A stretch of 64,000 bases of DNA from a virus. The position numbers and the translations under genes are program-made. The stretch's first letter is position 1. Every line of letters begins with the position of its first letter. The notes under the pieces were generated by a model. The model was not told the DNA's origin and searched no databases. It worked only from the letters and a program-made list of their open reading frames with translations. Below, piece after piece: positions 1-64,000 of this stretch. The DNA lies in the IMG/VR virus record IMGVR_UViG_3300045988_180880, positions 32,001-96,000 of that record; one strand, written 5' to 3'.

Positions 1-39
1 TTAGAATATAAAGAAAATTCCAAGTCACTTTGGTATTTT

Positions 40-330
40 ATGTTAGAATTTTCTAGTAAATCTTATAAATGTACAAGGTTAGTAAAACCCATCGAAGTCT
101 TAGTAACTAATTGGGATGAAAAAAGTGATTATTCTCTTATTTTAAAAAGTAAAAATAAAAATCTAGTTTTCAAAAATTATCACATAAGATTTTTTCTACC
201 ATATCTTTTTGAAACGAGAGAAGAGTGTGTAGAAGCTTATAATGCAGTTGTTCAGGATCAAAAAGACAAACTTCAACATGATTATGAAGAAAGATTGAGA
301 TATTTAAATTCTAAAATAGAAAAATTATGA
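40..330 (+). CDS. hypothetical protein (paralog of 327..707)
   Basis: ORF track; ATGA overlap with next ORF; C-terminal ~35 aa share E-E-x-x-E-x-(Y/W)N..Q.Q.D.L..DYE....YLN.KI pattern with 327..707. Confidence 0.5.
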   Translation: MLEFSSKSYKCTRLVKPIEVLVTNWDEKSDYSLILKSKNKNLVFKNYHIRFFLPYLFETREECVEAYNAVVQDQKDKLQHDYEERLRYLNSKIEKL

Positions 331-707
331 AACAGCCAGAAACATATGAAGAACTTGATAAACTTATAGGACAAATATTCTGGACTTTTGGATTTTATAT
401 TGGTCCATACAGTTATAAATTTGAAAATATAAACTCCCCACAAGAAGTAGTTTTAGGGAAAGAGGAAAGATCTGGATATAGAGGAAACACTACCTGGTAT
501 CCTTTAAGAAACAAAACTACTAATATGATAGTTGGTTACTTTCAATTAATTCCTAATAGATATAATCTAGATAATTATAAATTATATGAATCAGAAGAGG
601 AAGCCATTGAAAGTTGGAATTCTATTATTCAAAATCAACTAGATCGATTAGAATTTGATTATGAGAAGAAAAAGAAATATTTAAATAAAAAGATTATTAA
701 AAAATGA
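327..707 (+). CDS. hypothetical protein (paralog of 40..330)
   Basis: ORF track; translationally coupled on both sides; shared C-terminal pattern with 40..330. Confidence 0.5.
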   Translation: MKQPETYEELDKLIGQIFWTFGFYIGPYSYKFENINSPQEVVLGKEERSGYRGNTTWYPLRNKTTNMIVGYFQLIPNRYNLDNYKLYESEEEAIESWNSIIQNQLDRLEFDYEKKKKYLNKKIIKK

Positions 708-1240
708 ATAAGATAATAATTGATGGATATTATAAAGAAAAGGAACACTTAGGAAAAATTTCAGGTATTATTTTTAAAAACTGGGAAGATAGTGAACCTA
801 TAGATAAAATTTCAATTATTATTAACAATTTCGATTCTTATATTCCTGGAGAATTTTATAAAAGAGAACTTCCTGGGATTGTAAAATTATTAGAAAATAT
901 AGATCTTGATAAATTCGATACAATCATATTAGATTCTCATGTTTGGTTGTGGAATGATGAAGAATCTTTTGAAAAACCTAAACCAGGACTAGGAGCACAT
1001 CTATATGAAAAACTTGGAAGAAAGAATCTTAATATTATTGGAATTGCAAAAAGTTATTACTGTGATAATAATATGCATACTTTTTCATGTTTTCGAGGAA
1101 ATAGTAAAAATCCTTTATATGTAGATTCAATTAATCAAGATAAAGATTATTCTGAAGTTATTAAAAGTATGTATGGAAATTTTAGAATACCATACCTTAT
1201 AAAATTAGCAGATACAGAATCAAAAATAAATTTCAAATGA
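704..1240 (+). CDS. endonuclease V-like protein
   Basis: YIPGEFYKRELP and GLGAHL...NIIGIAKS resemble EndoV blocks YxPGxLxFRExP and GxAxHxG...IGVAK; recalled from memory, no search run. Confidence 0.5.
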   Translation: MNKIIIDGYYKEKEHLGKISGIIFKNWEDSEPIDKISIIINNFDSYIPGEFYKRELPGIVKLLENIDLDKFDTIILDSHVWLWNDEESFEKPKPGLGAHLYEKLGRKNLNIIGIAKSYYCDNNMHTFSCFRGNSKNPLYVDSINQDKDYSEVIKSMYGNFRIPYLIKLADTESKINFK

Positions 1241-2253
1241 AAATGATTTATGCAATAGAACAATTACCCAAGAAAGAAGATACTTGGGTATTTTTGGGAG
1301 GACCTATTCAAGGAGCTCCAGAGTGGCAAGAAACAGTTCCAGATATTCAGGGAGTAACTTGGATAAACCCTAGAAGAAAAGAGAAAATTTCTGGAGGTTT
1401 ATCTGATGCTGAATATAAAAAACAGGTAGATTGGGAAACAATTGGACTTAGAGTATCAGATTTTATATTATTTTGGATCCCTGAAGCTGTTGAAGATATA
1501 CCAGGAAGAGATTATGCACAAACTACTAAAATCGAACTTACCGAAAATTTAGTTAGAAAGAAAAATATAATCTTAGGAATTGCGCCGAAAATACACGGAA
1601 GAAGGTACTTGATCGAAAAAGCTAAAGCATATGGAATAAAAAATGTATATAGCTCTTTAGACGAATGTATATCTGAGTTAAAGAAAGAAATATCTAATAG
1701 AGAGTCCAGTTCAAGAGAGTTTTTTACTTCCGATACACATTTCGGCGCAGAAAGAACTTTGGAATTATCTAAACGTCCTTTCATGAATGTTGAAGATATG
1801 GATTGGACTATGGTAGAGAGATGGAATACTAAAGTTCCTCCTAAAGCTATCGTATGGCATCTTGGAGATTTTGGTGATAGAAGTTACTTGAAATATTTAA
1901 ATGGAGATATTCGATTAGTTTGTGGAAATTATGAGATTAAAGAAAAATCTGAAAGAAATCTAGATATACCTGATTTTATAGGAGAGCTTATAGATTCTGG
2001 TTTTTCAAAAGTATTCCTAACTGAAGCAGAAACAAAACTCCTAGGAAAAGAGATAGCACTTGTACATGAACCTATGAATTCTACAAAAAAGTATAATCTT
2101 TTTGGACATATTCATGGAAGACAAATGATTAAGAGATTTGGATTAGATGTAGGTGTTGATGTTCATGGTTTTGCTCCTATGTCTGCAGAAGAGGTTGAAT
2201 TTTTCTTAAATGCACTAGAAAAAGGCTATTACGACGCTGAAGTATTTTGCTAG
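1237..2253 (+). CDS. fusion protein: nucleoside 2-deoxyribosyltransferase-like N-domain + calcineurin-like metallophosphoesterase
   Basis: C-half has SDTHFG, HLGDFGD, GNYE, VHEP, GHIHG metallophosphoesterase blocks; N-half VFLGGPIQG...ILFWIPE resembles NDT-like fold. Confidence 0.6.
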   Translation: MKMIYAIEQLPKKEDTWVFLGGPIQGAPEWQETVPDIQGVTWINPRRKEKISGGLSDAEYKKQVDWETIGLRVSDFILFWIPEAVEDIPGRDYAQTTKIELTENLVRKKNIILGIAPKIHGRRYLIEKAKAYGIKNVYSSLDECISELKKEISNRESSSREFFTSDTHFGAERTLELSKRPFMNVEDMDWTMVERWNTKVPPKAIVWHLGDFGDRSYLKYLNGDIRLVCGNYEIKEKSERNLDIPDFIGELIDSGFSKVFLTEAETKLLGKEIALVHEPMNSTKKYNLFGHIHGRQMIKRFGLDVGVDVHGFAPMSAEEVEFFLNALEKGYYDAEVFC

Positions 2254-2260
2254 TCTGATA

Positions 2261-2282
2261 TTCCTTGAAAGCCTTATAAGTG
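2261..2282 (+). promoter_or_regulatory. phage promoter-like motif (CTTATWWRTG class)
   Basis: ttccttgaaagccttataagtg, 32 nt upstream of ATG 2314; same motif recurs >20 times in front of genes on both strands. Confidence 0.55.
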
Positions 2283-2313
2283 AGAATAAAAACAAACTTA
2301 AAAGAAAAGGAAT

Positions 2314-2709
2314 ATGATAGAAAAACTTAACACACTAATGACAATATTAAGTGCATTAGGATTATTAAGAGACGGAGTAAAAAATTACATAGATGTCTCA
2401 GTTGAAAATAGTTTATCCAATGGAATAGTAGATAAACTAAAAGATAGTTATGACAACTATACAGCTATCTTAAACAAGTATGCGATTGAAGGAAAGGATT
2501 TTGATGTTCCTTCGATTAATAGAGATTACGTAATAAGAAAACTGCGATTAATAAAAACAATAGTAAACAGATTAGTCGAATATTATATCAATGAGCCAGA
2601 AACATTGAGAGATTATAAACAATCCCTCTATTTGATTGGCGCTGACATAGATAGTATATATCGAAAGTCTGTTGTTGATTATAAAACGTTTTTGCTTGCA
2701 GTTAAGTAA
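2314..2709 (+). CDS. hypothetical protein
   Basis: ORF track; preceded by promoter motif, followed by terminator. Confidence 0.5.
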   Translation: MIEKLNTLMTILSALGLLRDGVKNYIDVSVENSLSNGIVDKLKDSYDNYTAILNKYAIEGKDFDVPSINRDYVIRKLRLIKTIVNRLVEYYINEPETLRDYKQSLYLIGADIDSIYRKSVVDYKTFLLAVK

Positions 2710-2711
2710 GA

Positions 2712-2741
2712 AAAGGGTGGAATTACCCACCCTTTATTTTT
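2712..2741 (+). terminator. rho-independent terminator
   Basis: aaagggtgg / ccacccttt 9-bp stem, 6-nt loop, then T-rich run. Confidence 0.7.
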
Positions 2742-2760
2742 CCACCGTCTAGAAAAGACT

Positions 2761-2776
2761 AAAAACCTTATATATG
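2761..2776 (+). promoter_or_regulatory. phage promoter-like motif, no ORF downstream
   Basis: aaaaaccttatatatg; first of two tandem copies opening an ORF-free 0.9-kb stretch. Confidence 0.45.
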
Positions 2777-2830
2777 AAAGGAAAATAGAGTTCCTAAGAG
2801 GTTAAAATAATACCGTCTAAGAAACCCTAT

Positions 2831-2844
2831 TAGCCTTATATATG
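2831..2844 (+). promoter_or_regulatory. phage promoter-like motif, no ORF downstream
   Basis: tagccttatatatg; both copies preceded by accgtcta(g/a)gaaa. Confidence 0.45.
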
Positions 2845-3700
2845 TAATAAAAGATAGAAATATCTGATATTACCTAAAGACATAGTATATCTAATTTAAA
2901 AGATATATTATGTCTTTTATACTTTAGCGTTATACATAGATATAACTAGAACTTATAATACATACGAAAGGTGTGATGACGGAGTATTATAAGGAGAGAC
3001 TAGGAGTTGCTAACCTAGAAGTCGTCAGAACGACTTTATAAAATTCATCACCTTGATCTAACTTATAATTATGAAATATAATATAAGGACAGGTGGAAGT
3101 TGTTATACCACTTGAGTAGATATTTAAATAGTATTAAAATATCTTTTACAAGGATAAGTTCTGAGCGTAATTAAATAAGTATATTAAGTTACTATATTGA
3201 ATTATACTATTTATCAAAATAGAGAAAATACTTAATATAACTTAATAATTGATAAAGGTTGGACACATAACTTGGCAAGCACTAACAAATTATAATGTGC
3301 ATTTAGCTGAGTTTAACAAAATAAATTAAAATTAAATAAATTCCTTGTAATAGATGATATTATAAGGCCACGATATATTGAGATAAACCTGATAAAGGAT
3401 TATCAAGAGAAATATATCAAAGACATGTAGCCAAATATATGTGGTGAACTATGAAAATAATAAAGGACCTGTATAGTCTAGAGTTATTAGTAATAGGATG
3501 TGAATTTAGAGGGATTTAATATACAGTTAAATTATTATATATAACCTATGATAAATACCGATGAGGAAATTATAAAGATTATATATAATTCTAAGTTAGA
3601 AATCTTTAAGAGAGAAGCTTAGAGTAAAAACAACCATTTCTAAGTAAATTACTTAGAAAATAGAGACAAAAGAATATTAACAACAAAAAATTATAGAATT

Positions 3701-3826
3701 ATGAAAGCAGTTGTAAAAAACGTTGGAATTTTTGTAGCAGGAATAGCAGCAAAAGTAGTATTTGATTATGGTTATAAGAAAACTAAAAAATGTTTAAATA
3801 ACCGGAAAAACAAAAAAGCTGAATAA
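3701..3826 (+). CDS. small membrane protein (41 aa)
   Basis: ATG 3701..TAA 3826, MKAVVKNVGIFVAGIAAKVVF...; below ORF-track cutoff; its last 13 nt begin the 79-bp repeat that is also the 3' end of 3917..4153. Confidence 0.4.
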   Translation: MKAVVKNVGIFVAGIAAKVVFDYGYKKTKKCLNNRKNKKAE

Positions 3827-3892
3827 GCTAAAACAACCAGCCCGAGTTATGGATTAACTTGGGTTTAGAGACAATAATTAACAAAATTAATA
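3814..3892 (+). repeat. 79-bp direct repeat copy 1 (gene 3' end + terminator hairpin + next-gene leader)
   Basis: aaaagctgaataagctaaaacaaccagcccgagttatggattaacttgggtttagagacaataattaacaaaattaata identical at 4141-4219; contains hairpin cccgagtt/aacttggg. Confidence 0.85.
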
Positions 3893-3916
3893 ACTTAAAT
3901 AATAGGAGGAAAAATT

Positions 3917-4153
3917 ATGAAACTAATTAACTCAGCAGTAACGAAATTTGGTGCAACAAAAGTTGTAGCAGTAGCAGCTGGAGCAGGAATGGCATTAGGA
4001 GTAGCAACTACCTTAGGATGTCAAAAAGCCTATAAAAAACTCAAACCGAAAGGTCTTAGAGATGAGGATTTGGAAAAATTGGTAGAAGAAACCGTCAACC
4101 TAAAACCGGATGCAGAAAAAGAAAAACCTGCTGAAGAAGTAAAAGCTGAATAA
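3917..4153 (+). CDS. small membrane protein
   Basis: ORF track; hydrophobic N-half (VVAVAAGAGMALGVATTLG), K/E-rich tail; strong aggagg RBS. Confidence 0.55.
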   Translation: MKLINSAVTKFGATKVVAVAAGAGMALGVATTLGCQKAYKKLKPKGLRDEDLEKLVEETVNLKPDAEKEKPAEEVKAE

Positions 4154-4219
4154 GCTAAAACAACCAGCCCGAGTTATGGATTAACTTGGGTTTAGAGACA
4201 ATAATTAACAAAATTAATA
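4141..4219 (+). repeat. 79-bp direct repeat copy 2
   Basis: identical to 3814-3892. Confidence 0.85.
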
Positions 4220-4223
4220 TATT

Positions 4224-4412
4224 ATGAAAAAGATAACAGAAGTCATTATTTTTATGACAATGATATTAGCAGGAATTGCTTGGATATTAGGATTTGATAT
4301 AATTTATTCAATATCAGCAATAATTATGGGAACTACCGGAATTTATTATTGGTTTAGATATATGATTCCGGAACTATTTAACAGCAATGAAGAAGAATTC
4401 ATTGATGACTAA
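4224..4412 (+). CDS. small membrane protein
   Basis: ORF track; two hydrophobic segments. Confidence 0.5.
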   Translation: MKKITEVIIFMTMILAGIAWILGFDIIYSISAIIMGTTGIYYWFRYMIPELFNSNEEEFIDD

Positions 4413-4414
4413 CC

Positions 4415-4450
4415 GGAGGGATAACAAAATTTCCCTCCATTTTCATTTTT
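4415..4450 (+). terminator. rho-independent terminator
   Basis: ggaggga / tccctcc stem then attttcattttt; the T tract doubles as hammerhead stem III 5' strand. Confidence 0.6.
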
Positions 4451-4515
4451 GTAGTTAGGTGAATTCCTAACCTGATGAGATCACGAGGTTAAACTCAAGA
4501 TCGAAACAGAAATGG
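4443..4515 (+). ncRNA. type III hammerhead ribozyme motif
   Basis: Stem III tcatttttgt(4443-4452)/acagaaatgg(4506-4515); cleavage triplet GUA, cut after A4453; stem I gttagg-tgaatt-cctaac; core CTGATGA 4472-4478; stem II gatc..(gag/ctc)..gatc; core GAA 4503-4505; A15.1-U16.1 and C15.2-G16.2 present. Confidence 0.7.
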
Positions 4516-4581
4516 AAACTAAAGATTTCCTTTTGATTTTATATATCAAGAGACTATAACTAAACAAAAGGAAATTTACAA

Positions 4582-4640
4582 AGAAAAAAAAGAGGTCTTG
4601 ACTTTAATTAGTCAAGTTGATCCTCTTTTTATTTTTTTCT
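4582..4640. terminator. bidirectional terminator between convergent blocks
   Basis: A-run, compound hairpin agagg..cttgact ttaatt agtcaag..cctct, T-run. Confidence 0.6.
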
Positions 4641-4648
4641 TCAGAATG

Positions 4649-5095
4649 CTAAGGAATTTGATTTTGTAGCATATAAAATTCATTTTTTAACATATCAATT
4701 CTACATTTGATATCAGCTATTTCACTTGCTATATCACGTAGTGGAGAATTACAGAAAAATTCTTGATTACTATTCCAATAAATATTATTTCCTGTAATAA
4801 CACTATTAATATTAGTTATAGCTGTTTCTATATTATGTAATCTTTGCATTAAATTAAAATCTCCAAAGATTCTTTTATCTATAGTAGATACTAATCTCTC
4901 TTCATTATTTACTATTATCTCAGGATTATCCATTATTTTCTCTAGATAACCTCGAAGATAATTAATAACTATATCTAAAATCTCATCCGATTGTGCAGAG
5001 GATAGAATTTTTTCAACTACAGCTTTTACTACAGAATCAGAAATTTTGATATCATTACTTAATTCAATATTTGTATTACTCGTTTTCATTGCCAT
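4649..5095 (-). CDS. hypothetical protein
   Basis: ORF track; first gene of - block by coordinate; no motif recognised. Confidence 0.5.
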   Translation of the reverse strand: MAMKTSNTNIELSNDIKISDSVVKAVVEKILSSAQSDEILDIVINYLRGYLEKIMDNPEIIVNNEERLVSTIDKRIFGDFNLMQRLHNIETAITNINSVITGNNIYWNSNQEFFCNSPLRDIASEIADIKCRIDMLKNEFYMLQNQIP

Positions 5096-5537
5096 TTTTC
5101 AGTTCTTTTAAACAAGTTTTCTTAGATTCTAATTGAGCTTCAAGTAACTCTATTTCTCTTTTTAATGAAGCGATTCTTGTACTCTTAAGGGATTTATCTA
5201 GCGCCTCTATAAAAGAATCTTCAAATTGAGAAAATTTTAATTCCATATAGCAATGACAACTACCACCATAACCCCAATGATCTGTATACTCTAAACAAAT
5301 ACTTTTATCATTAATAGCATCCTCATTGTAATCATCATCTAACCAAAGACTTCCTCGAGTAGGATCATATTCATCATACCATGAATTAGTTAATCCATAT
5401 TTTCTATAAACTTCATAGATCTTATCAAATCTTTCCTTACATATCTCAACAATCTTAGGTTTAACTTCTTCTGATTGTTTCTTTGAATCTCCTAGAAAAA
5501 TACCTAAGAGATTAATTAATTCTTCTTTTCTATCCAT
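5076..5537 (-). CDS. hypothetical protein
   Basis: ORF track; coiled-coil-like C-terminus; no motif recognised. Confidence 0.5.
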   Translation of the reverse strand: MDRKEELINLLGIFLGDSKKQSEEVKPKIVEICKERFDKIYEVYRKYGLTNSWYDEYDPTRGSLWLDDDYNEDAINDKSICLEYTDHWGYGGSCHCYMELKFSQFEDSFIEALDKSLKSTRIASLKREIELLEAQLESKKTCLKELKNGNENE

Positions 5538-5664
5538 AATTCATATATTTTATTTTACGGTAGCAGAACACAACTATCTACTACATCATTAAGAGTTTTA
5601 AGGGAAGAAAAATAAAAACTATACCTATTATTTTAAGTATAGTTTTATATAATAACTCTATTTA

Positions 5665-6120
5665 TTATTCTCTGTAACTATTATATCCATTTTCCCAAAG
5701 AATATCAGCTTCTTTAGGTATACCACAATCATCTGCAAATGAATAATATACTTTTCCAATAACCCCGTCTATTAATGGCCAAATAAAATCAATAATCTCT
5801 CTATCGGTTTTACCTGCATCGTTAAGTTCTTTCCATTTATCTCCTTTACCATATTCAGTATACATATCATACCACTCATAAACGAAATTAATAAGATTGA
5901 ATATCTCACTATTTCCGTATCCCCCACTATCCTCTTCTTTCTGATAAAATTCAACAGCACGAATTACATCTTCTTTAGAATTTATAATAATCACTTTATC
6001 AGTTATATTATTTTCATTTAGAAGATTTATTAATTTTTCTTCAATATCTAAGAAGAAAACTTGTGTACTCGAATTAGTAATTACATCTGAATAACTAGTG
6101 ATTAAACGTCTTTTGCTCAT
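5665..6120 (-). CDS. hypothetical protein, ITSxSDVITNSST family (paralog of 6552..7040)
   Basis: N-termini MSKRRLITSYSDVITNSSTQVFFL vs MGKKKRIITSFSDVITNSSTEVFLI. Confidence 0.55.
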   Translation of the reverse strand: MSKRRLITSYSDVITNSSTQVFFLDIEEKLINLLNENNITDKVIIINSKEDVIRAVEFYQKEEDSGGYGNSEIFNLINFVYEWYDMYTEYGKGDKWKELNDAGKTDREIIDFIWPLIDGVIGKVYYSFADDCGIPKEADILWENGYNSYRE

Positions 6121-6571
6121 AATTTTTTATAATATATAGTAATTCTTCTGATAATGTTACTTTTGTCCCTAAGTTACGAATGAAAGTTGCTTTATTAATA
6201 TATTCCTTCGTTGTAATTATCTGATTGAACGTTAGTAATCTCAGGCGCCGTGATATAGTTCCAGCATTACTCTTAAATTCTTCTGGAGTAAGTGCAACTA
6301 TATCAATTATACTTTTGCATACCTTAGATAATGTTAGTTGTTTTAGGATAGGTTGTTTTATTTCGAATCTTAAACAAATAATATGATCTACAGCATAAAT
6401 ATTTTCTTCAGGGTTACCTCCAAATAGGTTCAAAAGTTCATTAGGGAGAGATAGTTTTACCTGACTCCCAAGTCTAAAACAACAAATAGAATATCGAGGG
6501 TTTCTTTCATCTGTATATACATAGAATTTATTTGTTGTTATTCCCGAAGTATCAGTCAAGACTCCATCCAT
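6095..6571 (-). CDS. hypothetical protein
   Basis: ORF track; overlaps both flanking paralogs by ~20 nt (coupled). Confidence 0.5.
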   Translation of the reverse strand: MDGVLTDTSGITTNKFYVYTDERNPRYSICCFRLGSQVKLSLPNELLNLFGGNPEENIYAVDHIICLRFEIKQPILKQLTLSKVCKSIIDIVALTPEEFKSNAGTISRRLRLLTFNQIITTKEYINKATFIRNLGTKVTLSEELLYIIKNYEQKTFNH

Positions 6572-7040
6572 ATCTAAATCCTTTTGTTTCTAAGTTATCT
6601 AACTCATAAGAATAGTCTTTATCATCAGGATACAGTTCATAAAGTCTATTCATAATTTTTTGATTATGTTTAATATCAATATATACAATAGTTCCCTTTA
6701 ATCTCTCCATAATCTTTGGTTTAAACATTTCCCAAATATCATCTTCTTTATCAGGGAATTCATTGTTCATATCAAGGTATAAGTTAAATAGATTTCCTAG
6801 TAGAGGTTTTAAATCCCATATTGAATAATTATGATTAAATCCTTTCTTTCCTTGAAATCTAAAGAAATATTCAACATCTTCCTCAGTTTTTAGAACAAGG
6901 AAATCTTTTTGATATTTTTTATATATTCCAGTACCAATCATCTGTCTTAATGCATCTGGTCCTTGAATTAAAAATACTTCAGTGCTTGAATTTGTAATAA
7001 CATCTGAAAAACTAGTTATTATTCTTTTCTTTTTTCCCAT
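6552..7040 (-). CDS. hypothetical protein, ITSxSDVITNSST family
   Basis: see 5665..6120. Confidence 0.55.
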   Translation of the reverse strand: MGKKKRIITSFSDVITNSSTEVFLIQGPDALRQMIGTGIYKKYQKDFLVLKTEEDVEYFFRFQGKKGFNHNYSIWDLKPLLGNLFNLYLDMNNEFPDKEDDIWEMFKPKIMERLKGTIVYIDIKHNQKIMNRLYELYPDDKDYSYELDNLETKGFRYGWSLD

Positions 7041-7123
7041 AATTTACATAAATAAGAAAATGAGGGCAGCCATAATCTCACGACTTGCCACCCTCTGTCT
7101 TCAAATACTCTATATCTTTATTA

Positions 7124-8290
7124 TCAGAACATTAATCCACCTCGATATAAACTTGGATTACCTTTCTGTCTAATTATCTTAACTAATGTTTCGCCATCCC
7201 CATATATATCCTTAACTAGAATAAATCCGTCTTCATCAGGATCTTCAAGAATGGTTCCAATACTAAGTTCTTGATTTTTCCAGAGACTTGAGAATTGAGA
7301 TGTCATTCTAGTTTTCCAACCATCTAGGATATTACTACAATAATCCTCATTTGTCTTAGTATCTGAATCTTTATCTTCCATCTCACAATCTTTTCCAAGC
7401 CATTCTGGGAAATTAGCTCTTCCTGGACGAAGAATTTCCTTAATCCTTGTTACATCTTCCTCTGTTTCAACAGGGAATTTCATGATATCGAAAACATATT
7501 TAGCCAAAGGAATATTAAGGCAAGTATCTTCAGAAAGTTTTTCATGAATATTTACTTCATCAACAATCGAACCAAGAATATCAATAGTAGATATCTCAAG
7601 AAGATCGATTTTTTGAAGAATATTCTCTCTCTCTTCTGGAATTTTTAAATTATCGTCCAAATATTCGTTTATTGCTTTTTCTGACAAATTTCCGAATTGT
7701 TTGATATATCTAATTCTTCCAGGACGTCCAAGTAAATTCTCATTTACGTTAAGTGTATTTGTTGTTAGAATATATAATTTTCTTGATCTATTATATACCC
7801 CATCAATTAATTTTAGTAATACTTCATCACTCTCTCCTCGCTTAAATGTTTTCTCTGCTTCATCAATCAAAACAATACATTCAAAGTCGAGTTGTTGAAT
7901 AAAACTTACCATTCCCTCTATTTCATTATCAGGAATGATTATGACAGGAATGTCTAATCTATTACATAATAGTTTAGCACCAACACTTTTTCCTGTTCCT
8001 TTATATCCTGTGAAAATAACACCAAGATTCTTATTCCCTTCAACAAATTTATCTGATTCCCAAGTTTTTTGAATTATATCAAATAAATTATCACAACCTA
8101 CATCATATATTTTGTGATTAAATTCAAACTTTTCTGAGAGTTTTTTTAAACCGATTCTCTTATCTTGACCTTTTCCTTGATATAATTCAAAAATTCCTGA
8201 ACCTGGAGTTGGATAAAGTACTGTATTTCCATCAATCGGAAATAAAGTTCCACATTCATCAATCCATTTTTGTGCTACTAAATTTTTCAT
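7124..8290 (-). CDS. AAA+ family ATPase
   Basis: Walker A GYKGTGKSVGAKLL, Walker B CIVLIDEAEK, downstream TTN sensor-like block. Confidence 0.7.
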   Translation of the reverse strand: MKNLVAQKWIDECGTLFPIDGNTVLYPTPGSGIFELYQGKGQDKRIGLKKLSEKFEFNHKIYDVGCDNLFDIIQKTWESDKFVEGNKNLGVIFTGYKGTGKSVGAKLLCNRLDIPVIIIPDNEIEGMVSFIQQLDFECIVLIDEAEKTFKRGESDEVLLKLIDGVYNRSRKLYILTTNTLNVNENLLGRPGRIRYIKQFGNLSEKAINEYLDDNLKIPEERENILQKIDLLEISTIDILGSIVDEVNIHEKLSEDTCLNIPLAKYVFDIMKFPVETEEDVTRIKEILRPGRANFPEWLGKDCEMEDKDSDTKTNEDYCSNILDGWKTRMTSQFSSLWKNQELSIGTILEDPDEDGFILVKDIYGDGETLVKIIRQKGNPSLYRGGLMF

Positions 8291-8313
8291 TTTTCTATTT
8301 GTTATATTTTATA

Positions 8314-8333
8314 CATTTATAAGAATTTCAAGC
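8314..8333 (-). promoter_or_regulatory. phage promoter-like motif
   Basis: sense strand gcttgaaattcttataaatg, ~25 nt upstream of start 8290. Confidence 0.5.
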
Positions 8334-8751
8334 TTTCAGAAGAATTTAGAATATTTATTACAGTTTTTGAATCTCCTACAATTAAATATGTATCTTTCTT
8401 TTTAATTATATCGACTATCGTTTTTAAAGATATTTCTAATGAATTAATCTTTTTCCAATTTTTATCACAAATAATAGGATCATAAGAAGTATTCCCTCGA
8501 TGTTTATCTTCGAGGTTAATAATTCCTAAACTTTCCATACGCTTCATAAGACATTTTAACCCTGTTTTCTTAAAATAATATTCAGGCTCAACTCCTAATT
8601 CTATAACCAATTTATTTTTCTTTCCAGGAACTATACTTGGATTCCTAGTATATTTCTTCGGAGTTAATTCTATTGTAGCAGAATATATAAGAACATGGTC
8701 GATATCAAAGAAATATACGCCCCATTCTCCTTTCTGTTCTAGGTTAATCAT
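8317..8751 (-). CDS. hypothetical protein (possible HAD-like motif I FFDIDHVLI)
   Basis: ORF track; DxDxV-like motif only, weak. Confidence 0.45.
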   Translation of the reverse strand: MINLEQKGEWGVYFFDIDHVLIYSATIELTPKKYTRNPSIVPGKKNKLVIELGVEPEYYFKKTGLKCLMKRMESLGIINLEDKHRGNTSYDPIICDKNWKKINSLEISLKTIVDIIKKKDTYLIVGDSKTVINILNSSESLKFL

Positions 8752-9674
8752 TAGAAATATATGTTAAGAAGTTGTCCAAGATCTATATAATCAATTCCTA
8801 CTTTTTCTGCTGCTAATATATCTCTATTACTTTGACCATATAAACCAGATTCAAGTCCAATTTGTATGGCTGAATTCTTATCAAATCCACGAGTCTTAGA
8901 AATTACAGCATCCATCATTCTATCTTTAGATTGTCCAAAATCATTCTGTACTAAGATTTGACAATGATCATACGGAACTCTTAGATATTCTGATAAAGCA
9001 CAAACAATATATTCTAACATTATTTTCCAAGAATCTGAACCATTACTACTTAAGATTAGATTTCTTGGAACCATAGCATAAACTTTATTTGGGTTAAAAC
9101 ATAAAATCTTATCCCAAACTTCAAAACGGAGTCTAATATCATAAATTCCACGTGGAAGAAGACCTGGTTTTCCATTACTCTGAAAAGTTTCTACTAGACA
9201 ATCTAAGACATCACAAAATATTACTTGTTTCTGTCGATCAATTTCTTTTCTTCCATTATTTGTATTACTACTTCCCCAGGATCCTCCAGTATTACCACTA
9301 CTACCCCAGCCAGAAGATCCACTCCAAGATCCTCCTGAGTTTCCCCAAGAATTTCCTCCTGCCGGTTTTGTTTGCCATGGATACTGTTGATTATTACTTC
9401 CTCCCCACGAAGATCCTCCTCCGTTATTGTTCCAAGATGGAGTTGATGGTTGACCCCAATTACCTCCACCTACACTTTGTCCAAATGGTGTCTGTTGCAT
9501 AATTTTTTCATTCAATTCTTTTTGACCTTTAACTACTTTTTCTATTCTCTCATCCTCCTCTGCTTCATCGATTTCATTGATATCATCATCGTCATCATCT
9601 CCTGAATCATATGGAGGTTCTTCCGAAGAGTAGTCAGGCTTTAGATATTCTTTAAATTTATTATCTTCTTCCAT
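8751..9674 (-). CDS. protein with acidic N-terminus, G/S/N/W-rich low-complexity linker and PNKP/HAD-like C-domain (weak)
   Basis: DDDDDDINEIDEAEEDE; GGNWGQPSTPSWNNNGGGSSWGGS...; C-terminal IGLESGLYGQSNRDILAAEKVGIDYIDLGQLL resembles the end of HAD 3'-phosphatase domains, but motif I is degenerate (FCDVLDCLV). Confidence 0.45.
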   Translation of the reverse strand: MEEDNKFKEYLKPDYSSEEPPYDSGDDDDDDINEIDEAEEDERIEKVVKGQKELNEKIMQQTPFGQSVGGGNWGQPSTPSWNNNGGGSSWGGSNNQQYPWQTKPAGGNSWGNSGGSWSGSSGWGSSGNTGGSWGSSNTNNGRKEIDRQKQVIFCDVLDCLVETFQSNGKPGLLPRGIYDIRLRFEVWDKILCFNPNKVYAMVPRNLILSSNGSDSWKIMLEYIVCALSEYLRVPYDHCQILVQNDFGQSKDRMMDAVISKTRGFDKNSAIQIGLESGLYGQSNRDILAAEKVGIDYIDLGQLLNIYF

Positions 9675-9679
9675 AAGTT

Positions 9680-10054
9680 TTATAGTTTATGTTTATCACT
9701 TATAAGGATTTCCGGATTTAATAAAAGCTCATCAAGTTTAGCTAAATGAGACTTCTCCATATAAAGTCTCCATAATTCTGTTTTACGAGCTTCCTTAAAA
9801 CATTCTATAACTTTTTGAGCATCTAATTCTACGCTTCCGATAATCATATATCTATTATCATTTGTACATTTCGGTTCTATACCAAAACATCCTTCTCTAA
9901 TAAAAGCGTAGATAGTTTCATAAGATGGTCGTTTTAATATAACAGGAACAGTTATATTAATAGAAAGACCTGTACTTGTTGAAAGAATTAAAAATGTATC
10001 TCTAGTAGAATGTAATTTAAAATAATAATTCGATATAACAATATCTGCTATCAT
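9680..10054 (-). CDS. hypothetical protein, tandem paralog 3 of 3
   Basis: LKRPSYETIYAFI..GCFGIE and GSVELDAQKVIECFKEARK align with equivalents in 10051..10410 and 10407..10781. Confidence 0.5.
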   Translation of the reverse strand: MIADIVISNYYFKLHSTRDTFLILSTSTGLSINITVPVILKRPSYETIYAFIREGCFGIEPKCTNDNRYMIIGSVELDAQKVIECFKEARKTELWRLYMEKSHLAKLDELLLNPEILISDKHKL

Positions 10055-10410
10055 AGGAAATATTCTTTTGAATTATTTATCATATCTTTTAATATAGTCA
10101 ATTGAGTGTCATCACCACCCCAAAATTTATCATTAAAAGCTTTCTTCATACCCTGAATTATCTTTTTATAATCTATTCCTTCTACTGTCCCTAAAACTTT
10201 AACAATTGATCTATTTGACATTTTTTCCGGTAACTCAAAATAAAACCTACCAAAACCAATAGATTCATATATATCTTTTCGTCTAGGTCTTTTAAGATAA
10301 TTATAGTGTTGATCATCAATACATATGTAAATATCTAAATTTTTCATAGTTCGAATTATTACTTCTCTTAATTCAATCATATCGTTTGTATCAACTATTA
10401 TCCCTGTCAT
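10051..10410 (-). CDS. hypothetical protein, tandem paralog 2 of 3
   Basis: LKRPRRKDIYESIGFGRFYFELP; GTVEGIDYKKIIQGMKKAFN. Confidence 0.5.
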   Translation of the reverse strand: MTGIIVDTNDMIELREVIIRTMKNLDIYICIDDQHYNYLKRPRRKDIYESIGFGRFYFELPEKMSNRSIVKVLGTVEGIDYKKIIQGMKKAFNDKFWGGDDTQLTILKDMINNSKEYFL

Positions 10411-10781
10411 GTAAATTTTATATTATCTAAGTTTTTTACTAAATGTTTCAAATCATTCGCATAAGGACAATTTTTAGATCCTTGGATAAATGATTTTTTG
10501 AGTTCTTCTAGGTCAACACTAACTTCCTGAATGATTAAGCAATCGATCATATTTCTATATCGAAGATGTTCTAATAAAGAAGTATCATCACAAAATCGAA
10601 ATATACAAAATTTTCCAAGACAAGTTTTTACATAAATTTGTTTAGGAGTTATTCTCTTAGTCGCTAACCCATCTAAATTATATTCTAAAATAAAGTTCTC
10701 TCCAAGAATATTTCCACTAACAATTCCAATATCAGTTGATAATTCTTTTTGAAGTCTTCTGTAAAAACTAATCTTCACCAT
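10407..10781 (-). CDS. hypothetical protein, tandem paralog 1 of 3
   Basis: KRITPKQIYVKTCLGKFCIFRF; QEVSVDLEELKKSFIQGSK. Confidence 0.5.
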   Translation of the reverse strand: MVKISFYRRLQKELSTDIGIVSGNILGENFILEYNLDGLATKRITPKQIYVKTCLGKFCIFRFCDDTSLLEHLRYRNMIDCLIIQEVSVDLEELKKSFIQGSKNCPYANDLKHLVKNLDNIKFT

Positions 10782-11565
10782 CTCCAGTTCCTGCTTTAAT
10801 AGATAAAATAGGTTTAATAATTTCCAAAATTTTCACTGTATCTTGTATTCCAGTTATTATTTCAGAAGGATCTTTATATACCTCGGGCGCTTCATCAATA
10901 CAGGCGAGACATACAGAACTAGAATATACATTGCCCATACTTTCTTTAAATTCTTGGAGACTTAATCGTTCTCTTGCTTCTCGCCTAGACATTAAGCGCC
11001 CAGCACCATGAGGAGCACTATAATTTCTATCAGGATTACCAAGACCTTCACAAATTAAGGTTCCAAAAGCCATGTTCATAGGGATAATTACTTTCTGTCC
11101 GGCGTAAGCTTGAATAGATCCTTTTCTAATTATTCTATCTCTTGGATCTATATAATTATGAATAGACTCAATCCTCTCAAGCTCTTTTCCGAGTCCAAGA
11201 GCTTTTTTAATTCTCTCTGATATCACCATTCGATTATATTCTGCATAAGCTTGAGCAAAAAACATATCCCCGAGATAACCAGATATATCTTCATGTGTTA
11301 CTAAGAATCTACTAGGCGGAATTGTATATCGGCCGGAAGCATGAAGTTTTTCTATTTCTTCTTTGATTTTCTTCCCTTGACCTTTATACTTCTCCTTAAT
11401 TCCTCTCTCGGCCGCTTTCATATCCGCCTCAATTATCCTAGTTTTCCCAATTTGTTTTTTCCAATAAGCAAGTATTTTTATTCCTAAGTTTCTTGATCCT
11501 GTATGAATAGTAACCCAAACAGACTCTTTATCTTCTTCTACCTGTCCAAGTTCTATAAAATGATT
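10768..11565 (-). CDS. rtcB: RNA ligase RtcB, exon 2
   Basis: starts NHFIELGQ..; HTGSRNLG, APHGAGR blocks; the ORF-track Met at 11607 and its first 14 aa lie inside the intron. Confidence 0.85.
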   Translation of the reverse strand, partial: NHFIELGQVEEDKESVWVTIHTGSRNLGIKILAYWKKQIGKTRIIEADMKAAERGIKEKYKGQGKKIKEEIEKLHASGRYTIPPSRFLVTHEDISGYLGDMFFAQAYAEYNRMVISERIKKALGLGKELERIESIHNYIDPRDRIIRKGSIQAYAGQKVIIPMNMAFGTLICEGLGNPDRNYSAPHGAGRLMSRREARERLSLQEFKESMGNVYSSSVCLACIDEAPEVYKDPSEIITGIQDTVKILEIIKPILSIKAGTGDGED

Positions 11566-11815
11566 CAATTTTGTTACTAATACCTTTTCAAGTATTGGAT
11601 AGGTCATTTCTGCCTATCTCTAGTAGTTCTTTTTCCTACTAGTTCGGAGCACACCTTCTGACTTTTATGCCAGGCCAAGTCCCTCTGCTCTCTACGGGGG
11701 TATAAGTTTTAACACTATAACCTTCCCTCGGTGATTAGCATCTCAGCTTCTCCCGATATGGACGACTTTTACAACGAATGACTATTAATCATTCTGGAGG
11801 CAATCAATTTTTCTC
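11566..11815 (-). ncRNA. group I intron in rtcB (250 nt, ORF-less, GC-richer than surroundings)
   Basis: minus-strand P1 ggaggU / Gcctcc with U.G at the splice site; ends ..acaaaattG; splicing joins ..SLGTLGGG|NHFIEL, the RtcB GGGNHF block; exon lengths 1452 and 798 nt, both in frame. Confidence 0.8.
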
Positions 11816-13267
11816 ACCTCCACCAAGAGTTCCAAGAGATTTATAGAAAATTCCCTCAGACATACCAATTCTTTTAAGGGTTTTTGATATAAATTTCTCT
11901 ATCTCTCCAAGACCCTCATAACATACAAATTCAGGCCATAAACTTCTTGCTCTTTCAAGTTTTGTTTTAAAAAATTTCTTGAATTCTTTTTCTTGGATAA
12001 CAGTTTTCTCATTAATCTCCATACCCATTGGAATATCTCTACGAATTCTAGCATCCCAAAGAGCTAATTCTGGATCTCCCGAAGGCATTTTATATTTTAC
12101 ACTTAACATTCCACAATTACCAGTAATAAAAATTCTTCCATTTCTTCTACATACAAAATATCCAGTATCCGTGGTAAAACAATATTTAAATCCATCAATA
12201 GAAGGAACAATACTAGATTTTTTATTATAAGTAACTATTTTATTCCTAGCAGGACTCACATAATAAACTATATTCCATCTCTCTTTTCCTAAAATTTCTG
12301 AAATTCCTGCTCTAGTATTTGTAGCCGAAAATGCAAATTGAATTACATCTATATTATCTTTATTAGTATTTGAATAAGAACTTCTATATCCATTATGTCC
12401 ATCCCAAAGTAAACACTCTTCTTTTACTATTTCAAGTTGCTCTTTAGTAGCCAGATAATACTTTTTAAGATCTTTGTTTATTGAAAAATCTACATTAAAT
12501 CGTATAGAAGTAGATTTATCTTTTAATATTGAAATTTTATACTCAATATTAGCATCCTCTAATAATTTTTTTGCTCTTTCTATTTTTCTTTCTTTTCTAA
12601 AATGTAATTCTATTCTATTATGATCTTTAGCAGGTATTATCTTTCCATCCGCTTGTACCATAATATCTATTCTAATCATTTCATTGGACAAACTAACACC
12701 TGGGTTATTAGATATATTAAAACAAGTTTTAAATCCATAAAAACCTTTAGATAAATTGAGTTTATCTAATTCTATTGGAGTAATTTTTCTATGATTCAAT
12801 TTATGTCCCTTCCAATATCCAGAGTATACTAATAAATTATGTTCTGAACTAATCAATTGATCTAATCCACTTTTCTTATTATAATATTGATGAAATTCAG
12901 TACAAGGAGATTTTATATACTTTATAGGTTTTAAAAATTTTCCCTCATCCGTTTCCGGATCAAATTGCATAATCTCTTCATCAGCATAGTTAGATATTTT
13001 AATCCACCCAGTTGGTGTTAACACTTCTGTATCACAATCTAGACACGATATATCACAGCCAACTACATCAGGATCAAGAGGACCGCCAGAATAAGTTTGA
13101 GTATATCCTACTACGCAACCTTTCCCACAATGAACATCCTCCATAATCCTAACTGTTTCATTCTCAGTCATTTTAGTATTTAAAAGTTCGTAGACTTGAG
13201 AAACTGCTTCTGGTTCAATATTATCAGTAAAGACAATTGCTTTACCATATTTTCCTGTTATTTCCAT
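11816..13267 (-). CDS. rtcB: RNA ligase RtcB, exon 1 (contains intein)
   Basis: DVHCGKG, VGCDIS[intein]CGM, ends ..GTLGGG. Confidence 0.85.
12116..13045 (-). mobile_element. intein (310 aa) in the RtcB DI(G/S)-CGM active-site block
   Basis: starts CLDCDTEVLTPTGW (Cys1, block A), ends ..RIFITGN followed by extein Cys; large enough to hold an endonuclease domain. Confidence 0.75.
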
Positions 13268-13271
13268 ATCC

Positions 13272-13985
13272 CTATAATTTCTTTGATAAACTATAAATCC
13301 AATGACGTCCTTCTTCAGTCCACCTCTTTACATTTCTTGGTTTTCCTGCCTTGTCAAATATAGTAACTATTTTTGTATATCCAAATTTATCAAATGGTTC
13401 CTTTAAGTACCATTTCTTTTTATCATGAGATCTAAAAATTAAATTATTCTTCTCTAATAATCTTAATAATTCTATATTAGATATTCCAAGACCCAAATCT
13501 TTCACTATATCTCTTGTTGAATATAGATTTTCTGAAGTAGTTAGGACTCGATTACAATAATCTACTTGAGGCTGTTGATTTTGAATAGTAATCTGTAGGT
13601 TAGTAATTTCAGAGGTTAATCTTCCAATTTCAGCGTCTCTCAGAGCAAATCCATTATTTATAATTTCGTCTAATTTTCTTAGACACCATACTCCAAATTT
13701 AGGACTACACCACATAGCAAAATGAATAGCTATTAATCTATGCATCCAAGTACCTTGATTCTGAGGAATACCTCCTTTAATAACTACTATTAATTCCGAT
13801 ATCGGAATTCCGATATCGATCGAGACCTCATTGATTAATTCTTTTGTCTGTTGATTACTAAGATAATGACCTAACTGCTTCTTACAAACTTTTGCTATCT
13901 CAGTAGCATTAATCATGACATCATTACTTGTCAATGCAAATGGAATAATACATCCATTATACTCAAAATTTAATAATTCATTCAT
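13272..13985 (-). CDS. KilA-N / antirepressor (KilAC)-like DNA-binding protein
   Basis: N-half INATEIAKV...GTWMHRLIAIHFAMWCSPKF typical of KilA-N; C-half YSTRDIVKDLGLGISNIELLRLLEKNNLIF. Confidence 0.55.
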   Translation of the reverse strand: MNELLNFEYNGCIIPFALTSNDVMINATEIAKVCKKQLGHYLSNQQTKELINEVSIDIGIPISELIVVIKGGIPQNQGTWMHRLIAIHFAMWCSPKFGVWCLRKLDEIINNGFALRDAEIGRLTSEITNLQITIQNQQPQVDYCNRVLTTSENLYSTRDIVKDLGLGISNIELLRLLEKNNLIFRSHDKKKWYLKEPFDKFGYTKIVTIFDKAGKPRNVKRWTEEGRHWIYSLSKKL

Positions 13986-14030
13986 ACTTATATAAAATAA
14001 AGGGAGTAAATCATATTACTCCCCTAAAAC

Positions 14031-14537
14031 TTATTTCTTTTCTTCAACAGCTTCCTGTCCCTGCGTTTCTTCTTTAGAAGGTTTGTCTTCTTTAACTGGA
14101 CCTACAAACAATCCGCGAAGAATACACATCTTATTTTCTAAGGTACACTCTGAATGTTCCTTATTATAATATTCACAGATATCAGGGCAACATTTATCGA
14201 TTACTTTGTCGAGATAAACCAATTTTTTATTTCCGGCGATTTTTTGTAATATATCAGGCTGATCTTTGAAAATTTCCTCAAGAGTGCCTTCTTTTGGAAC
14301 CATTGAAGTTAAATCTGAATCTTCTCCTTCATTAGCTCCAAGATCATTACAAAAATCGATAAATGATAGTTCTTCATTTCCGGGATCTCTAGGATCAGGG
14401 ATAAAAGAACAACATTTTCCATAAGGACATTCTTTATCACAAATTAAATGTGATGTTGGAATTTCCTCAATGGGTCTAAAGACTACCACTTTTTCTCCGT
14501 TAGATGTGGGAACTTTTACTGTTTTTAACTTTTTCAT
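14031..14537 (-). CDS. cysteine-rich hypothetical protein
   Basis: ORF track; multiple CxxC-like pairs; 9-bp leader hairpin gaagcgga../..tccgcttc at 14583-14611. Confidence 0.5.
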   Translation of the reverse strand: MKKLKTVKVPTSNGEKVVVFRPIEEIPTSHLICDKECPYGKCCSFIPDPRDPGNEELSFIDFCNDLGANEGEDSDLTSMVPKEGTLEEIFKDQPDILQKIAGNKKLVYLDKVIDKCCPDICEYYNKEHSECTLENKMCILRGLFVGPVKEDKPSKEETQGQEAVEEKK

Positions 14538-14610
14538 AATTTAATTCATTAATGTTATTTAATTCTTTACGCATTTATTTTCGAAGCGGATTCTGTATTA
14601 ATTTCCGCTT

Positions 14611-14630
14611 CATATATAAGAATTTCAGGG
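14611..14630 (-). promoter_or_regulatory. phage promoter-like motif
   Basis: plus-strand 20-mer catatataagaatttcaggg identical to 55163-55182. Confidence 0.55.
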
Positions 14631-14633
14631 GAG

Positions 14634-14670
14634 AAGAAAATAAAAAGAAGGAAGTATTTCATTCCTTCTT
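14634..14670 (-). terminator. rho-independent terminator
   Basis: aagaaggaa / ttccttctt 9-bp stem; T-run on minus strand. Confidence 0.65.
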
Positions 14671-14685
14671 CTTAAATGTTCTAGT

Positions 14686-15381
14686 TTAGTTAGTTACTGC
14701 ATAAAGAATTGTGTTCCCTTCTCTTCTAAGAGTAAATAGTCTTTCAACCTCATTATCACTTATTATTTTATAGTCCTCTCGTTTTTTAGAAACTAGATAA
14801 TCTTTAATAAGTCCATAATTAAATGACTCTATCACAAGATGACAACCATTTGGAGTATTAATTTTTCCTAGAATATTAGTATATCCTGAGATAAATTTTT
14901 CTATATCATGTTGATAGAATTTATCTTCAGAATCAATATCTAAAATCCACCTAGGTTTATCTACAACTCCTTTTGATTGAACCGTTTCATTACTTAAGGC
15001 TACTTTCTTTGGAAGATTATGTATATTTGTATAATCATTGTTTGCTACTCTCTTAGAATATTCAAACATACATTGCTTTCCAAATTTTTCCAAAGATCTT
15101 GGTGTAATAGATATGTAAGCTCTTGCTTTATAATGTTCACACATCTCCGTTAATCGATTCCAGGATTTTTCAAGAACTCCTAAATCTGTCACCCACCAAG
15201 CATATCTCTGTATTTCTTGAAGAGGTAAATCAGGATTCTCTTTTCTTCTTTGTATAACTTGCACAAAATAATATATCTCCGGTTTACCTTTAGAAGATAT
15301 CTTAAATTTTAGAAGACTTTTTACTGTCTCTAAATTATTTATTACTCTCATGATTTTATAGTATTTAGTAAAAATTTCCAA
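14686..15381 (-). CDS. hypothetical protein
   Basis: ORF track. Confidence 0.5.
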   Translation of the reverse strand: MEIFTKYYKIMRVINNLETVKSLLKFKISSKGKPEIYYFVQVIQRRKENPDLPLQEIQRYAWWVTDLGVLEKSWNRLTEMCEHYKARAYISITPRSLEKFGKQCMFEYSKRVANNDYTNIHNLPKKVALSNETVQSKGVVDKPRWILDIDSEDKFYQHDIEKFISGYTNILGKINTPNGCHLVIESFNYGLIKDYLVSKKREDYKIISDNEVERLFTLRREGNTILYAVTN

Positions 15382-16904
15382 GAAACCGTTGCTGTATGAT
15401 CTGAAGAAAAGATATCAACCGTCTTACTAGTACTCTCAATCAATGGAAAATGTTTATCATTAAATCTCGTTGTTTTTGACATAATGATCTGAAACTTTCT
15501 TCTTCTAAGCTCTTCATTATATTTAGTGAGATTAGTTTTCCATTCTTTTCGAATCTCTTCGATTGGCCTTTTTCCAAAACCAATAGAGTCTAAGAATACT
15601 TTGATTACACTACTTTTTGGTAATGCTCCTCTTTGATATTCTTTATACATAAGTTGTCTTTTTTGTTTTTCTCCAGGGATACCAGAAATAAAACTAACCA
15701 ATTCCATTATCATTTCTGATTTTCTTGTAGCTTCTTTATCAGTTTCCTTCTTAGGGAAGTAATAATCTCCAACTATTCCAAGAGATTTAAGAAACTCTAT
15801 TTTTGGATCTAAAGTTACCTTCTCAGGATAGTACTCTTGAATATATTCATTAGCTATTGCTGCAAGTTTATACTTAACTTCTAATCGAGAAAGGTAATAA
15901 CTACTAATATCTCTAATTGCACACTTAGTTACTACTGGAAGAGATGAGATATCTATTAGATACTCTCCAGAAAACACTAATTCTGATTTTATTATCCCCA
16001 GTCGTTTAAATTTCCCGGCGAGTTTATTGGAAATCATAACTCCTATTAAAGACTGATTAAGAAGACCATCCTTTACTAAACATATAGATTGTCTTGTTTT
16101 ATATGTTTTTTCGCCGGGTTCTATTCCGACTGTATTTTCTGGGATATTAACTACCACATTAGTATCAAAGCAGATTCCTAAGTTAGCTCGTCTTTTATTT
16201 CCAATCGTTCCTGTCACTTTCGCCCATTTATCTTTTTGGTAAGTAACAGCAGTATTACTATCCACTTTTTTAGGAGAAAGTCTTTTATATTCTCCGATCA
16301 ACTCTGGATTAATAAGAATACTTGCATTATCCTCAATTAAATCAGTTATTAACCTACTAATTGAATATTTATTATAATCTGAATAAATTTTTGGATACTT
16401 AGTTTTTCTTTCAATAGGTTTGGGTGTATATTCGGAACGTTTAATAATATCATTAAGATCTTCAATATAATTAGTCATCCCTACACGACCGTACATCTCG
16501 TAAAAACCTTTGATAACTATTTCATCTTTTGTTGCTTGCGCTAAAAGTTCAGCAGTATCTAGGTATTCAAGTTTAATTGTACTTCCTAAAAAAGATAATA
16601 TAATTCTAAGATCCTGGGTTGAATAAGTTTCCCCAGAGTATCTTTCAACTCTTTTTTCTCTTACTATTCCCCATGCAGATGCGTAATTATGAACACTAGG
16701 ACTAACTCTTATTTTATTTTTTCCATAAGAATCCATTATTAACCAAGGATTACCAGAAGAACTAAGTTTATCTGCTAAAAGTACATATTGATACTTTAGA
16801 TTTTTCTTATTTCTCAGGATAATCTCAGTACTTTTCCCATACTCATAATCACAGTACTTTACTAATTTTAATCTTGAACCATTAATTTTAATTTCTTTTT
16901 CCAT
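15348..16904 (-). CDS. hypothetical protein (518 aa)
   Basis: ORF track; no motif recognised. Confidence 0.5.
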   Translation of the reverse strand: MEKEIKINGSRLKLVKYCDYEYGKSTEIILRNKKNLKYQYVLLADKLSSSGNPWLIMDSYGKNKIRVSPSVHNYASAWGIVREKRVERYSGETYSTQDLRIILSFLGSTIKLEYLDTAELLAQATKDEIVIKGFYEMYGRVGMTNYIEDLNDIIKRSEYTPKPIERKTKYPKIYSDYNKYSISRLITDLIEDNASILINPELIGEYKRLSPKKVDSNTAVTYQKDKWAKVTGTIGNKRRANLGICFDTNVVVNIPENTVGIEPGEKTYKTRQSICLVKDGLLNQSLIGVMISNKLAGKFKRLGIIKSELVFSGEYLIDISSLPVVTKCAIRDISSYYLSRLEVKYKLAAIANEYIQEYYPEKVTLDPKIEFLKSLGIVGDYYFPKKETDKEATRKSEMIMELVSFISGIPGEKQKRQLMYKEYQRGALPKSSVIKVFLDSIGFGKRPIEEIRKEWKTNLTKYNEELRRRKFQIIMSKTTRFNDKHFPLIESTSKTVDIFSSDHTATVSWKFLLNTIKS

Positions 16905-16928
16905 AATTCTTATGTTTATTGTTATTTA

Positions 16929-17459
16929 TTATTCATTAGTAAGAGTTTCAAGAGCTTCTAAAAAATCCAAGATATTCATTATAAAATTACGATAACTTTT
17001 ATCGGGTTTATCTGGAAGTCTAAGAGAATACTCAATAAAACCTCGTAATTCTATATCAGAAGGACAAATATTCATTATAATATCTTTGTAAAGATTATTA
17101 TGAACTGTTTCTGAGATTATAAGATTATTCTTAAGCTTTCTAAATAAACTTCGTTTTGTTAATTTTTTATAATTATCCTCAGAATGTAAATAAACAGGTA
17201 ATACCATTACTAAATCTCTAACTTCAGAAGGACTAATCCAGTTCCCTATTGGAGATCTAGCTGCATTTAATTCTTCATAGTTCTTTAGAATATGATAACT
17301 CAAAAGTTTATTTCGAAGAATAGATATATTTTTATCATAAATAAATTTTATAAATTCTTCTCTATTAAATAACTGATTAAATCTGATATAACCAACTATA
17401 ATATTTTTGTTATATCGTAATCTATAAAATTCAATACTTTCTATTTTTATTTTCTTCAT
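16929..17459 (-). CDS. hypothetical protein
   Basis: ORF track. Confidence 0.5.
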   Translation of the reverse strand: MKKIKIESIEFYRLRYNKNIIVGYIRFNQLFNREEFIKFIYDKNISILRNKLLSYHILKNYEELNAARSPIGNWISPSEVRDLVMVLPVYLHSEDNYKKLTKRSLFRKLKNNLIISETVHNNLYKDIIMNICPSDIELRGFIEYSLRLPDKPDKSYRNFIMNILDFLEALETLTNE

Positions 17460-17461
17460 AA

Positions 17462-17482
17462 CACATATAAGGAAAATAAACC
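17462..17482 (-). promoter_or_regulatory. phage promoter-like motif
   Basis: sense ggtttattttccttatatgtg directly upstream of start 17459. Confidence 0.4.
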
Positions 17483-17542
17483 CCGACCTATCACAGGCAG
17501 GGGCTCACACTATAATATGCAATTCAAAGGATTTTCTCTTTT

Positions 17543-17558
17543 CCATTTATAAGGATTT
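17543..17558 (-). promoter_or_regulatory. phage promoter-like motif (divergent pair)
   Basis: sense aaatccttataaatgg; back-to-back with + motif 17556-17573. Confidence 0.45.
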
Positions 17559-17573
17559 AAAGCCTTAAGATTG
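17556..17573 (+). promoter_or_regulatory. phage promoter-like motif (variant)
   Basis: tttaaagccttaagattg, 17 nt before ATG 17590. Confidence 0.4.
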
Positions 17574-17589
17574 ATAAACAATAAGAATT

Positions 17590-18417
17590 ATGAAAAATAT
17601 TAATGAAGAAAAAATTAAAAAATTTAAAAAGATTACAGAATTAATTTTGAATGGACTAAAAGAAATAGGAATAAATCCTATTCTATCCGAAGATGATACT
17701 TCCCCTAATGAAGAGTGGGGAAATAGTATGACAATGTCTTTCAGTTTTTCTAATGGAGGACTTAAATATTGGTATCTCGGAATTTGGGGATGTGGGAGAT
17801 GGTCTGAAACTTACGATTGTGATAATTCTGAGGACTATATATCAGTCTTTCTAATTCACAAATGGACGTATGATAAATTTAGACCTAGTAGTTCAGATAT
17901 AGAATACAGAATTACATTAAACGATAAACCTGTAGAAATATATCATGTAATTCAAGGGTTAGAAGAAATTCATAAAAATCCTATTCAAGAATATTATAAA
18001 ACTTTTTGGGAACATAAAAGTGATCATGATATGCCTTGTCTTGAATATTTTAGAGATTGGTGGTTTCATGAAGTTACTTATCCGATTCAAGAAAAATTGA
18101 GATATAAATGGAGTGTAAAAATATTATATAATTTTCTTAAAGTATTATCATGGATTGACCCTAGAGTCTCACGAAGGAAGTTATTTAAAGAAGAAGGGTG
18201 TATTCCAATCTATACTTCCGGATTTTTAGCGACGGAATGGGCATCAAGTCGTGATTGGGCTTTTAATAGCTTTGCATGGTTATATGAAAAATTTCCATGG
18301 TGGTTATGTAAAATCTGTAAACATAAATTATTTGATGCACACTGGAACGTCGCTGATTTTCCGGAAGAAGTAACAAATACTTTAGAAAAAAGAATGTGGA
18401 AAGGAGTAGTAATATGA
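17590..18417 (+). CDS. hypothetical protein (W/C-rich)
   Basis: ORF track. Confidence 0.5.
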   Translation: MKNINEEKIKKFKKITELILNGLKEIGINPILSEDDTSPNEEWGNSMTMSFSFSNGGLKYWYLGIWGCGRWSETYDCDNSEDYISVFLIHKWTYDKFRPSSSDIEYRITLNDKPVEIYHVIQGLEEIHKNPIQEYYKTFWEHKSDHDMPCLEYFRDWWFHEVTYPIQEKLRYKWSVKILYNFLKVLSWIDPRVSRRKLFKEEGCIPIYTSGFLATEWASSRDWAFNSFAWLYEKFPWWLCKICKHKLFDAHWNVADFPEEVTNTLEKRMWKGVVI

Positions 18418-18632
18418 AAAAGTTTAAATTTGAGGAATGGTTAGATGAGAAAGGTGGAGGTTGTGAACTCATTTTAATATGTCTTTTTTGGAAATTTATA
18501 TTTGATCCTATTATATACCTAACTACCAAAGATATGGATTGGGTAGTAGCATCACAAACTCCATTCATAATATTTATTCTAACTCCATACATATTATTTA
18601 GAACAAGAAAAAGATGGAAAAAGAAAGATTAG
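18396..18632 (+). CDS. small membrane protein
   Basis: ORF track; two hydrophobic segments. Confidence 0.45.
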   Translation: MERSSNMKKFKFEEWLDEKGGGCELILICLFWKFIFDPIIYLTTKDMDWVVASQTPFIIFILTPYILFRTRKRWKKKD

Positions 18633-19153
18633 ATTTATTATTAGTTTATGCAAATGATCTATATAGATATATTGCTAAGAAACTTGGAGAAGATTATGAG
18701 CCAAAAAATTTAATTGGTCTTTTAGGATGGTTAGACGAACATAACGTAATAATACATATCCAACCAGAATTTTATAGTCAAGGTATAAATTGGAATTGGC
18801 AAATTTCATTTTATAATCCAGAAACTTTTGATGATCCAGATCTTATGGATGGAACTGGATTATATGGAGATAATGGAGAATATCCTACTAGAGGAAAAGC
18901 TATGTGTTGTAGTATTGTTAGAGCACTAGAATTATATATCCTTGAGATGATAGATTCTGAAGAAATTCTAGGCGATTACAAACTTCCAATGCCTTCTGGA
19001 ACAACAGTACAAGATCTCTTAATTTACATGATAAGAAATCAATATTCTGTAACAGTAGATGAAAAATGGTCGGAAATGAAAAGAAAATCTATTAATGAAT
19101 ACTTTAATTACTTAAAAGAAAGGATAATAGAATGTTGGGAAAAAGTTGTCTAG
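18614..19153 (+). CDS. hypothetical protein
   Basis: ORF track. Confidence 0.5.
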   Translation: MEKERLDLLLVYANDLYRYIAKKLGEDYEPKNLIGLLGWLDEHNVIIHIQPEFYSQGINWNWQISFYNPETFDDPDLMDGTGLYGDNGEYPTRGKAMCCSIVRALELYILEMIDSEEILGDYKLPMPSGTTVQDLLIYMIRNQYSVTVDEKWSEMKRKSINEYFNYLKERIIECWEKVV

Positions 19154-19326
19154 GATGTTTTATGTTCTTGGTAATAATGTTCTTAGGATGTTTATTCCTA
19201 GGATTTATAACTAAGATTGTATTCGCGCTATCAGTAGGAGTATTTATTCTTACAGCATATATCATTGGAATAATTTTTATGGCTTTCGTGATTTATAATG
19301 CAATTAAATTTTTACTTACATCATGA
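19132..19326 (+). CDS. small membrane protein
   Basis: ORF track; almost entirely hydrophobic. Confidence 0.45.
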   Translation: MLGKSCLGCFMFLVIMFLGCLFLGFITKIVFALSVGVFILTAYIIGIIFMAFVIYNAIKFLLTS

Positions 19327-19490
19327 AATGGAGAAATTTTATACAAGATTTAGTTCTGATAATTATTGGAGTTATTCTTTCAATAATTCCAGAAAAATCA
19401 GAATTTACAGAGATGCTAACTACATTCTTCATAACAGGAGGAGTTATTAAATTAATTTGGGATTTTATAGTAAACAGTGATGAAGATTAA
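19323..19490 (+). CDS. small membrane protein (55 aa)
   Basis: ATG 19323 overlaps previous stop (ATGA); MKWRNFIQDLVLIIIGVILSII..; below ORF-track cutoff. Confidence 0.4.
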   Translation: MKWRNFIQDLVLIIIGVILSIIPEKSEFTEMLTTFFITGGVIKLIWDFIVNSDED

Positions 19491-19492
19491 TT

Positions 19493-19777
19493 ATGGAAAC
19501 TATAGAAATAAATTATAAATATAAACCTGGAACAAGATTATATCGAGTTACTTATGGAGAGCTTAAGTATTATGATGTTGAATGTGTAGATATAAAATTA
19601 TCATTAAATCGAGATGAACCGCTTATAACATATCAACTCAGAGTTAATAATTCATCTGGAAATAGAGATACATCTTGGGATTTTGAAATAGATAAATACT
19701 ATTCATTAACCCCAGAAGAAGCTTTAAAGAAACATTCAGCGGAGTTATTAGAAAAATTTAATTCTAAAGATAAATGA
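19493..19777 (+). CDS. hypothetical protein
   Basis: ORF track. Confidence 0.5.
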   Translation: METIEINYKYKPGTRLYRVTYGELKYYDVECVDIKLSLNRDEPLITYQLRVNNSSGNRDTSWDFEIDKYYSLTPEEALKKHSAELLEKFNSKDK

Positions 19778-20142
19778 CGATTATAGTAATTATATTCTCA
19801 ATAATAATATGTCTAATAGGAGTTTATTTTCTCTTAATTGAGACTAGAAGAATAAGAAAATGGCTAGGAATTGGACTAATTCTTATCACAGCGTGTATTG
19901 TATCTACTATTTATACTGAATGGGTAAATAATAGAGTATTTCAGTATTATACACTTAAGATTACTCTCAAAGATAATACCGAAAAAGTCATAGAGTACGT
20001 TAAAGCCTCTGAGTTATCTATACGATTTGCTGAGGATTCAACTATTATAGTTTGTGATACTATTCCTAGTGTAGTAAAAATAGAATTAATTGAAGTAAAA
20101 CAAAAACGTTATGGAGAAGTACATAAGAACGCTAATTTCTAA
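19774..20142 (+). CDS. membrane protein
   Basis: ORF track; two N-terminal TM segments. Confidence 0.5.
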   Translation: MTIIVIIFSIIICLIGVYFLLIETRRIRKWLGIGLILITACIVSTIYTEWVNNRVFQYYTLKITLKDNTEKVIEYVKASELSIRFAEDSTIIVCDTIPSVVKIELIEVKQKRYGEVHKNANF

Positions 20143-20557
20143 AGGAATGTCCAGAATAGAGGCTGAAATGTTTATAGACGGATTAACAAAAGTTATTCTA
20201 GAAAAAAGAGAACCAGAACCAATTAAAGCAATATTTCCTACATACTATAAAATTAAAACAATAGATTCAAATACTAATGAAGATCTTGGTTTCATAAAGT
20301 TTGATGTAGGATTTGATGCTAAATTTTTTGATTATGATACTGCCAAAAAAATTTGTACATATTTAAATGAACATGATATATACAGACAATTAGATTCAAT
20401 CGATGCTGTAAATTATAATAAAAAACCATGGTTAACTATAACTCGCGATTGGAGATCTTATGTGAAATATATTACAAATGAAGGTAATGTTTTTTATATA
20501 GAAGTGAATTGGAAGATAGGACAAGCAAGTTGGAAAATAGTACCATTTTATGATTAG
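20111..20557 (+). CDS. hypothetical protein (N-terminus paralogous to 20629..21078)
   Basis: MEKYIRTLISKGMSRIEAEMFIDGLTKVILEK vs MEKYLEKLKALGVKDEEAAKNLLREIINDIQEK. Confidence 0.5.
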   Translation: MEKYIRTLISKGMSRIEAEMFIDGLTKVILEKREPEPIKAIFPTYYKIKTIDSNTNEDLGFIKFDVGFDAKFFDYDTAKKICTYLNEHDIYRQLDSIDAVNYNKKPWLTITRDWRSYVKYITNEGNVFYIEVNWKIGQASWKIVPFYD

Positions 20558-20628
20558 AATATTACTCTGTGGGTTAGCAATCCTATTTGTAATTGGAATT
20601 TGGACTATAGAATTTATACAAAGATTAT

Positions 20629-21078
20629 ATGGAAAAATACTTGGAAAAATTAAAAGCGCTTGGAGTAAAAGATGAAGAAGCTGCCAAGAATCTACTTAGA
20701 GAAATAATCAATGATATTCAAGAAAAAGACATCATACATTTGATCATTTATTACCAAACAGGAAGTTCTTTTGAAACGCATAATGATGTAGATATTATTG
20801 ATTATCCTTGGAATAATATATCTATCGCAAAAGAAAATGAAGAAGCAATTCGACAGCATTATAAATTTGCAATGGATTTAGAATATATATGTACTTCTGA
20901 ATCAAGAGAAAAACTTAAAAAAGAAGCTGCTAAGAATTGGTGGTATGTAGAAGGACAATACAGTAGATATTCTCTGAAGTTAAAGAAAAATGATGGAACT
21001 TTCTTTACTTATAGTACTCCATGGATTGGCTACTTTGAACGTTTAAATGACATAGAAATAAAAATTTGTAACAGTTAA
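20629..21078 (+). CDS. hypothetical protein
   Basis: ORF track; see 20111..20557. Confidence 0.5.
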   Translation: MEKYLEKLKALGVKDEEAAKNLLREIINDIQEKDIIHLIIYYQTGSSFETHNDVDIIDYPWNNISIAKENEEAIRQHYKFAMDLEYICTSESREKLKKEAAKNWWYVEGQYSRYSLKLKKNDGTFFTYSTPWIGYFERLNDIEIKICNS

Positions 21079-21143
21079 TAATATTAACTACACTAGTCTA
21101 TTATGGATTGGTGTAGTTATTTATTTTGCTCCTTTAATAGGAT

Positions 21144-21159
21144 GAGAATCTTATATGTG
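21144..21159 (+). promoter_or_regulatory. phage promoter-like motif
   Basis: gagaatcttatatgtg, 37 nt before ATG 21196. Confidence 0.45.
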
Positions 21160-21195
21160 AAAGAAAATATTTTTATTAATTAAAACAATAAAATT

Positions 21196-21927
21196 ATGTT
21201 AGAATTTAAACCAGAAAAAGAATTAACAACATTAGACAAGTACAAAAAGTTATATGGTTTCTATGAGGGAAATCTAAATTATGTCCCTAGAGGGGGAGAT
21301 CTAACAAAACATATTGGATCTTCTTTAGCATTAATTGATTATTCTAGAGATGAAACTGGAAGATGGGACTATTCTCTTAAAGAAGTAAAAGTTGAGGATA
21401 TAACTGATTATGATCCTATGACTACAACTTCGATTATTAAATATAAAATAATTGGAGAAGAGGAAGTCAAAGAAGCTAGAATTATTCCGGAAGGTTTTAG
21501 TTTTGAAAGTCCAGAAGAAACGGGTAAATCATTAAGATTTCTTCCGTTATCAATGCATTTTAAAGTTCAGGAAGAGAAAGCTTTTTATGATAGACTTTTA
21601 GCGAAGTTTGATAATGCTAAAACACTATCCATTGAAGCTCTTGAAAATCTATCAAACTCTAAAGAACAACCAGAACTTCTAGGACGTAATTATAATATTG
21701 CAGCAGTAATTAAAACTGATGAAGAGACTCCAGAAATTCTATACTTTAGAATTGATAAACTAAAATTAAAACACAATAAACAAGATAATTATGCGATTAC
21801 TTTAACTAACGAAGATAAAGATAAAACATATACATTCTTGATTGATTCTAAAGCAGAGTCTTATGAATTCTCTTATGGAAAAGAAAAAATAGGAGATCTT
21901 AAAATCTTAGATCTCCAAAAATTATAA
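21196..21927 (+). CDS. hypothetical protein
   Basis: ORF track. Confidence 0.5.
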   Translation: MLEFKPEKELTTLDKYKKLYGFYEGNLNYVPRGGDLTKHIGSSLALIDYSRDETGRWDYSLKEVKVEDITDYDPMTTTSIIKYKIIGEEEVKEARIIPEGFSFESPEETGKSLRFLPLSMHFKVQEEKAFYDRLLAKFDNAKTLSIEALENLSNSKEQPELLGRNYNIAAVIKTDEETPEILYFRIDKLKLKHNKQDNYAITLTNEDKDKTYTFLIDSKAESYEFSYGKEKIGDLKILDLQKL

Positions 21928-21980
21928 AAAAAAAATAAACCCAGGCCCTATTATATAAAATAAGGCTTGGGATTTTTATT
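21927..21980. terminator. bidirectional terminator
   Basis: A-run, cccaggcc / ggcttggg stem, T-run; between convergent genes. Confidence 0.6.
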
Positions 21981-21981
21981 T

Positions 21982-22569
21982 CTACACAAATAATGCTGGT
22001 TTACATCTACTTCTCCAGTCTAGAAGATAACCAGGCTCAATCTCTTCTAAAAGTGTTGAAGTTTCTTTTAATTGAATAATACAATCTAGACATAAATTTA
22101 TACCAGAATTTTTGCTTCCAAAGGCAAGATATTCTTTTTTCTCTTTTTCTAGCTGATTATATTCAAATCTAGAGCATAAATCAGACCATGCTCCTTCTTC
22201 ATACATATTTTTTCCACAAATTGCACACTCACACTGTCCTAAACCAGCAATAGGAAAAAGTTGTTCAGGATCAGTAAAAGAATGAAATAAATGTCTCATA
22301 AATCTTCTATACTGTTCTGTACGATAAGCCTCCACAAGTAATCCAATCTCTCCAAGATCTGGTTGAAGAGATCCTTGTGGATTTTTATTTTTTCTATAAG
22401 CTATAATTCTCTCTGGAAGTTGTCGATCTAAGAGTGGTCTGGGGAAAAGGTATAAATAAATTAAATTTTTCTCTTCCACGCTTAGTGTCTGATTTACCCT
22501 TAAAGAATTAATAACTTCATGTGCATCACAATCTTTTAGTTTGTCAATGTAAAATTTTAAAGAATTCAT
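21982..22569 (-). CDS. zinc-finger-like hypothetical protein
   Basis: CECAICGK ... CLDCIIQL cysteine pairs. Confidence 0.5.
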   Translation of the reverse strand: MNSLKFYIDKLKDCDAHEVINSLRVNQTLSVEEKNLIYLYLFPRPLLDRQLPERIIAYRKNKNPQGSLQPDLGEIGLLVEAYRTEQYRRFMRHLFHSFTDPEQLFPIAGLGQCECAICGKNMYEEGAWSDLCSRFEYNQLEKEKKEYLAFGSKNSGINLCLDCIIQLKETSTLLEEIEPGYLLDWRSRCKPALFV

Positions 22570-22685
22570 GGTTTTATTGTTTAATGTTAATGATAATACA
22601 TTAATAAGAGTTTGTGGGGAACAAAAAAGAGAACTTAAGATCTTCTCCTAAGTTCTCCCAACAAAACCATTTTCTTTATATTAAA

Positions 22686-22889
22686 CTACCCAAGAAAGTA
22701 TTCAGATTTTTCATAATCCTCTTTTATTTTAGGCTGTGGTGTAGTTTCTTCCAAAATCGTACTCGTAAAGATGACTTTATCTCTCTTCTTTTCACGATAT
22801 TCATCTTTATGGTGTACGTGTTGTTCACTTACAATGTCTTCTCTAACAAAGTAGTTTTCATTCTTTTCCATGTCTTTTAAGTTTTTCAT
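22686..22889 (-). CDS. hypothetical protein (67 aa)
   Basis: ORF track; preferred over the overlapping + ORF 22614..22880 because of strand context and the promoter motif at 22909-22929. Confidence 0.45.
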   Translation of the reverse strand: MKNLKDMEKNENYFVREDIVSEQHVHHKDEYREKKRDKVIFTSTILEETTPQPKIKEDYEKSEYFLG

Positions 22890-22906
22890 TTTTGTTTAAT
22901 TTTATT

Positions 22907-23233
22907 TTACATATATAAGGAAATTGGGGATTCTGAAAATACCTTAATTTCTAGTATTCTTTTAAATCCACTCTTCGGACATGGAAGTCTTGATTCTAGA
23001 ATATCAAAACTTTCCCTAAATCTAGTTCCATAAAATTCTTCAGGACTTGGATCAGGATACACCAAGAAATCTCCGGTTGGATAATATCCTTGATTTTCTC
23101 TTATGTCTAAAAGAAGAGGATTTACTTGATTTAATTCATCTAAAGATATCTCAGTAATTGATATATTTTCCTCACCTTCATCACAATCTACTTCCACAAT
23201 AAATGTATAATTGTTATTCTTCTCCAAAATCAT
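22907..23233 (-). CDS. hypothetical protein
   Basis: ORF track; coupled to Tpt1 gene. Confidence 0.5.
   Translation of the reverse strand: MILEKNNNYTFIVEVDCDEGEENISITEISLDELNQVNPLLLDIRENQGYYPTGDFLVYPDPSPEEFYGTRFRESFDILESRLPCPKSGFKRILEIKVFSESPISLYM
22909..22929 (-). promoter_or_regulatory. phage promoter-like motif
   Basis: sense ccccaatttccttatatatgt, 20 nt upstream of start 22889. Confidence 0.5.
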
Positions 23234-23747
23234 AGTCTACTCTGATTATATGTTCTGGACTAACTTTTTTCACTAGAATAACTCCATTTCCAGATATAAA
23301 CACTTCATCTTCTAATCCTTCTAAGTCTACTCTAAGTATTGCTATCTCAGGACCTCTTCGAAGAGCTACATTTCTTGCTGTCAAAGGATCTGAACTTAGA
23401 TGTACATACTCTCTACTCCCTGGAATTAATCCATCTTTAAATATACTTTCCAGAAACTTTCTTTGTGTTCCGTGGTAGACAATATTGCACCCTGTGTACT
23501 TCTTAAAATCAGCATTAATCCCTTTAACACTGTGACCTTGAAGTGCACGAATCTTTCTTAAGTCGGCCGATAATTCATAGCGCTTTTTATTATCAGTATC
23601 TACTATTTCTTTTAGTTCAGACATAGTCCAGCCATGATCAATTAACTTCTTTGTTTCTAACCAACCTTCTGAATCAAGCGCTCCTTCTACTTCGGCCGGA
23701 TTATGTCTTAGAATATATGCTAACTCTTTTCCTCTATTCTTCTTCAT
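23214..23747 (-). CDS. kptA: RNA 2'-phosphotransferase Tpt1/KptA
   Basis: LAYILRHNP..LDSEGW, IRALQGHS, VYHGT, EYVHLS, NGVILV: full set of Tpt1 blocks. Confidence 0.85.
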   Translation of the reverse strand: MKKNRGKELAYILRHNPAEVEGALDSEGWLETKKLIDHGWTMSELKEIVDTDNKKRYELSADLRKIRALQGHSVKGINADFKKYTGCNIVYHGTQRKFLESIFKDGLIPGSREYVHLSSDPLTARNVALRRGPEIAILRVDLEGLEDEVFISGNGVILVKKVSPEHIIRVDYDFGEE

Positions 23748-24300
23748 ATAATCTTCCTATTTTTATAAATTCTCCTATTAAATTTACAGCTTCAGTTATA
23801 GAGTTTCCGTCATCATATGTTGATGTTGATATTAAAATCTGTTCAGTATACTCAAGATATCCAATATTATTTATCACTCTATTCCGAATAAACCGGAAAT
23901 TTATTTCACATTTATCTAGAATTGAATTTATGTAGTTACTTTCTGGATTAATTTTAATAAGATCTTCTAAAAACCTCATAAATCTACGTTGCGTTCTACT
24001 AGTAAATTTCATTATTTTATCCAAAGGTTCTAAGTAATCTCGAAAAAGTTTTTCTAAGAAGTAGAATGAAAGCTCATCTATCTTCAGAAAATTTCCATTA
24101 CCAGTATAATATTCTACTAAATAGTTAGAGCTATCACTGAGATCTAAGCAAACTTTGAAAGGTTCCATGAGATTTACAAAAGATTCATCCTCCTGAAGAA
24201 GTTTTCTGTGAAAATACGTATCTATATCTCTACATAAACTCAGATATTCTTTATATGTTTCTTTACATATTCTTCTTAGTCTATTCACATGATCTTCCAT
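23734..24300 (-). CDS. hypothetical protein
   Basis: ORF track. Confidence 0.5.
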   Translation of the reverse strand: MEDHVNRLRRICKETYKEYLSLCRDIDTYFHRKLLQEDESFVNLMEPFKVCLDLSDSSNYLVEYYTGNGNFLKIDELSFYFLEKLFRDYLEPLDKIMKFTSRTQRRFMRFLEDLIKINPESNYINSILDKCEINFRFIRNRVINNIGYLEYTEQILISTSTYDDGNSITEAVNLIGEFIKIGRLYEEE

Positions 24301-24820
24301 ACCACCAGATTAAAAATTTTCTTAACTTTTCATCTTTCCAATTAGGTGTAAAACAATTAACAATTCTCCTTCTTATTTCTGTTCCAGAATAAGTTACATG
24401 CACATCATCTTTTTGATCAGGATAAATTTTTATATTATAGAATCCTCCATTTTCTTTATATCTCTCAGCTACAGAATCTCTAGAACCACATATATAAATT
24501 TCAGAATCTTGTGGTATTTCCTCAAGACTTTTTAAATAATTAATTCTATGATCTAGCGTTTCAACCCATTTAGGATAATTACCTAGATCACTAATTTTAA
24601 ATATTTTCATCTTTGGATAGGACTCAAGTACCATTTCTTTCCTTGCTTCAAAAGGGAGAGGATCATGTGCAGTTCTTTCTGAGTTTTTTGTTTCTCCTAT
24701 AAAAATAACTACATTATTATTTCCAAAATCTCCTCTAACTTTATCTAATAAATAGTTATGTCCTCTTGTTAGATTATCTACTTGAAATCTACCAACAATT
24801 ACTCCAATCTTAGTGCTCAT
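24281..24820 (-). CDS. nicotinamide/nicotinate mononucleotide adenylyltransferase-like (NMNAT)
   Basis: GVIVGRFQ..TRGHNYLL matches the GRFQPxHxGH nucleotidyltransferase motif; C-terminal YSGTEIRRRI matches the ISxTxIR motif. Confidence 0.65.
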   Translation of the reverse strand: MSTKIGVIVGRFQVDNLTRGHNYLLDKVRGDFGNNNVVIFIGETKNSERTAHDPLPFEARKEMVLESYPKMKIFKISDLGNYPKWVETLDHRINYLKSLEEIPQDSEIYICGSRDSVAERYKENGGFYNIKIYPDQKDDVHVTYSGTEIRRRIVNCFTPNWKDEKLRKFLIWWYGRSCE

Positions 24821-25572
24821 TTCTTTTTTCTTTTATTATATGTTCTTTTTAATACATTTGTTTTAAGATATTCTTCACAACCTGTAAAAATTCTTCCTAA
24901 TTCTGCTTTATTATCATAAGGCATAACAAATTTCCTATTCACTAAAGCAGTCGGAACCTGGTGAAGAGTATACAGAGCAGTTCCTTTAAAGAATCTAGAT
25001 CTTTCAAGTTGATATCCTACGAACCCTTTAGCCTCTCCTGATGTAGTAATTGATAAGACAAATGATATCTCTCCAACTACTTTAAAAACAATACAATAGT
25101 GAAGTATAGGTCCAATAGGAAGAAATGCTACATCACCTCTTTCAATAGTTTCAGGTCTAAGTCTTTCTATATACATCGGAAGATATTTCTCCCTAAGATC
25201 GGCTGGAATTTTCTCTTCTAACTCCTTTGATCTAGTTACTATCTCTTCTTCCCTTTGTGATATAGATTTTTCTTCAGAGTCTCCAGCCGTAAGTGAGGGA
25301 GTTATAAACTTCCGCTTAATATCTAAAATTTTTTCAATGCAATCCCTATCTTCAGGCTTTTTATACCAAATTTTAATCAAATCCATAACTTTATTACATC
25401 TAGTTCTTGTTGCCTCTGGACTAACTACTCCTGGACCAACCATGAGAAATCTAATCATCTCATCCAAACCTTCAGTAATTGTCTTCTTAATACTATTTTT
25501 GATACTCTTATAGTTATTTATTGATTTTCTAATATCACCTAATTCTGTAACAGCTTCTTTAATAGTTTCCAT
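24817..25572 (-). CDS. hypothetical protein
   Basis: ORF track. Confidence 0.5.
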   Translation of the reverse strand: METIKEAVTELGDIRKSINNYKSIKNSIKKTITEGLDEMIRFLMVGPGVVSPEATRTRCNKVMDLIKIWYKKPEDRDCIEKILDIKRKFITPSLTAGDSEEKSISQREEEIVTRSKELEEKIPADLREKYLPMYIERLRPETIERGDVAFLPIGPILHYCIVFKVVGEISFVLSITTSGEAKGFVGYQLERSRFFKGTALYTLHQVPTALVNRKFVMPYDNKAELGRIFTGCEEYLKTNVLKRTYNKRKKK

Positions 25573-25576
25573 AGAG

Positions 25577-26917
25577 TTAATTTTTCATTACTTTATCTAT
25601 TACTAATTGTTTTATATCATCTTCAGTTAAACCAAAATAATTACTAAGATTTTTAAGAATAAATACTCCTTTATAATGCTGAGTAAGATTAAGAATACTA
25701 TCTAGAGAGGTATCACTATAAATACTTTTATATTGTAAGATTCGTTTATATTCAACATTATCCTTTTCAAGTAATTTCTCTATATAGAATTCTTTTAATT
25801 TCGGATAATTTCCTAAGAAAAATTTAAGATCAATCTCAAGAATACTAAGATAATACCCATCTGTTACGTTTAAATCAACTAATGGTTTACTAGATAATGC
25901 AGAGAAATCTATAGAATCTACATGAGAAAGAGATTCAATAACATCCACAATTACATCTCTTGGGTTATAAGTATCATCTACACCTACCAAAAGTTGCTCA
26001 ATCTCTGTTCCTTTCATAGCAGTTTTCTTAATATCTAAAACTCCTCCAGTTATACCATCCCTTATATTATCTACATTTTCAAGATTTTCGGAGAAATATC
26101 CTTGAATAAAATCCTTTATATTATTATTTTTTCCTGATAATTTTTCTAAAATATTATTTCTCTTATTTATCGGAATACATAAATGTATTTCTCGATCTGA
26201 TTCAATATCTAACCAATATGAATCAAAGAAATTTAAAAATATACTTGATACCTTTTCACGTCCTCCACTATAACTGAACTGTTTGAGCGAAAAAGGTTCA
26301 ATATAACTTCCTAGATAAAGAACTAATTCCATCGGAGATAATGCATATACATATCCAGGTTTCCATTTTGTCGTTTTAGGTTTTGTTGCAATCAATTTCC
26401 CAATCTCCGTAGAATATATAAATGATTTATTTGTTGAATCTTCCTTTACTAATTTTAAACTAGGAAAACATCCAATACCTAAAGAGAAAGTTCCATGTAG
26501 ATTTCCATCAGAAACATATCTAGTATCTTGAAGAATCTTAAAAAATCCTTCAATAGCTACATAAATATAAACGTTTCGCCCTGGGAGTTTTGAATCTAAT
26601 TCATCATTTTGAATCCTTACAGCTACTCTAGGTCCACCCTCTCCATATTTAACATTATACCTTTCATATGAAGAGAAAAGTGAATTCTCTGCTAAAGATA
26701 TATGAAATCCAGAGTTAAGTACAACAACCTCAGAAATATCTTTCTCTTCCACTGTTTTGTTACCATTCAAATTGAAATTAGCTGACTTAACACTATTATA
26801 TACTTTCTTACGTGATGGTTTTGTTAAGTCCTTTTTATTTACAACTTCTGGAAACAAATCTGTTCCATGGTCAAAATAAACTAATGTTATTTCATACGGA
26901 ATATTCAAATTTTTCAT
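25577..26917 (-). CDS. hypothetical protein (446 aa)
   Basis: ORF track. Confidence 0.5.
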   Translation of the reverse strand: MKNLNIPYEITLVYFDHGTDLFPEVVNKKDLTKPSRKKVYNSVKSANFNLNGNKTVEEKDISEVVVLNSGFHISLAENSLFSSYERYNVKYGEGGPRVAVRIQNDELDSKLPGRNVYIYVAIEGFFKILQDTRYVSDGNLHGTFSLGIGCFPSLKLVKEDSTNKSFIYSTEIGKLIATKPKTTKWKPGYVYALSPMELVLYLGSYIEPFSLKQFSYSGGREKVSSIFLNFFDSYWLDIESDREIHLCIPINKRNNILEKLSGKNNNIKDFIQGYFSENLENVDNIRDGITGGVLDIKKTAMKGTEIEQLLVGVDDTYNPRDVIVDVIESLSHVDSIDFSALSSKPLVDLNVTDGYYLSILEIDLKFFLGNYPKLKEFYIEKLLEKDNVEYKRILQYKSIYSDTSLDSILNLTQHYKGVFILKNLSNYFGLTEDDIKQLVIDKVMKN

Positions 26918-26935
26918 ATTTTTTTATTTTATTTT

Positions 26936-26950
26936 ACATTTATAAGGGAC
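26936..26950 (-). promoter_or_regulatory. phage promoter-like motif (divergent pair)
   Basis: sense gtcccttataaatgt. Confidence 0.45.
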
Positions 26951-26967
26951 TTAAAGCTTTATTTATG
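26951..26967 (+). promoter_or_regulatory. phage promoter-like motif (variant)
   Basis: ttaaagctttatttatg, 27 nt before ATG 26994. Confidence 0.35.
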
Positions 26968-26993
26968 TAATAAAATTTTAATAAAGAATAATA

Positions 26994-27380
26994 ATGAAAA
27001 AGAAAATTTATTTTATTTCAGGACATAGAGATATTACTGAAAAAGAATTTAAAGAATGGTATGTTCCTCGTCTTGTAGAAGCAGCGGCCGAAGATTCAGA
27101 ATTCGTAGTAGCTGAATGTATCGGAGTTGATAGATTAGCTCAAGATTGGTTAAGAGATAATCTTAAGAATCATTCAAGAGTTACAGTTTATCATATGCTT
27201 GAAAAACCTAGATATTTAGCTTCTATGTTATTTAAAACGGCCGGAGGTTATCAAGACGATGTTCAAAGAGATTCAGCAATGACAACTATATCAACAGAAG
27301 ATATCGCATTTATTCGAAAAGGTAGATGGACTTCTGGAACCGCACAAAATATATTAAGACGTTATGAAAAAACTAATTAA
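26994..27380 (+). CDS. SLOG/DUF2493-like protein (weak)
   Basis: IYFISGHRD...AECIGVDRLAQDWL loosely resembles GGAxGADxxAxxWA of the DUF2493/YpsA-like fold. Confidence 0.4.
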   Translation: MKKKIYFISGHRDITEKEFKEWYVPRLVEAAAEDSEFVVAECIGVDRLAQDWLRDNLKNHSRVTVYHMLEKPRYLASMLFKTAGGYQDDVQRDSAMTTISTEDIAFIRKGRWTSGTAQNILRRYEKTN

Positions 27381-27642
27381 TTGCTTCTTTAAGGGTATAT
27401 TTGCAACTGTTATGATTGCAATAACTGGGCAACTTTACTGGAATTTTTATATAGTAGAGAAGTTTGGAATAGGAAAAGTAGTAGAAGATAGTTCTGTATT
27501 TATAATTGGAGCAGCTGTATTATACTCTATCTTTGCTCTCTTAACAGGAAGAAAAGATGAAGAAGTATATGAAAAATTTGATTGGATAGAATTAATATGT
27601 CTATTTATAGGAAATATATTTTTAATATATCTATTCAAATAA
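27364..27642 (+). CDS. membrane protein
   Basis: ORF track; three hydrophobic segments. Confidence 0.5.
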   Translation: MKKLINCFFKGIFATVMIAITGQLYWNFYIVEKFGIGKVVEDSSVFIIGAAVLYSIFALLTGRKDEEVYEKFDWIELICLFIGNIFLIYLFK

Positions 27643-27650
27643 AATAATCA

Positions 27651-27680
27651 AAGAGGGAGGAGACAACTTCCTCTTTTTAT
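27651..27680 (+). terminator. rho-independent terminator
   Basis: aagaggga / ttcctctt stem + T-run, abutting the promoter motif. Confidence 0.6.
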
Positions 27681-27701
27681 TCCTTAAAAGCCTTATTAAT
27701 G
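27680..27701 (+). promoter_or_regulatory. phage promoter-like motif
   Basis: ttccttaaaagccttattaatg. Confidence 0.6.
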
Positions 27702-27745
27702 ATGAGATAATAAAATATTAATGAAAAACAATAAACAAAAGTATT

Positions 27746-28231
27746 ATGAATTCAAAACAATTTATAGCAATTACAACCGGAACGGCAATAGTATCTGGTA
27801 TAGTAGGAAAACTTATAGGTAATAAAACCTGTAAGGAAAAAATGAATTATTACAAAGAAACATCTATTAAGCTTTTTCACTCTTTAGAAATCAAAGAAGA
27901 GGAGCTTAATAGATTAAAACAAGCTAATAAAGATCAAACTGAGATTATCAGAGATCTCACAGCAAAAAATGAAGAATTAAAACAAACTTACGAGATCCAA
28001 ACTAAAACTATTAAGGATCTTGTAGAAGAAAACAAAAAACTCGAAAAGAAATTAAAGGTATCAATTTCAGTAAGAGGGAAATTATTGAATAAACTTAGTA
28101 GTCTTCACAGGTTAGTTAAAAACTTAGAACCTACAGGAGACTTAATGAAACAATATCAAGAATTTATCCTTACACTGAAAAGAGAACATGATGCCATAAA
28201 AGACGAGGAAATGATGAAGGAAGGAGTTTGA
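27746..28231 (+). CDS. membrane-anchored coiled-coil protein
   Basis: N-terminal TM, K/E-rich heptad-like remainder. Confidence 0.5.
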   Translation: MNSKQFIAITTGTAIVSGIVGKLIGNKTCKEKMNYYKETSIKLFHSLEIKEEELNRLKQANKDQTEIIRDLTAKNEELKQTYEIQTKTIKDLVEENKKLEKKLKVSISVRGKLLNKLSSLHRLVKNLEPTGDLMKQYQEFILTLKREHDAIKDEEMMKEGV

Positions 28232-28250
28232 TCTCCTTTCTTTTTTTCTT
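28218..28250 (+). terminator. rho-independent terminator
   Basis: aaggag tttgat ctcctt + T-run; overlaps stop codon. Confidence 0.6.
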
Positions 28251-28253
28251 CTC

Positions 28254-28276
28254 ATCCTTTAAAAGCCTTATTAATG
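28254..28276 (+). promoter_or_regulatory. phage promoter-like motif
   Basis: atcctttaaaagccttattaatg. Confidence 0.6.
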
Positions 28277-28302
28277 TAATTAAAACTTAAAAGAAAAGAA
28301 AA

Positions 28303-28620
28303 ATGGAAAAGAATTATGAAAAACAAATATTTCCAGAAGAAGGAAATATCTTAGGGACAGTAAAATTTAAATTCCCGGGAGAAGGAGAATACAGTCTTGC
28401 TTTTAATGGCAGGAGTAGTGTTAAAATTCAAGACATAGTAAATAAAGTATGTCTAGGAAAGAGAATAAAAATAAAATTACAAAAACTCATTAAGAATAAA
28501 TTGATGAGTAGAGTAATAACTATAAAAGATACTTACGAAATGACAAATAACCTATTCGTAAGAGTATTTAATAGTGAAAAGCAATTTATCGGATTTATTC
28601 ATATTAAAAAAGAATTATAA
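28303..28620 (+). CDS. hypothetical protein
   Basis: ORF track. Confidence 0.5.
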   Translation: MEKNYEKQIFPEEGNILGTVKFKFPGEGEYSLAFNGRSSVKIQDIVNKVCLGKRIKIKLQKLIKNKLMSRVITIKDTYEMTNNLFVRVFNSEKQFIGFIHIKKEL

Positions 28621-28622
28621 TC

Positions 28623-28787
28623 ATGAAAAAGAATGAAAAAGTTTTAATTAAAGTATCTCCCAAGAATATATTTAAAGCAGGAATAGGGTTACTAGCTATT
28701 AATGAATACCGCAAGGGTGGATTTCAGGCAGGTCTATCTGTTTTAATTGGAGGAGCAATTTTAGGATGGTTATTTTTCGATGAATAA
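28623..28787 (+). CDS. small membrane protein (54 aa)
   Basis: ATG 28623, 2 nt after previous stop; MKKNEKVLIKV...GLSVLIGGAILGWLFFDE; below ORF-track cutoff. Confidence 0.4.
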   Translation: MKKNEKVLIKVSPKNIFKAGIGLLAINEYRKGGFQAGLSVLIGGAILGWLFFDE

Positions 28788-28795
28788 AACCCATT

Positions 28796-28832
28796 AAGAA
28801 GGAGTGAGAAAGTTCATTCCTTCTTTCTTTAT
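28796..28832 (+). terminator. rho-independent terminator
   Basis: aagaagga / tccttctt stem + T-rich tail. Confidence 0.6.
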
Positions 28833-28845
28833 TTCCTTATAAGTG
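28832..28845 (+). promoter_or_regulatory. phage promoter-like motif
   Basis: tttccttataagtg. Confidence 0.5.
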
Positions 28846-28867
28846 TATAAATAAAAAATAAATAATT

Positions 28868-29281
28868 ATGCTAGAATACTTAAAGAAAACATATAAAGAA
28901 AATCATGAACTTGGATATGAAAAAATCTATATTGCAGTAGATATTCACGGTACCATTCTTGAACCTTCATGGAATAAAACTGAGAACTTTACATACTTAG
29001 GATCCTCAAAAGAAGCACTTCAGGAATTATCAGCTAGAGAAGATACTGTATTAATAATATGGTCATCCAGTTATCCTGAAAAATTAGAAATGTACCAAGA
29101 GAAATTCAGGGAAGATGGAATAAATTTTAAATACCTCAATCAAAATCCAGAAGTAAGATCAGGAAGAATTTCTTGTTTTGAAACTAAACCTTACTATGAT
29201 ATTCTTTTAGATGATAAAGCTGGATTTGAATGGACTGAATGGAAAGATATATTAAATTGGTTAGAAAATGAAAGAAGGTGA
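28868..29281 (+). CDS. HAD-like hydrolase (weak; motif I variant VDIHGTIL)
   Basis: IAVDIHGTILEP..., later LLDDKAG; resembles small phage HAD phosphatases. Confidence 0.4.
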   Translation: MLEYLKKTYKENHELGYEKIYIAVDIHGTILEPSWNKTENFTYLGSSKEALQELSAREDTVLIIWSSSYPEKLEMYQEKFREDGINFKYLNQNPEVRSGRISCFETKPYYDILLDDKAGFEWTEWKDILNWLENERR

Positions 29282-29627
29282 TATTGTAAAAATTAATCCA
29301 CAGAATAATGGATTTATAGATTGGGCTGAATTTCTAGAGATCATTAGAGATTTTGGAAAAAGAGACCCTGAAGAATATTACGTCGTCGATATTTTAGGGC
29401 CGATTTATTCAATTGTTCATTCTGCTCAAGATTCAGGATTTTCGGAGAAGACTATTAATACTTCTAGTCTTCGGCCCATCCCTATCGACGAAGAATTATT
29501 TATAAAATACTGTGCAGAAAGATGTACCATAAGAAAGAATTGTATAAAAGGATGTGCATTAATAAAATACTCACCTAAAAGCCTTATTAATGTAAACAAT
29601 AAAAATATAAACAATAATGAAGAGTGA
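29268..29627 (+). CDS. hypothetical protein
   Basis: ORF track. Confidence 0.5.
   Translation: MKEGDIVKINPQNNGFIDWAEFLEIIRDFGKRDPEEYYVVDILGPIYSIVHSAQDSGFSEKTINTSSLRPIPIDEELFIKYCAERCTIRKNCIKGCALIKYSPKSLINVNNKNINNNEE
29573..29592 (+). promoter_or_regulatory. phage promoter-like motif inside 3' end of 29268..29627
   Basis: acctaaaagccttattaatg, 25 nt before ATG 29617. Confidence 0.5.
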
Positions 29628-29931
29628 AACATTAATTACTGCTTTAATTACAGCAGGAACACTATTTCTAACAAAAATAATGTTAGATGATGTGATATTA
29701 AGAACTAAAAAAGATGAACTAGAAAGAAGACTCGAAGACGCTATGAGAAATTATGAAGGTGATTCGAGAAAGCTTACAGAAAAAGAAAAAGATGAGGTTA
29801 ATAAAGAGTACGATTCTTTATGTGCTAAACTAGTGAAGAGTTCATATAGTAGTCTCTTCTTAAATAAAAAACTAGAACAAGAAATCGATACTTTCTATTA
29901 TAAATCTCGTAAACTTAAAAGTAGGGTGTAA
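29617..29931 (+). CDS. membrane-anchored hypothetical protein
   Basis: ORF track; N-terminal TM. Confidence 0.5.
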   Translation: MKSETLITALITAGTLFLTKIMLDDVILRTKKDELERRLEDAMRNYEGDSRKLTEKEKDEVNKEYDSLCAKLVKSSYSSLFLNKKLEQEIDTFYYKSRKLKSRV

Positions 29932-29950
29932 AATCCCTACTTCTTTTTTT
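29921..29950 (+). terminator. rho-independent terminator
   Basis: gtaggg tgtaaaat ccctac + T9. Confidence 0.65.
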
Positions 29951-29972
29951 ATCCTTGAGAACCTTATTAATG
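29951..29972 (+). promoter_or_regulatory. phage promoter-like motif
   Basis: atccttgagaaccttattaatg. Confidence 0.6.
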
Positions 29973-29995
29973 TTAAATAATAAAAAAAATAAATT

Positions 29996-30724
29996 ATGAT
30001 AGTACTTGGAATGAGCTGTGCAGATATGATAAAAGAGCACAAAAAAGACGAAGAAATAATTGATGAAAAATTAATGGAGATCTTAAATAATAACAAATAT
30101 AAGATCAAGAAAATTTATGATAGAACAAAAAAGCCTGTACCTATAATAGATCGAAAATTGAAAATTAGAGGTACAAATTATAATATTGCAGTAAATGATA
30201 TAAGTTCCCCAAAAGAAAAAATAAAGAAATCATTAATACAATATCATCCATTTATAATAACTAATGATATTTGGTCTGGAAATAAAGTAGCAATGTTCTT
30301 TATAGAGTCATGTGCGAGATACGAATCAAAAACACTGGTAATGTTACTGGAGCCGCACCTTATAAAAAGATATCGTGAGAGATACTTAGAATCAGTGCAA
30401 CCAGAGAAAGTGACATTTGAAGACTTAGTTTCAACCTTTCTGAAAAGAAATCGAATATATTTCAACTTAGAGTATTTTCCCATTTTTGATAAGAAAGATC
30501 CAAAGAAGTTAATAGATATCAGAACAATAAGTAGAATGAAAGATGGAGTAGTGTTTGGAAGAGTTGAACCTACTGGAATTGTTAGATTTATTACATTTAT
30601 AAATAATAGTCAAGTTAGAAAATCAGATCAAGGAAAATATGTAGAGAATGGATATTATGACAAAATGGTAAAATTATTTCAAGATCCGGAACTTAGAAGA
30701 GAAGATATAATTAAATATTTTTAA
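29996..30724 (+). CDS. hypothetical protein
   Basis: ORF track. Confidence 0.5.
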   Translation: MIVLGMSCADMIKEHKKDEEIIDEKLMEILNNNKYKIKKIYDRTKKPVPIIDRKLKIRGTNYNIAVNDISSPKEKIKKSLIQYHPFIITNDIWSGNKVAMFFIESCARYESKTLVMLLEPHLIKRYRERYLESVQPEKVTFEDLVSTFLKRNRIYFNLEYFPIFDKKDPKKLIDIRTISRMKDGVVFGRVEPTGIVRFITFINNSQVRKSDQGKYVENGYYDKMVKLFQDPELRREDIIKYF

Positions 30725-30760
30725 AAGGGAGTGAATATAAAACTCCCTTCTTTTTTTTAT
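30725..30760 (+). terminator. rho-independent terminator
   Basis: aagggagt / actccctt stem + T8. Confidence 0.7.
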
Positions 30761-30784
30761 TTCCGGCCAGTAGATAAAGAAGCC

Positions 30785-30802
30785 CTGAAAACCTTATATG
30801 TG
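30785..30802 (+). promoter_or_regulatory. phage promoter-like motif with no ORF downstream
   Basis: ctgaaaaccttatatgtg; next ATG-ORF only after a second motif at 30894. Confidence 0.45.
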
Positions 30803-30893
30803 GCATATTAAAAAAAAATGTTATGATTTTGACTTATAAGCTCTTGGTTCGTGATGAATAGAGGGCTTTTTAATTTTGGCCGGATGATATAAC

Positions 30894-30911
30894 TTGAAGG
30901 CCTTATATATG
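30894..30911 (+). promoter_or_regulatory. phage promoter-like motif
   Basis: ttgaaggccttatatatg. Confidence 0.55.
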
Positions 30912-30985
30912 AGAAAAATAAGTAAATGATAATACACTCCTTAAGCAATAATAAAAAAGCTTAGGGAGTTTTAAATTTTTATAAT

Positions 30986-31513
30986 ATGAAACTAGAAAAA
31001 TTAATAGAAAAAATTGATCGGTGTTTAGGTACTGTATTAGTTATCGTAGGAATTATATTAGTAATTTCAATAGTAATATCACCTGCACCAAAGCCGAAAG
31101 AAATAATTTGGCAATCAGACGAGGAGTATGAATATGAACAATTCCTCGACTCAATAATGAAAGAGGAAGAAGAACTGAAAGACGAAAAGACAATAAAGGT
31201 AACTGCAACTGTCTATAATCCAGTCGAAAGTCAATGTGATTCTGATCCTCTAGTAACAGCAGATAATTCAAAAATTGACCTTGAAAAACTAAATCAAGGA
31301 AAACTTAAATGGATTGCTGTATCTAGAGATCTTAGAAAACAATTTAAATATGGATCAAAAGTAAGAATTAGATGTAAATCAGATCCAAGTATCGATGGAA
31401 TATATGAAGTTAGAGATACCATGAATAAAAGATATAAATTTTGTATAGATATCTTAAAACCCGTCGGAGAAAGTAAGGGGAAATGGCATGACGTCGAAGT
31501 AAGTTCAATATAA
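30986..31513 (+). CDS. membrane-anchored 3D-domain (MltA/RlpA-like barrel) cell-wall protein
   Basis: N-terminal TM; VTATVYNPVESQCDSDPLVTADNSKI...WIAVSRDL...IYEVRDTMNKRY typical of 3D-domain proteins. Confidence 0.55.
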   Translation: MKLEKLIEKIDRCLGTVLVIVGIILVISIVISPAPKPKEIIWQSDEEYEYEQFLDSIMKEEEELKDEKTIKVTATVYNPVESQCDSDPLVTADNSKIDLEKLNQGKLKWIAVSRDLRKQFKYGSKVRIRCKSDPSIDGIYEVRDTMNKRYKFCIDILKPVGESKGKWHDVEVSSI

Positions 31514-31545
31514 GAAAGGGATTAATTTTCCCTTTCTTTTTTTTA
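31514..31545 (+). terminator. rho-independent terminator
   Basis: gaaaggg attaatttt ccctttc + T8. Confidence 0.7.
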
Positions 31546-31567
31546 TTCCTTAAAAGCCTTATATATG
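31546..31567 (+). promoter_or_regulatory. phage promoter-like motif
   Basis: ttccttaaaagccttatatatg. Confidence 0.6.
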
Positions 31568-31708
31568 TAAAAAAAATAAATGAGCTAGCTCCTAAAGTAT
31601 ATGTGCGAAATATACAAAAGGAACTAGCATTAATTTTTAAGATTAAGAAAAATTCATAGAAAAATACTGGCATTAGAAAAATAACCCAAAATAAACTAGA
31701 CCAGTATT

Positions 31709-31885
31709 ATGAATAAAAATGAAATTATTCAATATGCTATCATTGCTATAATTATAATCGCAGTGATAGTATTTCTAGAGGATTCTGAATTAAAAGATAT
31801 CCTCATAGATATATTCAATGATTCTCTGGCACAAATGAATGTAGACAGAGAAAGACGGAGGTTTAGACGAATGTTTGACGACTGA
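31709..31885 (+). CDS. small membrane protein (58 aa)
   Basis: MNKNEIIQYAIIAIIIIAVIVFLED...RERRRFRRMFDD; below ORF-track cutoff; followed by terminator. Confidence 0.4.
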   Translation: MNKNEIIQYAIIAIIIIAVIVFLEDSELKDILIDIFNDSLAQMNVDRERRRFRRMFDD

Positions 31886-31902
31886 CTCTAAACCCACTAC
31901 AA

Positions 31903-31940
31903 CCCTGAGATAGAAAATATCTTGGGGTTTATTTTTTCTT
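31903..31940 (+). terminator. rho-independent terminator
   Basis: ccctgagata / tatcttgggg 10-bp stem (two G.U) + T-run. Confidence 0.6.
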
Positions 31941-32354
31941 AATCTTCATATATTAGAATCTAAAGGATCCTAAAGAGCAAAATGTAACTTATTTATGAGG
32001 ACAAAGGAGCTTCCCTTATATTACACCCCTTTTCGCTACCGCTAGGGGTGTCTAAGGAAGAAACTTTGAATAGATATATAGAAAATAAACCCAGAAAATG
32101 AAGATGTTATAAAGATTTTATATTATTGATTTTCGCCTCTCCAAGGAGGCGAATCTAATCTAAATATTACAACTTTTTTTTAGGATAACATATTCTTTCA
32201 TTATTTGTATTTTTACTCCAATCTAAGTTGTTATTTTGCTCTTCTAATAACTTTAAACTCTAATTAATGAAAAAGGGAGACTCCTATGTCTTCATTTTTA
32301 TGTAACTGGATTCTGTATTGAATTAAAAAATAACAATTAAAATATTAAATATTT

Positions 32355-34397
32355 ATGATCAATAAATTACCTGATATCATAGTACCTAGAGGTATTAGAT
32401 ATATTTCAGAAATGGATAGTTTATTTAGATTTTATAAACTACCTGTAAAGTGTATAATTAATAAACAATTACCTGGATGTGGATTTACAGAATATTGTTT
32501 AAGAGGACCTGAAAATGTAATACTTTGTTCTCCTAGAAAGATGTTACTTAAAAATAAAAAGGATCAACATGGTAGAGACGTTTATTTAGTTATAAACGAG
32601 TTGGAAAAAGAAGTACCAATTGATAAAGATCTTTCTAAAATTGATAAATCTATTAATAGAGGAGATCAATTTATGGAGAAATTAGATGAGATGGTTAATG
32701 GGAAAAATACTGTCTATAACCGATTAATGAATGAAATTAAAGATTACCTAAATGAGAGAAAATACTTAGGAGATAAACCGTGTAAAATTCTAGTTACTTA
32801 CGATTCATATAGAATAGTAAAAGATATATTAACATCTTTAGGTATATTTCAAAGTTTTTACACTATAATAGATGAATTTCAAACTATCTTACATGATGCT
32901 AAATTTAAATCAGATACTGAATTAGATTTCTTATATCACTTACATCAATCCCATTCAGCTCTATTTGTTAGTGCAACTCCAATGTTAGAGGAATATTTAA
33001 ACATGCTGGATGAATTTGATGGTTTACCTTATATAGATATGAATTGGGGGAAAGAGGACCCATCTAGAATTCTTAAACCTGCTTTAAAAGTGTTATCTAT
33101 GATGAGTGTAGGAACTAAATTACCAGAAATTATTCAATCCTATAAATCTGGTAACTTTGAAAGTGCTATAAGGATGATTAACGGTTATCCTACTAAAATA
33201 ATTAGCGATGAAGCTGTATTTTATGTAAACTCTGTTAATCATATAGTCAGTATTATAAAGAAATGTGATCTTCAATCAGAGGAGGTTAATATATTATGTA
33301 GTAATACACCAGATAATCTCAAAAAAATTCAAAAAAGATTAGGGAAGAAATTTGTGATAGGAGAGGTACCATTGAAAGGGGTTAAACCTAAGATGTTTAC
33401 ATTTTGTACTAGGACAGTTTACCTAGGGGCAGACTTTTATAGTTTATGCGCTAGATCGTTTATCTTTAGTGATAGTAATATAGACTCTTTAGCTGTTGAT
33501 ATTTCTGAAGATTTACCTCAAATTCTGGGAAGGCAAAGATTGTTTGAAAATCCATGGAAAAACGAAGCTACTTTTTATTATAGATCTACCTGTGATTATA
33601 GAAAGGTTAGTCAGGAGGAGTTTAATAAGGAAATAGAAAGAAAAAAGAAAGCTACTAGTGACTTATTATCTGCATTTAGTACAGCTTTAGATGATGTTAA
33701 GTATAATTTAGCTAAGAAGTATCAAAGTGATGTAAAAAGTAATAATTATAAGAATGATTATATAGCTGTAAACGAACATCAGGGTGGAACTTTAGTACCT
33801 GCTCTTAATAATTTAGTATTGGTTAACGAGATTAGAGCTTTTAAGATACAGCAAATAGATTATAAAGATAGATTTACTGTATTCTCAACAGTTCATAATA
33901 CTTTATCTCCGGATGATATAGTTAATAGAAAGATATCAGATTTTTTAAAGGAATATCAAGAATTAGGTACTTTTAAAGCCAAACTTAAACTTCTTTGTGA
34001 ATATAGTTTTAATGATCAAATTATAGGAGTAGTATTAGATCAGATTGGAGAACATGATAATATTAAGTCTTACTATTTAGCACTCGGACCTCAAAAACTC
34101 AGAGCTTTAGGATATGATAAATATAAGATTGAGAAAGAACTTGGAGTAGTAACATTTAGTCAAGAACTTTTAGTTAATACTATTTATTCAGAATTTAAAG
34201 TTGGAGATAAATTGACATTAGCTAATATAAAATCTAGACTAGAGTATCTTTATCCATCAATTTCCTATACAGCTACTCCTAAGGCAAAAGATTTAGAAAA
34301 TTATTTTGAAGTTAAATTGATATATGTTACAATTTTAGATGAAACTACAGGAAAGAAGAAACAAACAAAGGGTTATGAATTATTAAAAAGAAAATAA
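32355..34397 (+). CDS. SF2 (DEAD/DExH-like) helicase
   Basis: PGCGFTE (motif I-like), IIDEFQ (motif II), VSATP (motif III), QILGRQRL (motif VI). Confidence 0.55.
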   Translation: MINKLPDIIVPRGIRYISEMDSLFRFYKLPVKCIINKQLPGCGFTEYCLRGPENVILCSPRKMLLKNKKDQHGRDVYLVINELEKEVPIDKDLSKIDKSINRGDQFMEKLDEMVNGKNTVYNRLMNEIKDYLNERKYLGDKPCKILVTYDSYRIVKDILTSLGIFQSFYTIIDEFQTILHDAKFKSDTELDFLYHLHQSHSALFVSATPMLEEYLNMLDEFDGLPYIDMNWGKEDPSRILKPALKVLSMMSVGTKLPEIIQSYKSGNFESAIRMINGYPTKIISDEAVFYVNSVNHIVSIIKKCDLQSEEVNILCSNTPDNLKKIQKRLGKKFVIGEVPLKGVKPKMFTFCTRTVYLGADFYSLCARSFIFSDSNIDSLAVDISEDLPQILGRQRLFENPWKNEATFYYRSTCDYRKVSQEEFNKEIERKKKATSDLLSAFSTALDDVKYNLAKKYQSDVKSNNYKNDYIAVNEHQGGTLVPALNNLVLVNEIRAFKIQQIDYKDRFTVFSTVHNTLSPDDIVNRKISDFLKEYQELGTFKAKLKLLCEYSFNDQIIGVVLDQIGEHDNIKSYYLALGPQKLRALGYDKYKIEKELGVVTFSQELLVNTIYSEFKVGDKLTLANIKSRLEYLYPSISYTATPKAKDLENYFEVKLIYVTILDETTGKKKQTKGYELLKRK

Positions 34398-34406
34398 ATA
34401 TAGAAA

Positions 34407-34440
34407 AAGAGGGAAATAACAAATCCCTCTTTATTTTTCT
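34407..34440 (+). terminator. rho-independent terminator
   Basis: agaggga aataacaaa tccctct + T-run. Confidence 0.65.
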
Positions 34441-34556
34441 TCCTCTAAACCTCTAAAACACGTATCCCAGAAGGTGTTACCCTAATAATTGAGAGAAAAT
34501 TTCAGGTTCTCTCAAGGTTTATACTAATTAATTAAAAATAATAATGCTAATAAAGA

Positions 34557-35669
34557 ATGGAAGACGATTATTTGTTAGATGAAGAAGAAGAAGACCTAGA
34601 AAATCAAGGATATCTAGGTCCAGACGAAACAGGAGATGATTCTGACGACGATGACTCTGAAGGTTCTGATGAGAGTATTATTGGAGATGACGAGGATGAG
34701 AAGAAAATTAAAGTAGATGAGTCTCAGTATGAAGGTAAGATGACTAAGGACGAACTTTGGTTATCTACAGCATACGATGACATAATAGCAGCAGGAAAAT
34801 TGGATAAAGATAATGCAATTGAAGATGCTGTTACTACTATAGTTTGGGCTAATCCTAAACATACTTCAGTTAATACAGTCGGAAATATTATTAAAGATTT
34901 GTTTCATAAGCAAGGTCACTCTCGTATGGTTAATAGCCTCTATACACCTGATACTCCTTTACGCGGAGAAGATGTTGATATAGACTTTAAAGATGAGGAT
35001 GACTCTGGATTTAATAAGAGATATGCTGAAGAAGCGAGAAACCAAATAGCAAGATTCATAGAATTTTTGGCTACTCGTGATATTAGCAAAGACTCTATTA
35101 TATCAAAGCGAAGAAAACAAAGACAAATTCCAGCTTTTATTATTTTCTTATTCTCTTCTGGTATGTATGACTTAATTGTTGAATGTCCTACTATGCCCGA
35201 AGAATATGCAACTCAGATAAAAGAAGCAATGAGAAAAATCCTAAAAGCTAAGTATGATATCGTCGAAGAATTAGCAAAGAAGTACGAAGAAATGGGTAGA
35301 CAGGCTGTGGCAGATCGAGTTAGAAAGTTACAGTTATCATGGTTTAATAAAGAACCAGCCGAAATTAGATCATCAGCCGAATACTCTGATCTCGAACTTA
35401 CTTATGACGACGTATTGGTTTATCGTGAATATAGATCCAGATTTACTAATACATCAAGAGCTATTACTCAAGATATTATTTCAGATATGATTGAGGTAGT
35501 TATAGATAAAGAAGCAGGAGTTTATGAAAGATTAAAAGACAAGACCAGATCAGATGCAATATCAGATGTAAAACAAGTATATAAAGATTGGTCAAAAAAT
35601 AATCCTGACGATTCTGAACTAGCTACTAAGATAATTTGGAAAGATGTCGAAGGAATGGTTAAACAGTAA
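34557..35669 (+). CDS. hypothetical protein with hyper-acidic N-terminus, directly upstream of RNAP beta'
   Basis: ORF track; DDSDDDDSEGSDE; no motif recognised. Confidence 0.5.
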   Translation: MEDDYLLDEEEEDLENQGYLGPDETGDDSDDDDSEGSDESIIGDDEDEKKIKVDESQYEGKMTKDELWLSTAYDDIIAAGKLDKDNAIEDAVTTIVWANPKHTSVNTVGNIIKDLFHKQGHSRMVNSLYTPDTPLRGEDVDIDFKDEDDSGFNKRYAEEARNQIARFIEFLATRDISKDSIISKRRKQRQIPAFIIFLFSSGMYDLIVECPTMPEEYATQIKEAMRKILKAKYDIVEELAKKYEEMGRQAVADRVRKLQLSWFNKEPAEIRSSAEYSDLELTYDDVLVYREYRSRFTNTSRAITQDIISDMIEVVIDKEAGVYERLKDKTRSDAISDVKQVYKDWSKNNPDDSELATKIIWKDVEGMVKQ

Positions 35670-35685
35670 AAAATATTAAAATTTT

Positions 35686-36818
35686 ATGTCAGTATCTCTT
35701 GAGTTACTAACCGATGAAGCTATCATCGATTATACTAAAAGTGATGGAAAAGATCAAGTTCTATTTAATCATAGAGACTTGGACCTGAAGTACAATGGAA
35801 TACAACCTATCGCCGGTGGAGTCTATGATGTCGATATTTTTGGCTCACCCATGGAAGATAGATGTATTTGTGGAAAAATTCGACAACCCTCTGCTGAACC
35901 TTGTCCTCATTGCGGGGCGAGAGTATTTACAAGAGAAGAGGGATTGAGAAGATTTGCTAGAATTGAACTTCCTTTCTATTACTTGAATGATTTACGTTTT
36001 GATATCTTTAAAGAACTTTTCGAAGATATTTTTAAAGATAGTAAAATTGTATTAGATTTCTTTGGAGACGATCTTCGAAGAAATGGTTATAGTGCAAGAG
36101 GAGCGAAGAAATTAGGTATTAAAGTTTTTGATACCTGCCAGTTCGAATATAATCCAACAACAAAAGAACTAAAAATATCAGAATTTATTACTGATGAAGC
36201 TCTATGTTCTTACGAAGGATTAATTAAAATTATTGAAGAACATTTTCCCGCTCGTCTTACAGAATTTAAAAAATTAATTAATCGGTATTACCTAGTACAA
36301 CCTGCTATGATGAGACCTTTTACTCTCGGAATTAAAAACGGGAAAAAAGTAATGGGATCTCATAAACTTAGTATTTGGTACTCTATTATTATCAGACTTT
36401 GTTGCGTAGAAGATAAAAAATCTAATGACTTGAACTATGAGGAAGTTACATCTAAATTTAATACCCCTGGAGAAAGAGTTAGATATACAGCCCTTCTACG
36501 TGCTCTCCTAAATGCTGGAAAAAAAGAAGCTACAGCACTACTTAATACATCTAAAGAAAATCTAGCACGTGACTTGTATTCTGTCCGTACTAAAAATTCT
36601 GCTAGATGCCCAATTATACCTAGTACTACATTAGCTATCGATGAAATCTCTGTTCCAATACATATCGCTTATGAAATGTGTCGGGAAGGTTTCTTAGATT
36701 ACTTAATGAAAGAGCTGAATTTTACCAAAAACGAAGCACTCAAAGCAACAAAAGAAGAATATAATAATCCGGAAACTCTGAAAATGTTTAAAGAGTATGC
36801 GGAAAAACAAATCGTACT
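35686..36818 (+). CDS. rpoC: RNAP beta'-like subunit, exon 1
   Basis: zinc-ribbon CICGK..CPHCG near N-terminus; ends ..AEKQIVL(ct-); the ORF-track tail MVS* is intron. Confidence 0.8.
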
Positions 36819-36976
36819 AATGGTTTCCTAATTGGTACGTTAGGTGTGAATCCTAGAATATATAATGTGAATTATGTATTAAATTTTGTGTATTGCTGGG
36901 AGGATCTAAATATCTAATCAGCAGTTGAAGATAATTTATTTATACGAATTTATAATAATTAAAATACTAGAATATT

Positions 36977-37582
36977 ATGAAGGTACTTAGAATTAAACAC
37001 TTCTCTTCTCTAGTATCTACACAACCAATTTTTAATAGATCTGAACATATGAAGCAACTACATGCTCAAGGAAGATATCAAGGTACTTCTAAAATTGGTA
37101 TATGGAATTCTAGTGAAGAGAAGAGACAAAGAATGGCATTACTTGGAGCTAAAAATGCTTTAGATAAAAATTCTAAAGGTTATGGATCTGAGTATGCAAT
37201 GAGAGTAAATAATAGAATATTACTTGGAAATAAATTTCAAGGAGAAACTGGTTATTTATATTTTGTAAGATATCCGAAATCAATAAAAATTGGATTTTCA
37301 AAGAATTGGGAACGTAGAATTAATACCCAATTGATGAATCAATTTCAAATACTTGGTGGAAAAGTTGTAGCAATTATATCAGGACCTACCAATGAACTAG
37401 CTGATCTCGAGTTTGATACTTTTATTAAATTTCAAAAATATACTAAACTGTCTAAAGACGAAACAAGGTATACTGAATTTTTAGATGATAAAATTAGAAA
37501 AGACGTATATAACTTTTTGGATGATAAAGTAAAAAATAATAGTAATTTGAAATTTATTATACAAAATAAAATAAACCTTTGA
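36977..37582 (+). CDS. T5orf172/GIY-YIG-superfamily-like putative homing endonuclease (intron ORF 1)
   Basis: GYLYFVRYPKSIKIGFSKNWERRI core. Confidence 0.5.
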   Translation: MKVLRIKHFSSLVSTQPIFNRSEHMKQLHAQGRYQGTSKIGIWNSSEEKRQRMALLGAKNALDKNSKGYGSEYAMRVNNRILLGNKFQGETGYLYFVRYPKSIKIGFSKNWERRINTQLMNQFQILGGKVVAIISGPTNELADLEFDTFIKFQKYTKLSKDETRYTEFLDDKIRKDVYNFLDDKVKNNSNLKFIIQNKINL

Positions 37583-38364
37583 AATTTATGACACAAGAAG
37601 AAATTAAATACCATAATCAACTATGGTATTATAAAACATATAATCAACTTATAGATAAATGTATACAATTGGAGTCTGATGGTTATCCAGAAGATATGTA
37701 TACAGAGGTTCACCATATATTACCTAAATGTATGGGTGGAACAAATAAGGAAGATAATTTAGTAAGAATGCCTGTTAGATATCATATAATGGCTCATTTA
37801 TTACTTGTAAAAATATATCCAAATATAGGAAAAATAATATATGCAGCTAATATAATGATTGTCGGAAATAAAAATACAAGAGCTGAACGAAATCTAGCTT
37901 TAAATCAATTCTCTACAAAAACTATTAGTCAATTAAGGGAAACTATGGCAAATTATCAGAAAGGAAAACCTTTATCAGAAGAACATAAGCAGAAAATTTC
38001 TTTTGCATTAAAAGGAAAAGTACATTCTGAGGATCATAATAGAAAAGTTTCTGAATCTAAAAAAGGAAAACATTTATCAAAAGAAACGAAAGATAAGTTA
38101 AAGTTGTCCCATTTAGGTAAAAGTCTTTCTGAAAGTCATAAAAAAGCTATTGGAAACGCTCTTCGTGGAAGAAAAGGAAAACCTCTCTCTGAGGAAGTAA
38201 GAGAGAAAATTTCTAAAAATAATAAAATGTCAAAAGCTGTTCAGGATTATAATGGTGTAATTTATAATAGTATCTCTGATTGTTCTAGAAAATTAAATAT
38301 TCCAGATAGTACTATTAGTTATTGGATCAAAAAACATCCTGAAAAAGGTTTTAAATTCGTATAA
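37579..38364 (+). CDS. HNH homing endonuclease with NUMOD3-like repeats (intron ORF 2)
   Basis: EVHHILPKCMGGTN..N HNH motif; repeated S-E-E-H-K-x-K-I-S-x-x-x-K-G-K units; close paralog of 45778..46629. Confidence 0.75.
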   Translation: MKFMTQEEIKYHNQLWYYKTYNQLIDKCIQLESDGYPEDMYTEVHHILPKCMGGTNKEDNLVRMPVRYHIMAHLLLVKIYPNIGKIIYAANIMIVGNKNTRAERNLALNQFSTKTISQLRETMANYQKGKPLSEEHKQKISFALKGKVHSEDHNRKVSESKKGKHLSKETKDKLKLSHLGKSLSESHKKAIGNALRGRKGKPLSEEVREKISKNNKMSKAVQDYNGVIYNSISDCSRKLNIPDSTISYWIKKHPEKGFKFV

Positions 38365-38511
38365 ATAAATTAATCACAATTCAACGACTATGGACAAAAC
38401 CAGGCTAGTGTTGTGATAACCTAGTTTTAACCATGGAAAATATAGTCTTTGCAAGATAGAATTATATCTTGGGTAATCAATATAAGTTGGCTAAAGTATT
38501 GATTATCACAG

Positions 38512-39163
38512 AGTTAATCGCCAACCCTCTTTGCACGAGTACAGTATGTTTAGCATGAAGCTCAAGCTTAATGATTCATATGCAATTGAATTTCCCATCG
38601 CTGTTTGTGAGCCTTTAAATGCTGACTTCGATGGCGATACGTGCTCCATACAACTCGTCCCTCCAGAGGCAGCAGAAGAAACATATCTTAGGATGTCGCC
38701 AAGATATGTGAATGTTTATAAGAAAAATAATGAACCTATATTTAAATTTAACCACGAAACTTTGAATGGTCTTGCAGTTGCATCAGAATACGTATTTGAT
38801 GATCAGGATGAATTAGAAAATCCTAGACACTTTTATACGGATTATGTGCAACTTCTTAAAGATGTTGAAGTAGAGAAAAAAATTAAAGTAGGTACTCCAA
38901 TTACATTCACTGGAAAAATTGGAAATGTTGAATATACCGCTAAAACAACAAGTTATGGTAGACTTCGAATTTCTAAGATTCTAGACGCAGATATGGATGA
39001 AATTGGGATTTTATCTAATAAATATGAACGTATCAGTGCTAAAGCTGCTTCGAAATTATCTTTATATCTTAATCAATTTCCTGATGGAGTTGAGAAAAGA
39101 AAAGCATTACAGAAGCTTGCCCTCAGAATTGTTACATTAGCAGGAGTAGTTACGTTTGACTAT
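38512..39163 (+). CDS. rpoC: RNAP beta'-like subunit, exon 2 (catalytic NADFDGD)
   Basis: junction gives IVL|VNRQPSLH; NADFDGDT at ~38620-38643; ends ..VVTFDY. Confidence 0.8.
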
Positions 39164-39350
39164 AAAATTGTAGCTTAAGAAATAAATTATCTTGAGAAAA
39201 TTCTATTAAAATGCTAGAACTATTAGAATAAAGTAGAATTAGCATCTCTATCTCTTAGATAAAATAGAGTTCAACGACTAAATATAGAACTGTATGAAGT
39301 TATATACAGATGATATAGTCTATCTAAATTAAGAAGATTTAGAATTAATG
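39164..39350 (+). ncRNA. group I intron, family A (187 nt)
   Basis: P1 ctaU / Gtag (short); P aatgctagaac, Q aattagcatc, R gttcaacgactaaa, S gatgatatagtct; ends attaatG. Confidence 0.7.
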
Positions 39351-39464
39351 AAAACGTTATATGCTGATTGTGATACTGAGACGTATAAAAGAATATGTAA
39401 TGTTGCAGATTCAAAAGATCTTACTGATAAACAAAAACTTCTTATAATGACTGAAGAATTTCGT
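39351..39464 (+). CDS. rpoC: RNAP beta'-like subunit, exon 3 (114 nt)
   Basis: KTLYADCDTETYKRICNVADSKDLTDKQKLLIMTEEFR; in frame with exons 2 and 4. Confidence 0.7.
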
Positions 39465-39637
39465 TAATTATTTTTAGCGACTTAATAATTTTAATTATTA
39501 AGAAAAATAAGAGAATTGCTAGAACTATATATAAAATACTGAACTAGCATCAAGTAGTATTAACTATTTGTTCAACGACTATGTACTTATTATAAAATGA
39601 TATAGTCTACCTTTATTGATTGAATAAAGAGTTAGTG
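39465..39637 (+). ncRNA. group I intron, family A (173 nt)
   Basis: P1 tcgU|t / aGcga; P/Q/R/S present; ends agttagtG. Confidence 0.7.
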
Positions 39638-39742
39638 AAATATGAAAAAGAAGTTTCTGAAAGTTTTAGTACAGATCTTAAAAATGAATTAGCACGTGCA
39701 AATCGTGTAAAACTAAACTCGATTGTAGCAATGTCAATGCCT
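39638..39742 (+). CDS. rpoC: RNAP beta'-like subunit, exon 4 (105 nt)
   Basis: KYEKEVSESFSTDLKNELARANRVKLNSIVAMSMP. Confidence 0.7.
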
Positions 39743-39923
39743 AAAGAAAAAATTGGGCAATATAATGAAAATTAACTCATTATATTAAAATTATGTTAAT
39801 TGCTGGAACTGTAAGAATTATAGAATTAGCATCAAGTAAAAGCTTAAATTATTTGTTCAACGACTATATACATAATATTAAAGATATAGTCTAAACTTAT
39901 ATAAAGTAATATAAGTATCATTG
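39743..39923 (+). ncRNA. group I intron, family A (181 nt)
   Basis: P1 tgccU|aa / ttGggca; P/Q/R/S present; ends atcattG. Confidence 0.75.
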
Positions 39924-40042
39924 CAATTTATTGTTAGTGGAGTTGATGAAAAACCTGTTATTACACGAGGAACACTTTTGTCAGGATATACAGAAAAAGA
40001 CTATCAGCTTCATTCAATCGAGAATAGATCACTACAGTCAAT
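39924..40042 (+). CDS. rpoC: RNAP beta'-like subunit, exon 5 (119 nt)
   Basis: QFIVSGVDEKPVITRGTLLSGYTEKDYQLHSIENRSLQS(at-); DYQLHSIENRSL aligns with E. coli QYFISTHGARKGL. Confidence 0.7.
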
Positions 40043-41332
40043 TTTAGTTTACCTTTAGTTGACTATAAATTCTACTAAATGCTGGAATTCTGTGAAGAGA
40101 ATCAGCAGTTAATACAAAACTAAGTCATAAAGTTGTGAAATTATTATGGCAGGGAAATTGGAAAAATTTATATTAACAGATAAAGAAGAAATAGATTCTT
40201 TTAATAAATTAATTAGTTTAAATCCGCAACCTGGAAAATCTTTTGATAATTATTTAAAAGTTATCAATCGCGGTCATTATAAAATATGTTTATATAAATG
40301 GTTTACTGGATTAGATGAAGATATTTATGTAACTCAATCTCATTTATATAAACATTTGAATGATAATAGCAAATTTGTTAAAATAACACCTCAAATTTAT
40401 TATGATGTTATAGTATTAGGTTTGACTAATATTAATGATCGTCCTAAATGTGAAATATGTGGAAAAATATCTAGATGGGATGGATTTAAAAGAGGTTATT
40501 TAAAAACATGTTCAGAAAAGTGTTCTGAACTATTAAGAGATAGTAGAATGTCTGAACAAGGATTAAAAAATTTTCACAAATTACAGACAAAAGAGTCTAG
40601 AGAAAAGCAGAGGGAATCACATAAAGGATGGAGTCCTTCAGAAAAACAAAGAAAACAAATTTCTCAACGAATGAAAGATTTCTATAAGACACCAAAAGGA
40701 TTAGAAATGAGAAAGAATTCTAGTAGGTTATTATCTGAAAGAAATATTGAAATGATGAAAGATAAGTCTTATTATAACAAACGAACAGGAGGTAAATATA
40801 AAACAGGTATATATCATTCTAAAGTTTGGAATAAAGATTTTAATTATGATTCATCTTGGGAAATTAATTTTATAAAATTTTTTGAAAAGCAGAAATGGCA
40901 AAGTGAGATAAAAATATTTGATAGGTGTTTAGATTCTATTATTTATAAATGGGATGATGGAACTGAACATAGATATCTACCTGATTTTTACATCAAATTT
41001 AAATCAGGTCTTCAAGTTGTTATTGAGTTAAAACCAGCAAATCTAATAGAAAAAGATCCGGTGATTTTAGCCAAAAGAATAGCAGCGAAGAAATACTTTG
41101 CAAAAAGAAATATAAAATATATTATATTATCTGAAAATGAACTATTCACAACTAGATATATAAAGTATACTAAATTATCTGAAAGTTTAGGAATAGTTAA
41201 TTCATTTAATATTTATGATTACATAGTTTAATTAAGATTTAGTTTTGTATTAATTCAACGACTATATGTAGAAACTTATGTGAATAAGAAAGGTATAGTC
41301 TAAGTCTTTATGAATAAATAAAGATATCACTG
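40043..41332 (+). mobile_element. group I intron, family A, with endonuclease ORF
   Basis: P1 agtcaaU|t / aGttgact; P aaatgctggaattc, Q gaatcagcagt, R attcaacgactat, S aaggtatagtct; ends tatcactG. Confidence 0.75.
40146..41231 (+). CDS. putative homing endonuclease (NUMOD3-like repeats + PD-(D/E)XK-like C-domain)
   Basis: SEKQRKQISQRMK repeats; YLPDFYIKFKSGLQVVIELKP resembles a PD..(E/D)xK nuclease core. Confidence 0.5.
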   Translation: MAGKLEKFILTDKEEIDSFNKLISLNPQPGKSFDNYLKVINRGHYKICLYKWFTGLDEDIYVTQSHLYKHLNDNSKFVKITPQIYYDVIVLGLTNINDRPKCEICGKISRWDGFKRGYLKTCSEKCSELLRDSRMSEQGLKNFHKLQTKESREKQRESHKGWSPSEKQRKQISQRMKDFYKTPKGLEMRKNSSRLLSERNIEMMKDKSYYNKRTGGKYKTGIYHSKVWNKDFNYDSSWEINFIKFFEKQKWQSEIKIFDRCLDSIIYKWDDGTEHRYLPDFYIKFKSGLQVVIELKPANLIEKDPVILAKRIAAKKYFAKRNIKYIILSENELFTTRYIKYTKLSESLGIVNSFNIYDYIV

Positions 41333-41347
41333 AAAAGTTAGTGGAGT
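41333..41347 (+). CDS. rpoC: RNAP beta'-like subunit, exon 6 (15-nt micro-exon)
   Basis: aaaagttagtggagt; supplies (I)KVSG(V). Downstream P1 agtgg(a)gU|t / aGcccact is homologous to the intron-5 P1. Restores E. coli-like spacing before SGYLTR. Confidence 0.55.
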
Positions 41348-41816
41348 TAGAAATAAAACCTGAACTTTATGGTAGCCCACTATAAATAACAAAGAAATGC
41401 TGGAAATAATAATAGACAGACGAAGTCAAAGTTTTTTAAAATCAGCAACTTATCAACGAGAAAAAGATGAATTATTAGTACTTTTTAAAACTTAATGTGT
41501 AGATTTGAAAAATTCTTAGAAACTCTAAGGCTTGTTGGAAGTATAGCAAGAACTATACTCTCTGGAATTGAAGAATATAGAAAAATTCAAGAAACAAAAG
41601 CTTATCGAGAGAATAAGAAAAATAATGTAAAATATCTACCAAGACCAAAAAGGTATAATAGTAGAAGAAAACAAAGATAAGATCAACGACTATGTATTGT
41701 TAGATTAAGGAAACTCTTTAATCATGATATAGTCTAATCTTACGTGAATAAGCGTAAGCAGGATAAGAGATTAGAAGACGTCTTTTAAAAATTATAATAT
41801 CTAATCTCTTTGAATG
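41348..41816 (+). mobile_element. group I intron, family A, with 61-aa basic ORF remnant
   Basis: P aaatgctggaaat, Q aaatcagcaac, R gatcaacgactat, S atgatatagtct, P9 cttacg../..cgtaag, extra 9-bp hairpin agagattag/ctaatctct; ends ttgaatG. Confidence 0.6.
41495..41680 (+). CDS. small basic intron ORF (61 aa), function unknown
   Basis: ORF track; sits in the loop position used by endonuclease ORFs in sibling introns. Confidence 0.35.
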   Translation: MCRFEKFLETLRLVGSIARTILSGIEEYRKIQETKAYRENKKNNVKYLPRPKRYNSRRKQR

Positions 41817-42106
41817 GCCTAGTTCAGGATATTTAACACGACAAATTTCATTCCTTTTAAATAGTTTTATATATCATGAAGGAGAAGATCCAGAAAACAC
41901 AGGATTACTCATTCCACGATATAAAGCATTAGGAAGAACAGCACCGAACGGAAAGGTATACCCAGACAAACCAATAGTAAATGGTTCTGAGGATGATCTT
42001 GTTCCAGTACGTTCGATTGTTACAAAAAGAACTGGAGATTTAAGCACAATTACACCAGACCTGATTGGAAAGAAATTTAGTTTTACTGATGGAGCAGCAA
42101 TAGGAT
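41817..42106 (+). CDS. rpoC: RNAP beta'-like subunit, exon 7
   Basis: (V)PSSGYLTRQISFLLN...VRSIVT...GAAIG(t--); SGYLTR is a universal beta' block. Confidence 0.7.
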
Positions 42107-42344
42107 AAGTTTAGAATTGTCCATAAAAGTTTGTTATAGACTTTTATTAAACTTCAAGAATTGCTGGGAGTATTATCGCTATTTATTCTTCGCCTTGTAA
42201 AATAAAAAACTTAAGGCGAAAATTATATAGCGAGAGATAATCAGCAAAAGATATAGAAAATATATCTTCTTAACGACTATGTGTGAAGGAGAGATTAAAA
42301 CACTCTTAAGATATAGTCTAGTAATCTATATAAAGTTTGTATAG
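42107..42344 (+). ncRNA. group I intron, family A (238 nt)
   Basis: P1 ggaU|aa / ttGtcc; P aattgctgggag, Q taatcagcaaa, R cttaacgactat, S aagatatagtct; ends gtatagG. Confidence 0.7.
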
Positions 42345-42392
42345 GTTTAATCGTATCATTTGCTACATCATTAACTGAAGGTACTACTCAAT
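42345..42392 (+). CDS. rpoC: RNAP beta'-like subunit, exon 8 (48 nt)
   Basis: (C)[15 protein letters not shown](t--), equivalent of the trigger-loop block IAAQSIGEPGTQLT. Confidence 0.7.
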
Positions 42393-42573
42393 TAAAATTG
42401 GTTGCTATATAAAATAGTATTATATAGAAAATCTTTGTAAAATGCTGGAAATTAAAAAAAAATAATCAGCATCAAGGAATATATTAATAACTTGTTCAAC
42501 GACTATAAAAAAAGATCTTATTAATTTAAGAATGGTATAGTCTAAATTCATTCTAAAAGGATGAATAATCTTG
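42393..42573 (+). ncRNA. group I intron, family A (181 nt)
   Basis: P1 caaU|t / gGttg; P/Q/R/S present; ends aatcttG. Confidence 0.65.
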
Positions 42574-42602
42574 CAGCATTAGGTCTGAAACATGGTGGCC
42601 AT
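42574..42602 (+). CDS. rpoC: RNAP beta'-like subunit, exon 9 (29 nt)
   Basis: (S)ALGLKHGGH, equivalent of E. coli MRTFHIGG. Confidence 0.7.
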
Positions 42603-42762
42603 AGATTATATTTGTGGCGTATAATTTCAATAATTGCTGGAAATATTTGTAATAAAATAAATCAGCAGGGGAAAATAAAATCCCTTCAACGACTATAAAT
42701 GAAACTAGATGAATTTCTGGATGATATAGTCTAACTTATAAATTATATTATAAGAGTAATTG
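42603..42762 (+). ncRNA. group I intron, family A (160 nt)
   Basis: P1 gccaU|a / tGtggc; P aattgctggaaat, Q aaatcagcagg, R cttcaacgactat, S gatgatatagtct; ends agtaattG. Confidence 0.75.
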
Positions 42763-43002
42763 GAACGTGTGCTTAATACAGAAGGAAATCTTAAAGCACC
42801 AAAACAATGTGAGTTTAGAGAGGAAGGCAGATGGATTTACCTAAAAGTTAGAGGAGGAGAATTAAAATATCCGAGACCTAATAATTGGGTAGGAGTAGGT
42901 AAGACAAAATTTGAGAAAGGTGACTTAATAGGGTCAGCTTATAATACTACCTCGCCTATTTACAAGTTGAACGCTCTCATAAAACTTATGCGTGCCAAAG
43001 GT
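42763..43002 (+). CDS. rpoC: RNAP beta'-like subunit, exon 10
   Basis: ERVLNTEGNLKAP...LIKLMRAKG; the ORF-track tail EYKIAV* is intron. Confidence 0.7.
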
Positions 43003-43195
43003 GAATATAAAATTGCCGTCTAAGGAAGTAATTCTCTAGATAATTAGTAAGTAAATTTGGTGAAGCTAGTAACTAGTAATACCAAGCCTTGGATTAATAA
43101 TTAGAATCTTAAGGTATAACGAATAAAGACTTACCAACTTTTTTATAAGTTGAATTTATATTCTAAACTATAATAAGAAAATTATAGATAAATTG
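43003..43195 (+). ncRNA. group I intron, family B copy 1 (193 nt)
   Basis: P1 ggU|ga / ttGcc; P3 agtaagt/acttacc, P4 tttggt/accaag, P7 gaata/tattc; ends ataaattG. Confidence 0.75.
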
Positions 43196-43804
43196 AGTGA
43201 TGGCACAAGATATTTTGAGAAGGATAATGTTATTGTATCTGATTGTTATGCTTTGAATGATGGGGTTATTCATTACAAAGAGACCAAGGAAGGTGATACT
43301 GAAGTTTGGATTGGTGATACTCAGTATGACTATAATCCAGAGTGTATGTATTATTTTCCTGATGGTACAGAGATTAAGAAATTTCAAAGAATTTCCAGCG
43401 GAGTTTGCAATATGAATCATGTTATTGCAGAGTTGGGTTCTAATATTAATGATATTTACTTAATCTTTAGAAAACAATTTTATACTTTAACAGATGGAGG
43501 ATTTGTATCAACTGGTTTATCAGATCTTCATGCTACACAGGAAGAACTTATTGAACTTTTATTCACAGGTTTAACTGATGTAGGTGTAGATCCAGAAACA
43601 CAGAAGATTGAAGACATCCAATATCTAGGTACTCAAAGTGGTGTTTTAAATAAGAAGTCATTCTATACTGTTTTGTCTTACGGTTATAGCTCTAGAGTTG
43701 TGTCTAAAGCTCTCAAAGGGGAATTAAATCTTTCTGGTGACGTAATGACAGAAACTATATTAGGATTACTTTTAAATAATAAACTTGACGAAAAACAAAA
43801 GTAA
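43196..43804 (+). CDS. rpoC: RNAP beta'-like subunit, exon 11 (C-terminus)
   Basis: SDGTRYFEKDN...; total spliced frame 3351 nt + stop. Confidence 0.75.
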   Translation, partial: SDGTRYFEKDNVIVSDCYALNDGVIHYKETKEGDTEVWIGDTQYDYNPECMYYFPDGTEIKKFQRISSGVCNMNHVIAELGSNINDIYLIFRKQFYTLTDGGFVSTGLSDLHATQEELIELLFTGLTDVGVDPETQKIEDIQYLGTQSGVLNKKSFYTVLSYGYSSRVVSKALKGELNLSGDVMTETILGLLLNNKLDEKQK

Positions 43805-43813
43805 AAACAAATT

Positions 43814-44092
43814 ATGGGAACTATTAAATTTGAAATAGATCTTCCAGAATTTGAAAAAGAGTTGAGTATTAATGTAACTATTCATAGAGACGGTGAGGTG
43901 GTTTATACTACTACTACCTCATCTTCCTCTGTGGATAAATCTAATAATACTAATCTTTTATCGAGCCTTGGAAGTAAACCCGAGCAAGAAAAATGTATCT
44001 CTGTGGATGGAGATAAACAAAAAGAAGAAAAACCCAAGAAAGCATCAACTACATCTCGAAGGGGAGGAAATTTGATGAACTTGGATATATGA
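43814..44092 (+). CDS. hypothetical protein between beta' and beta genes
   Basis: ORF track; S/T/K-rich C-half. Confidence 0.45.
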   Translation: MGTIKFEIDLPEFEKELSINVTIHRDGEVVYTTTTSSSSVDKSNNTNLLSSLGSKPEQEKCISVDGDKQKEEKPKKASTTSRRGGNLMNLDI

Positions 44093-44123
44093 TGATTAAA
44101 ACCAGAGAAGAGAATTTTTTGTT

Positions 44124-44474
44124 ATGAACGATAATTATTATAAAATTATACTATCATATGAAATTCCATATAACATTTTAGACAGTCAAGATCCGAATAT
44201 TATACAGGCGAGAGAAATATTATATGAAAAACTTAGAGATGATATTTTTCCGAAGTATGAAAGATTTTCGGTAAAGCTTACATTACATCAACTTAAAGAT
44301 AACTTCAATTATCTTGTTACTTATGAAGCTTTTTTTAGATCTCTTGATGGTAAACCTATGGGAGAATATGTAGAGGCTCGTAGCTTAAAAGATAGTATTA
44401 AATCAGAATTAGAAACATTTTTTAATTCAGTAGATTGCGAATATAAGCAATTAAATATAAAACCATTAGTATAA
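44124..44474 (+). CDS. hypothetical protein between beta' and beta genes
   Basis: ORF track; stop overlaps the beta start (TAATG). Confidence 0.5.
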   Translation: MNDNYYKIILSYEIPYNILDSQDPNIIQAREILYEKLRDDIFPKYERFSVKLTLHQLKDNFNYLVTYEAFFRSLDGKPMGEYVEARSLKDSIKSELETFFNSVDCEYKQLNIKPLV

Positions 44475-45336
44475 TGAGTAATTTTAATCAATATTTCAGA
44501 AACACTGGAGCAAAAATTATAGTAGATCGATTTTTTAATAAAGTTGATGCATATAATCCTAAAGTAAAAGTTGGAAAAATTGGATATTCATTTATAGAAG
44601 AACCTCCTCAACCAGCTTCTTACTATATTGAAAATGGATTAACTGCTACACATAAAGTAAGAATTGAATATACAACTATAACGGATGGGAAAGAAGATCC
44701 TGAAATGAAGTATGCAGAGTTCGAAGTTCCTAAAGAAATTGATGGTGCATTTATTATAGAAGGCGCTTATCGTATTTCAACTAATCGAATGGGATCTGAT
44801 TATGACTGTCGTATTAAAATGTCTGGTACAGGAGATTATAAAGTTAATTTCGACTATGATAGAGTTTACGATATTCAAAAACAGATTCTGAAGATAAAAA
44901 GAATTAATCCGGAACTTGGAATTGCAGATAAACCAATTGATATAAAGTTTGAAGACATTGATAAATACTTGGAAACTGATAAAAAGGAGATCTTGAAGTT
45001 AACTGAAAGACAAACCAAGAAATTAATGATCAAACTTGACTTGGATTATAAACCTGAATATATTACACAAAAACTAATACAGGAATGTTTGGCCTTTGGA
45101 GATGATAGACTAAAAGACTTAATCATTGATAAAACATTAGAATCAGTTCCTAACAGTTTTATGCAATATATTTTTAGGAATAATAATGGACGTAACTATT
45201 TTGCAGCTAGACGAAGAATTACATCATATTTTACAAAGTATGGTAAAATTCAAGATCAAGTTACTGCAATTAGTACTTTGTGTTTTAGATTTTTTAAAGG
45301 AAGTAGCGATAACAAAGGAGATTCAGGAGTACAGGT
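44474..45336 (+). CDS. rpoB: RNAP beta-like subunit, exon 1
   Basis: ends ..GDSGVQ(gt-); the ORF-track tail is intron. Confidence 0.75.
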
Positions 45337-45544
45337 ACAAAATATAAAGGTGCCGTTTTATGGAGAAATCTATAAAATTATTAGTAAGTAAATTCGGTGA
45401 AGGGTAAAACCTAATACCGAACTAAGGATAATGAAAATTTTTAGTGTAACGAATAAAGACTTACTAACTTATAATTAAAATATAAGTTAAATTTATATTC
45501 TGTTCTATATAAGTAGAACTTTATTTATATAGTTAACAATAAAG
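45337..45544 (+). ncRNA. group I intron, family B copy 2 (208 nt)
   Basis: P1 ggU|ac / gtGcc; P3 agtaagt/acttact, P4 ttcggt/accgaa, P7 gaata/tattc; ends caataaaG. Confidence 0.75.
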
Positions 45545-45635
45545 CCCCCCTGGAGTAAATTCCATTAACTTAGAGGCAATCTCCCAAAAAATTGTTATTC
45601 CTGCGAGTGTAGCCTTTAATTCGACTTTTACAGAT
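45545..45635 (+). CDS. rpoB: RNAP beta-like subunit, exon 2 (91 nt)
   Basis: (V)PPGVNSINLEAISQKIVIPASVAFNSTFTD. Confidence 0.7.
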
Positions 45636-46763
45636 TTAGATTAAGTCTGATTATAGAATATTTTTTATAATAAAAACTTTGAGAATTGCTAGAAAACTAG
45701 TGATAGTTAATTAGCAGTATAAAATAAGTATAATTATTTATGCGTTGAGAGGAAAAATTTTTGAAAGGAATTTAAGAATGACGCATGTAAAAGAAATTAA
45801 ATACCACAATCAATTATGGTATTATAAAACGTACAATCAGTTAATAGATAAGTGTATACAGATGGAGTCTGAAGGTTATCCTGAAGATATGTATACAGAG
45901 GTTCACCACATACTACCTAAATGTATGGGTGGGACAAATGATGAGTCTAACTTAGTAAGAATGCCAGTTAGGTATCATATAATGGCACATTTATTGTTAG
46001 CACAAGTATATCCAGAAATAAATGGATTAGTTTATGCAGCACATGTTCTAGTCTCAGTGAATAATTCAGTTGTATCTACGAATACAGCTGCATTAATTAG
46101 AGAAGATTTTAAAAAGTCTAGAATAGGATCTCATCATTCAGAAGAGACAAGGAGAAAAATTTCTGAATCTAACAAAGGAAAAGTTATCCCTAGAGAACTA
46201 GTAGAGAAGTTAAGATCTATTAATTTAGGGAAGAAACATTCACTTGAAACGAGAAAGAAGATGTCAGAAGCTAGAAAAAGAGAGAATTTATCCGAGGAAA
46301 CACTAAGAAAAAGATCTCTAGCGTCCTCTGGAAGAAAACATTCTGAAGAAGTCAAGAAGAAGATTTCTATAGCTAATACTGGAAAAATTTTTAGCGAAGA
46401 ACACAGACAAAACATATCTAAAAGTAAGATGGGAAAAGGACATCCACATACTGAAAAAACAAAGAAAATGATGTCTGATACTAGCGTTAAGAGAAAAAGA
46501 GTTCAAGGCCCTGATGGAATAATTTACGAATCTATGAAACTTTGTTGTGAGAAATTTAATATTCATAGAGATACCCTTCGAAGCTGGATTAAAAATCACC
46601 CAGAAAAAGGCTTTAAATTTATTGATTAAAAAATTTATCATTACTATAAATTCCTTTCAATGTAATGAAATTTAATACTTATTTTATATTCAACGACTAT
46701 GTACAAAGAGGGAAATTCCTTAAGATATAGTCTAGTGATAAAGTAAAAAACTTTATCTATTCG
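45636..46763 (+). mobile_element. group I intron, family A, with HNH endonuclease ORF
   Basis: P1 cagaU|tta / taaGtctg; P aattgctagaaa, Q aattagcagt, R attcaacgactat, S aagatatagtct; ends ctattcG. Confidence 0.8.
45778..46629 (+). CDS. HNH homing endonuclease with NUMOD3-like repeats
   Basis: start moved to ATG 45778 (the track starts at an upstream TTG); first ~80 aa are near-identical to 37579..38364. Confidence 0.75.
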   Translation: MTHVKEIKYHNQLWYYKTYNQLIDKCIQMESEGYPEDMYTEVHHILPKCMGGTNDESNLVRMPVRYHIMAHLLLAQVYPEINGLVYAAHVLVSVNNSVVSTNTAALIREDFKKSRIGSHHSEETRRKISESNKGKVIPRELVEKLRSINLGKKHSLETRKKMSEARKRENLSEETLRKRSLASSGRKHSEEVKKKISIANTGKIFSEEHRQNISKSKMGKGHPHTEKTKKMMSDTSVKRKRVQGPDGIIYESMKLCCEKFNIHRDTLRSWIKNHPEKGFKFID

Positions 46764-47132
46764 TTAGTCGATATTGCCGACACTCCTATAAATAATAATA
46801 CTAACCTCCAGAACTCACTTACAGTTTCATGTCATATTACAGACGATGATGTACTATTTGATGTATATGATACAAATTTCGTAAAAATAACAATAAAATA
46901 TATAGACTATCTTAATAAAAAAGTAGCTGCCAGTGAGTATGTAGATTATGAAACTAACACTTTAAAGCCAGATAAAGATGGTCAAGTGGAGGTTAAGTAT
47001 AGGATGAAAAGAAAGATGGTTCCAGTCGAAGAAGTGGAATTGATCGATTTACATCCTGATTACAGATTGTCTAGCACAACTCGAAGAATCCCATTTGTGA
47101 ATTATACAGATAGTGTCAGAATAAGCATGGGT
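46764..47132 (+). CDS. rpoB: RNAP beta-like subunit, exon 3
   Basis: LVDIADTPINNNTNLQNSL (E. coli CPIETPEGPNIGLINSL) ... RRIPFVNYTDSVRISMG. Confidence 0.8.
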
Positions 47133-47326
47133 ACTAATTTATGTGCCGCTTAAAGTAGTAATATTTTAAGTAACCAGTAAGTAAATTCGGTGAAAGAGTG
47201 ACTGAGCTTTAATACCGAGCTAAAGATAATAGATTTCTTTAGTGTAACGAATAAAGACTTACTAACCAAAATAAAGGTTAAATTTATATTCTAAACTATA
47301 ATTAAAAGTATATTATAGAAGATTTG
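47133..47326 (+). ncRNA. group I intron, family B copy 3 (194 nt)
   Basis: P1 ggU|ac / gtGcc; core as in other B copies; ends aagatttG. Confidence 0.8.
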
Positions 47327-48266
47327 ACATCAATGCTTAAACAGAGTATACCTCTGATTAATGCGGAGCGTGCACTTGTTGACACTGGAAGGAATGAAGA
47401 GTTGAAAGATAATATATTAAATGAAAAGTTCAGTTATCCAGAGGGTAAGGTAAAGGATATAACAGAGGATGAAGTTATAATTGAATTGCCTGATGGAACT
47501 GAGACAAATATTTTACGAAGAACAGCGATTCAGAGTATAAATGACGTGGCGGTATTTACAGAGCCTAAAGTAAAAATCGGCCAAAAAGTAAAACAGGGAG
47601 ATATTATAACTGGTGCAGTTGGACATACTCCTGAAACATATAAGGCCGGCGTTAATGCTCTGGTACTTTTCCACGCCTATTATGGTTTAGTAAATGAGGA
47701 TGCTTTGGTGATATCAGAATCATTTGCAAATCGTATAGCATCTTATAGTATAATTGACTTAATGATTAATGTTAAGAGTACTAGTGCTATTAAGTGGATC
47801 GCCCCTATTGGAACAAAGGTTAAATCAAAAGATGCAGTAGTGACATTATATAAAGCTGTTCGTCTTGATGCTATAAATCAGGCACTACAAGAAAAACTCG
47901 GAGGACTTTTCGGAGAAGGACATGATCTCTCCGAATATACTATCGAGGATCATTTAGTTGTGCCTAATAATATAGACGAGGCAATAGTTTCTGATGTAAT
48001 GATACAGGAAATGAAGAAACCTAAAATTCCTAAATCAGTAAAATCACCTGACTATTCATTTACACATACCTCTCAGGATGTTATAGATGAATATGAAAAA
48101 ACAAAATCTCGAAAAATTATCTACGAGAAATACCCAGAGTATATTGCAGCTGATACATTAGATCCTATTAATATGGATCCAGAAGCGTATAAGATTGTGT
48201 ATACTGTTCGCGTGAGACTCATCAAAAGAACTGTGGGAATGATCGGAAGTAAAATTACCTCTAGAT
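47327..48266 (+). CDS. rpoB: RNAP beta-like subunit, exon 4
   Basis: junction SMG|TSMLKQSIPL aligns residue-for-residue with E. coli LMGANMQRQAVPT; ends ..GSKITSR(t--). Confidence 0.8.
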
Positions 48267-49666
48267 TTAATATAAGTCTAGTTAATTTTCAATAAAAGTT
48301 AACTAAATTTTGTGAATTGCTGGAAAAATCTAAATAAAATAGATGGATAGATAAATCAGCAGTATATTTATGTTTAATTATGAGTAAAATATGAGCGATA
48401 TTAATTTTTAATAATAAATTGAACAATGAGCGAAGAAGAAATATTAATACATAATCAAAATTGGTATCGCAAAGTATATTTCCAAATAATTGATCGCGCT
48501 AGATTAAGAGGTTTGGATAAAAATAAAATTGATTTTTATGTAGAAATTCATCATATACTACCTAAATGCCTAGGAGGAACTGATGAAAATGATAACTTAG
48601 TTGCATTAACTTATAGAGAACATATAGTTTGTCATAAATTATTGTGTAAATTATACCCAGATAATTACTACTTACATTCTTCTATATATTTAATGCTACA
48701 TATTAAAATAGAAAATGGGAAGAAGGTAAAAACATTTTCTAATTCTAAAGAGGCAGAAGAATATAAGCTTTTCTTGAAAACTCATAAAAAGCCTCTTTCT
48801 GAGGAATCTAGAAAAAAGATGTCAGAATCGCATAAAGGTTGGAGTCCATCTGAGGAACATAGAAGAAGAGTTTCAGAAGTACATACTGGAAAAATCGTTT
48901 CAAAAGAAACCAGAGAAAAATTAAGAAAGGTTAATCTGGGAAGACATCATACAGAAGAATCCAAAAGAAAGATATCAGAGTCACGTAGAGGAAAGAAATT
49001 ATCTTCAGAACAAAAAGAAAAAATTTCAAAATCACTAAAAGGAAAAAGATTAGGAATCTCTCCAACTAAGGAACAAGTAGAAAAAGCAAAACAAACTCGG
49101 ATACTCCATGGAGGGTGGGTACATACAGATGAAAGTAAAAGAAAAATTTCAGAATCTTTAAAGAAGACGAATTCTGTCTCTGAACATATATCAGAAGATA
49201 TAAGAAATTCTTTAAGGAAAAAGTTTGGGTTCGCTGTAAGATATACTGATATTAATACTGGTGAAATTTACGAATTTGATTCAATTACAAAAGCTGTTAG
49301 TGAACTTAAAGAGTTAAGTATTATGAATAAAAGCTTTCATTTTATAAAGCGTTCTTGTACATTAAATATTAATGGATTTGAATTTATCAATGAAACAAAT
49401 GAAATGATTCAAAAGAAAGTTCAGGGGCCTGATGGAATTATTTACAATAGTATATCTGAATGTGCTAGACAATTGAATACAGTTAGATCTGTAATTATTG
49501 ATTGGATTACTAATCATCCAGAAAAAGGATTTAAATACATTTAAAAAATCAATCGCTCATTGATATAAAAATAATTAAATAAAATATATTCAACGACTAT
49601 GTACAAAGAAGGAGTATTTCCTTAAGATATAGTCTAGACTTTACTTAATTAAGTAAAGTATTATCG
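48267..49666 (+). mobile_element. group I intron, family A, with HNH endonuclease ORF
   Basis: P1 ctagaU / Gtctag; P aattgctggaaaa, Q aaatcagcagt, R attcaacgactat, S aagatatagtct; ends tattatcG. Confidence 0.8.
48426..49544 (+). CDS. HNH homing endonuclease with NUMOD3-like repeats
   Basis: EIHHILPKCLGGTDENDN; many SEExRxKxSExxKG repeats; C-terminal WITNHPEKGFKYI as in the two paralogs. Confidence 0.75.
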   Translation: MSEEEILIHNQNWYRKVYFQIIDRARLRGLDKNKIDFYVEIHHILPKCLGGTDENDNLVALTYREHIVCHKLLCKLYPDNYYLHSSIYLMLHIKIENGKKVKTFSNSKEAEEYKLFLKTHKKPLSEESRKKMSESHKGWSPSEEHRRRVSEVHTGKIVSKETREKLRKVNLGRHHTEESKRKISESRRGKKLSSEQKEKISKSLKGKRLGISPTKEQVEKAKQTRILHGGWVHTDESKRKISESLKKTNSVSEHISEDIRNSLRKKFGFAVRYTDINTGEIYEFDSITKAVSELKELSIMNKSFHFIKRSCTLNINGFEFINETNEMIQKKVQGPDGIIYNSISECARQLNTVRSVIIDWITNHPEKGFKYI

Positions 49667-49680
49667 ATGGAGGCAAAGGT
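49667..49680 (+). CDS. rpoB: RNAP beta-like subunit, exon 5 (14-nt micro-exon)
   Basis: atggaggcaaaggt gives (Y)GGKG; the join ITSR-YGGKG-VVSAVKPDDMMP matches E. coli GRHGNKGVISKINPIEDMP. Confidence 0.75.
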
Positions 49681-49871
49681 CAAATTACAAGGCCGTTTAA
49701 GGTAGTAATATCTTAAATAATCAGTAAGTAAATTTGGTGAAGGAAGTAAAATTCTAATACCAAGCTAATAAAATATAATAATTTATTAGTATAACGAATA
49801 AAGACTTACTAGGTTGAAATAATACCTAAATTTATATTCTAATTTACTAGGATAATCTAGTAATAGTAATG
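49681..49871 (+). ncRNA. group I intron, family B copy 4 (191 nt)
   Basis: P1 ggU|c / gGcc; P3 agtaagt/acttact, P4 tttggt/accaag, P7 gaata/tattc; ends agtaatG. Confidence 0.75.
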
Positions 49872-50645
49872 GTTGTAAGTGCTGTGAAACCCGACGATAT
49901 GATGCCAATAATGGTAGATAAGGATGGGAAACAAAGACGTTGCGAAGTAGTGATGAATCCATACAGCACAATAAATCGTAAAATTCCGAGTGTCCTTATG
50001 GAATTACAACTCGGAAATATCGCTCACAAATTACACGATCTTGTAGATAATTATAAGAAAACAAAAACAGGGCAAAAGAAGATTAAGCCCCTTCTTGAAA
50101 CATATTACCCCGGACGTTTTACTAGTATGGATGTAGAAGAAATTATAGAACGTCATAATACTAGTAAAATCGAGGATATGTATTATTTCAATGTTGGCTG
50201 CTTCTCTACTAAATTTACTCCAGAACTTGTAAATCAATGGGCTGAAGATTTAGGTGTAGAAAGTCAGAGTAAAATTCTTATGCCTGAGACTGAATTAACA
50301 GATCTCGATGAATTAAAAGAAAATCTAGAACCAGAAGAATATGATAAATTAGTTTCTGGAATGTCTGGTAAGTTTAGAGAAGTAGATAAACCTTTGCAGG
50401 CGGGATTCATGACCCTTGAAGAGTTATACCATATACCATCATATAGTAATAAGGTTACATCAAGTCTATATGGCGTAGATATTAATGCTAAACGAGATGA
50501 ACCTATACTTGGAAAGGGACGCTATAGACAGACAGGACAGAAAATTGGTGAGATGGAATTGGCCGTATTACTTTCTAGAAATGCGGATCAATTTATCAGC
50601 GGTGCTAGAAAAGACACTGCGAAGGAAGATAATCAAATGTTCCTT
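49872..50645 (+). CDS. rpoB: RNAP beta-like subunit, exon 6
   Basis: VVSAVKPDDMMP..VVMNPYS...GQKIGEMELAVLL (E. coli GGQRFGEMEVWALE)...NQMFL. Confidence 0.8.
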
Positions 50646-50833
50646 AAATTATTGAGGCTAGTATCAATACAAACTGATACTAGAAAATATCTTAAATTGC
50701 TGGAACAAAGTAGAAAATCAGCATCAAGCTGTTGTTTTATAATTAACAGCTTGTTCAACGACTATAGTAGATACTAAAGAATACTTATTTTAGATAATAT
50801 AGTCTTACTTTAAATAAAATTAAAGATGAATAG
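50646..50833 (+). ncRNA. group I intron, family A (188 nt)
   Basis: P1 cctU|a / tGagg; P aaattgctggaac, Q aaatcagcatc, R gttcaacgactat, S gataatatagtct; ends atgaataG. Confidence 0.7.
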
Positions 50834-50862
50834 AATAACTTATTAGGTCTAGGATTAACCGT
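50834..50862 (+). CDS. rpoB: RNAP beta-like subunit, exon 7 (29 nt)
   Basis: NNLLGLGLT(gt-), equivalent of E. coli NVLLKEIRSLGI. Confidence 0.65.
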
Positions 50863-51067
50863 AAACTATTTGCGGTTTTAAATTATATTAAAATGCTAGA
50901 ATATTTATAATAAATATATTAGCAAAATATCTTACCTTAGATTATATCTAAGAAAAAGATATTCTCAACGACTAAATATATAACTAAGTTTGAAATATAA
51001 TTTAGATGATATAGTCTGAACATAGATTAATAATAATCTAGTAACGTAATTGAGTAGATGATAAAGG
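50863..51067 (+). ncRNA. group I intron, family A (205 nt)
   Basis: P1 aaccgU / Gcggtt; P aaaatgctagaat, Q atattagcaaa, R ctcaacgactaaa, S gatgatatagtct. 3' end placed at the only G (51067) that keeps the frame open. Confidence 0.6.
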
Positions 51068-51164
51068 ATTTAACCAAGGTGGATCAAGTCTGAAAAAGGA
51101 ATTGAATGACTTAAAGATTAAATTCCGTCGTAAAAATAACCTATTAAACATGGGAGGTAATTGA
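51068..51164 (+). CDS. rpoB: RNAP beta-like subunit, exon 8 (C-terminus)
   Basis: (V)FNQGGSSLKKELNDLKIKFRRKNNLLNMGGN*; total spliced frame 3177 nt including stop. Confidence 0.6.
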
Positions 51165-51165
51165 T

Positions 51166-51795
51166 ATGGAAAATAATAGCTGTTTAATGCTAAATTGCTC
51201 GCTTTATCTTCCAGTATCCTTATCTGCTATATTTAGTAGAGAAGATCTTAAAGATACTGGAATTGAAAATGAATCGCATATAACATTATTATATGCTCAA
51301 GGAAAAGAAATCCCTAAGATGAATATTCTTGGAGATATTGAAACTATTTTAGGGGAATCTGAATTTGATGATTTTATTGAATATATAAAATCTGAGAATA
51401 CTGAAAGAATCTTAGATAATTTTGAGATCGGATCTTTTGAGAATGATAGTGACTATATAGTGTTGAAAATGAAACAAACCAGTGAATTATACAAAACACT
51501 TGGATTAATTAATAAAGGATTAAGAACAAAATATGAAGTTGTTTCTGAGTATTCCTATACGCCTCATATATCCCTCGCTGAACTTCAACCAGGAACAGCA
51601 AGGAAATATCTCGAGGATCCTAAGATTAAATTAATTCTAGAAGAAAGTTTTGTATCATTCGAAGATCTTGTTATTTCCTATGGACCTAGTAATACGCCTG
51701 TAGATAGATTGAGATATAATCTAACTACATTTAATGCAATTGATTACTTCTTTCATACAGAAAATATGAGAAAAGAAAATTCAGAATTAGATTAA
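51166..51795 (+). CDS. 2H phosphoesterase (LigT / 2',3'-cyclic phosphodiesterase-like)
   Basis: two HxT/Sx motifs: ESHITLLY and TPHISLAE, at the spacing typical of the 2H superfamily. Confidence 0.65.
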   Translation: MENNSCLMLNCSLYLPVSLSAIFSREDLKDTGIENESHITLLYAQGKEIPKMNILGDIETILGESEFDDFIEYIKSENTERILDNFEIGSFENDSDYIVLKMKQTSELYKTLGLINKGLRTKYEVVSEYSYTPHISLAELQPGTARKYLEDPKIKLILEESFVSFEDLVISYGPSNTPVDRLRYNLTTFNAIDYFFHTENMRKENSELD

Positions 51796-51800
51796 ATTAA

Positions 51801-51865
51801 AATTCCTCAGTAAATAAATATTTTCTTCTACTTGGAGAATAATTTTGCTGAGGAATTGTTTTTAT
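51801..51865 (+). terminator. long-loop hairpin / possible terminator
   Basis: aattcctcag ... ctgaggaatt 10-bp stem, 37-nt loop, then gttttt. Confidence 0.4.
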
Positions 51866-51875
51866 AAAATTAACT

Positions 51876-52883
51876 ATGTCAAAAAAGTCAAAATGGTCAG
51901 AGTATAGTAGTATTGAAAAAGTTCAAGAATTCATAAATTCCAATAATATTAGCAGTAAAATAGATTTTAAAAATAAATATCAATCTTTATATACTAGAGC
52001 TAGACTAAATAATTGGTTAGATAATTTAAAATTTAAGATAATAAAAAGAAATGATCTATCTAAATTTGATAATATAGATTCAATAAGAGTATTTATAAAT
52101 AATAATATAAAAAGTAGAACAGAGTTTAAGAAAAAATATAATGGATTATATTGGAAATCTGTAAGAAGTGGTTGGATACATGATATAAAATTTGAAAAAG
52201 ATATGAAAGATTGGAGTTACTATGATAGTATAGTTAAGGTTCAAAATTTTATCTATTCAAATAATATTTTAAATCATGATCAATTTTCAAAAGAATATCC
52301 AGGATTATTAAGTAAATGTGATAGAAATAGATGGAGTATTTACTTAAATTATATAAATGGTAAGATTAATAACTGGAATAATATTAATTCTATTATAGAT
52401 GCACAAAATTTTATAAATATTAATAATATAAATAATAGAGAATTATTTACAAAAAACTTTAGTGGTTTATCTGATAAATGTTATAGAAATAATTGGATGA
52501 AGGATTTAATTTTCAAAGAAGATGGAATTAAATCTTGTTGGGAAATTAATCTTAAGATATTTCTAAAAAAGAATAATTATACTATAGAATCTGAAATAGT
52601 ATCATATTCAAATTATTCTAAGATTGATATTTTTATACCAGATCTAAACATAGCTATTGAAATTCAGGGTCCATACCATTTCCCAGTAATGGGAAAATTA
52701 GAGCAATATCTATTTCAAAGAAAATCTGATATAAAGAAAAATAGATGGTGTAGAGAGCAAGGAATTACTTTGTTATACTTTAGCTATGATAAACTATTAG
52801 TAGAAAAATATGGATATCCCTGGTATATTTACACATCAGAGAAAGAATTGTTGGCAGAAATAGAACGAATCAAATCCTTATAA
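51876..52883 (+). CDS. free-standing nuclease: four ~55-aa tandem repeats + Vsr/DUF559-like PD-(D/E)XK C-domain
   Basis: repeat unit W-x-x-(Y/F)-(S/D/N)-(S/N)-I-x-x-(V/A)-(Q/R)-x-F-I-N-x-N-N-I ... W four times; C-terminal KIDIFIPDLNIAIEIQGPYHF. Confidence 0.5.
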   Translation: MSKKSKWSEYSSIEKVQEFINSNNISSKIDFKNKYQSLYTRARLNNWLDNLKFKIIKRNDLSKFDNIDSIRVFINNNIKSRTEFKKKYNGLYWKSVRSGWIHDIKFEKDMKDWSYYDSIVKVQNFIYSNNILNHDQFSKEYPGLLSKCDRNRWSIYLNYINGKINNWNNINSIIDAQNFININNINNRELFTKNFSGLSDKCYRNNWMKDLIFKEDGIKSCWEINLKIFLKKNNYTIESEIVSYSNYSKIDIFIPDLNIAIEIQGPYHFPVMGKLEQYLFQRKSDIKKNRWCREQGITLLYFSYDKLLVEKYGYPWYIYTSEKELLAEIERIKSL

Positions 52884-52885
52884 GT
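52872..52885 (+). promoter_or_regulatory. phage promoter-like motif
   Basis: aaatccttataagtg overlapping the stop of 51876..52883, 27 nt before ATG 52912. Confidence 0.45.
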
Positions 52886-52911
52886 GTAGTAATAAACAAA
52901 ATATTAATATT

Positions 52912-53205
52912 ATGGAATCAGAAATTAAATTACCAAAGAAAGGAATTGTTGTTGGAGTTGAGTTAGAAAATCTTAATGAGTTTTTTAACCGAACTCAGCA
53001 TTCGATAGGAACTACAGGAAAGTTTGAGATTTTGAGTGAACTTGAAAAGAAAGTAAAGGGAGAAAAAATACGACACTTAACTGAATATGTTCTTATGAAA
53101 TATAAACCATTAGAAAGTATTGTATTTAGAATTTCTCGCTATATAAAAGGAGAAAATCAAGAGGAATACATAGTTTATTACAAATTCGAGGGATTTATTT
53201 CTTGA
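52912..53205 (+). CDS. hypothetical protein
   Basis: ORF track. Confidence 0.5.
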   Translation: MESEIKLPKKGIVVGVELENLNEFFNRTQHSIGTTGKFEILSELEKKVKGEKIRHLTEYVLMKYKPLESIVFRISRYIKGENQEEYIVYYKFEGFIS

Positions 53206-53216
53206 AAATAAAATTA

Positions 53217-53252
53217 GAAGAAGGGATAATAATTAAATCCCTTCTTTTTTCA
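53217..53252 (+). terminator. rho-independent terminator
   Basis: gaagaaggga / tcccttcttt stem + T-run. Confidence 0.65.
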
Positions 53253-53253
53253 T

Positions 53254-53271
53254 GTCAAAGCCTTATATGTG
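53254..53271 (+). promoter_or_regulatory. phage promoter-like motif
   Basis: gtcaaagccttatatgtg. Confidence 0.55.
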
Positions 53272-53298
53272 AATAAAAAACTTAAATATAGAAAATTT

Positions 53299-53616
53299 AT
53301 GAAAGCAGGAGGAGTAATAGCAACTATGATTGCTAGTTATTTAGCTGGAAAAGTTCTTTATGGAACAGGAAAAGCTATAAGTAGAGCTTTAGGTGGTTAT
53401 CCTAGTAAAGAAGTAGAAAAGAAAATTGATGCTCTTCAACCAAAACTAAATGTAATGTTTAAATTCTATGAATCAAAAAATAATACTTCTAAAGTATCAG
53501 ATCTTGAGAATCTTAATAAAAGACTCTCTAATGTTATTACTGAAGAGGATTATTTAGAAGTAGAGATTGAAGTGGAAAAGTTTTGGAATATTTATAAAAA
53601 AGAGCAGAAAAATTAA
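53299..53616 (+). CDS. membrane-anchored hypothetical protein
   Basis: ORF track 53269..53616, but its GTG start lies inside the promoter motif; ATG 53299 (MKAGGVIATMIAS..) preferred. Confidence 0.5.
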   Translation: MKAGGVIATMIASYLAGKVLYGTGKAISRALGGYPSKEVEKKIDALQPKLNVMFKFYESKNNTSKVSDLENLNKRLSNVITEEDYLEVEIEVEKFWNIYKKEQKN

Positions 53617-53652
53617 AAAAGAGAGGATTAATTTCCTCTCTTAATTTTTTAT
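53615..53652. terminator. bidirectional terminator
   Basis: A-run, gagagga ttaatt tcctctc, T-run; between convergent genes. Confidence 0.65.
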
Positions 53653-54776
53653 TTGTTTTCTATTAATTCTTTTGTTGCCTTTCTATGATAACCTTTCTTC
53701 TCAAATGCTTCAATAAAAATTCTTTTATGTATTGGATTTCCGGCCGCATCTTTTCCGTAGTATTGATTTCTCCAATGACCTCTTACACCAAAGGGACAAT
53801 CTATATTTATTTCAGTATCGTATAGTTTATCTACTATAATTACTCCTTGATTTCTTCGGCCAGTATTAGGATCTTCAAATTGTGTAGGTGGATTTTTTAC
53901 TTTTCCAGATAACACAGATTCAAATGTTTCAGTTTTTATTTCAGAAGTCATCAAAAATATAAAACTTTTAAATGATTCATAGATAAATCTGTATTTTATG
54001 CTAAATGATTCCTTAGCTTCAACCGAATATAAAGTTTGATTATAATTATTTTTAAAATATTTAATAAGATCATCTATAGTTTTATTATTTGATAATAAAT
54101 CTTCTTGACTATCTATTACCTCTTTATAGTAATCTTCTAATGTATCTGACCATCCTAATGAAGTAAACTCATTCATCATTTTTGAAGGAATACTTTTAAA
54201 AAATTTATCCAAACAATTAAACTGTTTACAAAGTTTGTATGAGTTAACAAATTCATCCATGCTATATAAACAACCTTCTAAGTTTAATTCAGAAAAATTT
54301 AATAAATCACTCTTTTTTATTACTACACTTCCTAATGAATTAAATGTTTTTTTATCATTGCCCATAATACACTTTCCAATAAATGCATATAGTATAATAT
54401 ATTCATTTGTTATACAAAAAATAGAGTGGGCATTATAGTCTGTTTCCTGTTTATCTTTCGTACTAGAATTATATATCAATCCAAATTTAGCTTTCTTTTC
54501 TGAATTTCTAAATAAGTCTTCTAAGTTCTTTTTACTGACTATATCTCTTAATTTGCTAGAAAATAGCCGTTCTTTATTAAGTGAATAAAATCGAATATAG
54601 TTTTGTATATTACTTGAAATTTTATATTTTCTTATAGGTCTGGGTTCTTTACTTACAACTTCAAAAAATACATTTTCAAATTCAGTAATATGTTTACGGT
54701 TCCTTCTAAAATTTTCTAAGCCTTCTTTTTGTAAAACATATTTTACTGCAAATAATTTCTCGTAATCTTTTTCCAT
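53649..54776 (-). CDS. hypothetical protein (375 aa)
   Basis: ORF track; C-terminal GVRGHWRNQYYGK..KRIFIEAFEKKGY block not assigned. Confidence 0.5.
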   Translation of the reverse strand: MEKDYEKLFAVKYVLQKEGLENFRRNRKHITEFENVFFEVVSKEPRPIRKYKISSNIQNYIRFYSLNKERLFSSKLRDIVSKKNLEDLFRNSEKKAKFGLIYNSSTKDKQETDYNAHSIFCITNEYIILYAFIGKCIMGNDKKTFNSLGSVVIKKSDLLNFSELNLEGCLYSMDEFVNSYKLCKQFNCLDKFFKSIPSKMMNEFTSLGWSDTLEDYYKEVIDSQEDLLSNNKTIDDLIKYFKNNYNQTLYSVEAKESFSIKYRFIYESFKSFIFLMTSEIKTETFESVLSGKVKNPPTQFEDPNTGRRNQGVIIVDKLYDTEINIDCPFGVRGHWRNQYYGKDAAGNPIHKRIFIEAFEKKGYHRKATKELIENK

Positions 54777-54803
54777 AATTTTTCTTTCTTTTAGTTTTTA
54801 TTA

Positions 54804-54823
54804 CATTAATAAGGATTTTGGGG
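54804..54823 (-). promoter_or_regulatory. phage promoter-like motif
   Basis: sense ccccaaaatccttattaatg, 28 nt upstream of start 54776. Confidence 0.55.
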
Positions 54824-54860
54824 AAATAAAAAAAGAATATCCAAATTAATGAATATTCTT
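54824..54860 (-). terminator. terminator after tRNA pair
   Basis: aagaatat / atattctt stem; T-run on minus strand. Confidence 0.55.
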
Positions 54861-54867
54861 TAAATAG

Positions 54868-54941
54868 TGGGCCCAGCCAGGCTTGAACTGACGACCTTCT
54901 GATTATGAGTCAGCTTCTCTAACCAACTGAGATATGGGCCC
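54868..54941 (-). tRNA. tRNA with CAU anticodon (Met, or Ile if lysidine-modified)
   Basis: minus strand gggcccatatctcagttggttagagaagctgactCATaatcagaaggtcgtcagttcaagcctggctgggccca; 7-bp acceptor, GTTCAAG T-loop. Confidence 0.85.
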
Positions 54942-54959
54942 TGTTATAATTATGTCTAG

Positions 54960-55050
54960 TATCGGGAGGGGAGCTCGAATCCCCACGGGTCTTATTTTTC
55001 TGCCCAAAACATTTTAAGTGTTTCTTGTCTACCTATTCCAACATCCCGAC
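54960..55050 (-). tRNA. class II tRNA-Leu (UAA anticodon) with long variable arm
   Basis: minus strand gtcgggatgttggaataggtagac..aaacaCTTAAAAtgttt..long variable region..ggggattcgagctcccctcccgata; Leu-type D-loop GGAAUAGGUAGAC. Confidence 0.75.
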
Positions 55051-55162
55051 ATCCTTTTTAGTTGTTATTGTGTCTTGATAGATTTTTTATTTTATTTCAG
55101 AATTTCTTCCTCCATAAAATTGATTTCCAGATTCTATAAATAATATCTTTCAATCTTTTCTA

Positions 55163-55182
55163 TCATATATAAGAATTTCAGG
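55163..55182 (-). promoter_or_regulatory. phage promoter-like motif upstream of tRNAs
   Basis: 20-mer catatataagaatttcaggg identical to 14611-14630; overlaps the 3' end of the HNH gene. Confidence 0.55.
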
Positions 55183-56566
55183 GTTTCTGAGATTCCTCTT
55201 TTTCCTCAAGTTTAAAATTTCCTGCAGTACCATGTCCTAACGATAGTACTAACTTTACTGCCTCAGGACCTCTCATGTAGTAATATCCGTCTGGCGCAGG
55301 TTTTTCAGAATTTAAATTTTTACTAATACTTTTAGTAGAAATAACTGATTCCTTCTTTGCAGATGTAATTGAATTATATGCTCCAAGAACTCTTAATTTA
55401 TCTTTAGAAAATTTATATATTATATTCTCCATCTTTTTATGTAATTTCTCTTTGTCTCCAAGTTTAATACAAATATATTTTGTAGAAATTACATTACTAC
55501 TTAATAACCTATCTACTCTGGATCTTTTAATATTGTCTTTTCCAACTAGTTTCTGGATATCTCTCGAAAAACCAAAATTTAAAAAGTCTCCATATAGATC
55601 TGCTAATACTATTTTTTCTGATAATTTTTCCAGAGTATTTACATTATTCATATTTCCTTTTTGATCAGTAACTCTAAGATTAGAAAAACTATTATCTGTT
55701 TTTATTGTATTAATGTGATCAATTATTTCTCCCTTTTTTAAATTTCTTCTTAAGAGATATTCCATAATAACTGTATGCGCTTTAGTACTATTACTATCAA
55801 CTATAATATATCCTTTATTATTAAGTGTTCCTATTAATTTATTAAATCTATTTGATTTAATAAATCCTTCACTACACACAGACCATTGAGGATATTTCCA
55901 GTGTTCATACCAAGTATAGTCATCTAAGTTTCCAGAAAATCCTATAAGATCAAAAAACTTTTGATTATTTAATGATTCTTGTCGTTTCCAATAATATCCT
56001 TTATAGCTATATTGACTTTTTTTAGCAATCGAAGAAATGTAACGTATATCATATCCTTTACTATCTAAAGAATCTATTGTAAATAATTCATTTCCCTTTT
56101 TATCCATTGCAGTATATTTAATTCGTTTATCTTTATGAACTGGTAAGCGTCTATCTGGACTATTATTTTCACTTTTAGTAACCCATTCTAAGTTAGATAG
56201 GTTATTATTTCTTGGATTATGATCTATATGATTAACTATATTATATATTTTTGGTTCTGAATTATTATAGAAAATGGTAGCCATTATTATATGAATAGAT
56301 TTTGCTTTTCTTTTATGCTTTTCTATATATTGTGGAGAGATTGTAGTATATCCAAATTCATCTTGTTGTTGTTTTAATAGTTGTTTAGTGTATTTATTTC
56401 TAACTTCAGATTTTTTATTAATCTCATATATATCCTTAATACCTGGATATACTAATGGAATAAATTCATAGTCAGGGAGATCTGGATATTTTTGATCTTG
56501 GCGATTAAATGGTTTTTCTTTACACATAACAAAAATAGTTTCTAAATTAAACATCTTTTTCATCAC
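55178..56566 (-). CDS. free-standing HNH endonuclease (two HNH_3-like modules)
   Basis: NHIDHNPRNNNLSNLEWVTKSEN and IDHINTIKTDNSFSNLRVTDQKGN. Confidence 0.6.
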   Translation of the reverse strand: MMKKMFNLETIFVMCKEKPFNRQDQKYPDLPDYEFIPLVYPGIKDIYEINKKSEVRNKYTKQLLKQQQDEFGYTTISPQYIEKHKRKAKSIHIIMATIFYNNSEPKIYNIVNHIDHNPRNNNLSNLEWVTKSENNSPDRRLPVHKDKRIKYTAMDKKGNELFTIDSLDSKGYDIRYISSIAKKSQYSYKGYYWKRQESLNNQKFFDLIGFSGNLDDYTWYEHWKYPQWSVCSEGFIKSNRFNKLIGTLNNKGYIIVDSNSTKAHTVIMEYLLRRNLKKGEIIDHINTIKTDNSFSNLRVTDQKGNMNNVNTLEKLSEKIVLADLYGDFLNFGFSRDIQKLVGKDNIKRSRVDRLLSSNVISTKYICIKLGDKEKLHKKMENIIYKFSKDKLRVLGAYNSITSAKKESVISTKSISKNLNSEKPAPDGYYYMRGPEAVKLVLSLGHGTAGNFKLEEKEESQKP

Positions 56567-56639
56567 ACATATAAGAGAAAAAACTTAAATTTTACGTGTT
56601 TTGTAAGTTTCAAGTTTTAATAATATAAAATTCAAGTAT

Positions 56640-56678
56640 ATAAAAATAAGAGAGGTAGAAAATGTATCTAACCTCTCT
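56640..56678 (-). terminator. rho-independent terminator
   Basis: agagaggt / acctctct 8-bp stem; T-run on minus strand. Confidence 0.6.
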
Positions 56679-56686
56679 ATGTTATT

Positions 56687-56866
56687 TTACATAAAAATAT
56701 CTTGACCATTGATCTGTATTCTTATGTTTCCGAAGGGATTGCCTCCGATTATGCCGCTAGTTCCAGGGATTTCTTCAGGGATCACCTCTTCTATGACATT
56801 TTCATCATTAGTAATGATAGTTGGTAATTTTTCTTCGTCGACTGATTCTATTATTTCCTCTTCCAT
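56687..56866 (-). CDS. acidic hypothetical protein (59 aa)
   Basis: MEEEIIESVDEEKLPTIITNDENVIEEV...; co-oriented with neighbours; preferred over + ORF 56709..56897. Confidence 0.45.
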   Translation of the reverse strand: MEEEIIESVDEEKLPTIITNDENVIEEVIPEEIPGTSGIIGGNPFGNIRIQINGQDIFM

Positions 56867-56879
56867 AATTTATTCTCTA

Positions 56880-57383
56880 TTAAAACAATCCAAGTAAGTT
56901 AGTAATATCTCCTATATCTGTATTACTAATTTTTGTTCCTTCTACTTCTACTACTTCACCTTCTTGATTTACATATCTAGTGCCAGGGAAGACTATTTCT
57001 TTTTTCTGAATAGCTGCCTTGTACTCATAATTTTCAGTAGATTCTTTAAGTTTTTTTACCCAGTATTTAGCATAATCACCTTCTACTGCATCAGGATCAT
57101 ATGGTTCTTCAAATAATCCTTCTTTTGGTTGAGGGCATTCCATTTTTACTTTAATAACTGAGTCTTCATTTTCAGTATCAGTCATTTCATATTCCCAATA
57201 AAAGTAGTTTTTCTTTTTATTACTTTTATATGTACCTTCTGTCTTAAGGTCATCCCATATATTTTTAATAAGCTCCACAATATTAGTAGTACTTGCTTGT
57301 CCTGGAGTTAATAAAATCTGTTCTTGAACTAAAGCATTTTCAATAATAAATGCTTGTCCTTTAATTATTTTTGATTTACTCAT
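56880..57383 (-). CDS. hypothetical protein
   Basis: ORF track. Confidence 0.5.
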   Translation of the reverse strand: MSKSKIIKGQAFIIENALVQEQILLTPGQASTTNIVELIKNIWDDLKTEGTYKSNKKKNYFYWEYEMTDTENEDSVIKVKMECPQPKEGLFEEPYDPDAVEGDYAKYWVKKLKESTENYEYKAAIQKKEIVFPGTRYVNQEGEVVEVEGTKISNTDIGDITNLLGLF

Positions 57384-57401
57384 TGTTTATCAATTTTTTA
57401 T

Positions 57402-57506
57402 TTATTTATTTTCAGGTTCAAATTCCCAAGCTCTTCCATGACCTTGAGATAATATTAATTCAACTGCTTTATCTCCCCTATAACTTTTATGAAACAATAA
57501 AAGAAC
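57402..57506 (-). pseudogene. remnant of an HNH-endonuclease C-terminus
   Basis: stop-bounded frame VLLLFHKSYRGDKAVELILSQGHGRAWEFEPENK* aligns with YYYMRGPEAVKLVLSLGHGTAGNFKLEEK at the end of 55178..56566 (~13/24 identical); no start codon. Confidence 0.5.
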
Positions 57507-57595
57507 ACTAGATCGATCTATAAATATTTCTTTTATAAATTTTTCTAATGTTCTTTCATATATTAGGTTTTAACCTTTCTCTAAGTGCATTTTTA

Positions 57596-58633
57596 TCATT
57601 TCATATTATCACTAGCTACTTTTTCAGCTAATCTTAAGTATGATATGCAATTATAGTATTCCGAGTCTTCCTCTGGATATACTATTTCAGATACACTAAA
57701 TATTTTATCTACTTCTTTTTCTACTTCAGGATCATGGAGATATTTTTTCATAAAATAACTTAATCCTCCTAAAACAATAATACCATCATCTAAAGCATCA
57801 AGTACCTCTCCATAATTTTTATCTAAATATTGAAAAACTTCGATAATATATTTTTTTGAAAACTCTTCAACTTGTCTAGATAAATCTATTGTTTTTCCTC
57901 TGCGTTTTAAAACTCCAGTATCTAAAATTACTTGGCCTTCTTTAATTGAAATTGATATCGAATAATTTTTATATAGATAATCAACGAGATCGTAAACTAT
58001 TCTAATTACGCCAGAATCTTTTACTCCTACAGCAGCACCTGCTGAAGAAGTACCGTTGATAATACTACAGAAATCTAAAGTTTCAAATCCTCCATCAAGT
58101 ATTAATGCATTTCTTAACTTAACATCATTACGTCTAGAAGCTTCACGAACATTTAACCCATATTCATTATAGGTATATTTACATGATAAGCCTTGGCAAA
58201 AACAATATATATAATCTTCTTTATTTATATTTAATGTTTCATATAAATAATCTAATAATTCATCTACGTTATCATTGGTATTAAAAGCCATTGATAAACC
58301 AATAGCTAATTTATCAAATGCATTTATTCCTTCATCTCCGCCATATTTTTTTATTAAATATGACAACCATGGGGCATAAACTGCTTTTAAATCTTCAAAA
58401 GTTTCGAGTTTAAGTAAATAAGATCTAGGTACTTTTAATGCTGCAGGTCCTAATACATAATAATCCCCTCCTAATGGAAATACCATATCATCATCACTTT
58501 CAAGTGGTTTTTCAGGGAGTTTTGCTGTTGCACTAATAAACTTTTCAAATTTTATTAAACCGTTGGAATCCTTAAAAGAACACTTAATAGCAGAGAAACC
58601 AACATCAACACTTAAAATTCTCAAATTGCTCAT
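57596..58633 (-). CDS. actin-like (ParM/Alp family) ATPase
   Basis: LSVDVGFSAIK (phosphate-1) and LILDGGFETLDF (phosphate-2) at ASKHA-fold spacing; VLGG near the C-terminus. Confidence 0.55.
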   Translation of the reverse strand: MSNLRILSVDVGFSAIKCSFKDSNGLIKFEKFISATAKLPEKPLESDDDMVFPLGGDYYVLGPAALKVPRSYLLKLETFEDLKAVYAPWLSYLIKKYGGDEGINAFDKLAIGLSMAFNTNDNVDELLDYLYETLNINKEDYIYCFCQGLSCKYTYNEYGLNVREASRRNDVKLRNALILDGGFETLDFCSIINGTSSAGAAVGVKDSGVIRIVYDLVDYLYKNYSISISIKEGQVILDTGVLKRRGKTIDLSRQVEEFSKKYIIEVFQYLDKNYGEVLDALDDGIIVLGGLSYFMKKYLHDPEVEKEVDKIFSVSEIVYPEEDSEYYNCISYLRLAEKVASDNMK

Positions 58634-59037
58634 CTTTTATAATTTTCTAAAATTTGTTCGTAAGCCTTTATTATATTCTTATCAACTTTATACTTTTTAA
58701 GATCTCCTAGAACAGTATTAGTTAGGTAATCAAATGGTACATGTGGGAGAAGTGCAGTATATCCAGATGTAACCATACCAACTGAAAAGTGTTCTGTTGG
58801 TTGATTAAGTGCTACTATAACAATCTGAGTTAATCCTGACTCTCCCGTAGTATCTTTATAAGCAAATACTAAATCTCCAGCGAGTAATGAACTATGAATA
58901 CTAGCCCATAAATCATTTGCTACAGACATTGCATTATCCCATCCCCATACTCTTCTTTTCTCTAGAAATTCATAATCTTTTTCCGACATTTTTTCACTCT
59001 CCATCGGATTCGAGTTTTTCTTTGTCTTTTCCATCAC
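58630..59037 (-). CDS. hypothetical protein
   Basis: ORF track; coupled to the actin-like gene. Confidence 0.5.
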   Translation of the reverse strand: MMEKTKKNSNPMESEKMSEKDYEFLEKRRVWGWDNAMSVANDLWASIHSSLLAGDLVFAYKDTTGESGLTQIVIVALNQPTEHFSVGMVTSGYTALLPHVPFDYLTNTVLGDLKKYKVDKNIIKAYEQILENYKR

Positions 59038-59437
59038 TTAAAATATAAATTAGTATATAATAATAATCTGCTTCTTCACAATCAACTTCTTGAATTCCAA
59101 CTACATCAATATTAGAATAATCTCCCCAGATCTTTACTACTTTTGACAATGACCCTAGAATATGTGCTAAATATTCAGGAGTATCTTGATATTTTCTGGC
59201 TTCGAATAGAATATTATAATAAATCCATTCACCAGCTTCTCGATTTCTTTTCTTTGTTTCTAAAAATCTCAATCCTATTCCTGGAGTTTTATCTATATAA
59301 TCATATTCTAAGATTCGTTGGGTTAATTGATTTTGAATTTCTAATCTAGTATTTCCTTTTAATCCAAGAAGTCGTTTTATATCGTTATTGTATTCCGGAA
59401 CTGCCATAACCTGATCCTCCTCGTTCTGTTTCATCAA
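58994..59437 (-). CDS. hypothetical protein
   Basis: ORF track; true start may be the internal Met (MAVPEY). Confidence 0.45.
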   Translation of the reverse strand: MMKQNEEDQVMAVPEYNNDIKRLLGLKGNTRLEIQNQLTQRILEYDYIDKTPGIGLRFLETKKRNREAGEWIYYNILFEARKYQDTPEYLAHILGSLSKVVKIWGDYSNIDVVGIQEVDCEEADYYYILIYILSDGKDKEKLESDGE

Positions 59438-59816
59438 GTTTACTAACTTCCTCTAATTCCATATGAGTTACTTCTGCACAAACCATCTGAGCAATTCTTT
59501 CTCCATGTTCTACAGTTACCTCTACAGGACTAAGATTAACTAAAATTACTCCAATTTCTCCTCTATAGTTTGAATCTATAGTGGCTGGTCCATTTAAAAC
59601 TCCTAATCCTTTTTTTAAGGCTTCTCCAGATCTAGCTCTAACTTGGATTTCAGTTCTAGGGGGAAGTTGAACATATATGCCTGTAGGAACTAATTTTCTT
59701 TCTAACGGTTTTAATGTAAATTCTTCACCGATATTTCTAAGGTCCATTCCAGAATCTCCAGGCTTTGCATAACTTGGAAGTGGAAATTTTGATTTATTAA
59801 TAATTTTTACAACCAT
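59385..59816 (-). CDS. dut: dUTP diphosphatase
   Basis: GDSGMDLR, ARSGEALK, GPATIDSNYRGEIGVILVN, GERIAQMV, ERGGSGYGSSG: all five dUTPase motifs. Confidence 0.9.
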   Translation of the reverse strand: MVVKIINKSKFPLPSYAKPGDSGMDLRNIGEEFTLKPLERKLVPTGIYVQLPPRTEIQVRARSGEALKKGLGVLNGPATIDSNYRGEIGVILVNLSPVEVTVEHGERIAQMVCAEVTHMELEEVSKLDETERGGSGYGSSGIQ

Positions 59817-60337
59817 GATACTGTATTACTATAAAATGTTTTATTACCTATACCTAAAAAATGTTTTTGTTCACGAGAATCAGTATATACATTTACATCC
59901 CCAATAAAGTCTTTAATAATTGTATAACACCAATCTCCATGTTCTACTAAAAAATCTGGCTTATATTTTAAAACTTCGTCAAGATAAAATACTCCAAAAG
60001 TCCCAGAATCTACACAATATCTTCCAATAGTTTCCCTCTGATTAACTAATTTTTCAAGATTAATCTGATTTTCAATTGAAGGATTATCGTAAAGATTATA
60101 GTAAGCTTCTTCAATATCATCTATGAATTTTTCAAGCTCAAGTAAGCCAAGAATATTTTTTAGTTTTGATACTTTCCATCTTCCATCTCCAACTCCAGTA
60201 TCTTCCCAAATATAATTATCAGAGAATCCTACTTCTTCCGAGATAGTCATATTATTATAATTAAATCCGTTTCCCCAATCCTTATTTTCTGCAATATAGC
60301 AGGGATCTGTGATAATAATCGTTCCGTTAAAATTCAT
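59807..60337 (-). CDS. hypothetical protein
   Basis: ORF track. Confidence 0.5.
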   Translation of the reverse strand: MNFNGTIIITDPCYIAENKDWGNGFNYNNMTISEEVGFSDNYIWEDTGVGDGRWKVSKLKNILGLLELEKFIDDIEEAYYNLYDNPSIENQINLEKLVNQRETIGRYCVDSGTFGVFYLDEVLKYKPDFLVEHGDWCYTIIKDFIGDVNVYTDSREQKHFLGIGNKTFYSNTVSWL

Positions 60338-60777
60338 AATTTATACTTTTTTCTTGTTCTAAACTTAAATAACCAAGATGTTCCAGAAATAAACTTTACT
60401 TGTCCAATTACATCAGGTCCTTTATACATTTCATTAATATTAGTTGAATAAACATTAAATCCATAGTTTTCAGGGCCAAGACAAGTTCTAGGTTTTATCA
60501 ATTCTCCAGATGCTATTAAAGATTGAAGAGTTGACATTAGATAATCATAATCTTCTGGTAATAGATAAGTCGGTTTTTCTAAGTCCTCCAGTGCTAAACA
60601 ATAATAAACTGGGAGACCTAGATATACCGTTTTTCCTTTCTGTTCAAATATAAGTAATCTAGTTTCTTTTTCATATCTTACTTTAATTGGAATCGGAAAG
60701 TTTGTTTTTACTGTATTATCAGAAAACTCTACTAAGGAATTATATATTTCTAGAATATCATTTTGTAGAGTAGTCAT
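60334..60777 (-). CDS. hypothetical protein
   Basis: ORF track. Confidence 0.5.
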   Translation of the reverse strand: MTTLQNDILEIYNSLVEFSDNTVKTNFPIPIKVRYEKETRLLIFEQKGKTVYLGLPVYYCLALEDLEKPTYLLPEDYDYLMSTLQSLIASGELIKPRTCLGPENYGFNVYSTNINEMYKGPDVIGQVKFISGTSWLFKFRTRKKYKL

Positions 60778-60782
60778 TGTAA

Positions 60783-61406
60783 TTAATCTTCAGAAGTTGC
60801 ACAAAATACTTTAATACCCATCTGATCTAAAAGATTATAGATCTGAGTAGTAATAGCTGGTGATACAGATCCAGTAGTATTCTTAATTTTATCCATATTA
60901 TTTAACAATAATGTAAATGGATTTTTAACACCACTTAATTTATTAGGATCAAACAAACCAGACTGTTCTACAATCTGCCTAAGGATAGCTGGAATTTCAA
61001 GACCTTCACCAGGAATAATTTTAGTTGCAGTTGGGTAATCATATTGCATAAAGTTGTAATCGATTACATTCCACTCTACTACATCACCTGTCGGGATACC
61101 GGTTGCATTTTCTTCATCATCAGCTACATTTTGAATCTGAACAAGATAACCAACTTGAGCTAACCAATAATTAATGCAAGAAAAATCCTTAGTACTCATT
61201 GTAGTTTCTGAATTAATAAAGCTTACTAATTCAGCGTTACCAATACTATTTTCGAAATTTGCTAAATTATTCTTTAAAAAACCCTTAACAAATTCCATAA
61301 CACTTACGCCCATACCTTCTTTATCAAAACGGCTACGAGCAACACAACGGCCTACCATAGAATTCATTTCTTGGGCCGGAATAGAATACAAATTTACTTC
61401 AATCAT
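60783..61406 (-). CDS. hypothetical protein
   Basis: ORF track. Confidence 0.5.
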   Translation of the reverse strand: MIEVNLYSIPAQEMNSMVGRCVARSRFDKEGMGVSVMEFVKGFLKNNLANFENSIGNAELVSFINSETTMSTKDFSCINYWLAQVGYLVQIQNVADDEENATGIPTGDVVEWNVIDYNFMQYDYPTATKIIPGEGLEIPAILRQIVEQSGLFDPNKLSGVKNPFTLLLNNMDKIKNTTGSVSPAITTQIYNLLDQMGIKVFCATSED

Positions 61407-61418
61407 TTTAATGTTATT

Positions 61419-61820
61419 TTATATAATATTTAATTCGGGGCTATCAACTAATAAGAAAATAGCCCATAAACGCTCTTCAATCAGACCTGACTCAAACAAT
61501 TCTTTTTCAGATGTAGTAAAATCTCCAACAGTTAAGATAGCTTTATATATTTCTATAAAATCTATCTCCTTACCATTTTTCCAAGATATATACTGATCAA
61601 CTAACCAAGATTCGAAGGGTGCATTATTCATTTGCTGATAATCAAGAATAATAAATTCATTAATTCCAAATGCATCCTTAAGGAGTTGAAAAATATCTGA
61701 AATTCTTGCTCGGTAGGAATATTTAGATACTAAGATTTTATATACTGCTTTCACTGTATCAGTATAATCTGTATCATTTCTTGTTTTTATATAATTTTTT
61801 CTTTGCTCTAAATCAAACAT
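61419..61820 (-). CDS. hypothetical protein
   Basis: ORF track. Confidence 0.5.
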   Translation of the reverse strand: MFDLEQRKNYIKTRNDTDYTDTVKAVYKILVSKYSYRARISDIFQLLKDAFGINEFIILDYQQMNNAPFESWLVDQYISWKNGKEIDFIEIYKAILTVGDFTTSEKELFESGLIEERLWAIFLLVDSPELNII

Positions 61821-62310
61821 TTTCTATCTCTACTTCTAATGGAAATAATCTCTTAATTTCAAACAGTTTTAAATATTTATCATTATATTGATCCATAAAA
61901 TCTTTCACTTCTTTATAATGATCAAATACCCAATTTCCATTAAGACTATTTAATACCTTTGATTTATCTTCAAGTTGAAATAGGTAAGTTTCAATAGTAA
62001 TATCATTTCCTGAACCGTGATAGGATTTAGGAGTACTACTTATCCTTTCAATATCAAATATATCTCCCCAAATTGGATCTCTCCAATCTATATCGAGTAC
62101 GTAAAATATTAATTCTCGAAGAAAAGATAATTCGAATAATTTATTAAATGAGTTTCCTGATCCTTTCCATTCATACTTAAAAGAGTTAACTTTATCTTCC
62201 AAGCCCCAAGATTTTATTAAGTCTAAGAGTTCAAGATAAAGTCTATTCCATTCTTCTTTTGGTTTTTCTACAATTATTGCTTCTTGTTTAAATTCCAATA
62301 GACTTTTCAT
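61813..62310 (-). CDS. hypothetical protein
   Basis: ORF track. Confidence 0.5.
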   Translation of the reverse strand: MKSLLEFKQEAIIVEKPKEEWNRLYLELLDLIKSWGLEDKVNSFKYEWKGSGNSFNKLFELSFLRELIFYVLDIDWRDPIWGDIFDIERISSTPKSYHGSGNDITIETYLFQLEDKSKVLNSLNGNWVFDHYKEVKDFMDQYNDKYLKLFEIKRLFPLEVEIENV

Positions 62311-63811
62311 AATAACTTCTTAAGATTGTATAACTTGCTTTCCAAACTAAATCTAAATTTCTCACTTGTAAATCTGTTTTAAGGTAAGATCTTAATTGAT
62401 TATAGTAACTATTAGGATCATTTCTTTCAACACTTCCCAACAATTGATCTATATTAATCCCAGTACTTTCCCACTTAAATCGATCTATAACAAGTAATTT
62501 ATTAAGATCTAGTTGTTGTTTAATATTACTAAGAGATCCTATATAATTATTCATTCGATCTAGTCTTTCAGTACACATAGGATTTCCACATTTCAAAAGA
62601 CTTCCATAAACATCTTTTTCTGACAAATTATAACCACAGCTACAAGTTGGCCACATAAAATCTCCATTACCTTCAGTAAAAGAATCCCCTACCATTGGAA
62701 TAGTTGAATTAGCCATAATAATACTTACTATTGCTCCAGGGGTAATTTTCTTTTTTACCATTTTTCCCACACTTCCAGCACTTGGTTTTCTTACTGTACA
62801 TCCTTTTACTTGAATTGGATCGATTAGAATATTAGCTGACCAAGAATCTTTTCCTTTAGCTACTTGAGAATTCCATTGTATACCTCTTACTGTAGTTTTT
62901 AAAGCTTCAGTTCCTGATCCAGCACCAGCAAATTTTAAGGCGCCGAGACATATTCCAAATTCATCATATACTACCCAACCATCATTTAAGAAGTAACCAG
63001 TTGAAGTAACTGTTTTATCTGTTTCTGTATATTCTTTATTTCCGGCGCTCATAAGTTCTTCTATAGTCCATACATCGGCAGGGGAAAATAAGATATGTCC
63101 ATCAGTTTTTGAACATACAGTTTCAAACATTTTTAAAACTTCACGATAGTCTGTTTTTCTTAGTATTTGTCCTTCTATTGAATCATCAGTATAATATCTA
63201 TAAGCTCTAAGAGTTAATAAATTATTTACCTCAGATTCACAATACTTAGAATTTATTAGTCCATTGGCTCTTTGTCTAGCAGTTTCAGGATCAGTATCAG
63301 AAAGTCGATTAATGTCAACTAATGCCTCTGCCTGAATTGCTACTATACCTTTCGGAAATCTTTTTGGAAGGAAGTTTATTAATTTCCAAGTTTGATCTAC
63401 CCCATAGTTATCCAAATTTAAATTTCCGACTGTAACTATTCTTTTTGGAATACCAGTTGAAGAATCTAAATAAATTGCTATACTAGATCCATCATACTTT
63501 AGATCACAGTATTTTCCAGAGTTTTCATTCATAAACTCTGAAAGAGCACTTAACATAGTTTTTTCTTCAACTTTTTTCTTTTTAATTTTTTCTATATAAG
63601 AATTTTTTGTCTTAGTTCCTTTTAAGTATGTTTGATAAACATAATCTCTGACAAAAAATCCATCTTCTTGCGCTGCTCTAGCTTCTAACATATCATATAC
63701 AGCATCATCCATTCCGGTAGGTACTGAATCAATATAATAGTTTTTACATGCAAGAATAAGGTCTTTCCATTTTTCTAATGATTTTTCTGTAATATTATTT
63801 GTAACGCACAT
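62288..63811 (-). CDS. ligA: NAD+-dependent-type DNA ligase (compact)
   Basis: LigA-like N-terminus (YY.D.P..DD.YD.L), adenylation KxDG as DLKYDGSS, C-terminal Cys4 cluster CSCG...CGNPMC. Confidence 0.6.
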   Translation of the reverse strand: MCVTNNITEKSLEKWKDLILACKNYYIDSVPTGMDDAVYDMLEARAAQEDGFFVRDYVYQTYLKGTKTKNSYIEKIKKKKVEEKTMLSALSEFMNENSGKYCDLKYDGSSIAIYLDSSTGIPKRIVTVGNLNLDNYGVDQTWKLINFLPKRFPKGIVAIQAEALVDINRLSDTDPETARQRANGLINSKYCESEVNNLLTLRAYRYYTDDSIEGQILRKTDYREVLKMFETVCSKTDGHILFSPADVWTIEELMSAGNKEYTETDKTVTSTGYFLNDGWVVYDEFGICLGALKFAGAGSGTEALKTTVRGIQWNSQVAKGKDSWSANILIDPIQVKGCTVRKPSAGSVGKMVKKKITPGAIVSIIMANSTIPMVGDSFTEGNGDFMWPTCSCGYNLSEKDVYGSLLKCGNPMCTERLDRMNNYIGSLSNIKQQLDLNKLLVIDRFKWESTGINIDQLLGSVERNDPNSYYNQLRSYLKTDLQVRNLDLVWKASYTILRSYYEKSIGI

Positions 63812-63815
63812 AAGT

Positions 63816-64000
63816 TTATTTATTTTTTAATAGCCATCCAATCATTATATCTTGGACTTCTGAGTCAAACATTTCTTTAATATTACTAAAGTCATCTTCT
63901 GGTATAAAAGATGAATTAGGTTTTATTGCAACTTCATATTCAACTTCTCGACGATCAGAATATCTAGTAATTATCTTATATCCAAGTTTTACTAAAAATT
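63816..64000 (-). CDS. hypothetical protein, C-terminal part (5' end beyond window)
   Basis: open minus frame ..YEVAIKPNSSFIPEDDFSNIKEMFDSEVQDIMIGWLLKNK*, stop 63816-63818, 4 nt before the ligase start. Confidence 0.4.
   Translation of the reverse strand, partial: FLVKLGYKIITRYSDRREVEYEVAIKPNSSFIPEDDFSNIKEMFDSEVQDIMIGWLLKNK

Follow-up and report, generated by a model that had tools for sequence, protein, structure and literature searches.

Micro-exons of 14 and 15 nt between adjacent predicted group I introns in the RNA polymerase genes of a huge AT-rich phage

The RNA polymerase (RNAP) genes of a huge AT-rich phage contain two micro-exons, of 14 nt in the gene for the beta subunit and of 15 nt in the gene for beta', each located between two separate, complete group I introns. 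Both lie in a 64,000-nt stretch of viral DNA, here called the window (positions 32,001 to 96,000 of IMG/VR record IMGVR_UViG_3300045988_180880). The reading preferred here, with a probability of about 0.85, is that the micro-exons are remnants between independently inserted and independently self-splicing group I introns, each with its own splice-site recognition. It draws on the anatomy of the two sites, their colinearity with alleles that lack these introns, the coding constraint on the micro-exon, an RNA structure with covariation and the presence/absence polymorphism of the introns among relatives.

Organisation of the RNA polymerase genes

Open reading frames (ORFs) for fragments of RNAP are distributed over 35.7-51.2 kb of the window on the plus strand and represent beta' (Rpb1 domain 2, with the NADFDGD motif) and beta (Rpb2 domain 6). 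Among them lie HNH/NUMOD homing endonuclease ORFs and one TnsA-like ORF. The window is AT-rich, with 27-33% GC across 34-52 kb. The beta' gene (35686-43804, plus strand) comprises 11 exons of 1133, 652, 114, 105, 119, 15, 290, 39, 29, 240 and 609 nt separated by 10 introns (A1-A9 and B1), and the beta gene (44474-51164, plus strand) comprises 8 exons of 863, 91, 369, 940, 14, 774, 29 and 113 nt separated by seven introns (B2, A10, B3, A11, B4, A12 and A13). Thirteen of these 17 introns belong to one family, designated A, and four to another, designated B. Joined at the predicted junctions, the frames are open over 1114 aa (beta') and 1063 aa (beta). One tRNA gene (54868-54941, minus strand; Rfam RF00005, 62.9 bits) is located downstream of the polymerase genes. 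Neither a near nor a protein-level match to the window was found in the GenBank phage collection by megablast and tblastn.

All 17 junctions were defined by a U before the 5' splice site, a G as the final base of the intron and the fit to uninterrupted homologues; the 5' splice sites of A1, A4 and A10 were set from homologues together with P1 pairing. The preceding U and the terminal G are present at 17 of 17 introns. Every intron also runs into an in-frame stop within 0-43 codons, which blocks read-through translation and excludes repair at the protein level, and inteins were therefore ruled out as the nature of the 17 insertions.

The sequence-only reading that preceded this analysis had given the coordinates and sizes of both micro-exons and their flanking introns (A11 of 1400 nt, B4 of 191 nt, A5 and A6) exactly, and its view that the micro-exons are coding exons between separate, complete group I introns is borne out by the homologues lacking these introns and the contig L001 described below. 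It had also listed further small exons of 29, 29 and 48 nt. The two of 29 nt are found at 42574-42602 and 50834-50862, while the supposed 48-nt exon, at 42354-42392, is 39 nt long as judged from P0124, a homologue with 97% identity, and from the pairing GGAU/GUCC in P1.

The 14-nt exon of the beta gene

Beta exon 4 (47327-48266, plus strand; 940 nt) is colinear with the homologous proteins P0001-P0014 and with the L001 DNA, and ends in ...AAA ATT ACC TCT AGA T, encoding KITSR and providing the first base of a Tyr codon. It is followed on the same strand by the family A intron A11 (48267-49666; 1400 nt, final base G49666), the micro-exon itself (beta exon 5, 49667-49680; 14 nt, ATGGAGGCAAAGGT, that is atggaggcaaaggt, final base T), the compact family B intron B4 (49681-49871; 191 nt, without an ORF, final base G49871) and beta exon 6 (49872-50645; 774 nt), which starts with GTTGTAAGT (GTT GTA AGT GCT; VVSAVKPDDMMP...). 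The last T of exon 4 together with the 14 nt encodes Y-G-G-K-G of the catalytic motif RYGGKGVVS of beta (RHGNKGVIS in bacteria), and the predicted peptide across the micro-exon reads SRYGGKGVVSAVK. Skipping of the 14-nt exon was computed to shift the frame and to lead to a stop 16 codons on.

Intron A11 carries, between its Q and R elements, an ORF for a 372-aa homing endonuclease (48426-49544, plus strand) with HNH and NUMOD3/NUMOD1 domains, which is I-HmuI-like (phrog_655, E = 4e-39). Its P1 is formed by CTAGAT (48261-48266) and GTCTAG (48276-48281); it ends in a U.G pair next to the splice site and reads, as RNA, CUAGAU|UUAAUAUAA-GUCUAG. The core elements include P (TGCTGG) at 48318, R (AACGACTA) at 49592-49599 and S (GATATAGTCT) at 49626-49635. 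No convincing P10 of A11 was found with AUGGAG, the first bases of the 14-nt exon. In B4, P1 is formed by GGT|C (49678-49681) and GGCC (49691-49694), and only the last three bases of the micro-exon are used in it (GGU/GCC), the U forming a U.G pair. A P10 of 6 bp joins TTACAA (49685-49690) to TTGTAA in exon 6 (49873-49878), the 5' strand of P3 is located at 49723-49729, and the 5' strand of P7 and the 3' strand of P3 at 49792-49809. Alternative boundaries of B4, after ...AAGGCCGT and after ...TAATAG, would keep the frame (YGGKG-QITRPLM-VVS) and were rejected: the resulting 7-aa insertion occurs in no homologue, and in every family B copy the 5' splice site follows a GGU that is partnered by GCC.

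In a search of 5.8 billion proteins, many beta homologues uninterrupted at this site were found, their contigs reaching ~200-430 kb. Homologues without these introns are continuous over both micro-exon sites, reading ...GSKITSRYGGKGVVSKV... in beta and ...HSIENRSLQSIKVSGVPSSGYLTRQ... in beta'. The 95%-identical protein P0001 has MIGSKITSRYGGKGVVSKVQSDDLMPIMVDK across the beta site, and the same motif is present in P0002-P0014. The contig encoding P0001 (L001; ENA ERZ28618392) has neither A11 nor B4, and its DNA, ...AAAATTACCTCTAGAT ATGGTGGTAAGGGT GTTGTATCA... (TCTAGAT ATGGTGGTAAGGGT GTTGTA), is exactly colinear with exon 4, the micro-exon and exon 6 of the window. Within the 14 nt the window and L001 differ at three positions (GGT/GGA, GGT/GGC and AAG/AAA), all of them third-codon and synonymous; the restriction of change to synonymous sites indicates protein-coding constraint on these 14 nt. 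Exons are 93-100% identical over many contigs, and their frames are open.

The YGGKG sequence is shared by all homologues and by solved RNAP beta chains. In alignments, the counterpart of the window motif is GSKITGRYGNKGVIS in the solved phage RNAP chain 7S00_C and GDKMCGRHGNKGVIS in bacterial beta. Chain 7S00_C (665 aa, deposited as 'DNA-directed RNA polymerase'), which we take to be the beta fragment of a phage AR9-type non-virion RNAP, is the closest solved structure to the motif region of beta. This match places the enzyme with the multisubunit RNAPs of phages, apart from the bacterial ones.

The succession of A11, micro-exon and B4 is identical in seven IMG/VR loci (L012, L018, L021, L025, L028, L045 and L051). 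In one of them, L012 (IMGVR_UViG_3300029127_000001), ~560 nt of the HNH ORF of A11 are gone (L012 2044-2054 versus 48956-49513 in the window), with the ribozyme ends and the micro-exon kept; judging by the sequence, this looks like decay of the endonuclease inside a retained intron.

The 15-nt exon of the beta' gene

The second micro-exon has family A introns on both sides, all features being on the plus strand. Beta' exon 5 (39924-40042; 119 nt) ends in ...CAG TCA AT and is followed by A5 (40043-41332; 1290 nt), in which P1 is formed by AGTCAAT (40036-40042) and GTTGACT (40058-40064) and which contains the ORF of the TnsA-like endonuclease of the PD-(D/E)XK type (40146-41231). The micro-exon, beta' exon 6 (41333-41347; 15 nt, AAAAGTTAGTGGAGT, that is aaaagttagtggagt), encodes (I)KVSG(V). 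Next comes A6 (41348-41816; 469 nt), with its 3' splice site after ...CTTTGAATG and an ORF for a basic 61-aa protein to which no function was assigned (41495-41680), and then beta' exon 7 (41817-42106; 290 nt), starting with G CCT AGT TCA GGA (V-PSSGYLTRQ). A start of exon 7 at 41767 ('RRLLKIIISNLFEW...') was discarded, as alignment with homologues puts the 3' splice site after the above-mentioned end of A6 and the start at 41817. The same arrangement of A5, micro-exon and A6 is also found in L003 and L036.

The P1 of A6 pairs TAGTGG(A)GT (41339-41347) with GCCCACTA (41375-41382). One A is bulged, the pair next to the splice site is U.G, and the RNA hairpin is UAGUGG(A)GU|UA...UAGCCCACUA. This hairpin coincides with the minimum free energy (MFE) fold (-12.2 kcal/mol, z = -2.7). 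Skipping of the 15-nt exon was computed to remain in frame, with IKVSG deleted.

The sequence GTTAGTGGAGTT is shared, with 12 of 12 nt, by 39934-39945 inside beta' exon 5 and by 41337-41348, which spans part of the micro-exon and the start of A6. The two copies are 1.4 kb apart, both encode VSGV, and the sequence contains the exon strand of the A6 P1. A6 could use the upstream copy as a cryptic 5' splice site; the repeat may equally be due to chance in AT-rich DNA. Its interpretation as a duplication was set aside since exact 12-mers are not rare at 28% GC and both sites encode VSGV.

Two families of predicted group I introns

The 13 family A introns all contain the elements P (AATTGCTGGAA), Q (AATCAGCA), R (TTCAACGACTAT) and S (GATATAGTCT) and terminate in G; the R core AACGACTA occurs 13 times in comparison with 1.1 expected. 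Each of the 13 has a P1 with a guide to its own exon and a U.G pair, and the guides vary with the exon context, as in A5 (AGUCAAU/GUUGACU) and A13 (AACCGU/GCGGUU). A compensatory change is seen in P4 (TGCTGG/TCAGCA versus TGCTAG/TTAGCA). In a scan for P1 over both families, helices of at least 4 bp closed by U.G were found at 16 of 17 splice sites versus 32% of control T positions in exons, and MFE folds recover the P1 of A6, B4 and A11. Two members, A9 (42603-42762, 160 nt) and A3 (39465-39637, 173 nt), are very small, apparently complete group I introns. Intron A1 contains two consecutive ORFs, 36977-37582 and 37579-38364, one with a weak homing endonuclease match and the other of the HNH-NUMOD3 type.

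The four family B introns (43003-43195, 45337-45544, 47133-47326 and 49681-49871, plus strand) are ~190-208 nt long, lack ORFs and all end in G. They share the 20-mer AGTAAGTAAATTYGGTGAAG, which occurs four times versus 0.01 expected. An alignment of 17 distinct sequences, including additional copies from IMG/VR huge-phage contigs, was tested for the helix order P2-P3-P4-P5-P6-P7-P3'-P8-P7', in which P3 and P7 cross. In it 96.7% of cells are paired, versus at most 48.5% with the partners slid, and 15 pairs are changed on both sides, covariation backing P2, P4, P5, P6 and P8. P3 and P7 are perfectly paired and invariant, the invariance being partly imposed by the pattern of the collecting search, and the pseudoknot is thus compatible with the data without support from covariation.

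Family B introns always follow GGU and have a GCC partner 8-18 nt downstream, in at least 13 exon contexts on huge-phage contigs (the window, L001 and L003-L057); one such site lies inside the NADFDG|D motif of beta' (L005, position 366). The P1 scan gave AGGU/GUYU or UGGGU/GCUUA as the best register for this family, not GGU/GCC; the latter rests on its invariance among the members and on the MFE fold of B4. The P10, formed by the bases just 5' of GCC with the beginning of the 3' exon, tracks the 3' exon: UUACAA/UUGUAA in B4, AUGU/ACAU in B3, CUUU/AAAG in L007 and UAUU/GAUA in L005. The fixed 3-nt guide suggests low target specificity, perhaps with dispersal through reverse splicing; that family B is a minimal group I ribozyme which enters any exposed GGU in this way by its fixed GCC guide, without a homing endonuclease, is an unlikely reading.

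No group I intron was reported by Rfam at the gathering score, and scans of the whole window and of 20-kb pieces were empty of intron matches. Family model RF00028 (Intron_gpI) aligns with A9 over its full length in a short-region scan, with 29.3 bits and E = 2e-5, a score below the gathering score of 50 that explains the empty scans; for family B it gives only 10.7 bits (E = 7.4). Gene callers and the curated threshold of Rfam thus miss all 17 introns and both micro-exons, and as a consequence such phages seem to have fragmented RNAP genes.

Distribution of the introns in related phages

The introns next to the micro-exons vary among relatives. The contig L001, without A11 and B4, also lacks A5 and has A6, and A5 is missing from L015 as well. 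L005 and L007 both lack A11 and B4. A family A intron follows AATCCTAT| in L005; in L007 one follows GTTGTGAT|, and there is also a family B intron after TATGGAGGT|, at a point 6 nt before the B4 site. Comparison of the window (48260-49960) with L005 (10470-12060) and L007 (8480-9040) delimits a hot spot of ~120 nt around YGGKG of beta, in which close relatives use at least five insertion sites, following TCTAGAT, GGAGGT, AAAGGT, GTTGTGAT and AATCCTAT.

This variation in the presence and sites of introns suggests that the micro-exons arose as a side effect when introns invaded a hot spot repeatedly and independently. Both flanking introns are complete and occur independently, and the 14-nt piece between them has been retained as coding sequence with only synonymous variation. 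A micro-exon would arise when a second mobile group I intron inserts a few codons from a resident one, leaving a remnant of the exon between them; at both sites the insertions would have affected highly conserved RNAP stretches of a huge AT-rich phage. The two genes illustrate how conserved catalytic motifs act as hot spots of repeated invasion by mobile introns.

Proposed splicing of the adjacent introns

In the proposed mechanism, each intron would self-splice alone and repair the pre-mRNA. Its 5' splice site would be found by a short P1 ending in a U.G pair and its 3' site by the terminal G, supplemented in B4 by the 6-bp P10. The HNH-carrying A11 would need essentially nothing from the micro-exon and B4 would need the last three bases. 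Either intron could be removed first, and precise excision of both with the 14 nt kept would produce the catalytic (R)YGGKGVVS loop of beta. Exon ligation at the predicted sites would give a sequence colinear with the alleles that lack these introns. We infer from the sequence that splicing occurs, that it is independent of proteins and that no order is imposed on it. Since the flanking introns are found without the partner, or are absent, in close relatives, each is expected to splice alone. The P1 of B4 has just 3-4 bp and that of A6 is bulged, and helper proteins or context could therefore matter, leaving room for some coupling of neighbours.

A general functional coupling of the packed ribozymes is unlikely; under it, A11 with B4 and A5 with A6 would follow an obligatory order or aid each other's folding, or their mis-joining (a frameshift in beta, an in-frame 5-aa deletion in beta') would throttle active RNAP. 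The sequence-only reading saw ordered or cooperative splicing as implied by the dual use of each micro-exon, which indeed also provides the exon strand of P1 for the next intron, GGU|C/GGCC in B4 and UAGUGG(A)GU/GCCCACUA in A6. However, every group I intron takes this strand from the bases just upstream, and the sharing is thus uninformative on order. Splice sites 14-15 nt apart with two folded cores side by side, together with the very short GGU/GCC helix of B4, whose GCC can also be paired by a competing GGC of the micro-exon in the centroid fold, might mean that B4 folds productively only after removal of A11, or the reverse. Such an obligatory order or cooperation is nevertheless improbable: the exon-recognition elements of A11 and B4 do not overlap, so that nothing in the sequence forces an order and either may go first; family B has the same invariant GGU/GCC at 13 or more other sites, where the exons are long as usual; A6 exists without A5 in L001; and L007, in which A11 is absent, has its family B intron just 6 nt before the B4 site. 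Moreover, for a 1-nt exon of placozoans the intermediates of both orders have been recovered (PMC5436844).

Tandem group I modules spliced as a unit are known from Ophiostoma cox3-640 (PMC12308204), and exon skipping by phage group I ribozymes appears in the title of Landthaler & Shub 1999, as cited in PMC11878797. By analogy, A11, the 14 nt and B4 (or A5, the 15 nt and A6) could be a tandem twintron excised as a whole, the short piece being a discarded pseudo-exon. This is very improbable, since the 14 nt correspond exactly to the YGGKG of all homologues and solved beta chains and vary only synonymously, and their loss shifts the frame, with a stop 16 codons later. Skipping in beta' would keep the frame but remove IKVSG, a sequence that homologues conserve. 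Multisubunit RNAPs of phages are often divided among several separate polypeptides, and the closest solved relative, 7S00_C, is itself a 665-aa phage beta fragment. The polymerase could accordingly be assembled from separately translated, unspliced fragments, like the split subunits of phiKZ/AR9 type, or the genes could be decaying pseudogenes. Both notions are scarcely credible in view of exons of 14, 15, 29, 29 and 39 nt, which are too small for separate proteins, of interruptions that all bear the hallmarks of group I introns and leave the gene exactly colinear with uninterrupted homologues, and of open exon frames that are 93-100% identical over many contigs. Independent insertion and independent self-splicing of the introns therefore remains the preferred reading.

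Comparison with known systems

The contention that group I exons of this size were without precedent is contradicted by the mitochondrial literature. A 1-nt exon lies between two group IB introns in placozoan cox1, where both splicing intermediates were sequenced (PMC5436844), exons of 12-15 bp occur in cox1, cob and cox2 of Armillaria (PMC6506933), an 18-nt piece separates two group IB modules in cob of Ophiostoma (PMC12308204), and, according to the MFannot paper, mini-exons shorter than about four codons 'occur regularly' (PMC10352661). The window shares with these cases the location of a few bases of a conserved coding motif between two group I introns that are complete and were acquired separately, the need of the exon for an essential residue or motif and the origin by insertion of a second intron beside a resident one. 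It differs in that the host is a bacteriophage, the gene encodes an RNAP subunit, the introns belong to two phage-specific families and the system is known from sequence alone. Introns here are also much smaller than the mitochondrial ones, at 160-210 nt for those without ORFs.

Among phages, the huge gut 'Jug' phages (360-402 kb, 27-30% GC, with RpoC) have on average 18.5 group I introns of ~206 nt per genome and many HNH and PD-(D/E)XK endonucleases, and metatranscriptomes support 37 of their 76 predicted introns (PMC12880540). A general likeness to the Jug (PMC12880540 / PMC12363816) and crAss-like phages is seen: genome sizes would be roughly 230-430 kb going by the contigs with homologues, GC is ~28-29%, an RpoC-type polymerase is encoded, numerous group I introns of ~200 nt are accompanied by stand-alone or intron-borne HNH and PD-(D/E)XK endonucleases, and essential genes are interrupted. 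The genes given prominence in the Jug paper are terL, nrdD and DNA polymerase, and exon sizes and micro-exons go unmentioned there (PMC12880540). The density of introns also differs, ~18.5 per genome in the Jug phages (PMC12880540) in contrast to 17 in two adjacent genes of the window.

The gene gp210 of PhiPA3, encoding RNAP beta, contains an HNH group I intron (PMC11620839). It resembles the window in having such an intron at a conserved site of the catalytic region in beta of a jumbo-phage multisubunit RNAP, with presence varying between relatives (PMC11620839), but the intron of PhiPA3 is single, whereas there are seven in beta and 10 in beta' here, and neighbouring insertions have created micro-exons. 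The orf142 of Staphylococcus phage Twort has three group I introns in one gene and shows exon skipping (Landthaler & Shub 1999, as cited in PMC11878797). On the strength of that citation, Twort resembles the window in that a single phage gene holds several neighbouring, independent group I introns, with the attendant risk of mis-joining; it has far fewer introns per gene.

The window provides a clear natural example of two different compact group I ribozymes placed 14 nt apart in the active-site motif of RNAP; one, of 1400 nt, includes a homing endonuclease gene, and the other, of 191 nt, has none. With alleles that lack these introns available in close relatives, it is a convenient in vitro system for the folding of adjacent ribozymes and the avoidance of exon skipping. 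Current understanding of group I splicing is unchanged by the micro-exons. A literature search found no report of micro-exons in phages. The micro-exon principle itself is not new, and intron-crowded genes have already been described in huge gut phages; what may be new is the occurrence in a phage and the crowding of 17 introns into two genes.
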